Source: Flaccisagitta enflata
Taxonomy: Eukaryota
Length of the DNA: 64,000 bases
Direction: 5' to 3'
NCBI GenBank assembly: GCA_965153355.1
Contig: OZ231126.1
Location: 24,676,001-24,740,000 of the forward strand
Of this stretch, positions 1 to 64,000 are shown piece after piece; within the stretch, counting starts at the first letter, position 1, and each line of letters begins with the position of its first letter. The notes below the pieces were generated by a model that was given only the letters and a program-made list of their open reading frames with translations, had not been told where the DNA came from and did not search any database. The position numbers and the translations under genes are program-made.

Positions 1-1537
1 TTGTAGCCATCTTTGCCACCAAGATTCCACTTAGCCTTTATGTTCTTTGCAACTTATGTCATCGTAATACCAGTTTTACTGCTCAAATATATGGTAGCAG
101 ACAGAAACACTCCCAAATACGTCATGGTTTTTCAGGCCTGTTTTGACTTTTTACAGCTACTGCATCCACCGACCAAACCAAACATTTTGCTCCCCTTCCT
201 TACTTTTTCTGTGGTTTCTTCTCATTCTTACGCTTGCTCGTTTTTCGATTTACAAACCTGCAATTTGCCCGGATTCGATTTTCTCTCTCTGAATAAAAAC
301 ACAAGGATATTTGATTACTTCTTTGTTGGTTTTTTTTTTTTCGGCTGGTCTTTTTTACTAAGAGCTCAAAAGGTATGGAGGTTTGACTAACTCCACGGTT
401 GATGATGTCCAGACCGTGAAATTCATTTGAATAGTTAAAGTTGATAGTTGAATAGTCGATAGATAAATAGTTAAATCTACAGTAGCGATTTGTAACACAA
501 CTTTTACGCAAGCCGTAACCCAAGCGATGGAAAATTCGAGTTCAATTTGAATACATCTAAAGATTCGGTCAACGATATCTCCTTGACTCCCGCCGATGCT
601 TATCTCTTCAACTTTCCAGCCGGGCAATTTTCCGATTCAAGGCCTCTTCCTATCTCTCTCAGACCTCGAACAGAGTTTCTGACTGGCTCAACTGTTACGT
701 GACCTTGACTTCTGACTTCCGCCCAAAATTTGAACCCTCTCAGCCTCGTTGCTTCCGATATCTCCCATCCCTCTGCCTGCTCCGTTTCCGATACTTCCCA
801 TCCCTTCTTTTTCGTCCTTCGTGATCCCACACTAATCAACCACTTCAGCTTTGCCATGGGTGTCCGAGAAAAATTCACAGTGCTGTCACCCAATATTTAA
901 GTTTTTTCGAACAGAGGATATTCTATTCTTGTTGTTCAATAACAAGGCCGAAAAGGGTGGATTGTTGAGCAAATGTGTAACCTACAACCAGAGAGCTGGA
1001 CATTGCCTCTATTGAACCTGCATTTGCGCATTCAAAAAGTAAAAAAAATCATAAGCTGACTTGATCAATGAAATATAGAGAATTGATAGCAGCAGGAAAT
1101 AAGAATTTTTAACCCATTCTTACTCAGTGGAATCCTCGAATACTATCTAAAGAGCATAGTCCATAGACCATGATACATTGAATGTAAACTATCAAGGCCA
1201 GATTTACAGCACCACAGTCACGGACGGTTGGGCAGGGGCAGTAATGCAAAAAAACATTCACAATTAAAAATTGTGATGGACTGATATACTGACAGACTAA
1301 CACAGAAAGGTATAGAGTTGTATGTCATTCATACTCGATCACACTGTGGTGTAGGTTTTGACAAATGAAGCTCCTTTGAAATTCTGTTCCCTTACACCCA
1401 TGGCCGCATTCTGCTTCCGCCACCGCAGCAGCATCATCCGCCAATTGACGGCGACTCAGCAGCAGCGGCCGTCGCAGTAGGGACCCCCTCACCTTCTGTC
1501 ACCCACTACTGGTAACGTTGCATATGGACAGGGTGGA

Positions 1538-1591
<54 letters not shown>

Positions 1592-3502
1592 TATCAGGGA
1601 GGAACCGCTTCGCGTCCTCCGATTTTCTGCATAACTACAATTGAATAATCAGTCGCACCATTAAAGTGATTTATAATGACTATAAATCTCATGGGACTGT
1701 AGATGACATGAAAAGAGGGGGGGAGGAGATGTATATGAAGAGGAGAGGAAAAAGGGAGGATATTGAGGAGGCAAGGAAGTAGGAAGAGACTGGGGTGAAT
1801 TGAAGATGACTTATCCGTTGGAATTCTCATGGCAAACTATTGCGAGGGAGACTGAGTGTGGTTGTGCAATATGTCGATTGAAAGATTTTGTATAAAAAGA
1901 AAAAAGAAAAATTGCAAAAGGAAGTTTAGAAAATGTTCTTTGATTAAATTCATGGTACTGAGAACCAGCAGCAGAGTAATCAAAAGTCTACAAATAGTAA
2001 CTACAAAGTCTTACATATAAAAAGCTTTCTTAAGATCTTTCCAACAAAGTTCGAGATATATTGTGAATCATCACATCTGCAAAATGTTCACGTGATATAC
2101 AGCATACAAAGCAAGTTGTGGCCCCTGATAATTCTGCAGTACAAAGCGGAGGGTGAGAATGAAGAATAGGAGTGAAAGTTTTAGATGTTCGAGGTTTTTG
2201 TGTGGGAAATTTTGCTGATGTCATCAAATCTACCGGCCAAACACTCATGGAGGAATTCTTGGTTATCGACACATGAAGCATCGAGCTTTTGTGAACTTAA
2301 ATAACACTCAGGAGTTCAGGTGTTAGTTATAAGAATGAATTGCTTATTTTGCATGCATGAATAACCTGAGTCGCCTACAAGCACATACTTGACGCCACAA
2401 CCGATGTACATTCGAAGCAGTGTCTCATCTCTTGCAAAACATTGAGGATATCGGTTTTTGGGACCGAGCCAAAACATTTGGAACAATAGCCAATTGTTTT
2501 ACACATCATCAGCTGGCCAAATAAGTGATTTAAATAAAAATTTATTCAACAGTGACAGATGAATGTGAGTAAATGTAAGTTAGCTCTTAATTTTTAAATG
2601 CACCATTATTATACAATATGTCCCCCTCTTCCCCATTATTTTTCCAAATTGGAGTAACCACATAGTTTAACTGTAGGTGTTAATTGTGCAAACAATTTTT
2701 TTTTTCTGTTTACCAATAAGCTATCAACAATGCACACGCATGTCATCCGGCTTCGTTTTCTCTACACGCCATTTCGAATAAATGAGACATCTCTAAGAAT
2801 TCCATCCATTAGTGGCATCTGTTGTTCAAAAATCGCGTTTGGTATTTGTTGCTGTGGTATGGAAATTACTCCAGAGAAAATGGATCGTCGTTGACCTTTG
2901 AACTTACCCGCGAAACATCGACGCCGTCAAGCGTCGAAAAAATTGCCCAAGCAGATTCCCAGAGTAGATACTAGATTGCAAAAGCAGGTTGCTGGTAGGC
3001 GGTTTTGTTGATATCAATTGTAGTCGACGAAGATTTCCAGCATAGATTGCCAAAATCAGGATAAGTTGCCATCCTACCAATGCAGATAGCCGACGGAGAT
3101 TCTTGAGGGCTTAGGTTGATTGCCGATTGCAGATAGCCAATTTAGGTTAATGATAAAGTGACACAGCCAAGGCAGATTCTTAGGGGCTGGGGTTGATTTC
3201 CAATTGCAGAGAGTGGAAATAGGTTACACAGCCTATGCAGATTCAAGGGAGGCTGGGGTAGATTCCCTATCACAGAGAGCTGATACAGGTTACGCAGCCG
3301 ATGCAGAATTTTCACTCGATCGTGTGCCTAACTTCAATTTTGACAGATGTAAATTTCGAAACAACGAGTTTCAAAGTGTATCCATGATTGTGGACACAAA
3401 ACTCTAAAAGAGGCTTTGTCTGTCCATCCATAGATCTATTTGTCCATCCGTTGGTCCGATCAATTTTCAAAAGTCGTTAAAGCGTTTAACAGTTATTTGT
3501 TA

Positions 3503-3649
3503 GAGTGGGTAATGCTGCCGAGAATTCTCGGTAGCATTAACGATGTCATTTTGATGTTTTCATGCTATAGAGAATTCTCCATAGCATTAAAATGAATTCT
3601 CAGTTATGATGATTATTGTAAAAAATAGTTCTTACTGAGAATAATTTTT

Positions 3650-3740
<91 letters not shown>

Positions 3741-6700
3741 CTCTCTCTTTCTCTCTCTCTCTCTTTCTCATGTTAGTTTAATGAACAAGTCTGGTATATC
3801 GTCCCTGATTTTGGCCATGGTAATTAACAGTACTTTAACGCCGTTAATTAACACTATATAGGTACCAGGAAATTAACTAAGAAAAACATTTATTTATTTT
3901 TGAGAAAATTACTGAAAATAGGTGCTGAAGGTTGTTGTTAATTATCAGGTACCTATATGCTGTTAATTCACATGCTGTTTTTGATGTTAATTAACACCCC
4001 ATTTTAGGCGTTAATTAACACAAAAAAAATATAGATTATTAACAAATTGTTAAAAGTATACCATTTTTTGGTGTTAATTAACAGTTGAAATGTGGTGTTA
4101 ATTAACATAAAAAACAGCGTGTTAATTAACACAGAAAAAATATAGATTATTAAAAAATTGATATTGTACGTAAACGCTGTTAATTAACATGCTGTTTTTG
4201 ATGTTAACTAACACCGCATTTCACCTGTTAATTAACACCAAAAAATTGTATATTCTTAATATTTTGTTAATAATCTATATCATTTTGTGTTAATTAACGC
4301 ATGAAATTGGGTGTTAATTAATATAAAAAACAGCATGTTAATTAACACAGAAAAAGTATAGATTATTAACAAATTGATTTTGTACCTACACACCGTTAAT
4401 TAACATGCTGTTTGTTATGTTAATTAACACCCAATTTCATGCGTTAATTATCACAAAAAAATATAGATTATCAATAAAATATTAAGAATATACAATTTTT
4501 TGGTGTTAATTAACAAGTGAAATGCGGTGTTAGTTAACATCAAAAACAGTATGTTAATTAAGAGCGTTTAGGTATAAAATCAATTTGTTAATAATCTATA
4601 TTTTTTCTGTTTTAATTAACACGCTGTTTTTTATGTTAATTAACACCACATTTCAACTGTTAATTAACACCAAAAAATGGTATATTTTTTACAATTTGTT
4701 AATAATCTATATTTTTCTGGTGTTAATTAACGCATGAAATGTGGTGTTAATTAACATCAAAAACAACATGTAAATTAACAGTGTATAGCTACAAAATCAA
4801 TTTGTTAATGATCTATATTTTTCTGTGCTAATTAACACGCTGTTTTTTATGTTAATTAACACCACATTTCAACTGTTAATTAACACAAAAAAAAAGGGTA
4901 TACTTTTTACAATTTGTTAATAATCTATATTTTTTTGTGTTAATTAACTCATGAAATGTGGCGTTAATTAACATCAAAAACAACATGTAAATTAACAGCG
5001 TATAGCTACAAAATCAATTTGTTAATAATCTATATTTTTTTTGTGTTAATTGACATGTTGTTTTTGATGTTGATCCACATTTCACCTGTTAATTAACATC
5101 AAAAAATTGTATATTCTTAATATTTTGTTAATAATCTATATTTTTTTTGTGTTAATTAACGCATGAAATTGGGTGTTAATTACCATCAAAAACAGCATGT
5201 TAATTAACAGCGTGTAATTACAAAATCAATTTGTTAATAATCTATATTTTTGTTAATTAACACACTGTTTTTGATGTTAATTAACACCACATTTCTCCCA
5301 TTAATTAACACAAAAAAATTGAATATTTTTAACAATTTGTTAATAATCTATATTTTTTTTGGTTAATTAACAGTTGAAATGTGGTGTAAATTAACATCAA
5401 AAACAGCATGTTGATTAACAGCGTATAGGTACAAAATCAATTTGTCAATAATCTATATTTTTTTTGTGTTAATTAACCCGCTGTTTTTCATGTTAATTAA
5501 CACCACATTCCAACCGTTAATTAACACCAAAAAATGGTATATTTTTAACAATTTGTTAATAATCTATATTTTTTTTGTGTTACTTAACGCCTAAAATGGG
5601 GTGTTAATTAACATCAAAAACAGCATGTTAATTAACATCATATAGGTACCTGATAATTAACAACAACCTTCAGCACTTATTTTCAGTAATTTTCTCAAAA
5701 ATAAAAAAATGTTTTTCTTAGTTAATTTCCTGGTACCTATATAGTGTTAATTAACGACTGTTTTTTAAGTGTTAATTAACAGCAGAAAAACTACCGTTAA
5801 TTAATGGTACTTTTTTGCCTTTTATTAACAGTTTTGTTAATTAGAGGCGTTAATGTGCCGTTAATTAATGCAGGGTAAATCGCTCACGATATATCTCGAA
5901 CAAGTGGGACAGAATGCCTTAAAAAAAAAGATATCAAAACCTTAAAAGTTTAAGAATATTAGGATGAATTTTTCACAGAAAAATTGATATCATTTCTCAT
6001 ACAGGTTTTTTATAGAAAATATTTTTTCATCAAACAAAGTTTTATAGATTTTTTTGTCAAATCTTTTTCATTTCATCTTTGTTATCAAAATTCCATTTAT
6101 TTAGAAGTGATTTCACCTTTTCTTTCTGATCAGAAAGAATTTTCAATGATTTTTTTTTCATGTTTACATTAATGATTTTGATTGTCATAAATATTTTTTC
6201 ATAAACAGAATTGATGATTATATTGAGAGTGCCATTATCTTCAAAGGCAGTTAATTTGTTTTTTCAATTGTTAATTTTTGCCTGTCTTGAATTAGAATTA
6301 TTTTGTTCTTTGATTTTTTGTTGCACCAATGAACATATTACACTCAAGTAAAGAGATAAAAAAGATATTGAGAAAAAGAAAAAGAGAAAAAGGAAGAATG
6401 AATAAAAAGAAAAAAAGGAAGGGAGGAAGGGAGGAACAAAAAAGAAAAAAAACAGAAAGAAAGAAAAAAAAGGAAGAATGGAAGGAACCAAAGAAGGAAC
6501 AAAGACAAAAAGAAAAAAAAAGAAATAAAGAAAAAAAAACACAAAAAAATATAAAAAAAAAACAAAGAAAGAAAAAAAAGATCAAAAGAAAGAGAGAAAG
6601 AAAAAAAGAAGAAGGAAGGAAAGAAAAAAAGAAAAACAAAACATGAAAAGTAAAAAAGAAAGAACAATAAAATAAAAAAAAAAAGAAAAAAGAAAAAAAT

Positions 6701-6758
6701 AAAAAGATTGAAAAAATAAAAAAAAATGAAAAAAAAGAAAAGAAAAAGAAAAATGGAG

Positions 6759-6803
<45 letters not shown>

Positions 6804-6977
6804 AAAATAAAAGAAAAGTAAGTAAGAGGAAGGGCAGAGAAAAAGATAAACAAATTCTCAATAGCAAGAATCAAATTTCTCTTACCATTTTACCGCTACC
6901 GAGAATTCTCGGTAGCGTGAAAATCCCCGATTCTCGGTGGCGTGAATTCTAAGAATTCTCGCCAGCATTAAACTCCC
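3503..6977. mobile_element. Foldback/MULE-like outer element with GAGAATTCTC palindromic subterminal repeats
   Basis: Direct repeat ATTTGTTA(G) at 3495-3503 and 6978-6986 (8-9 bp TSD). Imperfect TIRs (TAATGCTGCCGAGAATTCT / AGAATTCTCGCCAGCATTA). Repeated GAGAATTCTC at both ends. Mirrored (CT)n near 3655-3770 and (GA)n near 6763-6800. Confidence 0.65.
3803..5875. mobile_element. Inner foldback element: long inverted arms and ~108-bp tandem subunits rich in GTTAATTAAC
   Basis: CCCTG...CAGGG ends. About 3842-4150 is the reverse complement of about 5445-5756. Internal units recur about every 108 bp in both orientations. Degenerate flanking 8-mer TATATCGT/TAAATCGC. Confidence 0.75.
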
Positions 6978-7448
6978 ATTTGTTAGGACGGCTAAATTTT
7001 GAAGGAAAATCAAGTGTTTCACCAAACTTTTTGCATCATTATCAGAACAATAATGAAGCTGGAGAGTTTTTAGTAGAGAAATTGTTGACACTTGCTGTAT
7101 ACTTTTTAATCATATTCACTAAATCATCAAAAAAAAAGATTTGAGCTATGCGATTCACATGAAAACATGCAGGAAAATGATGGTTTTTAGTGAATTTTTG
7201 CTTACAATTTTTTTTTCATTTTCTGTGGTTTAAATTCTAAGAATGCCAAACTCAAAGAAATTTTGCATTTTGAAAAACATAGTTCTCTCTGTAATCGATT
7301 TACAAAGAGAACTATGTTTTTTGTTTTTTCATTTTTTCATTTTCTATGCAAATTTAGAATTTAGACCGGCCCCCTATCAGAGACCAAAATTGAAATAAGT
7401 AGAAATTTTCAATGAATTTTCTATGGTAATATTGGCTTAACTCGATCC

Positions 7449-8027
7449 TTTTTGGGCAGCGGCCCCAAAGGGCCGATGTCCTGTAGGACACAGGGGGGAA
7501 TTTCGAGACGTCCGTCCTTCCGTCCTTCCGTCCTTCCGTCCGTCCTTCCGTCCCCCCCCCTTGGCCATCGGGGGCCTAAATTTTGCTCTCTCAGGCCTGA
7601 TTTTGACCCTTTGAGCCATCAGAATAGGCTGAATAGCCCTTTCAGACCTCAATTTAGCCCTTGAGACCTTAAATCAGCTCTCCAGACCTCATATCTGCCC
7701 TCCAGACCTCAAATTAGCCCTCCATACCACCCTCCAGGCCTCGCATCAGCTCTTTAGGCCTCAAATTTGTCCTCTGGGCCTCAAGCCTGCCCCTCAAACC
7801 TCAAATCTACTCTTCAGAACCCTCCAGGCTTCAAAACCGCCTTCAATGACCTCTATCCATCTTCTCAAACCTAATATACCTCAGGACGTCTCGAAATTCC
7901 CCCCTGTGTCCTACAGGACATTGGTCCTTTGGGGCCGCTGCCCTGCTCCCTCTCCACTACTTCACTTGATCACTCCAAGCAGGGCATTGGGTACCGCTGA
8001 CCATGTGCGATCCTTGGATGACTAGTT
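7449..8027 (+). mobile_element. HINE-like family D (long internal IR, GTCC microsatellite, 21-bp tandem core)
   Basis: TTTTT-GGGCAGCGGCCCCAAAGGGCCGATGTCCTGTAGGACACAGGGG, with an inverted copy near 7893-7944, then GGTACCGCTGACCA and a terminal ATCC-TT-GGAT hairpin. Ends nearly identical to 27370-28066. Confidence 0.8.
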
Positions 8028-8988
8028 GCTAATCAATGCAAATTTTTCTTTTGAATATTGTATTTGAGCAATCCTAATCACTTTTATTCACTTTTTTTAC
8101 CATTTTCATTCATACATGATTTTCATTTTGATCCTCTTTGAAACACAAATGTAGCCTTCAGAGGGGCGCTGTCTTAGAAGTACCATTTGCCCCAAGGAAT
8201 GGGCATGACAGCTAGTCCAGGGGATATTCCGTTGGATGGTTATTGGGTAAAAGTACCATTTGCCCCTATGCATGGGTGTACAGGGAGGGACGTCAGGGAC
8301 GTTAGCCGATTTCCCTATTTGTCGGACTTACACTCCTGTTGGACTTAAGCCCATGAATGTAGAATGTAGAATAAAAAGTCAAAAAATGAAAAAAAAATTA
8401 AGAAAAAGAAAACAGGAGGAAAAAAGCATATTCCAGGGAAGAAAGAGAGAGAATGTGTGTTTTTCTAACAAATTAGGCTGTCATTTCTTGCATGAGAGAG
8501 TAATGTTAGATTTGAAAAAAAAATGAACAGGTGATAAAGCCTGTTGGGCTTGAAGCTTTGTCGGACTTGAAACTGATAGCCGACAGCCCTTTGAGATTCC
8601 ACGCCATACACTTATGCCCCTAGGAATGGAGGTGACGGCGAGTCCTGGGGATATTCCTGTTGATCACCAATGCAGTGCAAGTGTTTCTAACTTACAAACA
8701 GTGCCCATTTCAGTTTCAGAATCCCTATGTAAAAGTGCATTTTTTTTAATTAGTGTTTCTCTTTGCAGAGCTCTAGCTTCTAAACCGTTTGAGATACAGA
8801 CTTGGAGTCGCTATAGATTTTTTGTTTATCTTTCAAAAAGTCTGAATTGAAAATAGTTCTAATTGTTTTTTGGTTTTTTTTTTACCTATTTTATCAATAT
8901 ATAAGCAAGTGCGTCTTTTTTTTTTATCCAAAGTCTCCCAGTCTTTGGACCCGACATTTGTCGTACAGTACTATCCAATGTCACAATA

Positions 8989-9587
8989 CAGGGTGAACAC
9001 TCTCAAATGCAAAAAAGTATCAAGCTTTTACTCTTAGATGCATCATCTTTATGACTGGGAATCATTTTTTTCTTATAGAACTATGTTTGACGTTTTTTGT
9101 ATAAAAAATTCATTGGTCTGAGTTGAGTAGTTTGTTCATGACATCAGTTTGAAGTAAAATGAGTATTTTCAGTTTGAGCTCAATTGTTCACTCTTTTCAT
9201 CCAAGCAGTTTTTTCATAGATTGCTCAAATATTTAAACGGGTAAAGCCATGGGTGCCAAATTGGTTTTAAATGAAAAAATGTCGAATAATCTTCCTTTTG
9301 AGACCAATCTGGTATCTATAGCTCAAGCCTTCTTCAGACATAACAAATCAAAGAAAATCTCCCCAGATAAAAGAAGAAGAATTTGAGCTGAAAATGAGCA
9401 TCTTCTGGAAATGCCTTTCTTACTTCAATTTGATGTTGCGGGCAAACTATTCAACTCAGACCCATGAAATTTTGATACGATAAACGTCAAACATATTCTT
9501 TAAGAGAAAAATAATTCCAGGCTATGAAGATGATGCATCTAGGAGTAAAAGCTTAACACTTTTTTGCATTTGACAGTGTTCACACTG
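8989..9587. mobile_element. Tc1/mariner-like MITE
   Basis: TA flanks (8987-8988, 9588-9589). Imperfect TIRs of about 170 bp beginning CAGGGTGAACAC / ending GTGTTCACACTG. Confidence 0.85.
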
Positions 9588-10273
9588 TATGTTATGTGGC
9601 CAAACACTTGACTTGCGGAGTGTAAAATGGGCAAAAATACACTACTACGTTCGTATTTCAAAACTACTTTTCTCTTTGAAAGTAAGACGGGGTGAGGTTG
9701 TAAATTACAATTACATGTAATTTACATGGCACATAGGCCCAGGTTACGATTAAGCTTTTGCTGTAACGATTTTAAGCAAATTTGTATCACATGTTCCAGC
9801 TCTCAATAAGTGACTTTTGTTCTCATCTCCGTACTGACGCGTTCTCTCCCTTTCGGCAAAACCTCGAAGCTCGTTCATTCATTTCCATTATACCCGCTGG
9901 AGTGCAGTGCTTTCCTTCGTCGTTTGTCTTTTGTTCGGATTCTTTTCTTTCGCCGACCGAATGGGCAGCAGGCTAACTGGCTCTTCTTCTTCTCCTTCCT
10001 GCAGACAGATCTTTCTGTCCTTTTCAGGTGCTGAAAACAGGCTTCGCTCTCTTCTCTCTTTTCTACTGCTTCAATTTTCTCTCTCTCGTTCTCTTCGGTT
10101 CTTACACGGCCTGAAGCCAAACGATGACATGATAAATTGCGCTTCGCCCATCACGACTGCGCTGCTTCTTTTTACTTCTTCAACTGTGCGGGCTTTTTTT
10201 TCGGGGGCCTTTTTTATTCAAATTTGCCTTGAATAGAACAAGTCAAACAAAAAAGCTAAAGAAAGTGAAAGAG

Positions 10274-10356
<83 letters not shown>

Positions 10357-10430
10357 CGCTCGAATCTGTCCTATAGAGATAGACAGAGTTGAGCTAAACT
10401 AGCCACACAACAGCCCATTTCAAGGGACAA

Positions 10431-10654
10431 ACAACCAGACCGGATACATTGCTTCCCCAGTCGCATGCTGGTGGACAGGGGCCATATTTGGGGTCACTGG
10501 ATCATATTTGAAGGAGCCGTGAGGCCAAAGACCGCGAAACCCCAAAGAAAGTAAAGTGTGACAAATGTGACAAATAGCTGGTCCGACCGACTGACTGACG
10601 GACGGACAGACGGACCAACAAAGTGGGGTGTAGAGTCGCGTAGCACGCAACTAA
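10431..10654 (-). mobile_element. DINE-1/HINE-like family A (diverged)
   Basis: Homologous to 11048-11271. Confidence 0.75.
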
Positions 10655-11047
10655 GAATTTGATAAGGCTGCTAAATTGCCAAAATGAAATGGACTATGAG
10701 TTTTAAACAAGGACTAAAAATCTTCAGGCTCATTGTCATATTAATAGTCATAGTCATCATTTTCCTAAATGCTTTAGTACCGGGTGCGCTTTGAAGAGCT
10801 TTCGATTGAGGCAATACAATGCAATGATGCGACCATGAAAAATTCAGCACCAATTGTAATGCCATCTATGTATACATCTATGTGTACAATTTGTGCATGC
10901 TTACGATTTTTCAGAGCTCCCCACTTCAGAGTCATTGAGGGCTGGAATGTCTTTGAATTGCAACATTTTGCTGGGATAGAAATTGTTTCAATTTATTGTG
11001 AATATAGGTTGACTTAAATAGATTGGATATTTGCATTCTATATTAAC

Positions 11048-11271
11048 AACAAGGCCGGATACACGGCTACCCCAGTCGCGTGCGGGTGGGCAGGGGCCGT
11101 AAATGAGGTCACCAGATCATTTGGGCAGGAGCAGTGGAGCCAAAAATCCCAAAAACCCAAAAAAAGTAAAGTGTGATGGACGGACGGACGGATGGACCGA
11201 CGGACGGACCGACGGACGGACCGACGGACCGACAAAGCGGGGTGTAGAGTCGCGTAGCACGCGACTAAAAA
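11048..11271 (-). mobile_element. DINE-1/HINE-like family A
   Basis: Read on the minus strand: TTTTT, subTIR AGTCGCGTGC, adjacent partial IR ACGCGACT, GTCY microsatellite, 3' subTIR GCACGCGACT, GCCG-TGTATC-CGGC hairpin, TTGTT. Confidence 0.85.
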
Positions 11272-11785
11272 CCCATGATCACTGAATAACAGTTTTTATA
11301 ACTTTACTCAGTTAACTGTCTTCCAGTGAGCTAAACCACGTGGCTACAATACATATATGTATCATGTCTTTTTTTTTATTGAAAATGATATAGATTTTTG
11401 AGTAAGCACTGGAAATGAAACACTTTTCTTATGCTGTCAGGGAAGGTTTTGATTTGAAGAGTATCTAAATATCCACGCACCGACTGTCTACCAGATACCG
11501 TCATAACCTGAATGCTGCAATAAGAGCCACAAAAGTATTGATTCTTTTAATCTTCTTTTTTAGGCAATAACGGATTTTGGTCCCTTGACAAATTTTGGTC
11601 CCTCGACAAAAGTTATTGTTGGGCTTCAACAGTGTTTAAATTTACGTGATACATTTACGTTTACATATATATTTACATGCTCCCAAGAACCAGACAGACC
11701 GATTATCCACATAGAGATTCGTTTACTCCACTGAAATTCGCCGTCCCTTGATCTTTACTTCAACGCCAGCAAACCGAGACCCATG

Positions 11786-11824
<39 letters not shown>

Positions 11825-11957
11825 AGGAGAGAAGAAAAAAAAGTTAAATTCGGTTTTAATTGATAAAATCAGCAACACGACAATTAACTATACATTGGTA
11901 GAGAGGGAGGAAAGTGGGCAGACGACCACGCATCAAACTCGTAAATTTAAATCTATA

Positions 11958-12291
11958 CCGTATTTTCTCCATAAAGCGCCCCCCCTCCAAAAAGCGCCCC
12001 CCCCCATTGTTTTTCTTAGTGTCACACTCTTCAGAAAAGATTTGCATAGAAATACAAAGTAAAATGATGTAAAAACACAACACAATGAGCTATTTTCACT
12101 GACTTTCTAACAGATATATGCAATGAATATCTGTATTTTGAGTCAAATTTAGCATTTTGATTGCCTTTCATGAAAGACGGATTGAATAACAGTTTATCTT
12201 CAATACAAAGGGGGCGCTATTTGGAGGGTTAAAAAGCAAAGTCATATTTCAATTTCAAAAGCGCCCGGGGCGCTTTTTAGAGAAAATACGG
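11958..12291. mobile_element. Tc2/pogo-like MITE
   Basis: TIR CCGTATTTTCTC...GAGAAAATACGG with TA on both sides. The empty site with a single TA is visible in the duplicate at about 14045-14052. Confidence 0.9.
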
Positions 12292-12398
12292 TAATTCTTT
12301 AAATTTTAAAACCAGTTCTTCTCCATTAAAAGATTGAACCCGCCGTCGCGTCGATAGGATTACGAAGATCATAAATTTATGCCAATAGTGGTTTGCTG

Positions 12399-12549
12399 TT
12401 TTTAGTCGCGGACACGCGACTCTACACCTTGCTGTGTCAGTCGGTAGGTCGGTAGGTCTGAAACAAATTTTGTTGAATTCCGAGCGATTTTCGCATTATT
12501 GCTCCAGCCCAACCGTCCGCGACTGGATTGCCGTGTATCCAGCCTTGTT
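12399..12549 (+). mobile_element. HINE-like family C (subTIR AGTCGCGGAC)
   Basis: TTTTTAGTCGCGGACACGCGACT...GTCCGCGACT...GCCGTGTATCCAGCCTTGTT. Duplicated at about 14155-14291. Relatives near 15337-15525, 23325-23530 and 35453-36331. Confidence 0.75.
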
Positions 12550-12819
12550 ATGGTCCATCTTGTCTGAACGAAAGTCTACCGATCCGACAAATGCGTTTAG
12601 TGTAGCCTTGTGATTGAAATCGCTCCATGAAAAAGAAGCTACACTGCCATAAAACAGTAATAGTTGGGTGTACGTTTAGAAGGATTTGCATGTTCAAGAT
12701 CTCCTCGCTTTGCATGTTGTTCGTGTTTTTTTTTCCTTGCTGCTTTTGGATCAGCAGTCTACAGTCAGTCCTCAGCAATGGATCAAGAAATATCTGTTGT
12801 TTTCAAAATGGTTGCACTT

Positions 12820-12910
<91 letters not shown>

Positions 12911-13055
12911 AAAACAAATGAAAAACAACAACAATTCTAACAACAACCATGATAACAACCACTACGACAAAAACAAAAGAACAACAACAACAACAACAAC
13001 AACAACCACAACAACAACAACAACAACAACGATGACGACGACGACGACGACGATG

Positions 13056-13096
<41 letters not shown>

Positions 13097-13153
13097 AACA
13101 ACAACAACAACAACAATAACAATAACGACAACAACAAGCAACAGCAAAATTAA

Positions 13154-13212
<59 letters not shown>

Positions 13213-13214
13213 GC

Positions 13215-13252
<38 letters not shown>

Positions 13253-13360
13253 CCAGCACAACAAAAAAACAACTGAAAAACAACAACAATTCTAACAACA
13301 ACCACTACGAAAAAAACGAAAAATCAATAACAACAACAATAACAACAACAATATCAACAA
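12820..13360. repeat. Compound (CAA)n microsatellite
   Basis: Direct reading. Confidence 0.95.
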
Positions 13361-13862
13361 AAATCCATGATCACTGAATAAAAGTTTTTGTAACTTTACT
13401 CAGTTGACTGTCTTTAAGTAAGTTTAACCACGTGGCTACAACACATATATGTATCATGTGTTTTTTTTCATTGAAAATGATATAAATTTTTGAATGAGCA
13501 CTGGAAATGAAACACTTTTCTCATGCAGTCAGGGAAGGTTTTGATTTAAAGAGTATCTAAATATCCACGCACCGACTGTCTACCAGATACCGTCATAACC
13601 TGAATGCTGCAATAAGAGCCACAAAAGTATTGCTTCTGTTATTCTTCGTTTAGGCAATAACGGATTTCGGTCCCTTGACAAATTTCGGTCCCTTGACAAA
13701 CGTTATTGTTGGGCTTCGACAGTGTATACATTTACATGTACATATACATTTACATGCTCCCAAGAACCAGACAGACCGATTGTCCACATAGAGATTTGTT
13801 AACTCCACTGAATTTCGCCGTCCCTTGATCTTGACTTCAACGCCAGCAAACCGAGACCCATG

Positions 13863-13935
<73 letters not shown>

Positions 13936-14445
13936 TTAAATTCGGTTTTAATTGATAAAATCAGCAACACGACAATTAACGATACATTGGTAGAGAGGAA
14001 GGACAGTGGGCAGACGACCACGCATCAAACTAGTAAATTTGATTCTATAATTTTTTAACTTTTAAAACCAGTTCTTCTCCATTAAAAGATTGAACCCGCC
14101 GTCGCGTCGATAGGATTACGAAGATCATAAATTTATGCCAATAGTGGTTTGCTGTTTTTAGTCGCGGACACGCGACTCTACACCTTGCTGTGTCGGTCGG
14201 TAGGTCGGTAGGTCTGTAACAAATTTCGGTTTTCGCATTATTGCTCCTGCCCAACCGTCCGCGACTCGATTACCGTGTATCCAGCCTTGTTATGGTCTAT
14301 CTCTTCTTAAGGAAGGTCTACCGATCCGACAAATGCTTTTAATGTTGCCTCGTGATTGAAATCGCTCCATGAAAAAGAAGCTACATTGCCATTTTCATGT
14401 TCAAAAACTCTTCGCTTTGCATGTTGTTTGTGTTTTTTTCCTTAC

Positions 14446-15226
14446 GACACAGAATAATTTAGGGCGGAATTTCTCATTCATGCATAAGTTGAAAATTTTT
14501 CATGATTGCTAATTTAATCTTAAAATTTTTGATAAGGGCCTTTTTACACCTTAGGTTAAAACATATTTTGCATATAGGCGAGCTCAATTGCCCCTGCAAC
14601 TTTCAGAAAATGATTTTTTCCTAATTTTCTATAATATTGAATATTTTAGCTTTAATTAAACATTAATAAAAAAATATCAATTTACAGTTGTCCATTAAAA
14701 ATTGATAAAAAAATGAAAATATATCCCTTCATCTAGTCATTGGTGAAATCTGCAGGTCTTTATCTGCTTTCATTAAAGTTTGACATTCTTTTAAAAATAA
14801 GAGACATTGAGATCAGAATTTTTCAATTTGGTTACCTGACTTGTGTCCACTGAAAATAACAAATTTGCATAGGGAATCCAAAATTACAAAAACCAAGAAC
14901 ATGCGACTCTTGTAAATTAGTATATCTAAAGTCGTATGTTTTAAAAAATGCAAATTTTTGACTCACTTCACAGATTTATTATTTTCAAGATAGACTTATC
15001 ACATTTTTTGTTAAACATGTTTGCCCTATTTTTGCACTGAATTATATTTCAGAGGATGATTATGATCGTTCTAGTGATAATAAATTTGGCTATTTGTTTG
15101 CTGTTCATACCATTTGCTTGCTGACAATAACCATTCGTTGCATTTGAGAGAATATTGATTATAAACTACAAAAAATAGACTCAGAAGTGCATGAATAAAA
15201 AATTCGATATAATTGTGCAGCATGTC
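14446..15226. mobile_element. Unclassified TIR element with 4-bp TSD (TTAC)
   Basis: Absent from the duplicate copy at about 12735. GACA...TGTC ends with degenerate ~40-bp TIRs (shared GAATTT.T.ATTCATGCA). TTAC at 14442-14445 and 15227-15230. Confidence 0.65.
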
Positions 15227-15527
15227 TTACTGCTTTTGGATCAAGTGTTTACAGGCAGTCCTCAGCAGGATGATTTAGAATTCTGTTCTTTTCCGTGGCT
15301 CTCCACTTTTCAAAATGGTCGACAACACATATATCAACAAGGCCGGATACACGGCCATCAGTTGCGGACGGGTGGGCAGGGGCAGAAATGCAACTGTCCG
15401 CAACTAAAAATGTTCTAAAACGCTCATTTCCTCACTTTTCGATTCGTGTCCATGGACCAACCAACCAACCGACCAATGGACGGACGGACAAAGCCTCTTA
15501 AAGAGTTGCGTGTCCGCAACTAGAAAC

Positions 15528-16108
<581 letters not shown>

Positions 16109-16332
16109 AGCTCAGCAGCCAAACAACAACAGCAACGTCAGACGTCAACAACGACAACGACGAAGAGAAAAAAATGATAAAACAAAGAAAGCCTCAGCGC
16201 TTAGAAGTTAGGACCATGAGACTGGCCGAAGAACGTCATTACTATGAGAAACAAAAACAATCCCTACACAAACTCCCCGACTTATGAATTTCTTTTCTCA
16301 TCATTAATCACTCGCGTAGGAAGACGAATCAA

Positions 16333-16382
<50 letters not shown>

Positions 16383-16743
16383 TTGTTGTTGCCCCTTTAT
16401 TGTCGGTATTTGTAAACAAACCTTTAGGGTCGAGACTGACCGTCCGTCGTCTGAAGACCCCGACGATGACCCCTTTTGCAGACTAGGACGAACACAACGA
16501 CGACAACGACGACAATGACGACGATGGCGACGACGATAACGACGACGTCGATGGCCATGTGATTGCCTACGTTGTCGACGATGACGGTAATGATGGTGAT
16601 GGTGGTGGTATTGCATCGATTGCAATGACGTGGGACTGGCCGAAGGTTCAGACTTTTCTGCATGAGTGACTTAATCCCTCCTCCCCTTTTTTTTTCTCTT
16701 CTTTTCCTCTCTTTTTTCCTCCTTTTCCTTTTTTTTCTCTCTT

Positions 16744-16825
<82 letters not shown>

Positions 16826-17668
16826 GTTTGTCATTTCTTCTCGCTTGCTCATTCTTTCTTTCCTTTTTTCCTCATTTCCTTGATATATATCATTCTCTTA
16901 ATCAACGCCGTTGCTTCTGTACCTTTCACGTCAGTTTAATTAGTAGTGGCTGACTCCCACCCCATCCTCGGCCCTAAAGTTATGACTTCCCTAACAAATA
17001 CTCAATTTATGCAGGCAAAAGCTGGCCCACATATCTGTCTGCTGGTCAATATGCTGGTTGAAAAGCGTACTTGAAAGTTCACAAAGTCGAAATGGGCATC
17101 ACTGACTTGAAAGTTGTCTGTATTTGGCTGAAACCATCTTAAATTTATTTAGCGGTCATCCATTTGCAGCTATTTCTTTGGCGAAACATGTTCAAAACTT
17201 GGCTGCATTTTGAAATTCTTCGATTCTAACAGATACAAACAAATATGCTTGCACGTTCAAACAAAAAGCATTTTAAACTGGTGTTGTTGCTTGTATGTTG
17301 CGTACGATTATTACGTTTCAGTGCTAAGCTATCATGACTCACCAAAGCTAAGCTATTCAGACCCACCGCAGCTCTTTATTACCCTCTAAACGCCTTCTTT
17401 CCTTTTGTTTAAGTTAATGACATAATGTATTCATGTACAAAGATATCTTTAATGCATTAGCGCTGCGGAGTCCGCCCCTTTCGTGTCATTCATCTACTTT
17501 GCCCACGGCCTTTTCCGCCACACACATCGATGCCTACGCTCGCTTTCTGTCTTCGACTCTCTTGCTTTTCCTTGAATCCTTCTGTAAGTCCGTGTCTGTC
17601 ATTGTCTTTGTCTCTATTTGTCTGACAGTCCATATATGTGACTTTATGTCTTTTTGTTTATGTTTGTC

Positions 17669-17781
<113 letters not shown>

Positions 17782-17952
17782 CATCCCTCCGTATACCCCT
17801 CCCCTCTCACTTCTTACGCCACATAACTGTCGCGGTTATGGCGAGTTAAGCATTTTACAATCATTAGTGGGGGGAAAATGACTCGGTGCGTTGACCATTC
17901 GGAAGAGGAAAAGGAGGGAGAAGAAGCGAAGGAGGGAAAGGGGAGATGTAAA

Positions 17953-19088
17953 TAGTTATCCAAGGAACGCACATGACAGACATGATCAGTGGTGCCCGAC
18001 ACCCTGATTGACATAACAAGGAAAAAGTAATGTAAGGAATGAAGCGCAGTAGTTCAAAAAGGCAGATATTATATACTATCTTCACAAATAAAATCTTTCC
18101 ACTGCAAAAATAAGCGCATTTATTGACTAGTTAAGGAAAACCAGTTGATCGCAAGTCAATAAATATTAAGTATGTGCATCTCTTGACTGAATCACAGCCA
18201 CCATTTTTTCAGTTAGCGATTCTTGGAGCTTCTTGAGGTACTCTTGAGTGATGGAATCCAAAACCATTTACGCCATTTTCTTGATCTGCTCTTTCTCTAC
18301 GTTTAGACTTATAGCTCTAAAGAGACTCAACAAATCATGGAAAAATAGGTGACATAAATGAAGCCTTTCGAATTTGCAAGCAGGCTACGCAAACCACATC
18401 TGTCTAGCTCAATTTGTTTAGAAGTAATTCAAAAAAGTGTGAAGTGATATCGGTTGAAGATTGTGTGGAATGGCAAAAGCGTTGAATAACTCTTGAACGC
18501 ATTGAGTTAGAAGAATGCGGTTTGCGCAGACTGCTTGCAAATTTGAAGAGCTGTAATTTTGTCACCAATTTTTTTAGGATTTGTCAAATATAACCAGAGA
18601 TAAATGTTAAAATGTGCGGAAAGATTTTATTTGTGAAGATAGTAGAATACAAGGTTATATCTTGACGAATACAAGGAAATTGTTTTGAGGGGTTGAGAAT
18701 TCAGCCAAGGGGATTAAGGTTGACGCCTGGCAGTCCGGGTTTATGTGGTTTTGCAGAGGAGAATATTTGGCAAAGATGGAATTGCAAATTTCAGGAACAA
18801 GTAGAATATTATCCAGCCTTAAACTGAAACAAAAACTTCCGAAAGTAAAAACATTTGAAAATCTCCATATTACTTATCACAATATATGTAGGGAAATCCC
18901 CATATAAGAAGTTCTTTTTTTAGCCTACAACTACAAGGGCTGATATTAGGTTTTACAAGGCTGACTTGCGAGGGGCAATTTGTAACCTGAAAGGCAGATA
19001 TCATGTTGAAGATGCTGGATTACAACTCAAAAAGTATGCGGTACACAAGTAAACAGGACATCGGCGCTTTGGGGCCGTTGCCCAAAAA
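17953..19088 (-). mobile_element. Old, disrupted family D copy containing an internal inverted-repeat insertion (~18331-18583)
   Basis: Degenerate terminal motif at 17953-18005 and CAGGACATCGGCGCTTTGGGGCCGTTGCCCAAAAA at about 19054-19088. Confidence 0.45.
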
Positions 19089-22000
19089 TAGGGATAGTTG
19101 GAGGAGGAGAAGCGAAAAAAGGTTGGACCATTTATAATGGTTTATTACTCTGACCAACGATTTGACGTGTGAAGGACACGGATGGCGAGACAGTTAAAAT
19201 CTCTCTCTTGAGCGATCCTTATATAAATGGGCAAAAAGAGAATCGAGTTACTCTCCTGTGGATTTCTAATGACATTTTTTTCTTTCTATCCGTCTGTCAG
19301 TTGGTCTATCTGTCTACCTATGCCTATGGGATCATTTTCTGTAAAATGAACGTTCAATCGTCCTGTCGAGTCGGTCGCTTTTCATGGTCTCCAATGACTT
19401 GATGTCCATTCCAAAAAGGGTTTGAACTATCATCACAAAAGGATCATACAAAATTATTGATTGATTTTTTTTTCTAATCTCTTGGATGTACGCGTCATGT
19501 CATTGCATGTGCCATTATCAACATACGGCAGACTTTACTCTCTTTCAGAACGAGTAAACGTGTCGTTTTAGAATGAGTTTTAAAAATCTTTAGATAAGGA
19601 TAAAAACTCTTACTGCCTAACCAACATCATTTTGCAATCGTAAGGTTTGCCTTAGGCCGCCATGTCGAGTCACTTTGGAAGCCTTTGGCTTTACATTGTC
19701 TTTGTTGGAACTGTTGCAGACTAATTCTACTTCAACCTATCCTTCATTCCATTTGTCTCGTCTTTTCTATACTTCCCATCCAGTGTACTCGCTCTGACTG
19801 CCTCGCCTATTGCTGGACCCACTTCCTAGCCTGTCCAGCTCTATCGTCATTCACTTACTCTGCCCTATTAACCCTTCTTTATCAAAAAAAGGGGAGAACC
19901 ATTAGACGCTTCCTCACCGTCTTTGTTTCTTTCCTTCCTTTCCTTTCTTTCCTTCCATGTGCTCTCTTTTCTTTTCTTAGCCCCCGTAGTTCATCTCCAT
20001 CGTTTGTTACTCTTCCTCTTCTTCTCCCAGTGACATATCCGTGACCCGACCCGAATCGTGACTCCGTTTCCTTCTCGCGACTCTCCATTGGTCAAATCTC
20101 ACATTTCCTTCACTCTGATTGGATAAATGAAGGAGACCTCGTTGTCTCTTAAGAATGAGTTGTCTTTTAATGGTTATTCTCCCTTCTTATTTTTGGAAGG
20201 CTTTCTTTTTCAGGGGCATCTACGTGCGTCTTTCTTCCTCACTCTTAATATGGCGTTGCCTTTGGAGGTCGTCGTTGGTCGTTGGTTGAAAGGGATCATT
20301 GATCGACATCGTCGTTAGCATTTTCAAAAACAAGGCCATATTTACGGTCTCAAGTCACATACAAGTGGGCCGGGGCAGTGACAAAAAATCCAATCACGCC
20401 ATTGGGCAGGGGCGTTGATACAAAAACTACCTGTGTCATGAAATGACTAACCGACGCGACGAAACGACAGACCAACTGATTGACATAGCAGGATTTGAAG
20501 TTGCGTGCACTTGACTTTAAAAAAAGTGGTCACGGAAGAATGCCAGCCGTTTTGCCGCGCAAATTCATCAACGGGTTTTGAAGATGGAGATGGATGCATG
20601 GTCCTCTTGAGCAGATGAAATCTGTGAAACAGTCCGATGCATGAATAAAGTTAGATTCATTAAACTCATTCTGTGTGATGGCAACAACTACGCCTTTTGA
20701 AACTCTTTCAAAAGTTTTTTAGAATAAGGCCGGATACATGGGTGCGCCTCAGACCTATCCCGACCCCTATCAGACCTATCAAAAGCTCTATCGGGCCAAT
20801 CTACAGCTGAATATGGTCATAAATGAAATGATGAATAATATGAATGATGTCAAACATTTTCTTGCGATTTTTTACTCGAATATGGCCAACCAATTGACCC
20901 ACCATCGGACCGACCAACCGAAAGACAGAGCGTTTGATGGAAGTGCTATGGCGCACCTAAAAAGCTACAAAAATCGATTTCAAGTCACTTAAAGCTAGAT
21001 ATTAACTTGTATCTTTTGCATCGCACTGTCTGCATGCATGGAGTAGAGAATAAAGAATAACTCGTTACATCTTTTTAGCTCATTACAATGATGTCAAAAT
21101 TTTTATGGGACTTTGATGTAAACGAAGCGAGCCTGGCAAGCCTCATGAATCCAAAGGAGTTAATGTAATACAACAGATTTATAATTCAACACTAATCAGC
21201 ATTTCGCATGTCCCAGCGTACAGTGGAATAGCGGCGCACGGCGTTTAGTCGTTTCTATGGTAGTTCATACCTGATTAAATTGGCTAAGGGCCAAGAATGC
21301 CGTCCAAAGTCCAAAGTCCAAACATGCTTTGATGCTTTTCGAGAAGATTCCTCTTTTTAGTTTCGTTCACGCGACTCTATAACCCACTTTGTCGGTCAGT
21401 TGTATGGTCGGTCGGTCGGTTGGTGACACTGCTCTTTGGGCGTTTATGGATGGTTTTTGCATTAAAGCTTCTGCCCAAATGATCTTTTTATCACTGCCCC
21501 TATCCACCTGTGCGCGACTTCGGTATCCGTGTATCCGGCCTTTATATTTACAAATTCACTGTAAGAATATTCATGCTTGGTCATGTTATATATCAAAATA
21601 AACAATAAGCTCAATTATGGCGTCAGAATCGTAACAACCATTAATTTATGGAACTCATGCTCAAGAAGTGCAATGAGCCAAATCAGGCGCATGGTCGTGC
21701 GCTCCACGACGTCTTGTTGTTGGTTTACTCATTCGTTTGATTTTGTTCGGCAGAAACTGAGCAGCAATGATTTTGAGTTTTGTGGCGTGAAAAACAAGGC
21801 CTGATACATATGAGAGCTCACAAGGCCCTCTTCCATATTTCTTAGTTTGGGCGTAGTGAGGGATATTGTTTCACTTGTTATGGCTACCTTAGTCACGTGC
21901 TGCTGGTCAGGGGCAGTGATAAAAATTGCTAACCATGCTAACCATGCGTTTTGGCAGGAACAGTAATGCAATAACGAAAAAGTAAAGTTTGACGCGTCGA

Positions 22001-22338
22001 CTAAAAATCACAAACGGGTGTAAAGCAGCTTCACCGACCACGTAAATAACCGACCAACAAACCGACCGAGAAGACTGATAGAGAAGAGAAGAGAAAGCAA
22101 AACTACAAAATGATACTCGGTGCCGTAATTAGCAGTCGGGTAAAGGCCTAAAGGCCAGCAGCCAATTAAACTTATTCTGATTTATTCTCGCTGAAGAAAA
22201 AAATCACAAAAGAAAAAAGAAATAAATGAAAATAATTGCGCATTGTTTAGGCATGAAAAACGTTTGTCTCCTTCCTTCAAATGTACTCTCATTCATCAAT
22301 ACTTATTTTCTTTGGCAGATGATAATATATTGACCTTT

Positions 22339-22382
<44 letters not shown>

Positions 22383-24193
22383 AGAGAAAAAAGAGAAAAT
22401 TTATGATTTTTTTAGAAACGTCGGTAAAAAAAGATAGTCTACCCTTCCAATTTCTATTGATGTTCTCGTTTTGTCTGAACTCTTTTGAGGGCTCTTCAAC
22501 CCTGGGCCGTGGTTTTAGATAATAAGTTCATTTGTCAAACTAATCGACAACAAAGACAAACATTGAAATGCCTAAAAATCTGAGGATATACTGCGAACCT
22601 AAAAAAACTTATCAGTTTTACCAAAAGTTTATCATTTGTACACTGACATTTTTCATCCGGTTGGTTTTTGTTCATAACATTATTATCACTTTTACCTAAT
22701 TTTTCTTTCATTTGATTTATTGCCTCCTTTCGCCTCAGTCATCCATATTGGCTTTCAATTGTAATGACCCGTGGATTTATGATCTACGACACGCCTTAAC
22801 TCTTTTTATTTTCCTGAATATTGAAGATCATCGATTGTGATCCAAGCCTGAAGAGCGTTTCACTTCAAGTTACAATCAATTTGAGGACGGAGGTGCATTC
22901 GTTGATTCCTTTATGAGCAAACTCATTTAAAAGTTACACCAGGGTTTAGATGGGAGAAAGCACAGACGACTAATTAAACCTCGTTGTTACCCAAAAGTGA
23001 ACCTTCCTCCTCCATTCGTTCCCATCTCCGTTTCTGTTTTTATGTCAAGCCAAGAAGCACGCCTAAAGCCTAAGTTCTTCTGTCCATGCGTTTGCCCGTT
23101 GGTCTGTCTGATTACTCATTTGCGCCAAATATTTTTCGGTCATGGCATATCCTAAACTGCACTTGAAATATTCTACCGGTGATCCGACACATATCGTTTT
23201 CTTTATAATTTTATGAGTCTGTCTACCCAAGACGCTTTTGTCGATTTCGACTTTGATTCCTTACTGCCCCTGCCAATCGGGGGCGACTGGTATTGGCCGT
23301 GTGTCCATTCCCGTTACTTTTCTTTTTTTAGTTGCGGACACGCAACTAGATAAGAGGCTTTGTCCGTCCATTGGTTCATCCGTCTGTTTGTCGGAGAATG
23401 TAAAACCACACATTCACCATACTGCAGCTGTGATTGTCAGAGTGCGTTAGTGTGGAGTGAGGGGGTATGGATATGGGTTGTTCGCTCCTGCTTACCTGTC
23501 CGCAACGATTTTGTGACCCCGCGTCTCTTGTTTTCCTTTTCATTGGGCAAATTTGTCTTAAGCGTCTAGAAAATCGACGATCGGCCATCAAAGGGACGCC
23601 GTAAAAGACGCTTTTTGTTTTTTTTATGTCCGTCCTGGGAATTCCGATGTTGGCTTTCCACGCTTTCCTTTCTCTTAGCAACTTAGCATATCCTTTTACT
23701 GACGGCGGATTAACATGTTCAAGTCCATGCATGGAATTCGTTCGTTTGCATGTCTCGCTATTAAACATACCCGCACATCAAAGATAGAGGAGTGCCTAGA
23801 TTTTTTTCACTGAACGAAAGGATGATAATTGGAAAAAAGTCGAATTACGTAATTCGACTTTTTGAAACGTAGAGGAGAAATAAAGTTTTCCATTTTGAAT
23901 TTGGGACAATTTTAGCAAGTTGAGCCGTTTTTGGGCTGGGATGATACTTTTTTTGATATTCACAGCTAAGAAAGAGCTAATTTTTCTCTTTCAAATGGCG
24001 CCAACCAGAGGTCTCTACAATCATTAATTTAGGAGTTATGAATTTTTTAATCTTTTTTTATTTTTTCGCATTTTCGCGAAAATCGATATTTTTCACTGAT
24101 CCCAATTTTTTGGACCTATGTCACATAAAAAAAGAGTCAAGATGTTACGCAAATTGACTCCAAGTTTTATGACGCTAGCTTACGCATTTTACT

Positions 24194-24245
<52 letters not shown>

Positions 24246-24264
24246 CAGAAAGACAGAAAGACAA

Positions 24265-24821
24265 AATAGTCGCAAAAGCGTTACATGGTCAGCGGTACCC
24301 GATGCCCCTAAGTTAGTGTATGTGGGAATGAGATTATGAGAGGGGCAGCGGCCCCAGAGGGGCCGATGACCTATGATTCCACATAGGACAATTTTCTCCG
24401 GTTTGAGAGGGCTGGTTTGGAGGGCTGAGAGGCCTGATTTTGGGTCTGAAAGGTCTGATTTAGGGTCTGAGAGGCGTGGTTTGGGGTCTGAGAAGCTTGA
24501 TTTGGGGTCTGAAAGGCCTGATTTGGGTCTGAGGGGTCTAATTTGGAGTCTGAAAAGCCTGAGTAGGGGTCTGAGGCCTGATTTGGGTCTGAGAGGCCTA
24601 ATTTGGGGTCTGGGAGGCCTAATTTGGGGTTTGAGAGGCCTGATTTGAGGTCAGTATGGTCTGATTTGGGGTCTGAAAGGCCTGATATGGGGTCTGAGAG
24701 GCCTTATTTGAGGCTTGTGGGAGGGGGGGGACGGACGGACGGACGGACGCACGGAAACCGGAGAAAATTGCCCTATGTGGAATCATAGGTCATCGGCCCC
24801 TCCGGGGCCGCTGCCCAAAAA
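24265..24821 (-). mobile_element. HINE-like family D
   Basis: Same architecture on the minus strand. IR pair near 24343-24401 and 24758-24816, 21-bp tandem core near 24405-24715, terminal CGC-TTTT-GCG hairpin. Confidence 0.8.
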
Positions 24822-24860
24822 GAGAGACAAAGAGAGGCAAACTGGAGAAGTTTCAATAAC

Positions 24861-25091
<231 letters not shown>

Positions 25092-25697
25092 CAAAGACAG
25101 AGGAAGACTGAGAGAAAGAATAGACACCTGTAGATTGAATAACAAAAACACACAGGCAGTCAACCAGACAGCATGAAATGCATTCACAGAGGATCATGCA
25201 CTGAAAAAAGAAACTCCCATTTACGACTTTTTTCTGGTCGGCGATTAGCCGCCTTTATTGGTAATTCATTCATAAGCTCATACATTCTTAAATTCACACC
25301 TACATCCATTCATTTGTAATGAAATTCTCCACATGAACAGATTCTTCACCATTCTTCCCTCCTTTATTCCTTTCTTCACTTATTCTTTCATCCAATATTT
25401 TTTTTTTTTTCATTCACTTATTCAATTATCGTTATTCACTATTCGTTATCTATTCATTTATAAATTTTGCAATCTCCTTTCCTTCTTTCTTCGTTCTCTG
25501 TCTCACTGTCTCTCTCTCCGGTTAAGAGAAAAGAGGGGAGTTAAGGAGCATCACTGATTTATTACCCCAACCATTCAACAACAAAGATGGAGAAGAATTG
25601 GGTCAGATCAGGAGCGAGGATAAGCAGACGCAACCATGCATCACAAAAGCAGTTGGAAGAAGACCCGAAATTTGCACCGCACACAGCCTCTTTTCTG

Positions 25698-25748
<51 letters not shown>

Positions 25749-25976
25749 CGCTGTGTGTCTGTGCGTCCGTCCGTTTCTGGCTGTGTCGCTGTCTCTCTGT
25801 CTCTGTCTCTGTGTCTCCATCCCCGTCTCTGTCTCTCCATCTCTGCCTCTGTCTCTCCAACTTTGTTTCTGTCTCTGTCTCTCTTTCAGTGTCTTTCTTT
25901 CTATGTCTCTGCTCTCTGCTTCAATGTCTGTCTGTCTTTCTGTGTGTCTGTGTGTCTGTCTGTCTGTCTTTCTGTG

Positions 25977-26016
<40 letters not shown>

Positions 26017-26034
26017 GGTCTGTCTGTCTGTCTT

Positions 26035-26209
<175 letters not shown>

Positions 26210-26817
26210 CTGGCTCACTCACTCCAAAGTGTAAAAGCTCATGCGTGTTGGCCACCGACTAAGTGCATCGTCAGGCCTCACGTCAGGTCTCACGGATGAC
26301 ATTTATTGAATTGAGGGATGCTGGAGCAGCCTCGAGCGATGCGGCAGACTGATGAGTTGCGTGACCAAATTGTGGGCACTGAGACAGTCAATGGGAAAAA
26401 GAAGACACGACTTTTAAACTGATAAACAGAAAACAAAGAATGCGTTTGTTTTTGAAAAGAATCTAAGCTCATGCCCACTGCATAGAAAAAATCCTAGTCC
26501 TGATGTAGATTTTTAAATCAGCTTTGTGTTAATCCATAACACCTCTGTCTCTTCTTTTATTTCTTCCATTAAACCTTCATTCAATATCTTCTAATTCTTT
26601 TTTTTCTCTATTTCTGTCTGTTACTTTTCCTCCACTTCAGTCTTTTTGCCCTTCCGCGGTTATTCGGTTTATTGGTCGCTGTCCTCTCTTTTTTTTTCCT
26701 TCCCTCAATTTCATTCATTTGCCCTTCCTTGATACATTTCTCTCTGTCCTCTCTTTTTCTCCCTTCCCTCAATTTCATTCATTTGCCCTTCCTCGATTTA
26801 TTTCTCTCTGTCCTCCC

Positions 26818-26933
26818 TTTTTTAGGTGCGACAAAGCACCTCTATAACTGGCTGTGTCCGTTTGTTGGTTGGTCTGTAACGCATTCGTTCGACAATCCAC
26901 ACGTCGCACCTTATTGGCCTACTTGGCCTTGTT
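26818..26933 (+). mobile_element. Short HINE-like family B
   Basis: subTIR AGGTGCGAC, partial IR GCACCT, 3' subTIR GTCGCACCT, GGCC-TACTT-GGCC hairpin, TTGTT. Confidence 0.8.
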
Positions 26934-27037
26934 TTTCCTTCCCTCAATTTCATTCATTTGCCCTTCCTCGGTTCATTTCTCTCTGTCCTCTCTTTTTTTC
27001 CTTCCCTCTATTTCATTCATTTACCTTTCCTCAGTTT

Positions 27038-27251
27038 TTTTTAGTTGCATGCTACGCGACTCTACACCCCGCTTTGTTGGTCCGTCCGTCGCTCCGTCTG
27101 TCGCTCCTTCCGTCCGTCCGTCCATCCGTCACACTTTTTGGGGTTTTCACGGTCTTTGGCCTCACTTCTCCTACCCAAATGATCAAGTGACCTCAAATAC
27201 AGCTCCTGCCCACCCACACGTGACTGGGTTAGCCGTGTATCCGGCCTTGTT
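27038..27251 (+). mobile_element. DINE-1/HINE-like family A
   Basis: TTTTTAGTTGCATGCTACGCGACT...AGCCGTGTATCCGGCCTTGTT. Confidence 0.8.
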
Positions 27252-27369
27252 TCTCTACTCATGTTTTTTTCCTTCCCTCAATTTCATTCATTTGCCCTTC
27301 CTCGGTTTATTTCTCACTCTCCTCTCCTTTTCCCCTTCCCTCCATTTCATTCATTTGCCTTTCCTCCGC

Positions 27370-28066
27370 TTTTTGGGCAGCGGCCCCAAAGGGCCGATGT
27401 CCTGTAGGACACAGGGGTGAATTTCCTTACGTCCGTCCGTACGTACGTACGTCCGTACGTCCCCCCCCCCCTTGGAAGCTTCTCAAGCCTCTCAGGCCTC
27501 ATATCCGGCCTCTCAGGCCTCAAATCTGGCCTCTCAGGCCTCAAATCCAGCCTCTCAGGTCTCAAATCCAGCCTCTCAGGCCTTAAATCCAGCCCCTCAG
27601 GCCTCAAATCTAGCCTCTCAGGCCTCAAATCCAGCCTGTCAGGCCTCAAATCCAGCCTCTCAGGCCTTAAATCCAGCCTCTCAGGCCTCAAATCCAGCCT
27701 CTCAGGCCTCAAATCCGGCCTCTCAGGCCTCAAATCCAGCCTCTTGGGCCTCATATTCAGCCTCTTGGGCCTCAAATCCAACCTTTTGGGCCTCATTCCA
27801 GCCTCTTGGGCCTTAAATCCAGCCTCTCAGACCTCAAGTTCCCATTGAATAACAAAAATTGAAAAAAAAAAAATGCAAAATTCCCAATGAATATCACGGA
27901 AAATTACCCCAAATGTGCCCTCTCAGGACGTAAGGAAATTCACCCCTGTGTCCTACAGGACATCGGCCCTTTGGGGCCGCTGCCCTGCTCTCACTCCACT
28001 TCAGCTAATCACTCCAAGCAGGGCATCGGGTACCGCTGACCATGTGCGATCCTTGGATGACTTGTT
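27370..28066 (+). mobile_element. HINE-like family D with homogeneous 21-bp array (CTCTCAGGCCTCAAATCCAGC)
   Basis: Same ends as 7449-8027. Roughly 16 copies of a 21-bp unit at about 27482-27835. Confidence 0.85.
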
Positions 28067-28934
28067 TTCTCTACTCACCTTTTTTTTTTCTTTCCTCCGT
28101 CTCCTCCCGTTACGGATTTTATTTTGATTTGCCCATAAAACCGATTGAGGACCAAAATCGATGCCACGAGGCGGCGCTAAAAGAAGAAGAAGAGGAAAAC
28201 TTCCAGACGGACAAAAGAACAAACTCATAAAACTCAGCGGACAAAGGAACAAAACCATAAAATTTATTGGTCGACGAGTCTAATTCGTGGAATGAAAGAT
28301 AATTCATCTGTTGGATGTTAGCAAGAACTCTATATTTTCGGAAATTAGCTCATTTGATTATGAGTGTTGTCAATCCGTTCCCTACAAATTTTGTATCTGG
28401 TGCATCTGTGCAAACGTGTTTTCCCTCTACATCCCATTGCGTGATTATTTTCACTATGTGGTAAGAACGTCTTTTGGTTTCACGCGGATTCGGATGTACC
28501 AGTAATGGCAGCTGTCGCCGTGAGGAAAAAAGTTGTAAGCATTGGTCACTTTTCACCATGCTATTATCTTCAGTCACTGAAATTCTTTTTATTTGTTAGA
28601 TCAAATCAAAAGCAATTTGTATATATTGATTGCACTGAAAATCAAAGAAAAATAGGATACGAGCTAAATGAGCTAGATGAGCTAAAATATTCTAAATTAT
28701 TCAACCAGACAACTAGCTTTGCTCACTGAAATGATTATTCGTATTTGGATGCTTAAATCAAAACATTTATTCATTCATCCTATTAGAAATCAGAGAAAAA
28801 GAGCAAGCTAAATGAGTTAAATGAGCTAGAATACTTAAAAATCCCCTCACAGATGAGCAGCTTTGCTCACTGACATGTTTTTTTTTATTTACTTGCTTAA
28901 TCAAGTATGGAAATATTTATCTATTTATCATATT

Positions 28935-29035
28935 AACAGTGCTTTCACGCTCAAGGAAGAAATTATGATAATAGTATTTTTTAATGAATAAACCACTATT
29001 ATCAGGTTTTCTTCCTCGAGCGTGAAAGCACTGTT
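28935..29035. mobile_element. Micro-MITE hairpin (~85-100 bp)
   Basis: AGTGCTTTCACGCTCAAGGAA ... TTCCTCGAGCGTGAAAGCACT. Second copy at 40611-40695. Confidence 0.75.
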
Positions 29036-29917
29036 GAAATCAAAAAAAATAGACTGAGCTAAGTTAGCTAAATGAGCTAAAATGCTCAAAAACGCCCTCA
29101 CAGATGAGCAGCTGTGCTCAACAACATGTCTTTTTGTATTTGCATGCTCAAGTAAACAAAAGTACTCTCCTTTATTGATCCTATACAAGATCATAAAAAA
29201 AAAAAAAAAAAAAATTCATTTGAATTTTTTTGCAAATAAATCTTTAAAAAATCATAGCGCAAAAAATATTTGTTGTAGAGCATTCTGCTTGGCGCTAAAT
29301 GAAAGATAATTATCAAATTTACTTACCCTATCAATTTCATCAGAGTGCTCATTCGCTCGGTGGAGATTCCCAACTTCCTAATAAAAAAATGAAAACCCTG
29401 TTTCTCTTGAATATGTCAAAAAGTCGAAGACTGACTTCAACTTTTTCCCGATAATTGCGATCTTCAAGATAATCCTGAACATTAGTGATCTTTTAACCCT
29501 GATTTGCATATTGAATTCAAATATTGAGGCATCTGGATAAAAGTAAGTAAATGAAAAATATTGCCAAAGATTTTCTTCCAGCAGTTTTCGTTACAGAAAA
29601 GTCCACAATTGCAAAAATTTACATCAGCATCCAATGGTGTATCTGATTATCCAATTACATGGTCCATCCTCGCGATCAAGTCAATCATTCGAATTTTCGG
29701 TATATAGGGAATGTATTTCTGCTTGACGATGGAATTGAAATTTCTTTTTGCATCATTGCTTTTATTGGTCAATTGGTGTGTTATGCTTGTACGTAAACTG
29801 CGTTATACTGCTGTTTTTAGCCATGGTGAGATCCTATACTGAATCAAATACACCACAATCGTGATTCCAGAGCCTCCATTGCTACTCTCTGTGTCTGTCG
29901 GTTGGTTGGTTGGTCGG

Positions 29918-31485
29918 CAGGGTGGGGCTAACAAAGTCTTAGGTCTCAGAAACGTATGAAAGTTGGACAACATTACTACTCAACCCTAATTTAAAAAAGG
30001 ATGAGAGCCTTTGAAGCTCTCACTGGTGTTTAATCCGGACCCATCACAACTATCCTTTAAATTTCTTAAGAAATATTCCCTCTTCAGAAATTATCACAAG
30101 ACTGGTCAAAAGTTATACATCATTTAAAAAAAGTCACCAATTTCTGTCTATACATGAGATATGCAGACCACAAGAAGACACTTGATAAATATGGCGGGCC
30201 GAAGGAGACCATATCCATCTGGGCACCTTCTCATACTCCTCATATACCAAAAATAGCAAGAAACTGAAACTCTCTTCTTCCTGAAACAACCCTTTCAAAA
30301 AATCTTATGTCAACCCCAAAGTCTGAAATCAAAATTTTTTGTTATATTTCATCCCAGTTGTTACAACAAATTACCAAATGACGATGTAGCTATCCAAGGA
30401 TAATCTAGATATCAAAGGCAATGTTGTTAAAAACCATACCATTGAAGGCAAGAATCGAGAATCAACCATATGGGATTGCCGGCATTCTATACCATGGTAC
30501 TGAAATATATGAAAGTTGGACAACATTACTACTCAACCCTAATTTAAAAAAGGATGAGAGCCTTTGAAGCTCTCACTGGTGTTTAATCCGGACCCATCAC
30601 AACTATCCTTTAAATTTCGAAAGAAATATTCCCTCTTCAGAAATTATCACAAGACTGGTCAAAAGTTATGCATCATTTAAAAAAAGTCACCAATTTCTGT
30701 CTATACATGAGATATGCAGACCACAAGAAAACACTTGATAAATATGGCGGGCCGAAGGAGACCATATCCATCTGGGCACCTTCTCATACTCCTCATATAC
30801 CAAAAATAGCAAGAAACTGAAACTCTCTTCTTCCTGAAACAACCCTTTCAAAAAATCTTATGTCAACCCCAAAATCTGAAATCAAAATTTTTTGTAATAT
30901 TTCATCCCAATTGTTACAAACAAATTACCAAATGATGATGTAGCTATCCAAGGATAATCTAGATATCAAAGGCAATGTTGTTAAAAACCATACCATTGAA
31001 GGCAAGAATCGAGAATCAACCATATGGGATCGCCGGCATTCTATACCATGGTACTGAAATATATGAAAGTTGGACAACATTACTACTCAACCCTACTTTA
31101 ATAAAGGATGAGAGCCTTTGGAGCTCTCACTGGTGTTTAATCCGGACCCATCACAACTATCCTTTAAATTTCTAAAGAAATATTCCCTCTTCCGTATGTT
31201 TTTCTTCAAACTTCCCCCATATATCATAATTAAAAGATATACCAAGTTTCATGACCTACTGAGAAGTTGCTGATAGGGCCGCCACCCCCCTCCAATCATC
31301 ATAGGATTAAATGGGAGCAAATTTTTGTCAACCTTTTTGCCCTTATAAAATGGGGAGGTGGCGGTCCTATCAGGGACTTGCCAGATGGTCATGAAACTTG
31401 GCAAATATTATTATTATCATGAATGGGGATAGTTAGTAGAATAACATTAGTTTTTGACACCTATGAACTCCCAACCTCCACCCTG
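29918..31485. mobile_element. hAT-like non-autonomous element with internal 553-bp tandem duplication
   Basis: CAGGGTGG...CCACCCTG termini. 8-bp TSD TTGGTCGG at 29910-29917 and 31486-31493 (inside a microsatellite, so less diagnostic). Internal IR near 31215-31428. Confidence 0.65.
29955..31190. repeat. ~553-bp tandem repeat, about 2.2 copies
   Basis: TATGAAAGTTGGACAACATTAC recurs at 29955, 30508 and 31062, with few differences between units. Confidence 0.95.
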
Positions 31486-31842
31486 TTGGTCGGTCTGTTG
31501 GTCGGGTAACGCATCAGAACCTTGCATTTTTATCTGAAAAGTGGTACCAACTCAGTAAAAGAAGCGTACATTTAATAATTTATCAATTATATCATTCATT
31601 CTTTCAAAAACAACATTCATTCATAAAAAAAAAACAATTATTCTTTCATAAGAAATATTCATTCATAGAAAAACATTCATTCATCAAAAAGAACATTCAT
31701 TCAAAGAGGACACATCGTTGGCCTACTTGGCCTTTTTAGGTGCGACAAAGCACCTCTATAACTGGCTGTGTCTGACGGTCGGTCGGTCGGTCTTTTTTCT
31801 TTCTTTTTTTTTCTTTGTCTTTCTCGCTTTCTTTCTTCCTTC

Positions 31843-31917
<75 letters not shown>

Positions 31918-32139
31918 GCTCTCTTCCTTTTTTTTCTCCCCCCCAACTTCTCCGTTCTCTTCTTTTTCTGTTCTGCTATAACTTCTATTCCATCTTTCTT
32001 TTCTTCTTTTCTTCTTTGCCATTTTCAATTTCTTTCTCTTCATTCAACGTCGCGTCATTGCCTTTCCAAGTGTCGTTGCAGTTTTTGTCATGCACATATT
32101 TGAGCGATTTGCCAAAACCCTTCTCCAGCAGCCAAGCAG

Positions 32140-32324
<185 letters not shown>

Positions 32325-32601
32325 GAGTCCTGATTTAGAATGAGAGCGACATTTTAATGGTTCTGAGTACGAAGACTCCCACACGAGTTTATGAATTATT
32401 AAAGAGGTCCACGAGTATTTCTCTCCCTCTAAAATTTTAGGCGAGAACGAGCGGTTTTTAGTCTCATGCTACGAGATTCATTTTTTGGTTTATCCGTCCA
32501 TCTGTCGGTCGATCGGCCATTTCCGTCTTGCTTCTTCTACTTCAGTTTCAGCTCACCTAGAGAGAGTTTGGTCTCTGTTTTGGTTTTGGCTGGGAAAATA
32601 G

Positions 32602-32749
32602 TAGGGATGTGGAAGCGATTGACCGCTTCCAATTTGGAGGATGGGATAGCTACTAGTATTTGAACTGCACAATGGAAGCGGAAGCGGAAGCGGAAGCGGA
32701 AGCGGAAGCGGTGAAAGCGGCATGAAAATCGACCGCTTCCACATCTCTA
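32602..32749. mobile_element. Small hAT-like MITE with internal (GAAGCG)n
   Basis: TAGGGATGTGGAAGCG...CGCTTCCACATCTCTA TIRs (Ac-like TAGGGATG start). Flanks GAAAATAG / GAAATAG. Confidence 0.7.
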
Positions 32750-32841
32750 GAAATAGTCTTACCTCTACTTATGCTTTCTTTCCTGTTCTTTCTTGTTTTA
32801 CGCGCATGCACTGATATAGACAAATACGTACATATAAGACA

Positions 32842-33495
32842 CAAACAAAACAAAACAAAACAAAACAAAACAAAACAAAACAAAACAAAACAAAACAAAA
32901 CAAAACAAAACAAAACAAAACAAGATAAACAAACAAAGCAAGATAAACAAACAAAGCAAGATAAACAAACAAAGCAAAATAAACAAACAAAACAAACAAA
33001 CAGACAAAACAAACAAAACAAACAAAACAAACAAAACAAACAAAACAAACAAAACAAACAAAACAAACAAAACAAACAAAACAAACAAAACAAACAAAAC
33101 AAACAAAACAAACAAAACAAAAACAAACAAAACAAACAAAACAAACAAAACAAACAAAACAAACAAAACAAACAAAACAAACAAAACAAACATAACAAAC
33201 AAAACAAACAAAACAAACAAAACAAAGAAAACAAACAAAAAAAACAAACCAAACAAACCAAACAAACCAAACAAACCAAATAAACCAAACAAACAAACAA
33301 ACAAACAAAACAAACCAAACAAACCAAACAAACCAAACAAACCAAACAAACCAAACAAACCAAACAAACCAAACAAAACAAACAAAACAAACAAAACAAA
33401 CAATAAAAACAATAAAAACAATAAAAACAAAACAAAACAAAACAAAACAAAACAAAACAAAACAAAACAAAACAAAACAAAACAAAACAAAACAA
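32842..33495. repeat. Compound (CAAAA)n/(CAAAACAAA)n repeat
   Basis: Direct reading. Confidence 0.95.
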
Positions 33496-33961
33496 AGACA
33501 TTCACATTTGATTATGCAGAAAGATGCGCTTCACAATTTTTTTAACGCCTTTTGTTTATTTATCTTAGAAAAGCGATGTTTTTAAAACTTGAAAAAAAGA
33601 AACATCATAATTTCTGTTTAAATCCATTCCGATTGTCGGAAAGACACAGAAAGAGAGAGAACGAGAGGCTAGGCTCTGAATTTTCGGTTTATCTCGTTTT
33701 TCGGCTTTGAATTACAACTTTTTCTGTCAAATGATTGGATCATTAATAATCCTCAATAACGAGAGTGTCGAAGGCAGAATTGACATTCAAATCGCCGATG
33801 AAAGATTGATTGAAAAATATTTCTTCTTTTTCTTTTCTCTTTTTCCTTATTCTTTATCTTTAAAGAGTTGGAATATGAGACCCTTCAGTATGCCCGCTTG
33901 GTGTTACACACGACAACACAGCTTTGAGTAATGTAAACCCTAGCCGCAACGACAATCACCT

Positions 33962-34549
33962 TAACATCTGTCGCATAATTATCGTCACAACAATAGAACA
34001 CTTTGTAAGTATTTTTCAGTATTGGTTTATTTTTCACAAAAAATTTCAATTATTTAAAAACTAGTACTTATAGACTAAAAGAAAGTAATTTTGACCAAAT
34101 TACCTTTTTAGTATAGAAGTAAGACAAATATATTGGCAATTTTGAAAAAAAGACAGTGATGGGAAATCTAGAGCTGTAATCTTGTTTTATATCAATTTTC
34201 TGAGTTCTCTGATGCCAATCCTTCAAAGATGAGACTTGCAGGTATCAATACAATCTCGTAGTTTACTAAAGCTGTGGCACATTGATTGGTATCCATTAGA
34301 AATGATCAACAGTAGAGACTTTTGATCAATTCTAAACATTCAGTTAAATATTAGTAAAAATCTGTTTTTTGGTTTTACAATTTAAACCTATTACTGTGGT
34401 TTACAAAGTCACAAATACTTTGAGCATTCTTGATTCTGAAACAAGTGGTTCTTGGCTATCTACTATTCAAATTCCATGACGCTAGGTCAATATTTAGCAT
34501 AGTTTTTTTCTCATTAGAAGTTGTGACAATAATTATGCGACTGATGTTA
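33962..34549. mobile_element. MITE with ~30-bp TIRs
   Basis: TAACATCTGTCGCATAATTATCGTCACAAC ... GTTGTGACAATAATTATGCGACTGATGTTA. Confidence 0.75.
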
Positions 34550-34564
34550 GCCTCAATGAAAATA

Positions 34565-35106
34565 CCGGGTGGACATAAAAAAAGTAGTCACTTTATCTCA
34601 ATAATATAAAAATGATTCTTAATCACTTATCATGTAATCATTCAAAATAAATAAGCATTTTAATTTGTGTACATGAATATGATATACAAATTCAAATCAT
34701 ATTTGGTCAATCAAAAATTTTTTTCTAGGCATTATTGCCTATTTTGATAAAAAATGATGATTGATAATCATTAGTGTTTTGGACATGAATTTGTTTTTTT
34801 ATTTAAAAAAAATTGGTGCTCATACTTTCCTAAGACCTGCTTTTAATCAACTATTGCGATTCAAAAGCAAACTTTGGAGTGAACACTATTTTATACTCAA
34901 TTTCAAGCAAAATTTTTCAAGTGGTCCCTATTTCAATTCAGTTTTTTTAAGATAACTTGAAAAATATTGATATTCATAAAAAATATCTATAATGGAACAT
35001 GATGTGCACGATAATATCTAAATAACTAAAAAAAAGATTTTTACTTAGGATAAATTTTAAAAGTGATATGAAAAAATTAAAAGTTACTTTTTTAAAGTCC
35101 ACCCGT
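34565..35106. mobile_element. Tc1/mariner-like MITE
   Basis: TA-CCGGGTGGACATAAAAAAAGTA ... TACTTTTTTAAAGTCCACCCGT-TA. Confidence 0.7.
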
Positions 35107-35452
35107 TATAACATGAATGAAATCAGGACCTCGCATTGCATCTAAGCCACTAATGCAAAGGGTAAACTGTAGTGGACATATGTTGTTGTTTTCTTGCTGC
35201 CTTTTTTTATATTTTCTTTTTTGATAGATGGCAATAACTTAAATACATCAATAGCAATTGAGATTTCAGTTTGAGTTTCTGGGTATGTAATTCTTAGGGT
35301 TTAATTCTAATACCAACTAATACCAATTAACCAAAAAAAAAAAAAATCTGTAGTTCTCGTTCAGTCTTGAAATACCGGGGGTAAGCATAATAGAAAAACT
35401 AATAAAGCCATGTAAAGATGTTTAAAGAAGTATGAATTGATAAGTGTATGTC

Positions 35453-36331
35453 TTTTTAGTCGCGGACGAGCGACTCTATAAGAGGCTTTGTCCGTCCGTC
35501 CGTCCGTCCGTCCGTCCGTCCGTCCGTCCGTCCGTCCGTCCGTCCGTCCGTCCGTCCGTCCGTCCGTCCATCCGTCCGTCCGTCCGTCCGTTGGTGAGCA
35601 CGAGTCGAAAAGTGGAATAGCAGCCCAAAGGCAGTAAGTGGTCAGCGGTACCCGTGCCCTGCTTGAGTAGTGTATGACTTAAGTTGAGGGGGAGCAGGGC
35701 AGCGGCCCCAAAGGGGACGAAGTCCTGTAGAACACAGGGGGAATCTGTCCATCCGTCCGTCCGTCCGTCCGTCCGTCCGTCCGTCCACCCATCCATTCCC
35801 CCCAGCCTCATCCTCAGGGCTTCATATCCTTTGGGGCCTATTCTGACCTAAATTCTACCACATAGCCTAAATCCAAGCAAATGGCCCAAATCTAAGCAAA
35901 ATGGCCCAAATCCAAGCAAAATGGCCCAAATCAGGTCAGAATCTTGGTACAGGGGGCCACAATATAGGTCTAAGGGGCCAAAATGATAGACCTCAGGCCA
36001 AAATTGAGGTTTTCTGGCAGGATTTGTGTCATTTTGCTTGGATTTGGGCCATTATGCTTGGATTTGAGCCATTTTGCTTAGATTTGGGCCATGTTGCTTG
36101 GATTTAGGCTATTTGGCAGAATTTAGCTCAGAATGGGCCCCAAAGGAGACGAAGCCCTGAGGATGGGGCAGGCGGGACGGACGGACGTATGTATGGACGT
36201 ACGTACGGACGGACAGATTCCCCCTGTGTTCTACAGGACTTCGTCCCCTTTGGGACGGCTGCCCAAAAACCAGCGTTTCCGCCCCTGCCCACCTGTCCGC
36301 GACTGGTATTGGCCGTGTATCCGGCCTTGTT
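35453..36331 (+). mobile_element. HINE-like family C, split by a family D insertion
   Basis: 5' AGTCGCGGACGAGCGACT + long (GTCC)n at 35458-35590. 3' GTCCGCGACT + GGCCGTGTATCCGGCC hairpin at about 36295-36331. Confidence 0.8.
35616..36269 (-). mobile_element. HINE-like family D nested inside a family C element
   Basis: IR pair near 35697-35765 and 36200-36264. The core of ~21-bp AAATGGCCCAAATCCAAGC units is present in both orientations. It interrupts 35453-36331. Confidence 0.8.
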
Positions 36332-37233
36332 AGCATTATGGCTGGTTGCTATGGAAATACATTACGTTGTTTTCCCACTGATATAAAAATATATTTTGAG
36401 CAGAAAATGCAAAAAATATTAATCAAAAAAATATGCTACAACGTTCCCATAGTATGATCCATAAAAATATCCCACATTGGGCTATTGTCTTTGATATAAA
36501 AAAATGATAGTTAAGTGGGAAACTGTGAAAGAAATAATTCATGGTTCTGAACTATAATGAGGAATGAAACATTATTTATTAGTCCATTATTCAGATATCA
36601 CTCCTCTAGCTTTATTTATTTTCTTACTTTGCTTGCCCTCGTAAAGGCATTATCTCAAATCTATACGGAATCTACTGTTCTTGGAAAATGGAAATATTTG
36701 AAAGGCAAGGAGTCAACAAAAGTCATTTTTTAATTGCTGACATGCAAATCTATAAGAGGCTTTGTCCGATCCATTCGGAATTGTCTATGGGGATGAGGAG
36801 AGTGCGAATGGAGTGTGTATGCCCCTGCCCACCTGTCCGGAACGATATAGTGACCCCGCGTCCCGCGTTCTTGGTCAATTTGAATCATTCAGATCGCCGT
36901 TATTCAATTTCTTTGGAATGATTTCCATCTAATCGCCATCTTCTTTTCACTGCTTACCCCCCGGCGAGAGATTTTCTCTACCCCCTCACTCACTTCCATG
37001 ACGTAGAGCCTCTGTTTCTGTTCTCTCTATCTCTGGCTTTGAAAGAAACACGTGAAGCCATAATTTATGTCATGTGACCCATGTAAGCTCCTCCTTCTTC
37101 TCCCTCTCCTCCTTCTTCTCCTTATTCTCCTTCTCCTCCTCCTCCTTCTTCTTCTCCCTCTTCATCCTGGTCCAAGTCAAACTTCTCTTCCTCATCACTT
37201 TCCTCATCCTCTAAACATCATCACGTCTTCGCA

Positions 37234-37291
<58 letters not shown>

Positions 37292-37381
37292 AAGAGAGAG
37301 AAAGAGAGAGAAAGAGAGAGAAAGAGAGAGATGCACGAGCCGCGTGAGGAGTTAAAGGAAGAAGAAAGTAACAGATATAGC

Positions 37382-37482
<101 letters not shown>

Positions 37483-37703
37483 TGAGATTCGCGTTGCGTG
37501 AATTTTCTCTCAAAAAATAAAAATGGGCGACAACAGCCACAAGATAGTCCTTTTTCTTGTTCCTCTTCTTTTACATGAAACAACAATTAAAAAAGAAGAA
37601 ATAAACAAGAAAATTTTGCGTCGTTGCAATTAAGTGCAGGTGCTTCGTACAATTTCTGATATTTGCTTCGTCTTGAGGAACAACTGAAGCAATGAGATGA
37701 ACG

Positions 37704-38140
<437 letters not shown>

Positions 38141-39189
38141 AACATCAACGACAGGTGTTTCTTTCTTTCAAATCGCTCTTCAAAGTAACTTTAACATAAA
38201 ACGATGCTCATAAATTGTGAGGAGAGAAGTCAATAAATTTCGCGACAATAGATTTACACCTCTGATAAGATAAACATTTATAATACGATGCTTCATCGCT
38301 GCGAGATATCCGATCTCATGCTCTATTTGCCCTTTATAACTAAAATACAAAAGGAAGAACAATGAAAATAAATCGAACGAAAAATGACAAAGAGAAGTAC
38401 ATCCGAAAGAAAGAAGAGAACAAAAGACAAACAAGGTCTCCTACGACATATATTTATTGAAGTACTCCACAACTACCAGTTACCAATCCTGAAAAGCCTC
38501 TGAATCTAGTAATCGTTTGAATTTGTTTGTGGTGGATATATCTGTACTGGGGCAGTGATGTGAAAAACTGCTTTCAACGCTTTGGCAGGGGCATAGATGC
38601 GGTAACTACCTATAATTACCTTACTATCGACAGACGGCTGAACGGACGGACACGATGACTAATAAGCCAAAATGATCAGTGATGGAGTAACGAAGTACGA
38701 TCTGACTGACTGACTGACTGACTGACTGACTGACTGACTGACTGACTGACTGACTGACTGACTGACTGACTGACTGACTGACTGACAAACTTACTGACTG
38801 ACTGGGTGACCGACGCCCGTTGTGAGATAGATTGTCGGTGCTATCATTTGATTAAATCTTTCAAGTGGACCTAAAGGCTAATGTCACAATCTCTTTTCCA
38901 TGCGAGAACCCGACTTACCACCACGTTATCAGTGTTACCGCAATGTCTATTGCATTGTGACAAGTTTTTATAGTTTGATGACCTACATAACTACCCGGAT
39001 TACCTTGCCAAACCATATTTTGTGACCACCCCTACCCCTAGGGGGCCTAAAGATAAGGTCAAAATGGCCACATTGGCATGTCCGGATTTTGTCCGGACAA
39101 GCAGATAACAAGCAAACCCCATCAAAAAATAGATTATCTGATCATTTCTCAGCTTTTAATCAGTTATCATCGATCCAATGTGATGTACA

Positions 39190-39406
39190 AACAAGGCCGG
39201 ATACACGGCTACCCCAGTCGCGTGCGGGTGGGCAGGGGCCATATTTTAGGTCAGTGGAGCATTTGGGCAGGAGCGGTATAGCCAAAAACCCCATAAACGC
39301 CGAAAAAGTAAAGTGTGACAGTAAAGTGTGACGGACCGATGGACCGACGGACGGACGGACGGACCGACAAAGCGGGGTGTAGAGTCGCGTAGCACGCGAC
39401 TAAAAA
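39190..39406 (-). mobile_element. DINE-1/HINE-like family A (young)
   Basis: Nearly identical to 54404-54651 outside the microsatellite. Confidence 0.85.
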
Positions 39407-40610
39407 TTTCATGTAACTGCGCAAATGCTAAGTTGTTCAAATATTGTATTATCATCAAATTTTGATCTTTCTAACTTTTTTGCCTTTTCATGGCAAAATC
39501 TGAGTATGCCGATTATCTTTTTTTTAAACACTATCAATTTTCAAAGCTAATCTCTTTTCAGGTTTCTATCTAATAGAGGACTACTTGAAGGACATATGCT
39601 CCAAATTTCATGCCACTGTGACGCCCCAATCCCGTGTAATGACACTTTTCTTCAAGCGTGATTATTCCGCACACCCTCCCAGCTCTTCTGTCACACTCAT
39701 GTCACGCTTTATGTCTGTCACTGTCACGCCATTGTGAAACTGATGATGGAAATTTGAATGAAACGATGAGAAAGAGCATGAATTTTTGCCTCTACACTGA
39801 AAATTTCAGGTCTTAACTCCCGGGCATTCAGCCGTATTGAAATTTTCAATGTGATTGGTCAGTAAATTGTTGCAGAATAATCACGCTTCACGATGAATCT
39901 TTGTAGTTAATTCTTTGTTATCAGCGCATGTATGCACTCCCAGCAAAATGGTATTACAAAAAAATCATGAAATGCCCATATCTTGCAAACCCTTTGAGAA
40001 AGACTAAAGATTTTTTGCATGAATCAGTACTGTACTAAAACGATTACAAACAGAGCTTTTGGTGCATCTCGGACACATCTAACCAACCCAACCAGCCCAA
40101 CCAGCCTACCACCCAAAAAATAAAAAAAACGGCATAACTTCTAAAGTATTTGTCCGATTTGGCTGAAATTTTGCGCAGTGGTTCTTTCAGATAATGCCCA
40201 CTTAAATTGATCCTTAAAGGAAAATTTAGTAACTTTTTGCCAACTGGCCCGACCAGCCAAAAAAGCTGCTTATAGAGATTTTTCAAAAAAATCGAAATCT
40301 CAATTTTTTTCAGCAGAATTGGGTCTGATTGAATTCTTGAACTGTGATTTAGTAAAATATTCACATTTTTTGGGTTTTGCTGGCTATAACAACTCAATTT
40401 TGGCTTATTTTCGATCTTTATTTGTTGCATTTCAGCCTTATTTACATGAAAATCGAGGATCAGTAAGAAAATTCAGTTTTTGAACCATGTTCATATTGAC
40501 ATAAGCTATCTGATTATGAATGTTTTTGTCAAATTCTCTCAATTTTGAAATTGACCTTTTTCGCTATCTCGCAAAAAAGAGATTATAGAAACAGCCTTAA
40601 ACTAAACATA

Positions 40611-40695
40611 TAGTGCTTTCACGCTCAAGGAAGAAATCCTTTATTCATTGAAAAAACATGATTATCATGTTTTTTCCTTGAGCGTGAAAGCACTA
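40611..40695. mobile_element. Micro-MITE hairpin, second copy
   Basis: Same TIR as 28935-29035. Confidence 0.75.
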
Positions 40696-41081
40696 ATAGA
40701 GACAATTGTTCATCTTAATTTAAAAATATTTTTATGTACAACGTTTTTTTTTTCAGCGGTTAAGAATTGTTAGAATTGCATTGAATTGTTTTTTGTTTTT
40801 TTTTATGCTCGATAGGTGTTTGATGTGGGAAGATCACTATCGGGGCACCTGAATAATACGGCTAAGTTACAGTTAAACTTATTAGACTTGAGAATACGGG
40901 TGCATGTATTGCCAGTTGTTGCACCATGAAAGTCATGTATTATTTTGTTCTTTCATCTTGGCTTTCTATTGGTACAACAAGCTCGACAAAGAAACAGTTG
41001 TGTGGTTGATTTTACCTCTTGTTACAAAATTACTGAACTACATAACTACATTACATAATCACATAACTATACTGCTACATA

Positions 41082-41646
41082 CACCGTCTTCGGATCGGAC
41101 TGTGAAATGTAAAACCTTTATAGCTCCTAAACCACTAGGAAAAAAGTCATGAAATTTTCAGTGAATATTGGTAACATGTGACAGTTTTTGCATGTCAGAG
41201 CTCAGATCATAGTATAGAAATGGTGAGGGGAAGACAAAATATTGAAAGAAAACTCATTTTTAATCAGTATCTATTTTTCCCCATTTCCTTAGAAAGGAGT
41301 TGTCTTTATCTGCTTGAAATTGCTTTGCATTTCAACAAAAACTCTAGGATTTATTTTCAATGACAGATGTTAACTTATGTATCATCTATTTGCTGCATAT
41401 TCTGAGAGAAAAACAGCACCTTCCAAAAAAAAAAAAAAAAACAGGTAAAAAAAACCATTTTGCTTAAAAAATGGATGTTCATTCAATATTTTGTTTTCCC
41501 CTCACCTTTTCTATATTATGATCTGAGCTTTGACATGCAAAAACCGTCACATGTTACCAATATTCACTGAAAATTTCATGACTTTTTTTCAAGTGGTTCA
41601 GGAGCTATAAAGGTTTTGCATTTCACAGTCCGATCCGAAGACGGTG
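41082..41646. mobile_element. Tc1/mariner-like MITE with ~165-bp TIRs
   Basis: TA-CACCGTCTTCGGATCGGACTGTGAAATG ... CATTTCACAGTCCGATCCGAAGACGGTG-TA. Confidence 0.9.
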
Positions 41647-42091
41647 TAATCACACAACTACAACATTACATAATTACTCAATTACAATACAAAATCTCCC
41701 GAATGACTAATACATGTATGAATAAGAATACTGATTGATTTACTTTTTTACTTTGTTATGTTAATAGATCAACCAATCCGCATTTTGTCGATATGTTCAA
41801 GAGTTAGACAGTACTGGAAGTCCAAAAGTCTTATTTTTTTCTGAAACATATTTAAAACTGGCAAACCATGTGTGCACGTTCCTTTTTCGCGATTGATTAA
41901 TGATAAATAGATAATCTTCAAACGTCAAAGTTGGCCTTCCATTCTACTGAGCGTTTTCTACAAAAAATGGAGAGAAAAATGTATGACAAAAAAAAACACA
42001 GGAGAAAAAAACTTTTTGGGAAAAAATGGCTTAGAATGCGTAAGTCGGCTTCGGTCACCTTTGCTTTTGAACTGTGTTTTTAGAAGTAAGC

Positions 42092-42126
<35 letters not shown>

Positions 42127-42458
42127 TCTTCTTGTCTTGATGAAAAAAATGGGACGAGGTAATTAATGATATCCGTTGTTGTTTGCAATCGATGATTAAT
42201 TATGTGTTATTGAAAATGTGTTCATCCGCCAGCCGCAACCGCGAATAAATTGTTTTTAACAAGGCCTTTGACGACCGACTATAACCCGCTAATCACGCTT
42301 TTTTGAAAACAAATAAAAGAAGCTATAAGTTTGGGAGCAACCTCGAACTGATGTACAAAGTCTGTCAATCTGTTTGTCTACAATGTAGAATATGGCATTT
42401 ATGTAGAGGCTACGAATCCCCGTTGACTCATTTTACAGGACAACAACGGCTCCCTCAA

Positions 42459-42581
42459 TTTTTAGGTGCGACAAAGCACCTCTATAACTGGCTGTGTCCG
42501 TCGGTCTGTTGGTCTGTCCGTCTGTAACGCATTCGTTCGACGATCTACATGTCGCACCTTATTGGCCTACTTGGCCTTGTT
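42459..42581 (+). mobile_element. Short HINE-like family B
   Basis: Near-identical to 26818-26933. A 5' fragment is also present at about 31733-31792. Confidence 0.8.
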
Positions 42582-43105
42582 TTTTCATACAAAACATTGA
42601 TGGCCAATATTGGTGATATAAAGGCGAGGATCTGTTTTTAAATTGGTGGATTTGTGTTTACCGGATTATAGTTTTGATGCACAATTGATGTGCGCTCTCT
42701 TAAAATGCATCTCGTCGCAACTTTTCCCAAATTATTCTCATCTTCCTTGTCTGGTTATTCGATTTCATTTCTCTCAGTTATACATCTTCGAGCCCGTTTA
42801 AACGTATGAATCATTTTATGACATTCATAAATTGAAAACCCGAATGATTTTGTAAGTATGAAATAAGATTGCCATTTTGTTTCATTTCGCAAGCAGAATT
42901 TTCTCTTTTAATTTTTTTCTCTCTCGTTTTCTCTCTTCCTCTCTCTTTTTGGCTGGGATAAGACTGAGGTAGCAGACAAAGAATTTCCTAATTATGAAAA
43001 ATGCCGACAATTGGACTCGTTTTTGGCCGATTCTGTAAAGTATGAAATCAGGTGAGTAATGGTTCTACTGATTTCATTTGACGTCACAAAGAAGGGGAGA
43101 TTAAA

Positions 43106-43206
<101 letters not shown>

Positions 43207-43929
43207 AACAGACAGAAACTGGCTTGAATTTTGGAAAAGCTTGCATACCAGAGGCCAACGATTGAGCGAGTGGACTGAAAGAACTGAATTTTGACCTCAT
43301 GGACGGGAATCAGTGATTTGAACACCTTAAGGACTCCTTGGGACCGGATTTGGGCCTTAAAATCTGTAAGATACTCATTTTGGGGCGAGGGTCTGGGCCG
43401 CAAGTGTCCTAAGAGAATCGAAGGGTTTTCACGGGGGTCCCCTACTGAGTCCCTTAATACCCTCAGGGGGTGATAAAACTTTTTTCAAAAGTATATCACT
43501 GTCTCTGAAGGAATTCCCATATGAAAAGCCTTCTTGCATTTGCTCTAACTCTCAGTAGCACAAATATCACTGAAATAAATGTAAGGTTGGCTGTTTTTCA
43601 TATGGCATCTTCAAAAATGCGAAAGGTGACGTGCCCTAGAAAATGAAAACAAGATTTACCTCTTGTCCAAATCTTCACATGTGAGGATTATGCCAAATTC
43701 ACAGCGATTACGTGGGAACTTCTCTCATATGGAGCGTGATAAAGTGGTCTCAAGACTGTCTTCATATTTTCCGCGTAATTCATTTCCGACCATCGTTTGC
43801 GCATTTGTTTTTAGTAGTTTTTTCACGCTTTGCGCCTCCAAGCCGGGGTCGTGGGGAAGCTGATAAAAGAGGACGGCGTGGGAAGGCTGATAAACGGGGA
43901 AGGCTGGGATCGGGCAGGGGTCAAGCTTA

Positions 43930-44414
43930 AATAGTCGCAAAAGCGTCAGATGGTCAGCGGTGCCCGTTGCCCCTAAGTTAATGTATGTCAGATGTGGAGG
44001 AGCCAATGATCTATGCCAGGATTTAGCCATTGAGGCAAGGATTTAAGACCCAAGGCTGGGATTAGAGCTATGAGGCTTGAATTTTAACCGTGAGGCTGGA
44101 ATTTTAGCCACAAGGCTGGGGTTTAAGCTATATGGTTGGGTTTGAAGCCTCCAGGCTGGAATCGGGGCCTTGAGGCTGGAGTTGGAGCTTTGGGGCTGGG
44201 ATTGGAGCCTTGAAGCTAGAATAGGAGCCATGAGGCTGGAATTGGAGCACTGAGGCTGGGATTGGAGCCTTAAGGCTGGGAAGTGGAGCCTCAAGCTTAG
44301 AATTTGGGCTTTGAGGCCAGGGGGGGGATGGAGCAGGAGGAGGAGATGGAGGAATAATTTCCCTATATGTGTAAAAGAATAGGTCATTGGCCCCTTCGGA
44401 GCCGCTGCCCAAAA
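43930..44414 (-). mobile_element. HINE-like family D (internally deleted)
   Basis: AATAGTCGCAAAAGCG...GGTCAGCGGTGCCCG end shared with 24265. 21-bp GAGGCTGGGATTGGAGCCTT-type array near 44050-44320. GCCGCTGCCCAAAA end. Confidence 0.75.
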
Positions 44415-44919
44415 GCGGCTTAAAGAGGTAGAAGACGGTCTGTCGTGTCTAGCCGAGGGGCAAGGGCAAGTGCAAAAGAAAGGTGACAATATCGTGACCC
44501 TTATAAATCTTGAAATCTTGAGTCTCATGAGATTAGAAAAGAAGTTGAAATATTTGAAACAGCCGGTAAAGCTTCATCAGGCGTAGTTTATGAAGAAGAA
44601 GGAGATAACGAAAAAGATGGAAAAGAACAAGAAAAAAATGAAGAAAATGAAGAAAATGAAGAAAAAAGAAGAAAATGAAAAAGAAAAAAATCGTGAGAAG
44701 AATAAGAAAAAGAAGAAGGCAAGTGATATAAAAGGAAACGGCAGAAGAGGAAATAGCCGAAGAAGAGGATGAAGAAAGAGAATGAGGAGAAGAAGAATGA
44801 GAAAAAGAAGAATGAGAAAAAGAAGAAGAATGAGTTTCTGACATTAGATGGATTTCGATCGGCGGCAACGAGCATAAAAACGTCCTCATAACACTCAAAT
44901 TGGAGAAATCACTCTTGTT

Positions 44920-44958
<39 letters not shown>

Positions 44959-45404
44959 CTTGTTTTCGAATCTCTATCTGTCTATCCATGTTCTGTTAAC
45001 CAGTGTCCCTTCTCATGCTCCAAGGGGCGGCTTCCTCATATTGTTTCATGACTTTTATTGCTTGAGAACAGGGGGATATGTTCCAATCAATTGAACGTTC
45101 CTTTTGGATTCAATGGGTAATAAAACTAATGAGGATCACTGCTCCCCACTCACTTTCACTTCAAAAAAGCAAAAGAGAAGAAGAATGTCAGCTGAGCAAG
45201 TGGGGGACAACGAAGAGGACAACAGAAGAAGAAAAATCGTTAACGGCATTCAACAACTGAACAAAATTTCGCCTTTGAAATGGTAGCGACTATATTTTTC
45301 TTGACCTAACTTACGCAGTACACACTTTTAAACCGCATGTACGACACCTGCTTGTGGATGCGATAGTGCTCATGAGTTCGACTGTCTGTCTGTCTGTCTG
45401 TCTT

Positions 45405-45499
<95 letters not shown>

Positions 45500-45929
45500 C
45501 TTCCTGTGGCTTGGTAATATAAAGCAGCCTTTTTTTGCATCTTTTCGTTCCCTCTGGCTGTGAGGATCTTCTCTCCTCGTTCCATTTCATATTTCTTCCA
45601 TCATATCTCTTTCTCTATTTCATATGTTTCCTCTGCTTTTTCCCTCTCCTCCTTTTCACCCTCCTTCTCTTCCTCCTCCTCCTCCTCCTCCTCCTCCTCC
45701 TCCTGCTTCTTCTTCACCATTGCGTATCACGGTGTCTGCACGTGCTTCTCACCCCCTTTCCCTTCTCGCGTGTGTTACGAGACCCAAATCGAAATCCAAT
45801 CGTCAAATCCATTTCCTCGTTTTTCCTCCTTTTTTCTCCTTTTTTGTCTTTTTTGTCTTTTTCGTCTTTTTCTTCCTTTTTTGTCGACTTTTTCTCCCCC
45901 ATCCCAAAGCTTGTCTTTTTCCTTTCTTG

Positions 45930-46155
45930 TTAGTCACTTTCACACAACTGTGCAACCCGCGTTATCCCTCCATCTGTCCGTCATCCGCCCGCCCGTCCAT
46001 TCATACATCTGTCAAACTTTTTAAAAAAAACTTTTTTAGTGTTTATGGGCGATTACTGCATTACTCATCATGCCTAAATCCATGGTTAGCCATTTTTTAT
46101 TACTGCCCATGTCCACCCGCACGCGACTCTGGTAGCCGTGTATCCGAACTTGTTT
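45930..46155 (+). mobile_element. Degenerate family A HINE
   Basis: CACCCGCACGCGACT...AGCCGTGTATCCG 3' end recognisable. Similar relics near 1194-1325, 20330-20520 and 21355-21545. Confidence 0.55.
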
Positions 46156-46779
46156 TCAAATATATGTATATTTCATTTCTAACGTTAAGCTTTTCTTCTT
46201 CCCACTTAAGCCGCATCTTCTCCATTTTTTTCTCTTTCCCTCATTTTTACCTTTTTCTCTTTTTCTCTCATCTCTATTTACATACTTTTTCTTTCTTTTG
46301 GGGGGGGGAGGAGCATTCTCTCTTGAATGTTTTTTTCCGGTACATGAATTTCTTCCAATAACCATGTGCATTACGAATTTTGACTATCAATCTGCCAAAC
46401 TGCTGCCAATCTGTCTGCCACTTCATTGGACATTCATTCTCTTAACCTGTACACCTGATCTTGACGCGATCCTTTTTTTCTATTTTTTTCCCTTTTTTTT
46501 TGCGCATGAAAAAAAATGCGCTTCCATGGTGTGTCAAAAACTGATGAACTAATCAATTTTCTTCTTTTTCTTGTTATGCTCTCCAGATCATTCTAACTTC
46601 GACATGAAAATCGAAGACAAACGTCGAGATTCTCGTCTTTTTAACTCCACGATTCCCCCGTACCATCCAATGACATTAAAAAATAAAAAAAATCGAATAT
46701 TGCATCTATTTTCCGCTGCGGTTTCGTATGTGTGTGTGACACACTGTGATTGTGAGTGTGTGTTTGTGTTTGTGGTTGT

Positions 46780-48177
<1,398 letters not shown>

Positions 48178-48219
48178 TCAGACTCTCTTTCTCATTCTCT
48201 CTCTTGCCTCCCATAAATC

Positions 48220-48431
48220 CTCAGGAAGCGGCGGTGTCTCGCGGGCGACCAGCCGATCCTTCGCTGCGTTTACTTCCGGTGAATGACGTCACTGCACGTG
48301 CGCGTGCGCGTCTTCTTACATGCGCAAATCGCTGCGTGTGAAACTACATGCGTGCAACTGCCTTCATCTACACAGATTTCACGCATTGAAACACTTTGTT
48401 ACATATGACTTACTTTTACGTGCGGAACCGA

Positions 48432-48463
<32 letters not shown>

Positions 48464-49776
48464 TTTGCTAGTCATCTCTCTCGCGTGAAAATTCATCGAG
48501 ATTCATTAAAGAAGTTCCGCGTGTTCATACGACTTCGTCTTCCTACTCAACATATACGTGCGCGTGCGTGATACTCCCTCGATTTTATAACAAGATTCCT
48601 GGAGCGTAGCGCTACACGCGCGTGCGTGCATGTTAACTCTTCAAATTGACTGACTTGGGCGATGTTTTTTGCCCTTTCGCGTCATTGATCAAGTAGGCAA
48701 ACTTTTCCCCTCATCTTTTTTTTCTCCTTCGCTCGGGGCCGACTTTTGCATCGAATCCCGGTTTGATATTCGTCACGCATTTACGATTTCTTTTACGCTT
48801 TGACTGTTACAATTTCTTCTTGCATCCTTGATTCCTAAATTCATTCCTTCGTTCATGAAATCCTTCACTGGTTGCGAATTTCCGTATTTCATCTTTTCAT
48901 CCGTGACTACGCAACTGCGCATTTTTGTATCACTTCTGTGTTTTTAATCTGTCTACATCGTCGTGTGGACGAGTCATTGCATGCGCATTGAGGAAGCGCC
49001 CAGTGGCGGCGACGGCGACGGCGGCGGCGGCGGCGACGAATCGGCGGCAGGCGGCGTTGGTAGCGTCGGCAGCGTCGGCAGGCGGCGTCATAGGCGGCGT
49101 TGGCGGCAGCGGCAGCAGCGGCGCTTCTAAACTACGTCGTAAAAAACTCGTAAACGGAATCGAGGAGAAGCGAAGGAAGTGAAGTGAGGCAAGAAGAAGA
49201 AGAAGAAGAAGAAGAAGAAGAAGAAGAAGAAGAAGAAGAAGAAGAAGAAGAAGAAGAAGAAGAAGAAGAAGAAGGAGAAGAAGAGGAAGAAGAAAAAGTG
49301 GAAAAAGGAAAGATAAGGAAGGAGAATAAAAGAAAAAAGGCTTAAAACTAAAAAAAGAGTATATTTGAGGAAGAAAGAAAGGAAGTAAAAGAAAAGAAGA
49401 AGAAGAAGAAAACGAAGAGCCCGTGAGTGTTTACTGAGGAAGAAGCAAGAGAAAAGTCAATTCATCTCCATACCTCGTAAACATAGGAGGAAAATATATA
49501 CACACGGCGTCGCCGAGAGGAGAAAAAAAAATCAGCTGAGAAGCGAGGAGGAGAAATTGCCCAAGTGAGGAACAGCTTTTATGAGTGTATCGGAATTTTC
49601 TTCCGGTTGATAAAGACGTCGGAAAAAAAGGACATTTTATCGATTGAAAATAACAAAAGGAGAAATTGAAAAAAAACCCACTCACATCGCATCTACACAC
49701 GAAAATAGTGCCGACGCTGGCACTTCCGGCAATATTCATCTGAACGTCGTCAAAAACCTTTTCCTTTTTTGACAAC
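48220..49776 (+). promoter_or_regulatory. Putative CpG-rich promoter / 5' leader of the Hox gene
   Basis: CpG-rich, transposon-free block directly upstream of the ATG. It holds a tight cluster of ACTTCCGG (ETS-like, 48272-48279), TGACGTCA (CRE, 48284-48291) and CACGTG (E-box, 48295-48300), a GGC-rich stretch at 49005-49125 and a (GAA)n tract near 49191-49272. The TSS cannot be determined. Confidence 0.45.
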
Positions 49777-51301
49777 ATGAGTTCTTACTTTGTAAATTCG
49801 TTGTCCGCCGCGGCTGCTGTAGCCAATCAATGCTACGGCAACCAACAAGGGGGTATCGAAGCCCTGCAGCAGCAGCAGCAACAACATGGTTTCGGATCGC
49901 CACAACAACAGCAACAACAACAACAGCAACAACAGTCTCAGCAGCATCACGCCGCCGATCCGAACAGCATCGCGGCTGCGTTTCAAAACGCCACCAATGC
50001 CGCATCCGCTCACCAACTTCCTGGGGCCTACCACGGCTACGGCATGGCCGCCTATCAGCAACATCACCAACAACAGCAACAACAGCAACAACAACAACAA
50101 CAACAGCAACAGTTGGTGGGGAATCATAACGGCATGTCCGGAGTCAACGGCGTGGACGCGGGCTTCGGCGATCCACCTCTGAGTCCTAGTTCTTCCATGG
50201 AAAGCGCCTCACCTTCGCCAGTCTCCATGGCCACCGGAAATGGCTTCAGTGGCGATTTGTCGGCGCAAGTCGCCGCGGCAGCAGCCGCCGCGGCCGCTGC
50301 TGCAGCAGCAGCTGCCAACAACTCCGCCCCTTCCTCGTCCTCTTCCGCGTCATACTCAAAAGTCCAGATACCCCCGGTTTCGTCCATGCACTCCCAGTCG
50401 CCACAACAACAACAGCAACAGCAACATCATCATCACAGCAGCGGCAACAACGGCAACGGAAACCAAAGCCAATCCCAACAACATCATAACGGCACCGCCG
50501 GATCCCGTCACCAACAGAACTCGACTCCGCCGTTGGGTTTGCAACATAACCAACACTTGGCCGGTCTGGGGGCCGCCACTCCTCAGCCACCACCCGCTCA
50601 TCTTCACCACTCAACTCATTTGGCGCCTCCTCCTTCGCCGTCGACCGCCGGCGGAGGCGGGATGAGTCCCGGCAGCGTCGCTGGAAGATTGTCCGAACAT
50701 TTTACCGGCAGTGGTAGCGGCGGCGGCAGCGTGACTCCAACGGCTTCCTCTTCTTCCTCTTCCAATCATCTCAATCATCATAATCACAATCATCATCATC
50801 ACTCACAGCAGCAACACCAAAAATCTTCTTCATCATCTCGATCTGACGGGCCGCTGGGCGGAGGCAGTAGCGGAGCCGGCGGCGGCAACTCCTCTTCCTC
50901 TTCCTCCTCCTCGGTAGTGGCCTCTTCCTCTTCCTCATCCTCTTCCCCTTCCTCTTCCTTACATGCCTCGGGAAATTCGGCCTCTTCCTCTTCTTCCTCC
51001 TCCGCCAACAACAGTAACAACAATAACAACAACAATGCCAAAGGAACTTCCTCTTCCTCTGCCTCCTCTTCTTCGTCTCCATCTTCAAACGGCGCGTCGA
51101 CATCGAATAGCGGCGGTGGCAGCGGCGATGCGACAGCCGATTCCGCGGCCAACGCATCTCCGTCGTCGAGCGGCGGCAGCGGCAGCAGCGGCAGCAGCAG
51201 CAACGACGATGGCGACGGAGGCGAATCACCGACTCCTGCCACAACTTCCGCGCCTCAAGTCCAAATCTACCCGTGGATGCGGAAGGTTCACATGAGTCAC
51301 G
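49777..51301 (+). CDS. Hox5: Hox transcription factor, coding exon 1 (N-terminal SSYF motif to YPWM hexapeptide), most likely paralogy group 5 (Hox5/Sex combs reduced); homeobox exon not seen in window
   Basis: The ORF starts at ATG 49777 with MSSYFVNSL (Hox N-terminal SSYF motif) and ends PQVQIYPWMRKVHMSH, followed by G|GTGAGT (donor GT at 51302, phase 1). This resembles vertebrate HoxA5 (MSSYFVNS ... QIYPWMRKLHISH, intron at the equivalent position). The exon is 508 codons + 1 nt, GC/CpG-rich, with polyQ/A/S/H/N tracts. PWMRKVH alone also resembles Hox4, so the paralog call is not certain without the homeodomain. Confidence 0.88.
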
Positions 51302-51679
51302 GTGAGTTTGATGCAATAAAGTGGTTGGTCGGTTTTACTGATGAGCCGATCTGCGCGTAGCATCATGTTTAAAGAAACCAGCAACAAGCTAGGAAAAGAA
51401 CTTTAAACTGTAAAGTTAGATAGGTCAAGAATAAATTTCAAGAATGGGTATAATGTGTCCCAGGATATGAAGACAGTCAGAATACCATGGAAACCAAAAC
51501 GTACATTGCTTTAGATTTGTCGGATGGTAGATGGGTACTACACACTGTCCAAATGACCGTCAACGGGGTTATCAATTTGGTTATCTATCGGCTTTGTTGT
51601 CCGGATCATGGTCTAATTGTGTTTCAACACTGTCATTTTGCATAAAAGTGGGGAATTTCTTTGCCTACTTCCTCGTTCG

Positions 51680-52280
51680 AAAGTTCCTTGTCTGTCTCCT
51701 CGTTTGTTCGCCTGTCTGTTGTCTTGTCACTCTCGTTTTCCTAATCATCACCGTATGTCATTAAAGAGAAAACTCTCATTATCTGTGTGGATTGTCTGTA
51801 TCTTCCTCCTTGTCTACTTGCCTCTTCATATTATCATCTCATTAAAAAGCAAAGCTACAAGACTTTTCATTGTGGGTTGTTTCCATATCTGCTTCCTTGT
51901 CCGTTTTCTTGTGCGGATGATCATCTCATCTTGTGTCATTAAAGTTAGAACTTTCCTTGTCTGTCACCTTGTCTGTTTTCTTATACGGATGATCATATCA
52001 TCTTGTGTCATTAAAGTTAGGACTTTCCCTGTCTGTCTCCTTGTTTGTTTTTTTTTTTGTATGGATGATCATCTCATTTTGTGTCATTAAAGTTAAGTTG
52101 TCTGCTTCCTGGTATGTATGATCATCTCATTATACATCATAAAAATTAACACTTCCCCTTGTGGCTCGCTCGTTTCCTTGTCTCTTTCCTCGTCAGTCTC
52201 CTTGTCTGTCTCCTTGTCTGTTTTCTTGTATGGATGATCATCTCATCTTATGTCATTAAAGTTAAGACTTTCCCTTGTGG
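51680..52280. repeat. Degenerate ~60-70-bp minisatellite (TTCCTTGTCTGT...GGATGATCATCTCATC...GTCATTAAAG)
   Basis: The motif recurs several times with substitutions. Confidence 0.75.
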
Positions 52281-52681
52281 GTTTGGCGTTGATGACTCTG
52301 CTTCAAACGAGTCACGTGATTTACGTAAGGCGACGTCTACCGTTGATTATCGTCTTCATCGTCGTCGTCATCGTCTCTTCTTGTTCATCGTCGTCGTCGT
52401 CTTCGGGCAAATCGTCGCCATCGTCGTCGTCACCCACTTAATCGACGAGTTCGTCATCATTTCCATGGTCGTTTGGTTTAGAGCAACGACTTTGACATTC
52501 AAATGATTGAGATAAAGACATCTTAATGGATTCTGATCGCGCTCACAGCCTTTTTATTTCGGGCTTTGCTTCCTTCTTGCGAGCTCACAATTTTTTCATT
52601 TTAGGTTTTGCTTCCTCCTCTCAAGCTCACCGCCTCTCGTTACAAGTTTTACTTCGTTCTTTTGCGCTCACATCACAGCCA

Positions 52682-52990
52682 TGTAGGTGGTTTAGGTGGA
52701 TTTAGGGGGTCGGTGACAGGCTGGTGAAATAAACTTTAGGGGTTGTCGCAATGGTCGCATTATCTAGATATCATCGAGATATTCCCTATGTAATATCTCG
52801 ATATTTTTCCCAATGCGACAACCCCTCAAGTTTAGTGGCCTAAACAGGCATTGTGTAGGTGGTTTAGGTGGATTTAGGCGGTCCGTGACAGGCTGGTGAA
52901 ATAAACTTCGTGGAGTGGGCTAAACAAGCATTGTGTAGGTGGTTTAGGTGGATTTAGGCGGTCCGTGACAGGCTGGTGAAATAAACTTCG
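52682..52990. repeat. Three direct ~55-bp repeats (80-bp period) with an inserted hairpin
   Basis: TGTAGGTGGTTTAGGTGGATTTAGG...GGCTGGTGAAATAAACTT at 52682, 52854 and 52934. Inverted repeat at 52730-52834. Confidence 0.85.
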
Positions 52991-53481
52991 TTGTGTGGCG
53001 ATTCACATTTTACATGGCTGTGTCGCATGGTCGATTTGTCGACCAGGGGGAGGGGGTGGCGTTTTGTATCCTGCCTTGTTTGTTTTAACTTCCAACTCAT
53101 TACTGCCTTGCTAACGACCTCCTCACTTTCAGTCTTTGTCGCGGCCTCTCTGTTTTCTAGCCTTTTCCTCATCACTTCACTCTCCCCTTAATTCCTTAGC
53201 ATCATACTCGACTTAAAAATGTGCAATGAGGGACTGAGAAGAAAGTTTTTTTCTCTTTTGCGGTTAGGCCAGGATGATATCATTTCCGTCATTGCTACAA
53301 GAGGACGAACAAGGACGAAGTGGCATGTGCTAATTGAGATATGACTTTGAGTAGAGTTTGCAAATACCTTCCATTTTTGGCAGAGGTTTTTTAACTCTCC
53401 ATTCACATCTCTCCCTTTTTTGAAGAAAACCTTAAGGACATCATATTACTAATTCCTTGTGTCTATCTCTCCATTGGGTTT

Positions 53482-53830
53482 ATCTCTCCATTTTTTGAAA
53501 ATACCTGTTATATGACTAATCATCTCTCCATTTTTGAACCATCTCTCCATTTTTTGAAAATACCCGCTATATGACTAATCATCTCTCCATTTTTGGACCA
53601 TCTCGCCATTTTTGAACAATCTCTCCATTTTTTGAAAATACCTGCAATATGACTAATCATCTCTCCATTTTTGAACCATCTCTCCATTTATTGAAAATAC
53701 CTGCTATATGACTAATCATCTCTCCATTTTTGAACCATCTCTCTATTTTTTGAAAATACCTGCTATATGACTAATCATCTCTCCATAATTGAACCATCTC
53801 TCCATTTATTGAAAATACCTGCTATATGAC
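53482..53830. repeat. 59-bp minisatellite, about 6 copies
   Basis: AAAATACC recurs every 59 bp (one 78-bp unit). Internal CATCTCTCCATTTTTGAA subrepeat. Confidence 0.9.
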
Positions 53831-54403
53831 ATTTTTGTACATTCGCATGTGACATCCAAGTAATATCCAATTGATTATGATTTATGCGTGCACGGACCAG
53901 ATGAAATGGATCCTCAGGGTGAACATAGCGTCCCGTATCTAGGTCCGCGAGTCGTGGTTAGAGAGGGATAAAATAACCTTGATCAAGCGCTAATGATGAT
54001 GGGGCATCGAAGGATAAGAATAATACGATATGTCATGACGTTGAGGTTCATCATCAAGGGCACTGTCGCTTCGAAAACAAGTTCTTCCATAGACTAATGG
54101 TAAAACATACACTCATAATATTGCAATTGCACGGGCCCATCATATTATGTGCGTCCTCGCACATCTATGAGCGGTTGTCCTAGCTTTATCCGCTAAGAAA
54201 TGGCATAGGGATGAAGACAGGTTGTCATGAATTTGAGTATTCACTATGGGATTTGCCTGTTTTTTGTTCGTTGTTACATAGAAACAAAAATCATTGAGTA
54301 AAAAAATCGTTTTTGGCGCCATCTTGAAGAAACTTTTATTTGCTCATGGATATCAAGTAGCTGTGACAATTCTGAATTGCATTATTAAGAAAAACGCCAA
54401 GAC

Positions 54404-54651
54404 AACAAGGCCGGATACACGGCTACCCCAGTCGCGTGCGGGTGGGCAGGGGCCATATTTGAGGTCAGTGGAGCATTTGGGCAGGAGCGGTATAGCCAAA
54501 AACCCCATAGAAGCCGAAAAAGTAAAGTGTGACGGACCGACGGACGGACGGACAGACGGACGGACGGACCGACGGACCGACGGACCGACGGATCGATGGA
54601 CCGACGGACCGACAAAGCGGGGTGTAGAGTCGCGTAGCACGCGACTAAAAA
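54404..54651 (-). mobile_element. DINE-1/HINE-like family A (young), in Hox intron
   Basis: Full-length, with intact subTIRs and hairpin. Confidence 0.85.
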
Positions 54652-55124
54652 TTGCTAAAAGAATAAAAAGACAATATTTGCCCTTTTTCCTATTGGTGAT
54701 ATTTTTCTTCAAACCTATGCCATTTCTAAACGAATAAAGCTACAGATACCAGACACGACTCAAATGAAAGATCTTACAAGCATCACCAACTTCAATCCAT
54801 TTTTCTTACGTTATGGCTCAAAAGAAAAATTTTGAAATCCGCCATTTTTTATGCCCCCAAGGTTATCCCTGTTTAATTGCTTGGGTTGTCTTGTTCTATT
54901 GCATCGACTTCGTACCGGAAATGTCGCTTTTGCTTGCGCAGGTAAGAAGCCTCACTGTTCCGTGTTGCTTTGTGTTGTTTTGTTTTGTGTTGTTTTGTGA
55001 CGTGTTGTGTTATGTTGTTTTGTGTTGTGTGCTGTGTTGTATCGTCATTCGGTGATGAAGGGAGCGGTTGAAGTTCTCTCTCACGATTCGCCACCTGTGT
55101 TCCCGGGTTTGATGATCGATGGAA

Positions 55125-56630
<1,506 letters not shown>

Positions 56631-56978
56631 TTCAATCTATTTTCTCCATCCTCCACCAGTCCACCACTCTCTCTCCTCTAACCTCTCTTCAGGATCCTTT
56701 GTCATACTATCCACCAACTGGCTCCATCCGTTACCATTTTTTTGCCATCTACGTCTGAGTGAAAAATCGTCAGTGAGTGTCAGACTCGGGGTTCACTTCC
56801 CGTCTTTTTGCCACCAACATCGCCAGACGTTGGTAACCCCTCAAAAAATCTCCTCTTCCTCTTCTTCCCCATCCCCCCCTTCCTCTTCCCCCTCCTCTCA
56901 TTCTTCCTCCTCCTCCATTTTCTTTTTTTTTCTCCTTTTCTCTTCTTTTTGCTTTCCACGTCTTGTGTGGTCTGATAA

Positions 56979-57111
<133 letters not shown>

Positions 57112-57758
57112 CTCTTTCCTTTCTGGATCTCTCTTTTCCTCGCTTTCTGTCTCAGCACGCAGTTTCTGTCTGTCTGTCTGTCTATTTGTCTGTCTATCTG
57201 TTCGTCTCACTGTTTTCCTTTCTTTCTGACTGACTGTCTGTGTGTCTGTCTTTCTGACTTTTTGTCTGTCTGTCAGTCTGTCTGTCTTTTTGTCATTCTG
57301 CCTGTCTGTCTTTCTGTCTACTTTTTTGGCTCACTTTTTGTCTACTTGTCTGTCTGTCTGTCTGTCTGTCTTCTTCATGATTCCACGATTTCTTCTGGTA
57401 ATTATAAACAAATTATTTCTTTGTAGCCATCCAACTGCTCGTTTACAATCATCAATCTGCGACGAGGGGCGTCAGTTTTCACATCACAAGCTAAATGATC
57501 ATTGTTTGATATTTTTCAACTTTCATTGCTTCATTTCTTGCTTCGATTCTTCCGATTTTCATAGTGTATAATAGCTGTAAAAAAATCGCTGTAAAAAGAT
57601 ATCAAACATTAATTTTAAAGTTACTTCCTTCAACTCAGCCTAATTATCCCCCCCCCCCCCCCCCCCAGAAATATAAATCTTTAGATTTTATCAAACATTA
57701 TTTGTCCTGTCTTTGGCTTTAGAATCGCAAAGTGTTTTTGCAAGAGTTTCGCAGAGTT

Positions 57759-58000
57759 CACCTTGATCTGGGGGCTGAGAAAAACCCGAGATGAATCTAG
57801 CATGTTTCAATAGCTTAATTTACATGAAAAGCATACTTCTAGTTAACCCAGTGAGATAAAATTTTAACTGAAGCTCTGCAAAACCATCGGCTTTCTTCAT
57901 GTAAAATTTCATCCCACTGGGGCAACTAGAAGTATGCTTTTCATGTAATTTAAGCTATTTAGATTCATCTCGGGTTTTTCTCAGCCCCCAGATCAAGGTG
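57759..58000. mobile_element. Transib/RAG-like non-autonomous MITE with RSS-like TIRs
   Basis: TSD GAGTT at 57754-57758 and 58001-58005. Termini CACCTTG...CAAGGTG. Inverted arms of about 100 bp. Both ends read CACCTTG-ATCTGGGGGCTG-AGAAAAACC. Confidence 0.8.
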
Positions 58001-58278
58001 GAGTTGAGTGTTGGTTGACATGGTGTTGCGCAATTTTAAGATGTTAGCATCAAACAGTCACAGTTGAGAGTTGGTTTGCACGGTGATATGGTAATTTTCT
58101 CCTAACTCCGTTTCTTGCAATGGTAATAAAATGGTACGAAGGGAATAAAAACGATTTTTCATCCTTCCTGGGTCGAAGCTAGGTGAAAAATGATTTTCTT
58201 TTCCCTTAGAATTGATTTGCATTTTTGAAAAAAAAACGAAGTCTTTGAACTTGGAAGAAAAAACGGGAAGGGGCTCAA

Positions 58279-58360
<82 letters not shown>

Positions 58361-58563
58361 ATTGCATATCTCTCAGTCAGTGTGGTCCGCCTCTGATCTG
58401 AATATTTAATGGAAATGGACAACAACCCTCCAAAGAAAAAGGATGGTGAAACCCCCTCCGCAATTTTTCAAAACTTCAACCCCTGATCTAATTTGCATAC
58501 GTCTGACTTTGACTGCATACATCTAACGCTCCGGACTGAGAGATAGTGTTTGTTAAAGAGAGG

Positions 58564-58868
<305 letters not shown>

Positions 58869-59699
58869 GAGGGGAAAAAAAGAATAATGATAGAGAGAAA
58901 AAATGATCCAAAGAAAGACAAAAGAGGGAGGAAAAGAAAAGGAAATGAGAAAAAAAGAGTGTATCAAGATAGATTGTTACGGAATTGAAAATGAAGGAAA
59001 AGCCGACAAAAACAGACAAACGCGTCACTGCAAAGCTTCATCCTTGTCTTAGATTTGGATTGTTTGCAGATGCTAATTGTCGAGTAAAACATGTCTTATT
59101 TCCTGCATACATGATTATACGTAAATCATAATAAGAGAATGGATGTTTTTCTGCACAACGTATGGATCCAGCATGAGACAATTCCATGATGAACTACTGG
59201 TTTACATGAAAAATACACCTTCTCTGCTTCTCATATATTATGTCATTTGAGGGCTGATAAGATATGTCAGTCTGTCAATCACTTTCTTGGAATCTTAATT
59301 AGTTTTTGTCGAAAACGAAATCGCGCGTTACAAGACCAATACAAAGTCCAATATTCATTAATCAGTCTGCCACCACTCATTCGTAAATGATAGCCTAACA
59401 AAGGGTCCAATATTCATTAGTCAGTCTGCTACAATGAATTCATCTTTCTTGGTCTTTCCGGCTGGTCTGGCAGTTGACATTAATCATAGGAGGTGCGACT
59501 GTCGTCGGACGTTTCTCACAGAGGAACCGAGATGACCCAAATTGATTTTGGAGGGGGTTGGCAGTCAACACCACTATGTTATACAACTTCAGCGAATACC
59601 TCCCCCACCTCGTCCGCGCTGCCCATTGCAAAAACAGGCAGCATCATCGATATCAACATCGTCTTACCCCCCTTTCCATCCCAACTGCCTACAGAGCCT

Positions 59700-60110
59700 G
59701 CCTTCACAACCTCCACTTCCATCGCTCCCCGCTACCATCTCCTTTTCCACCATCGCCAATGCCATATTCACTGTCACCGCCACCTCCACTACCACCGTCA
59801 GTGCCATATTCACTGTCGCCATCACCTCCACCACCATCGCTGCCTGCTCCATTATCACCATCGCCTTTTCCACCACCGACAATGCCTTATTCCTTGTCAC
59901 CGCCACCTCCACTACCACCGTCAATGCCATATTCACTATCACCGCTCAATCCACTAGCATCTCTACGAGCACCGCCTCCCGCGATCATCTACACTACCAC
60001 ATTCTTCGACACTGTTACCATCGCCACCACCGCCTTCTCCACCACCACCGCCGCCTCCTATCACTACTGTCACCTTCTCTGCCGCTCTCTCTCTTTCTCC
60101 ACCGCCGCGG
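59700..60110. repeat. ACC-rich degenerate minisatellite
   Basis: GCCATATTCACTGTCACCGCCACCTCCACTACCACCGTCA-like units recur. The ORFs in several frames are low complexity. Confidence 0.65.
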
Positions 60111-61166
60111 CTATTCTGATCTGATGAGGCCGAATCGCGGGCGATTTTAATCGTTTGAGGTCGCAGTTGGATCATCGGAGGCCTCATGCCCCAATTATGA
60201 CGCATCCAATTCGAAAATCATCAAGGAACCTCACGTGCCCTCGTTCATCCCCCGCGCGACCCCTAACCACCCCCGTGTGACCCCTAACCACCTAACTCCC
60301 CCGCTTTCTCTCCTCCGCTCATTTGATGCCTATGTACGATCCACATGGACGGACGCGGGCCACCACGGGCTTCACATTCATTTTTCACACATTAAGGGAT
60401 TCAAGAGAGGGGTGGGGGAGGGTGACGATTCTTAGAGGGTGTAAGAGGAGGAGATGGAGATAGAGATATTTGATGAGTGAATGATGGAAGGCAGATTGAA
60501 GAAAAACGCGAAAAATAGTATTCGAATAATGTTCGCTATGATAACACAGGGCTTACTCCAGAACACTTCCTACCGGCGCCAGAACTTTATCGTCCTCCCT
60601 TAGCTTTTCCAACGCTTTCTGCATTTCTCTCTTCACTCTCATAAGTATCGTCTTTAACCGTTCAGTTACTGCATACATGGAAATAGCTGGAATAACGCTT
60701 GGAAGGATAAAAACATCTTGTCCTGTATGACCAGTAAGAGAAAAAAAGTTTGACTGAGCATTTTCCGTAACTTATTTCATTTCACTGGCTTAAGCAAAAG
60801 TAGGATTTTCATGGTCTCTTTGCCCAAGTGAGTCATTCCTGTAATTCAGCGATTGGCCCGCGTAGTCTCTCAGCACAAAGTTGCCGCCTTACCGGTCTAT
60901 CATTTGGTCGGTCGTTTGGTCGTTTTCGTCCGTGTATGTCCTAATTTTATCCTCTCTGGATCCACGTGGCGAGTCTTACATATATCGTTCATCGATTCTC
61001 AAGGGCTTTGAGCCAGATATAACTTCCTGTAAATTGTGTTGTATCTTTTTTCTTTTGCCTTCCAACGGTCCAGGGTTTTCCTCCCACCAAAACATGGACC
61101 AACATTTTATCAAGATATCAAGTGTTTAATCCATCCTCTCATCATCTTCTTCATCATTTTAGGACC

Positions 61167-61411
61167 TTTTTTAGTCGCATACTACGCGACTATACACCCC
61201 GCTTTGTCGGTCGGTCGGTCGGTCCGTCCGTCCGTCCGTTGATCCGTCCGTCAGTCCGTCCGTCTGTCCATCGGTCCATCCGTCACACATTCCTTTTTTT
61301 CTGTTTTTGCGGTCTTTGGCCTCACAACTCCTGCCCAAACGGTCAAGTGACCTCAAATACGGCCCCTGCCCACCCGCACGCGACTGGGGTAGCCGTGTAT
61401 CCGGCCTTGTT
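61167..61411 (+). mobile_element. DINE-1/HINE-like family A, in Hox intron
   Basis: Full-length, opposite orientation to 54404-54651. Confidence 0.85.
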
Positions 61412-61866
61412 GGTGTTTACAATACTTCGCTGTTCATTGAATATCGTCGTCTATGGTGTTCCGCTCGCAGCACTCCACTATTACCACGTATCCTTTCAAT
61501 TCTATTTCTCCCCATCTCTCCATCTCCCCATCTCTCCACCTTTCTCCGTCACTTCCAGCTTTCAATCACTGTCCCTTGCTTAATTTTTCCTCTTCACCAT
61601 CACCATCTACTGTTTCACAACATCCTCCCTTATATTTGCATTGGCCTAATATTTCATGTCCTTTCGTGTTTGCACCCACACGCTGTTCCTTTGATTTCTT
61701 TGTCCCATTCTCCCTCTTTCCATCATCCACATCCTTGATGCCCATGCCCAAGCCTCTTTCTTCTCCTCTTCCGCTTCCTCATATTTTCGCTTGACTTGTC
61801 CCTCGGCCCCGCCCATATCCTCTGCCGGCGGCCTTGAATCATCATTCATACATTTTTCTACATTTA

Positions 61867-62480
61867 TACTATCTAGAACATAAGTATATCGACAGTATGG
61901 GAATTGGTTTATTCATTAGTAAAAGATCCATAGAAAGGCCTCAAAAATGTATCAAACATCTAATATCACATCTATGGGCTTCAACAATCTACTTATTGCG
62001 GATTTTCTAAGCATTTTAACACAATTCTTTTGCATGAAAGCACGATAACTTATCCTGCTGAAATTGGATTTCCATAAATACCTAAGTAAATGTTATGTTC
62101 TCCTTTTTGCTTTAGTTGTAATCCCAATGACTCAGAGACTATGAAATCAACCAAGAAAATGTAACCAAGGCGTTTGGTGTTTGTATTAAGAACCAAAAAT
62201 AAGATGAAAAAACCTCCCAATGTATCTGAATAGAGACTTTATTACTTAAAGCAAAAACTTTTAAGAAACAAGATCCATTTTTTCATCATTTTTCAATTGG
62301 AGTATCAATTTTATTTTGCTTGTCATTTCTAAACGCCTTGAGCTAAAAGGATGCGGTTTGCAGCACCTGGTCAGAAATTCAAAGTAGTTTTAGAATCTCA
62401 CTGATTTTTATATAAATTTCTTATTTTAAACAGAGTTCTTGCCCAAAATGCCTGTCGATATACTTATGTTCTAGATAGTA
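61867..62480. mobile_element. MITE with perfect ~29-bp TIRs
   Basis: TACTATCTAGAACATAAGTATATCGACAG ... CTGTCGATATACTTATGTTCTAGATAGTA. Confidence 0.85.
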
Positions 62481-62674
62481 CATATCTGGTATGTCTGTCC
62501 ATATTTCTGTCTTTGGGTTTCAATTCTTGTCTTCCTTCTTACATACATAACTATCAATCGCTAACTATCTATCTATGTATCTATCCTTCTATCAATCCAT
62601 CCATCAATCCATCCATCCATCCATCCATCCATCCATCCATCCATCCACCCGTCCATCTATCTATCTATCTATCA

Positions 62675-62745
<71 letters not shown>

Positions 62746-62765
62746 GCTCTATCTACCTATCAAAA

Positions 62766-62828
<63 letters not shown>

Positions 62829-62842
62829 AAAAATCTATCTAT

Positions 62843-62883
<41 letters not shown>

Positions 62884-62987
62884 AATCTATCTATCTATCT
62901 ATCTTTCGCTCTATCTACCTATCAAAATCTATCTACCCATCTGTCCTTGATTCATTTTGCTTGATTTTTCTAGCAATTTATTTTCGT

Positions 62988-63032
<45 letters not shown>

Positions 63033-63620
63033 ATTCATGCGATAATCAAATAGTTTTTTCACGGTTTGAGTGGAAGGGAGCGGCGATTTGAAATTGGATT
63101 AGCCAACCCACAATCATATCGTGTTCAGTTTCAGTGGACAAGCCACTTTTCAAATGCGAGGAGGAGTTACGTGGGTCGTTTTATGCTTCTATGGAGGAGG
63201 TATCTAAAGTCCGAAGTATCTAAAGTATCTAAAGTATCTAAAGTATCTAAAGTACAGTGCTCTTTGGGATTGTAAGAAATTTCGTTCTACGTATCGGCCA
63301 GTCTGTCTGTCTGTCAGTTTGCCTGTCTGTCTGTCTCTCTGTCTGGCTGTCTATCTGTCTGTATGTCTGCCTTTCCATTTGATTGTTTGCCTTATGGTCT
63401 CTCTCTCTTTCGCTCTCTCTCTCTTTCTCTCTCTCTCACTGTTTCACTCTCTTTGCTTGCTTTATTTCTCTCCCTACATCCTCGGCTTTCCTTCCTCAAC
63501 CAACTCTGTAACGCAGATGGGAGACTTTGCATCATTATCATTTTGTTTTCCTCAAATGAGAAAAAGTCGTGAGCAGAGAAAATGACAAAAGGACAAAAGG
63601 GTGTCTCTACGGGTGTGGAG

Positions 63621-63724
<104 letters not shown>

Positions 63725-63791
63725 AAATTAGAATGAGAATTAGAATGAGAATTTGAAATACAATAAATCTAGGTTTAGGAAACCTTAACTA

Positions 63792-64000
63792 CAGGGTCAT
63801 CAGCCTAAGATGCCGGATTCTGTTAAGCTTTTACTCATATACCCTTGATTTCATACTGATTGTCTCTTAAAGAGCATAATTTGACGTTTTTTGTATCAAA
63901 ATTTCATCCAAATCGGTTAAGTAGTTTAGATTTTACAAGTATTTGAAGTAGAAACTAATTTTCCCTCAATGGCAGAATTTTCAATAAAAATTGAGAGAGA
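63792..64000. mobile_element. Left end of a Tc1/mariner-like MITE related to 8989-9587 (truncated by window)
   Basis: TA-CAGGGT start. Shares AAGCTTTTACTC and TTTGACGTTTTTTGTAT with the 8989 element. Confidence 0.55.

What the first reader, a model, noticed from the sequence alone, without database searches (positions are those of the whole stretch)
57754..58005. MITE whose ends look like V(D)J 12-RSS signals (heptamer-12-nonamer) with a 5-bp TSD: footprint of a Transib/RAG-like transposon
Seen: a 242-bp element flanked by the perfect 5-bp direct repeat GAGTT. Both ends are identical for over 35 bp and parse as CACCTTG + exactly 12 nt (ATCTGGGGGCTG) + AGAAAAACC. Established: the canonical 12-RSS is CACAGTG-12-ACAAAAACC, so the heptamer matches 5/7 including the essential CAC and the nonamer 8/9. 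RAG-mediated transposition and Transib elements both make 5-bp TSDs and have CAC-initial ends. Inference: this genome hosts, or recently hosted, a Transib/RAG1-like transposase that recognises symmetric 12/12 RSS-like ends with a true nonamer at vertebrate spacing. That would bear on how nonamer recognition and the 12/23 rule arose. The intact TSD and ends suggest a fairly recent insertion.
Basis: partly seen in the sequence, partly recalled or inferred. Interest (0 to 1): 0.85.

Follow-up and report, generated by a model that had tools for sequence, protein, structure and literature searches.

The report
Recently inserted Transib-type miniature transposon
This is a 242-base non-coding "hitch-hiker" transposon from a family with thousands of copies in a marine animal genome, newly inserted here, whose ends look like those of the transposons from which the vertebrate antibody-gene cutting system evolved, a resemblance already described for that transposon group.

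Summary
The element at 57759-58000 has 41-bp perfect inverted ends, each reading CACCTTG, then 12 nt, then AGAAAAACC, and is flanked by GAGTT on both sides.

Public contigs of the same organism include an allele that skips exactly 247 bp (242 + 5), with 5 letters fitting either side. That is an empty site. It proves a 5-bp target duplication and shows the insertion is still polymorphic.

Summed contig depth rises from about 50-100 in the flanks to 2-5 x 10^5 inside the element, so the family is very abundant.

A 5-bp duplication with CAC...GTG termini matches the published structural signature of Transib. RSS-like Transib ends, including 12-spacer ends, were described in 2005 (PMC1131882).

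The transposase was not found. No genome is held, the window holds no transposase domain, and three public collections hold no copy.

The data give no sign that the nonamer-like block is better conserved than the spacer, though the test is weak.

Verdict: a real, recently mobile MITE and most likely a new non-autonomous Transib family. The claim of "true nonamer recognition" is untested. Interest is moderate to low.

The parts
57754..57758 (.). Left copy of the 5-bp target-site duplication (GAGTT)
   Evidence: One search shows the sequence. In one search the empty-site contigs join 57753 to 58001 with 5 letters fitting both sides.
57759..57765 (+). Left terminal heptamer-like block CACCTTG (5/7 to CACAGTG; CAC and the final TG kept)
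   Evidence: The depth step and loose ends fall at this boundary.
57766..57777 (+). 12-nt 'spacer' ATCTGGGGGCTG
   Evidence: No variant at a share of 5% or more is listed here.
57778..57786 (+). A-rich nonamer-like block AGAAAAACC (8/9 to ACAAAAACC; 7/9 to the published Transib consensus AAAAAAATC)
   Evidence: The consensus sequences are quoted in PMC1131882.
57759..57799 (+). Left terminal inverted repeat, 41 bp, perfect in this copy
   Evidence: pair I2.
57800..57959 (.). Internal non-coding part. It is itself a long imperfect inverted repeat (65-nt arms, 89%) around a centre (about 57873-57903) that differs between subfamilies.
   Evidence: pair I1; the element matches its own reverse complement at 80.9% over 257 columns; folds at -99.3 kcal/mol, z = -24.5; loose ends at 57870/57873 and 57903/57904; the longest frame is 44 aa.
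57960..58000 (-). Right terminal inverted repeat, 41 bp. On the minus strand: heptamer 58000-57994, spacer 57993-57982, nonamer-like block 57981-57973.
   Evidence: In one search almost all other copies read G, not T, at 57960, so the family's perfect repeat is 40 bp.
58001..58005 (.). Right copy of the 5-bp target-site duplication (GAGTT)

Best explanation
The element is one copy of a very abundant family of miniature, non-coding, foldback DNA transposons (a MITE). It inserted here recently and is still polymorphic.

By structure it belongs to the Transib superfamily. A RAG1-core-like DDE transposase, encoded by an autonomous element elsewhere in the genome, would bind the two identical 41-bp ends. 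It would cut at the outer edge of the CAC, excise the element, and insert it with a 5-bp stagger, which gives the GAGTT duplication. For characterised Transib and RAG enzymes the cut proceeds by nick and hairpin on the flanking DNA.

The heptamer, 12-nt spacer and A-rich 9-mer layout is most simply the RSS-like end architecture already described for Transib. It appears on both ends (12/12) because the whole element is a near-palindrome built from one kind of end.

Shown here: insertion, exact boundaries, 5-bp duplication, abundance, polymorphism and sequence likeness. Inferred: the superfamily, the enzyme, the cleavage chemistry, and any role for the 9-mer.
For: Structure: 41-bp perfect inverted repeats with CAC...GTG ends, flanked by GAGTT on each side.

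Empty site: contigs skipping exactly 247 bp, with 5 ambiguous letters, occur in X1 (1 contig, depth 51.3), X2 (2 contigs, 21.2 + 32.7 = 53.9) and X5 (1 contig, 2.3).

Polymorphism:
- In X1 the occupied junction contig (record 1, depth 48.3) and the empty contig (51.3) share the flank depth of about 100. This fits a heterozygote.
- In X2 the two empty contigs account for the whole flank depth.

Abundance:
- 1599, 1301, 265 and 89 contigs were laid in X1, X2, X3 and X5.
- Summed depth inside the element is 2.9-5.5e5 in X1 and 1.9-4.6e5 in X2, against about 50-115 in the flanks.
- The depth steps sit in the bins holding 57759 and 58000.

Literature (passages read):
- Transib is characterised by 5-bp duplications. 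It has a consensus end of CACAATG, a 23-nt spacer and AAAAAAATC. Several families have an RSS12-like 5' end, and non-autonomous families are known (PMC1131882).
- The EnSpm/Mirage/Chapaev/Transib group shares CA..TG termini with 2-5 bp duplications (PMC12730594).
- The insect Hztransib transposase transposes a 12/12 RSS substrate but hardly a 23/23 one (PMC4840297).

Chance: a match of 8/9 at spacing 12 has probability 1.6e-4 per site. It is seen at only these 2 of 1442 CAC sites.

One variant end seen as a loose end in X3 keeps CAC, the 12-nt spacing and an A-rich 9-mer (8/9) while differing at 3 of 28 positions.
Against: - No autonomous partner or transposase was found, so superfamily membership rests on end structure alone.
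- Only one target duplication could be read. GAGTT is 2/5 G+C, whereas Transib and RAG targets are described as GC-rich.
- hAT5 elements also make 5-bp duplications.
- No differential conservation of the 9-mer over the spacer was seen. One search lists 15 variable positions in the element, all between 57796 and 57960. None lies in the outer 37 nt on the left or 40 nt on the right. The invariant block therefore covers heptamer, spacer, 9-mer and about 10 more bases alike.
- That pile-up may under-report variation near contig ends, and 3 rows were not shown.
- Hztransib's own ends have little or no nonamer likeness.
- Across a scan of many windows, a 1-in-1000 coincidence will turn up by chance.
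Confidence: 0.7

Rival explanations
1. It is a MITE of a different or undescribed cut-and-paste superfamily that also makes 5-bp duplications. Candidates are hAT5, an unusual CACTA/Chapaev-type relative, or an unclassified family. The likeness of the 9-mer to the RSS nonamer would then be coincidence.
For: - hAT families with 5-bp duplications exist (PMC12730594).
- The CACTA/Mirage/Chapaev relatives share CA..TG termini.
- No transposase was linked to the element.
- The target GAGTT is not GC-rich.
- The spacer is as invariant as the 9-mer.
Against: - In 22 hAT families the third terminal base is always G, as stated in the Fig. S7 legend of PMC1131882. Here it is C.
- Within the CACTA/Transib group, the 5-bp end of the quoted 2-5 bp range is the Transib value.
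- The 8/9 match at exactly 12 has a chance of about 1.6e-4 per site and spacing.
Confidence: 0.2
2. It is a non-autonomous derivative of a RAG-like (RAG1L + RAG2L) transposon rather than of a plain Transib.
For: RAGL transposons also have CAC heptamers and 5-bp duplications. Non-autonomous RAGL elements and, in a hemichordate, AT-rich nonamer-like blocks have been reported (PMC7204232; PMC10629977).
Against: - Described RAGL ends carry a conserved block that begins adenine-rich directly after the heptamer (TR2). Here that position reads ATCTGGGGGC.
- The Fig. 3 legend of PMC7204232 groups Arthropoda with phyla in which no RAG-like sequences were found. The window looks like an arthropod-type Hox locus, but that is a lead only.
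- RAGL elements are reported in few copies, not thousands. This last point is my inference from those passages.
Confidence: 0.05
3. It is not a mobile element. It would then be a chance palindrome, a local duplication or an assembly artefact.
For: Only one copy lies in the 64-kb window.
Against: - Precise empty-site contigs occur in three independent runs.
- Over a thousand contigs match the element in each of two runs.
- Depth steps sit at the exact ends (all).
Confidence: 0.01

Closest known systems
Non-autonomous Transib families of insects (TransibN1-N3_AG, TransibN1_DM/DP) and Transib5 / Transib2_AG, as described in PMC1131882
   Same: - 5-bp target duplication.
- CAC-initial heptamer-like terminus.
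- An A-rich 9-mer further in, placed at RSS12-like spacing on the 5' end of five named families.
- No coding capacity in the N families.
   Different: - Those families are described as 12-like on one end and 23-like on the other, or symmetric at about 20-23. This element is 12/12 and is a near-complete foldback.
- Its terminal sequence could not be compared with theirs, because figures and Repbase are not held.
Hztransib of Helicoverpa zea, the biochemically characterised Transib
   Same: It makes invariable 5-bp duplications, depends on the CAC, and can transpose an artificial 12/12 RSS pair (PMC4840297). This makes a natural 12/12 substrate plausible.
   Different: Hztransib's own ends have little or no likeness to the nonamer, and its transposase lacks most of the nonamer-binding region. 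It is an autonomous element.
Vertebrate 12-RSS
   Same: CAC at heptamer positions 1-3, A at nonamer positions 5 and 6, a 12-nt spacer, and 5/7 plus 8/9 identity to consensus.
   Different: - It is a transposon end, not a signal beside an antigen-receptor segment.
- Both ends are 12, which the 12/23 rule disfavours for RAG.
- The spacer sequence is as fixed as the two blocks within the family.
PflRAGL-A and ProtoRAG (RAGL) terminal repeats
   Same: Heptamer-like end and 5-bp duplications. PflRAGL-A also has an AT-rich nonamer-like block.
   Different: Those ends carry a TR2 block next to the heptamer and have asymmetric spacers. No TR2-like adenine-rich start is seen here.
hAT5 elements
   Same: 5-bp target duplication.
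   Different: hAT termini have G at position 3 and no second conserved block (Fig. S7 legend). This element has C at position 3 and 41-bp repeats.

Membership tests
MITE (miniature non-autonomous TIR transposon) | Short and without coding capacity | tested here: met
   The element is 242 bp. The longest stop-to-stop frame touching it is 44 aa.
MITE (miniature non-autonomous TIR transposon) | Terminal inverted repeats and a target-site duplication shown to arise on insertion | tested here: met
   41-bp perfect repeats. Filled and empty alleles differ by 242 + 5 bp.
MITE (miniature non-autonomous TIR transposon) | Many copies in the genome | tested here: met
   1599 and 1301 matching contigs in X1 and X2. 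Summed depth is thousands of times that of the flanks. The tool warns that this is not a copy number.
Transib superfamily | 5-bp target-site duplication | tested here: met
   for this one copy only. Other copies' duplications could not be read.
Transib superfamily | Termini 5'-CAC...GTG-3' with a heptamer-like CACxxTG | tested here: met
   The end reads CACCTTG. The consensus CACAATG is quoted.
Transib superfamily | A second, A-rich conserved block (nonamer-like) within the roughly 38-bp end | tested here: met
   AGAAAAACC lies at spacing 12. Most families have it at 23, and five have an RSS12-like 5' end.
Transib superfamily | Autonomous relative with the same ends encoding a RAG1-core-like DDE transposase | not testable with these tools
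   No genome is held. 0 of 149 window ORFs carries a transposase domain. No copy lies in the three collections.
Transib superfamily | Preference for GC-rich targets | tested here: inconclusive
   Only one site could be read. GAGTT is 2 of 5 G+C.
Transib superfamily | Repbase rule for non-autonomous elements: same duplication length and terminal positions 1-11 aligning with at most 1 mismatch to a classified family (PMC4455052) | not testable with these tools
   No Repbase library is held. The figures of PMC1131882 are not held.
Functional 12-RSS | CAC at heptamer 1-3, A at nonamer 5-6, spacer of 12 +/- 1 | tested here: met
   The critical positions are as quoted.
Functional 12-RSS | Heptamer and nonamer conserved while the spacer sequence varies | tested here: not met
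   No position of the outer 37-40 nt varies at a share of 5% or more. The one variant end has 1 change each in heptamer, spacer and 9-mer. This is a weak test on a single young family.
Functional 12-RSS | Cleaved by RAG1/RAG2 and paired by the 12/23 rule | not testable with these tools
   This needs biochemistry. Both ends are 12.
hAT5 | Third terminal base G | tested here: not met
   The end reads CAC. The rule comes from the Fig. S7 legend of PMC1131882.
RAGL (RAG1L-RAG2L) transposons | TR2: a conserved 9-10 bp block with an adenine-rich start next to the heptamer | tested here: not met
   ATCTGGGGGC follows the heptamer. The TR2 description is quoted. The comparison is by description only, with no alignment.

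The most novel reading that the evidence does not exclude
The family is driven by a currently active Transib-type transposase that carries a GRPR/K-type nonamer-binding domain. This enzyme truly reads the A-rich 9-mer at 12 bp on both ends. That would be a natural, high-activity 12/12 'heptamer-spacer-nonamer' system in a marine invertebrate that has no RAG2. It would be a living model for nonamer recognition before the 12/23 rule.
Probability: 0.2. Interest if true: 0.6.

Novelty: new member of a known kind. Interest (0 to 1): 0.35.

Why it matters
RSS-like Transib ends are textbook evidence that V(D)J recombination came from a transposon, so one more family adds little by itself.

Three things are useful here:
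- The family is clearly active or very recently active. This insertion is present on one haplotype and absent from others.
- The family is very abundant.
- Both ends carry an unusually good nonamer match at 12 bp.

If the partner transposase can be recovered from the organism's assembly, the pair would be a convenient natural system. It could be used to ask whether a RAG2-less Transib enzyme uses the nonamer and how it treats spacer length. This complements the finding that Hztransib accepts artificial 12/12 RSS pairs (PMC4840297).

The copy also appears to lie in the intron of a Hox gene. That makes it a handy presence/absence marker, though nothing suggests an effect on the gene.

Tried and rejected
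- **Whole-genome search.** Not possible, because no genome is held for this window.
- **Other copies in the window.** BLAST of the element against the window found only itself and its own reverse complement. All other hits were 17 nt or shorter.
- **Viral contigs.** Exact scans with a 19-mer of the end and a 25-mer gave 0 matches.
- **Metagenome contigs.** A degenerate 19-mer gave 17 loci. In 0 of 17 does the match continue into the 9-mer or the rest of the repeat. All are GC-rich chance matches.
- **Prokaryote genome contigs.** 0 matches.
- **Pfam scans.** I first scanned 14 long frames. I then scanned 149 of the 300 stop-to-stop frames of 70 aa or more, namely those with residue entropy of at least 3.6; the other 151, mostly repeat-encoded, were left out. 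No transposase, RAG1 or other informative domain turned up. There were only sub-threshold low-complexity hits.
- **Rfam and tRNA scans.** Nothing found.
- **Earlier notes of this scan.** Nothing on this genome. The one sequence look-alike is an unrelated bacterial island.
- **Full-text search for the terminal 13-mer.** Two unrelated papers, seen as listings only, which I take to be primers.
- **Literature search for 'Transib + MITE + crustacean'.** 12 papers, listings only. None is about such a family, judging by title.
- **Homologue search with the N-terminal 49 residues of the Hox-like exon.** 95 candidates, none at E <= 0.01. The organism's taxon therefore stays an inference.
- **Searching the protein collections with translated MITE frames.** Considered and dropped. 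The frames are 44 aa or shorter, and only about 20 aa of each lies inside the element, too short for a significant hit.
- **Run coverage.** Parts without cover in X3 (bins 57692-57735) are not interpreted.

Full report
**What is in the sequence**

The window reads GAGTT at 57754-57758, then a 242-bp element at 57759-58000, then GAGTT again at 58001-58005. The outer 41 bp of the element (57759-57799 and 57960-58000) are perfect inverted repeats (pair I2).

A second pair of 65-nt arms, 89% complementary, lies inside them (I1). The whole element aligns to its own reverse complement at 80.9% over 257 columns. As single-stranded DNA it folds into one long hairpin of -99.3 kcal/mol. None of 200 shuffles folds as well, and z = -24.5.

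Each end parses as CACCTTG, then ATCTGGGGGCTG (12 nt), then AGAAAAACC. Against the RSS consensus CACAGTG / ACAAAAACC quoted in PMC1131882 this is 5/7 and 8/9. The positions that paper calls essential are kept: heptamer 1-3 and nonamer 5-6.

**Is it more than chance?**

- The 28-mer occurs only at the two ends. It occurs in none of 100 shuffles of the window.
- Among 139 CAC...GTG pairs in the window with at least 12 of 14 complementary terminal bases, this is the only one with a 5-bp direct repeat.
- Among 1442 CAC sites on both strands, only these two have a 9-mer matching the nonamer at 8/9 or better at spacing 12. At spacings 11, 13, 22, 23 and 24 the counts are 0, 0, 2, 0 and 3.
- By base composition the chance is 1.6e-4 per site and spacing.

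For one CAC-ended element, allowing six spacings, that is about 1 in 1000. It is small, but such coincidences are expected somewhere in a scan of very many windows. Statistics alone cannot show that the 9-mer is meaningful.

**Proof of transposition**

The window comes from a eukaryote with very many simple repeats (161 tandem-repeat rows). It has no tRNA or Rfam hits, and no genome is held for it.

A 9-kb stretch around the element is held by two runs of a coded 'organism A' (X1 with 0.71 of the sampled words, X2 with 0.47). It is held in smaller part by 13 marine or seawater metagenome runs. I laid the contigs of X1, X2, X3 and X5 on 57560-58200 at 80% likeness. Three results matter.

*First, an empty site.* Contigs join 57753 directly to 58001. 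They skip 247 bases (242 + 5), and 5 letters fit either side. They occur in X1 (1 contig, depth 51.3), X2 (2 contigs, 21.2 + 32.7) and X5 (1 contig, 2.3). None is listed for X3.
- X2 record 9 and X5 record 24 each carry both flanks on one contig.
- This is the unoccupied allele with a single GAGTT. It fixes the element's boundaries and the 5-bp duplication.

*Second, the insertion is polymorphic.*
- In X1 the contig running from the left flank into the element (record 1, depth 48.3) and the empty contig (51.3) split a flank depth of about 100. This is what a heterozygote would give.
- In X2 the two empty contigs make up all of the flank depth (53.9).
- The empty haplotype also differs at many flank positions (14 other letters in 192 bases, X1 record 2). 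It is a distinct haplotype, not an excision scar.

*Third, abundance.*
- 1599, 1301, 265 and 89 contigs were laid in X1, X2, X3 and X5.
- Summed contig depth rises from about 50-115 in the flanks to 2.9-5.5e5 (X1) and 1.9-4.6e5 (X2) inside the element.
- The steps fall in the bins that hold 57759 and 58000. Loose ends of unrelated sequence begin at 57757 and 58000.
- The tool warns that summed depth is not a copy number, so I say only that the family has on the order of thousands of copies.

**Conservation along the end**

One search lists 15 positions inside the element where another letter reaches a 5% share. All lie between 57796 and 57960. None lies in the outer 37 nt on the left or the outer 40 nt on the right.

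At the internal density of 15 in 165, about 7 would be expected in those 77 bases. The ends as a whole therefore look more constant than the interior. Within them the heptamer, the 12-nt spacer, the 9-mer and about 10 further bases are equally invariant.

The one diverged end that the output shows is a loose end in X3, lying before 57808. It reads CACCTAG, ATCTAGGGGCTG, AAAAAAACC. That is one change in each of the three parts, with the 12-nt spacing and an 8/9 nonamer match kept. In that contig the 9-mer joins directly to 57808, so the 21 bases after it are missing.

This is weak support that the outer 28 bp form the shared unit. It gives no support for a variable spacer between two conserved blocks.

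Caveats:
- Contigs break at repeat ends.
- Differences near contig ends are filtered or clipped.
- 3 rows of differences and 358 loose ends were not shown.
- A single young family says little about constraint.

**Which superfamily?**

From passages I read:
- Transib is described as the superfamily with 5-bp duplications. Its consensus end is CACAATG, a 23-nt spacer and AAAAAAATC. Five families (Transib5, Transib2_AG, TransibN1-N3_AG) have 5' ends like RSS12 and 3' ends like RSS23. Non-autonomous families exist, and targets tend to be GC-rich (PMC1131882; restated in PMC8355894).
- The EnSpm/Mirage/Chapaev/Transib group shares CA..TG termini and makes 2-5 bp duplications. hAT5 elements also make 5-bp duplications (PMC12730594).
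- hAT termini always have G at the third base and lack a second conserved block (Fig. S7 legend of PMC1131882). The element here has C at the third base.
- Repbase classifies non-autonomous elements by duplication length and terminal sequence (PMC4455052).

On these structural criteria the element fits Transib and fails hAT.

RAG-like (RAG1L-RAG2L) transposons share the heptamer and the 5-bp duplication. Their ends, however, carry a TR2 block with an adenine-rich start next to the heptamer (PMC10629977). That block is not seen here.

**The missing piece**

I could not find the transposase.
- The window has no other copy.
- No transposase domain appeared in the 149 of 300 frames of 70 aa or more that I scanned, nor in 14 long frames.
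- Exact scans with parts of the end found nothing in viral contigs or prokaryote genome contigs.
- The metagenome scan gave 17 loci, none of which continues into the element.

Superfamily membership and all mechanism beyond cut-and-paste with a 5-bp stagger are therefore inferred.

**How it most likely works**

A RAG1-core-like DDE transposase from an autonomous Transib elsewhere in the genome would bind the two identical ends. It would cleave at the CAC boundary, by nick and hairpin on the flanks as reported for Hztransib and RAG (cited in PMC10629977, and PMC4840297). It would then insert the blunt-ended element with a 5-bp stagger.

The 12/12 symmetry need not reflect a rule of the enzyme. 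The element is a foldback, so both ends are copies of one end. A parent with 12/23 ends could give rise to it.

This is compatible with what is known. Hztransib transposes an artificial 12/12 RSS pair without RAG2 but hardly a 23/23 pair. [quoted passage not shown] GRPR/K-type nonamer-binding domains are said to occur in some Transib transposases (PMC10629977).

Whether the 9-mer here is contacted is open. I put it at roughly one in three.

**Context**

The long frame at 49744-51360 (+) starts, after an ATG at 49777, with MSSYFVNSL. It ends with QIYPWMRKVH (hexapeptide at 51268).
- The protein atlas's nearest named clusters are Hox proteins, but all score under 0.9, so this is a lead only.
- From memory, not tested, these motifs are those of Hox4/5-class (Dfd/Scr-type) genes. 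The long glutamine, serine and alanine runs are common in arthropod Hox proteins.
- No homeobox motif is in the window.

The element, 6.4 kb downstream on the same strand, therefore probably lies in the intron before the homeobox exon. This is an inference.

If the host is an arthropod, a plain Transib is the likelier partner. The Fig. 3 legend of PMC7204232 groups Arthropoda among phyla without RAG-like sequences.

**Verdict**

This is a real, abundant MITE, inserted recently enough to be polymorphic, with a proven 5-bp duplication.

Transib is the best structural fit (about 0.7). No transposase was seen, and nonamer recognition is untested. The general point, that Transib ends look like RSSs including 12-spacer ends, has been in print since 2005.

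I file it as a new member of a known kind, with a symmetric 12/12 foldback layout as its only unusual trait.

I saw only passages of the papers named. The figures and supplementary figures of PMC1131882, which show the actual end alignments, are not held. A direct comparison with known families therefore remains to be done.

Noticed in passing
window 49744-51360 (+), ATG at 49777, hexapeptide at 51268: A long exon-like frame starts MSSYFVNSL and ends QIYPWMRKVH, with long Q, A, S, H and N runs. It is probably the first coding exon of a Hox gene. No homeobox motif lies in the window, so the MITE probably sits in this gene's intron.
   Followed up: partly
window about 7454-7943, 27375-27985 and 35697-36264 (the third is inverted): Three copies of another inverted-repeat element. 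Its roughly 50-bp ends start GGGCAGCGGCCCCAAAGGG. Inside it carries a (GTCC)n microsatellite and a roughly 21-bp minisatellite, so the interior varies in length. Its boundaries and target duplication were not worked out.
   Followed up: partly
window 3961-5649: A tandem array of a 216-bp unit, 7.8 copies at 81% matches, full of TTAATTAACAC motifs. It produces many short inverted pairs flanked by TTAA.
   Followed up: no
whole window: Extreme density of simple repeats. There are 161 tandem-repeat rows in 64 kb, including (AAC)n, (ACA)n, (AG)n and (GTCC)n runs of 300-650 bp. These create most of the long open frames.
   Followed up: no
loose ends before 57757 in X3 and X5: The sequences lying just outside the left end in two marine metagenome runs resemble each other. 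Both are A-rich and end in ..CAC followed by TT. This hints that in some genomes the element is nested in, or part of, a larger repeat. It could not be followed up, because only 30 letters are shown and the tool's single call was used.
   Followed up: no
window 57960 and 57858: This copy differs from nearly all other copies at two positions. At 57960 it has T where more than 99% of depth reads G. At 57858 it has A where about 97% of depth reads G. The T at 57960 is what extends its perfect inverted repeat from 40 to 41 bp.
   Followed up: yes
window 58002-58025 and 58062-58085: The target region just right of the insertion contains a 24-nt direct repeat at 83% identity, spaced 60 bp apart (D1). 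It overlaps the right GAGTT.
   Followed up: no
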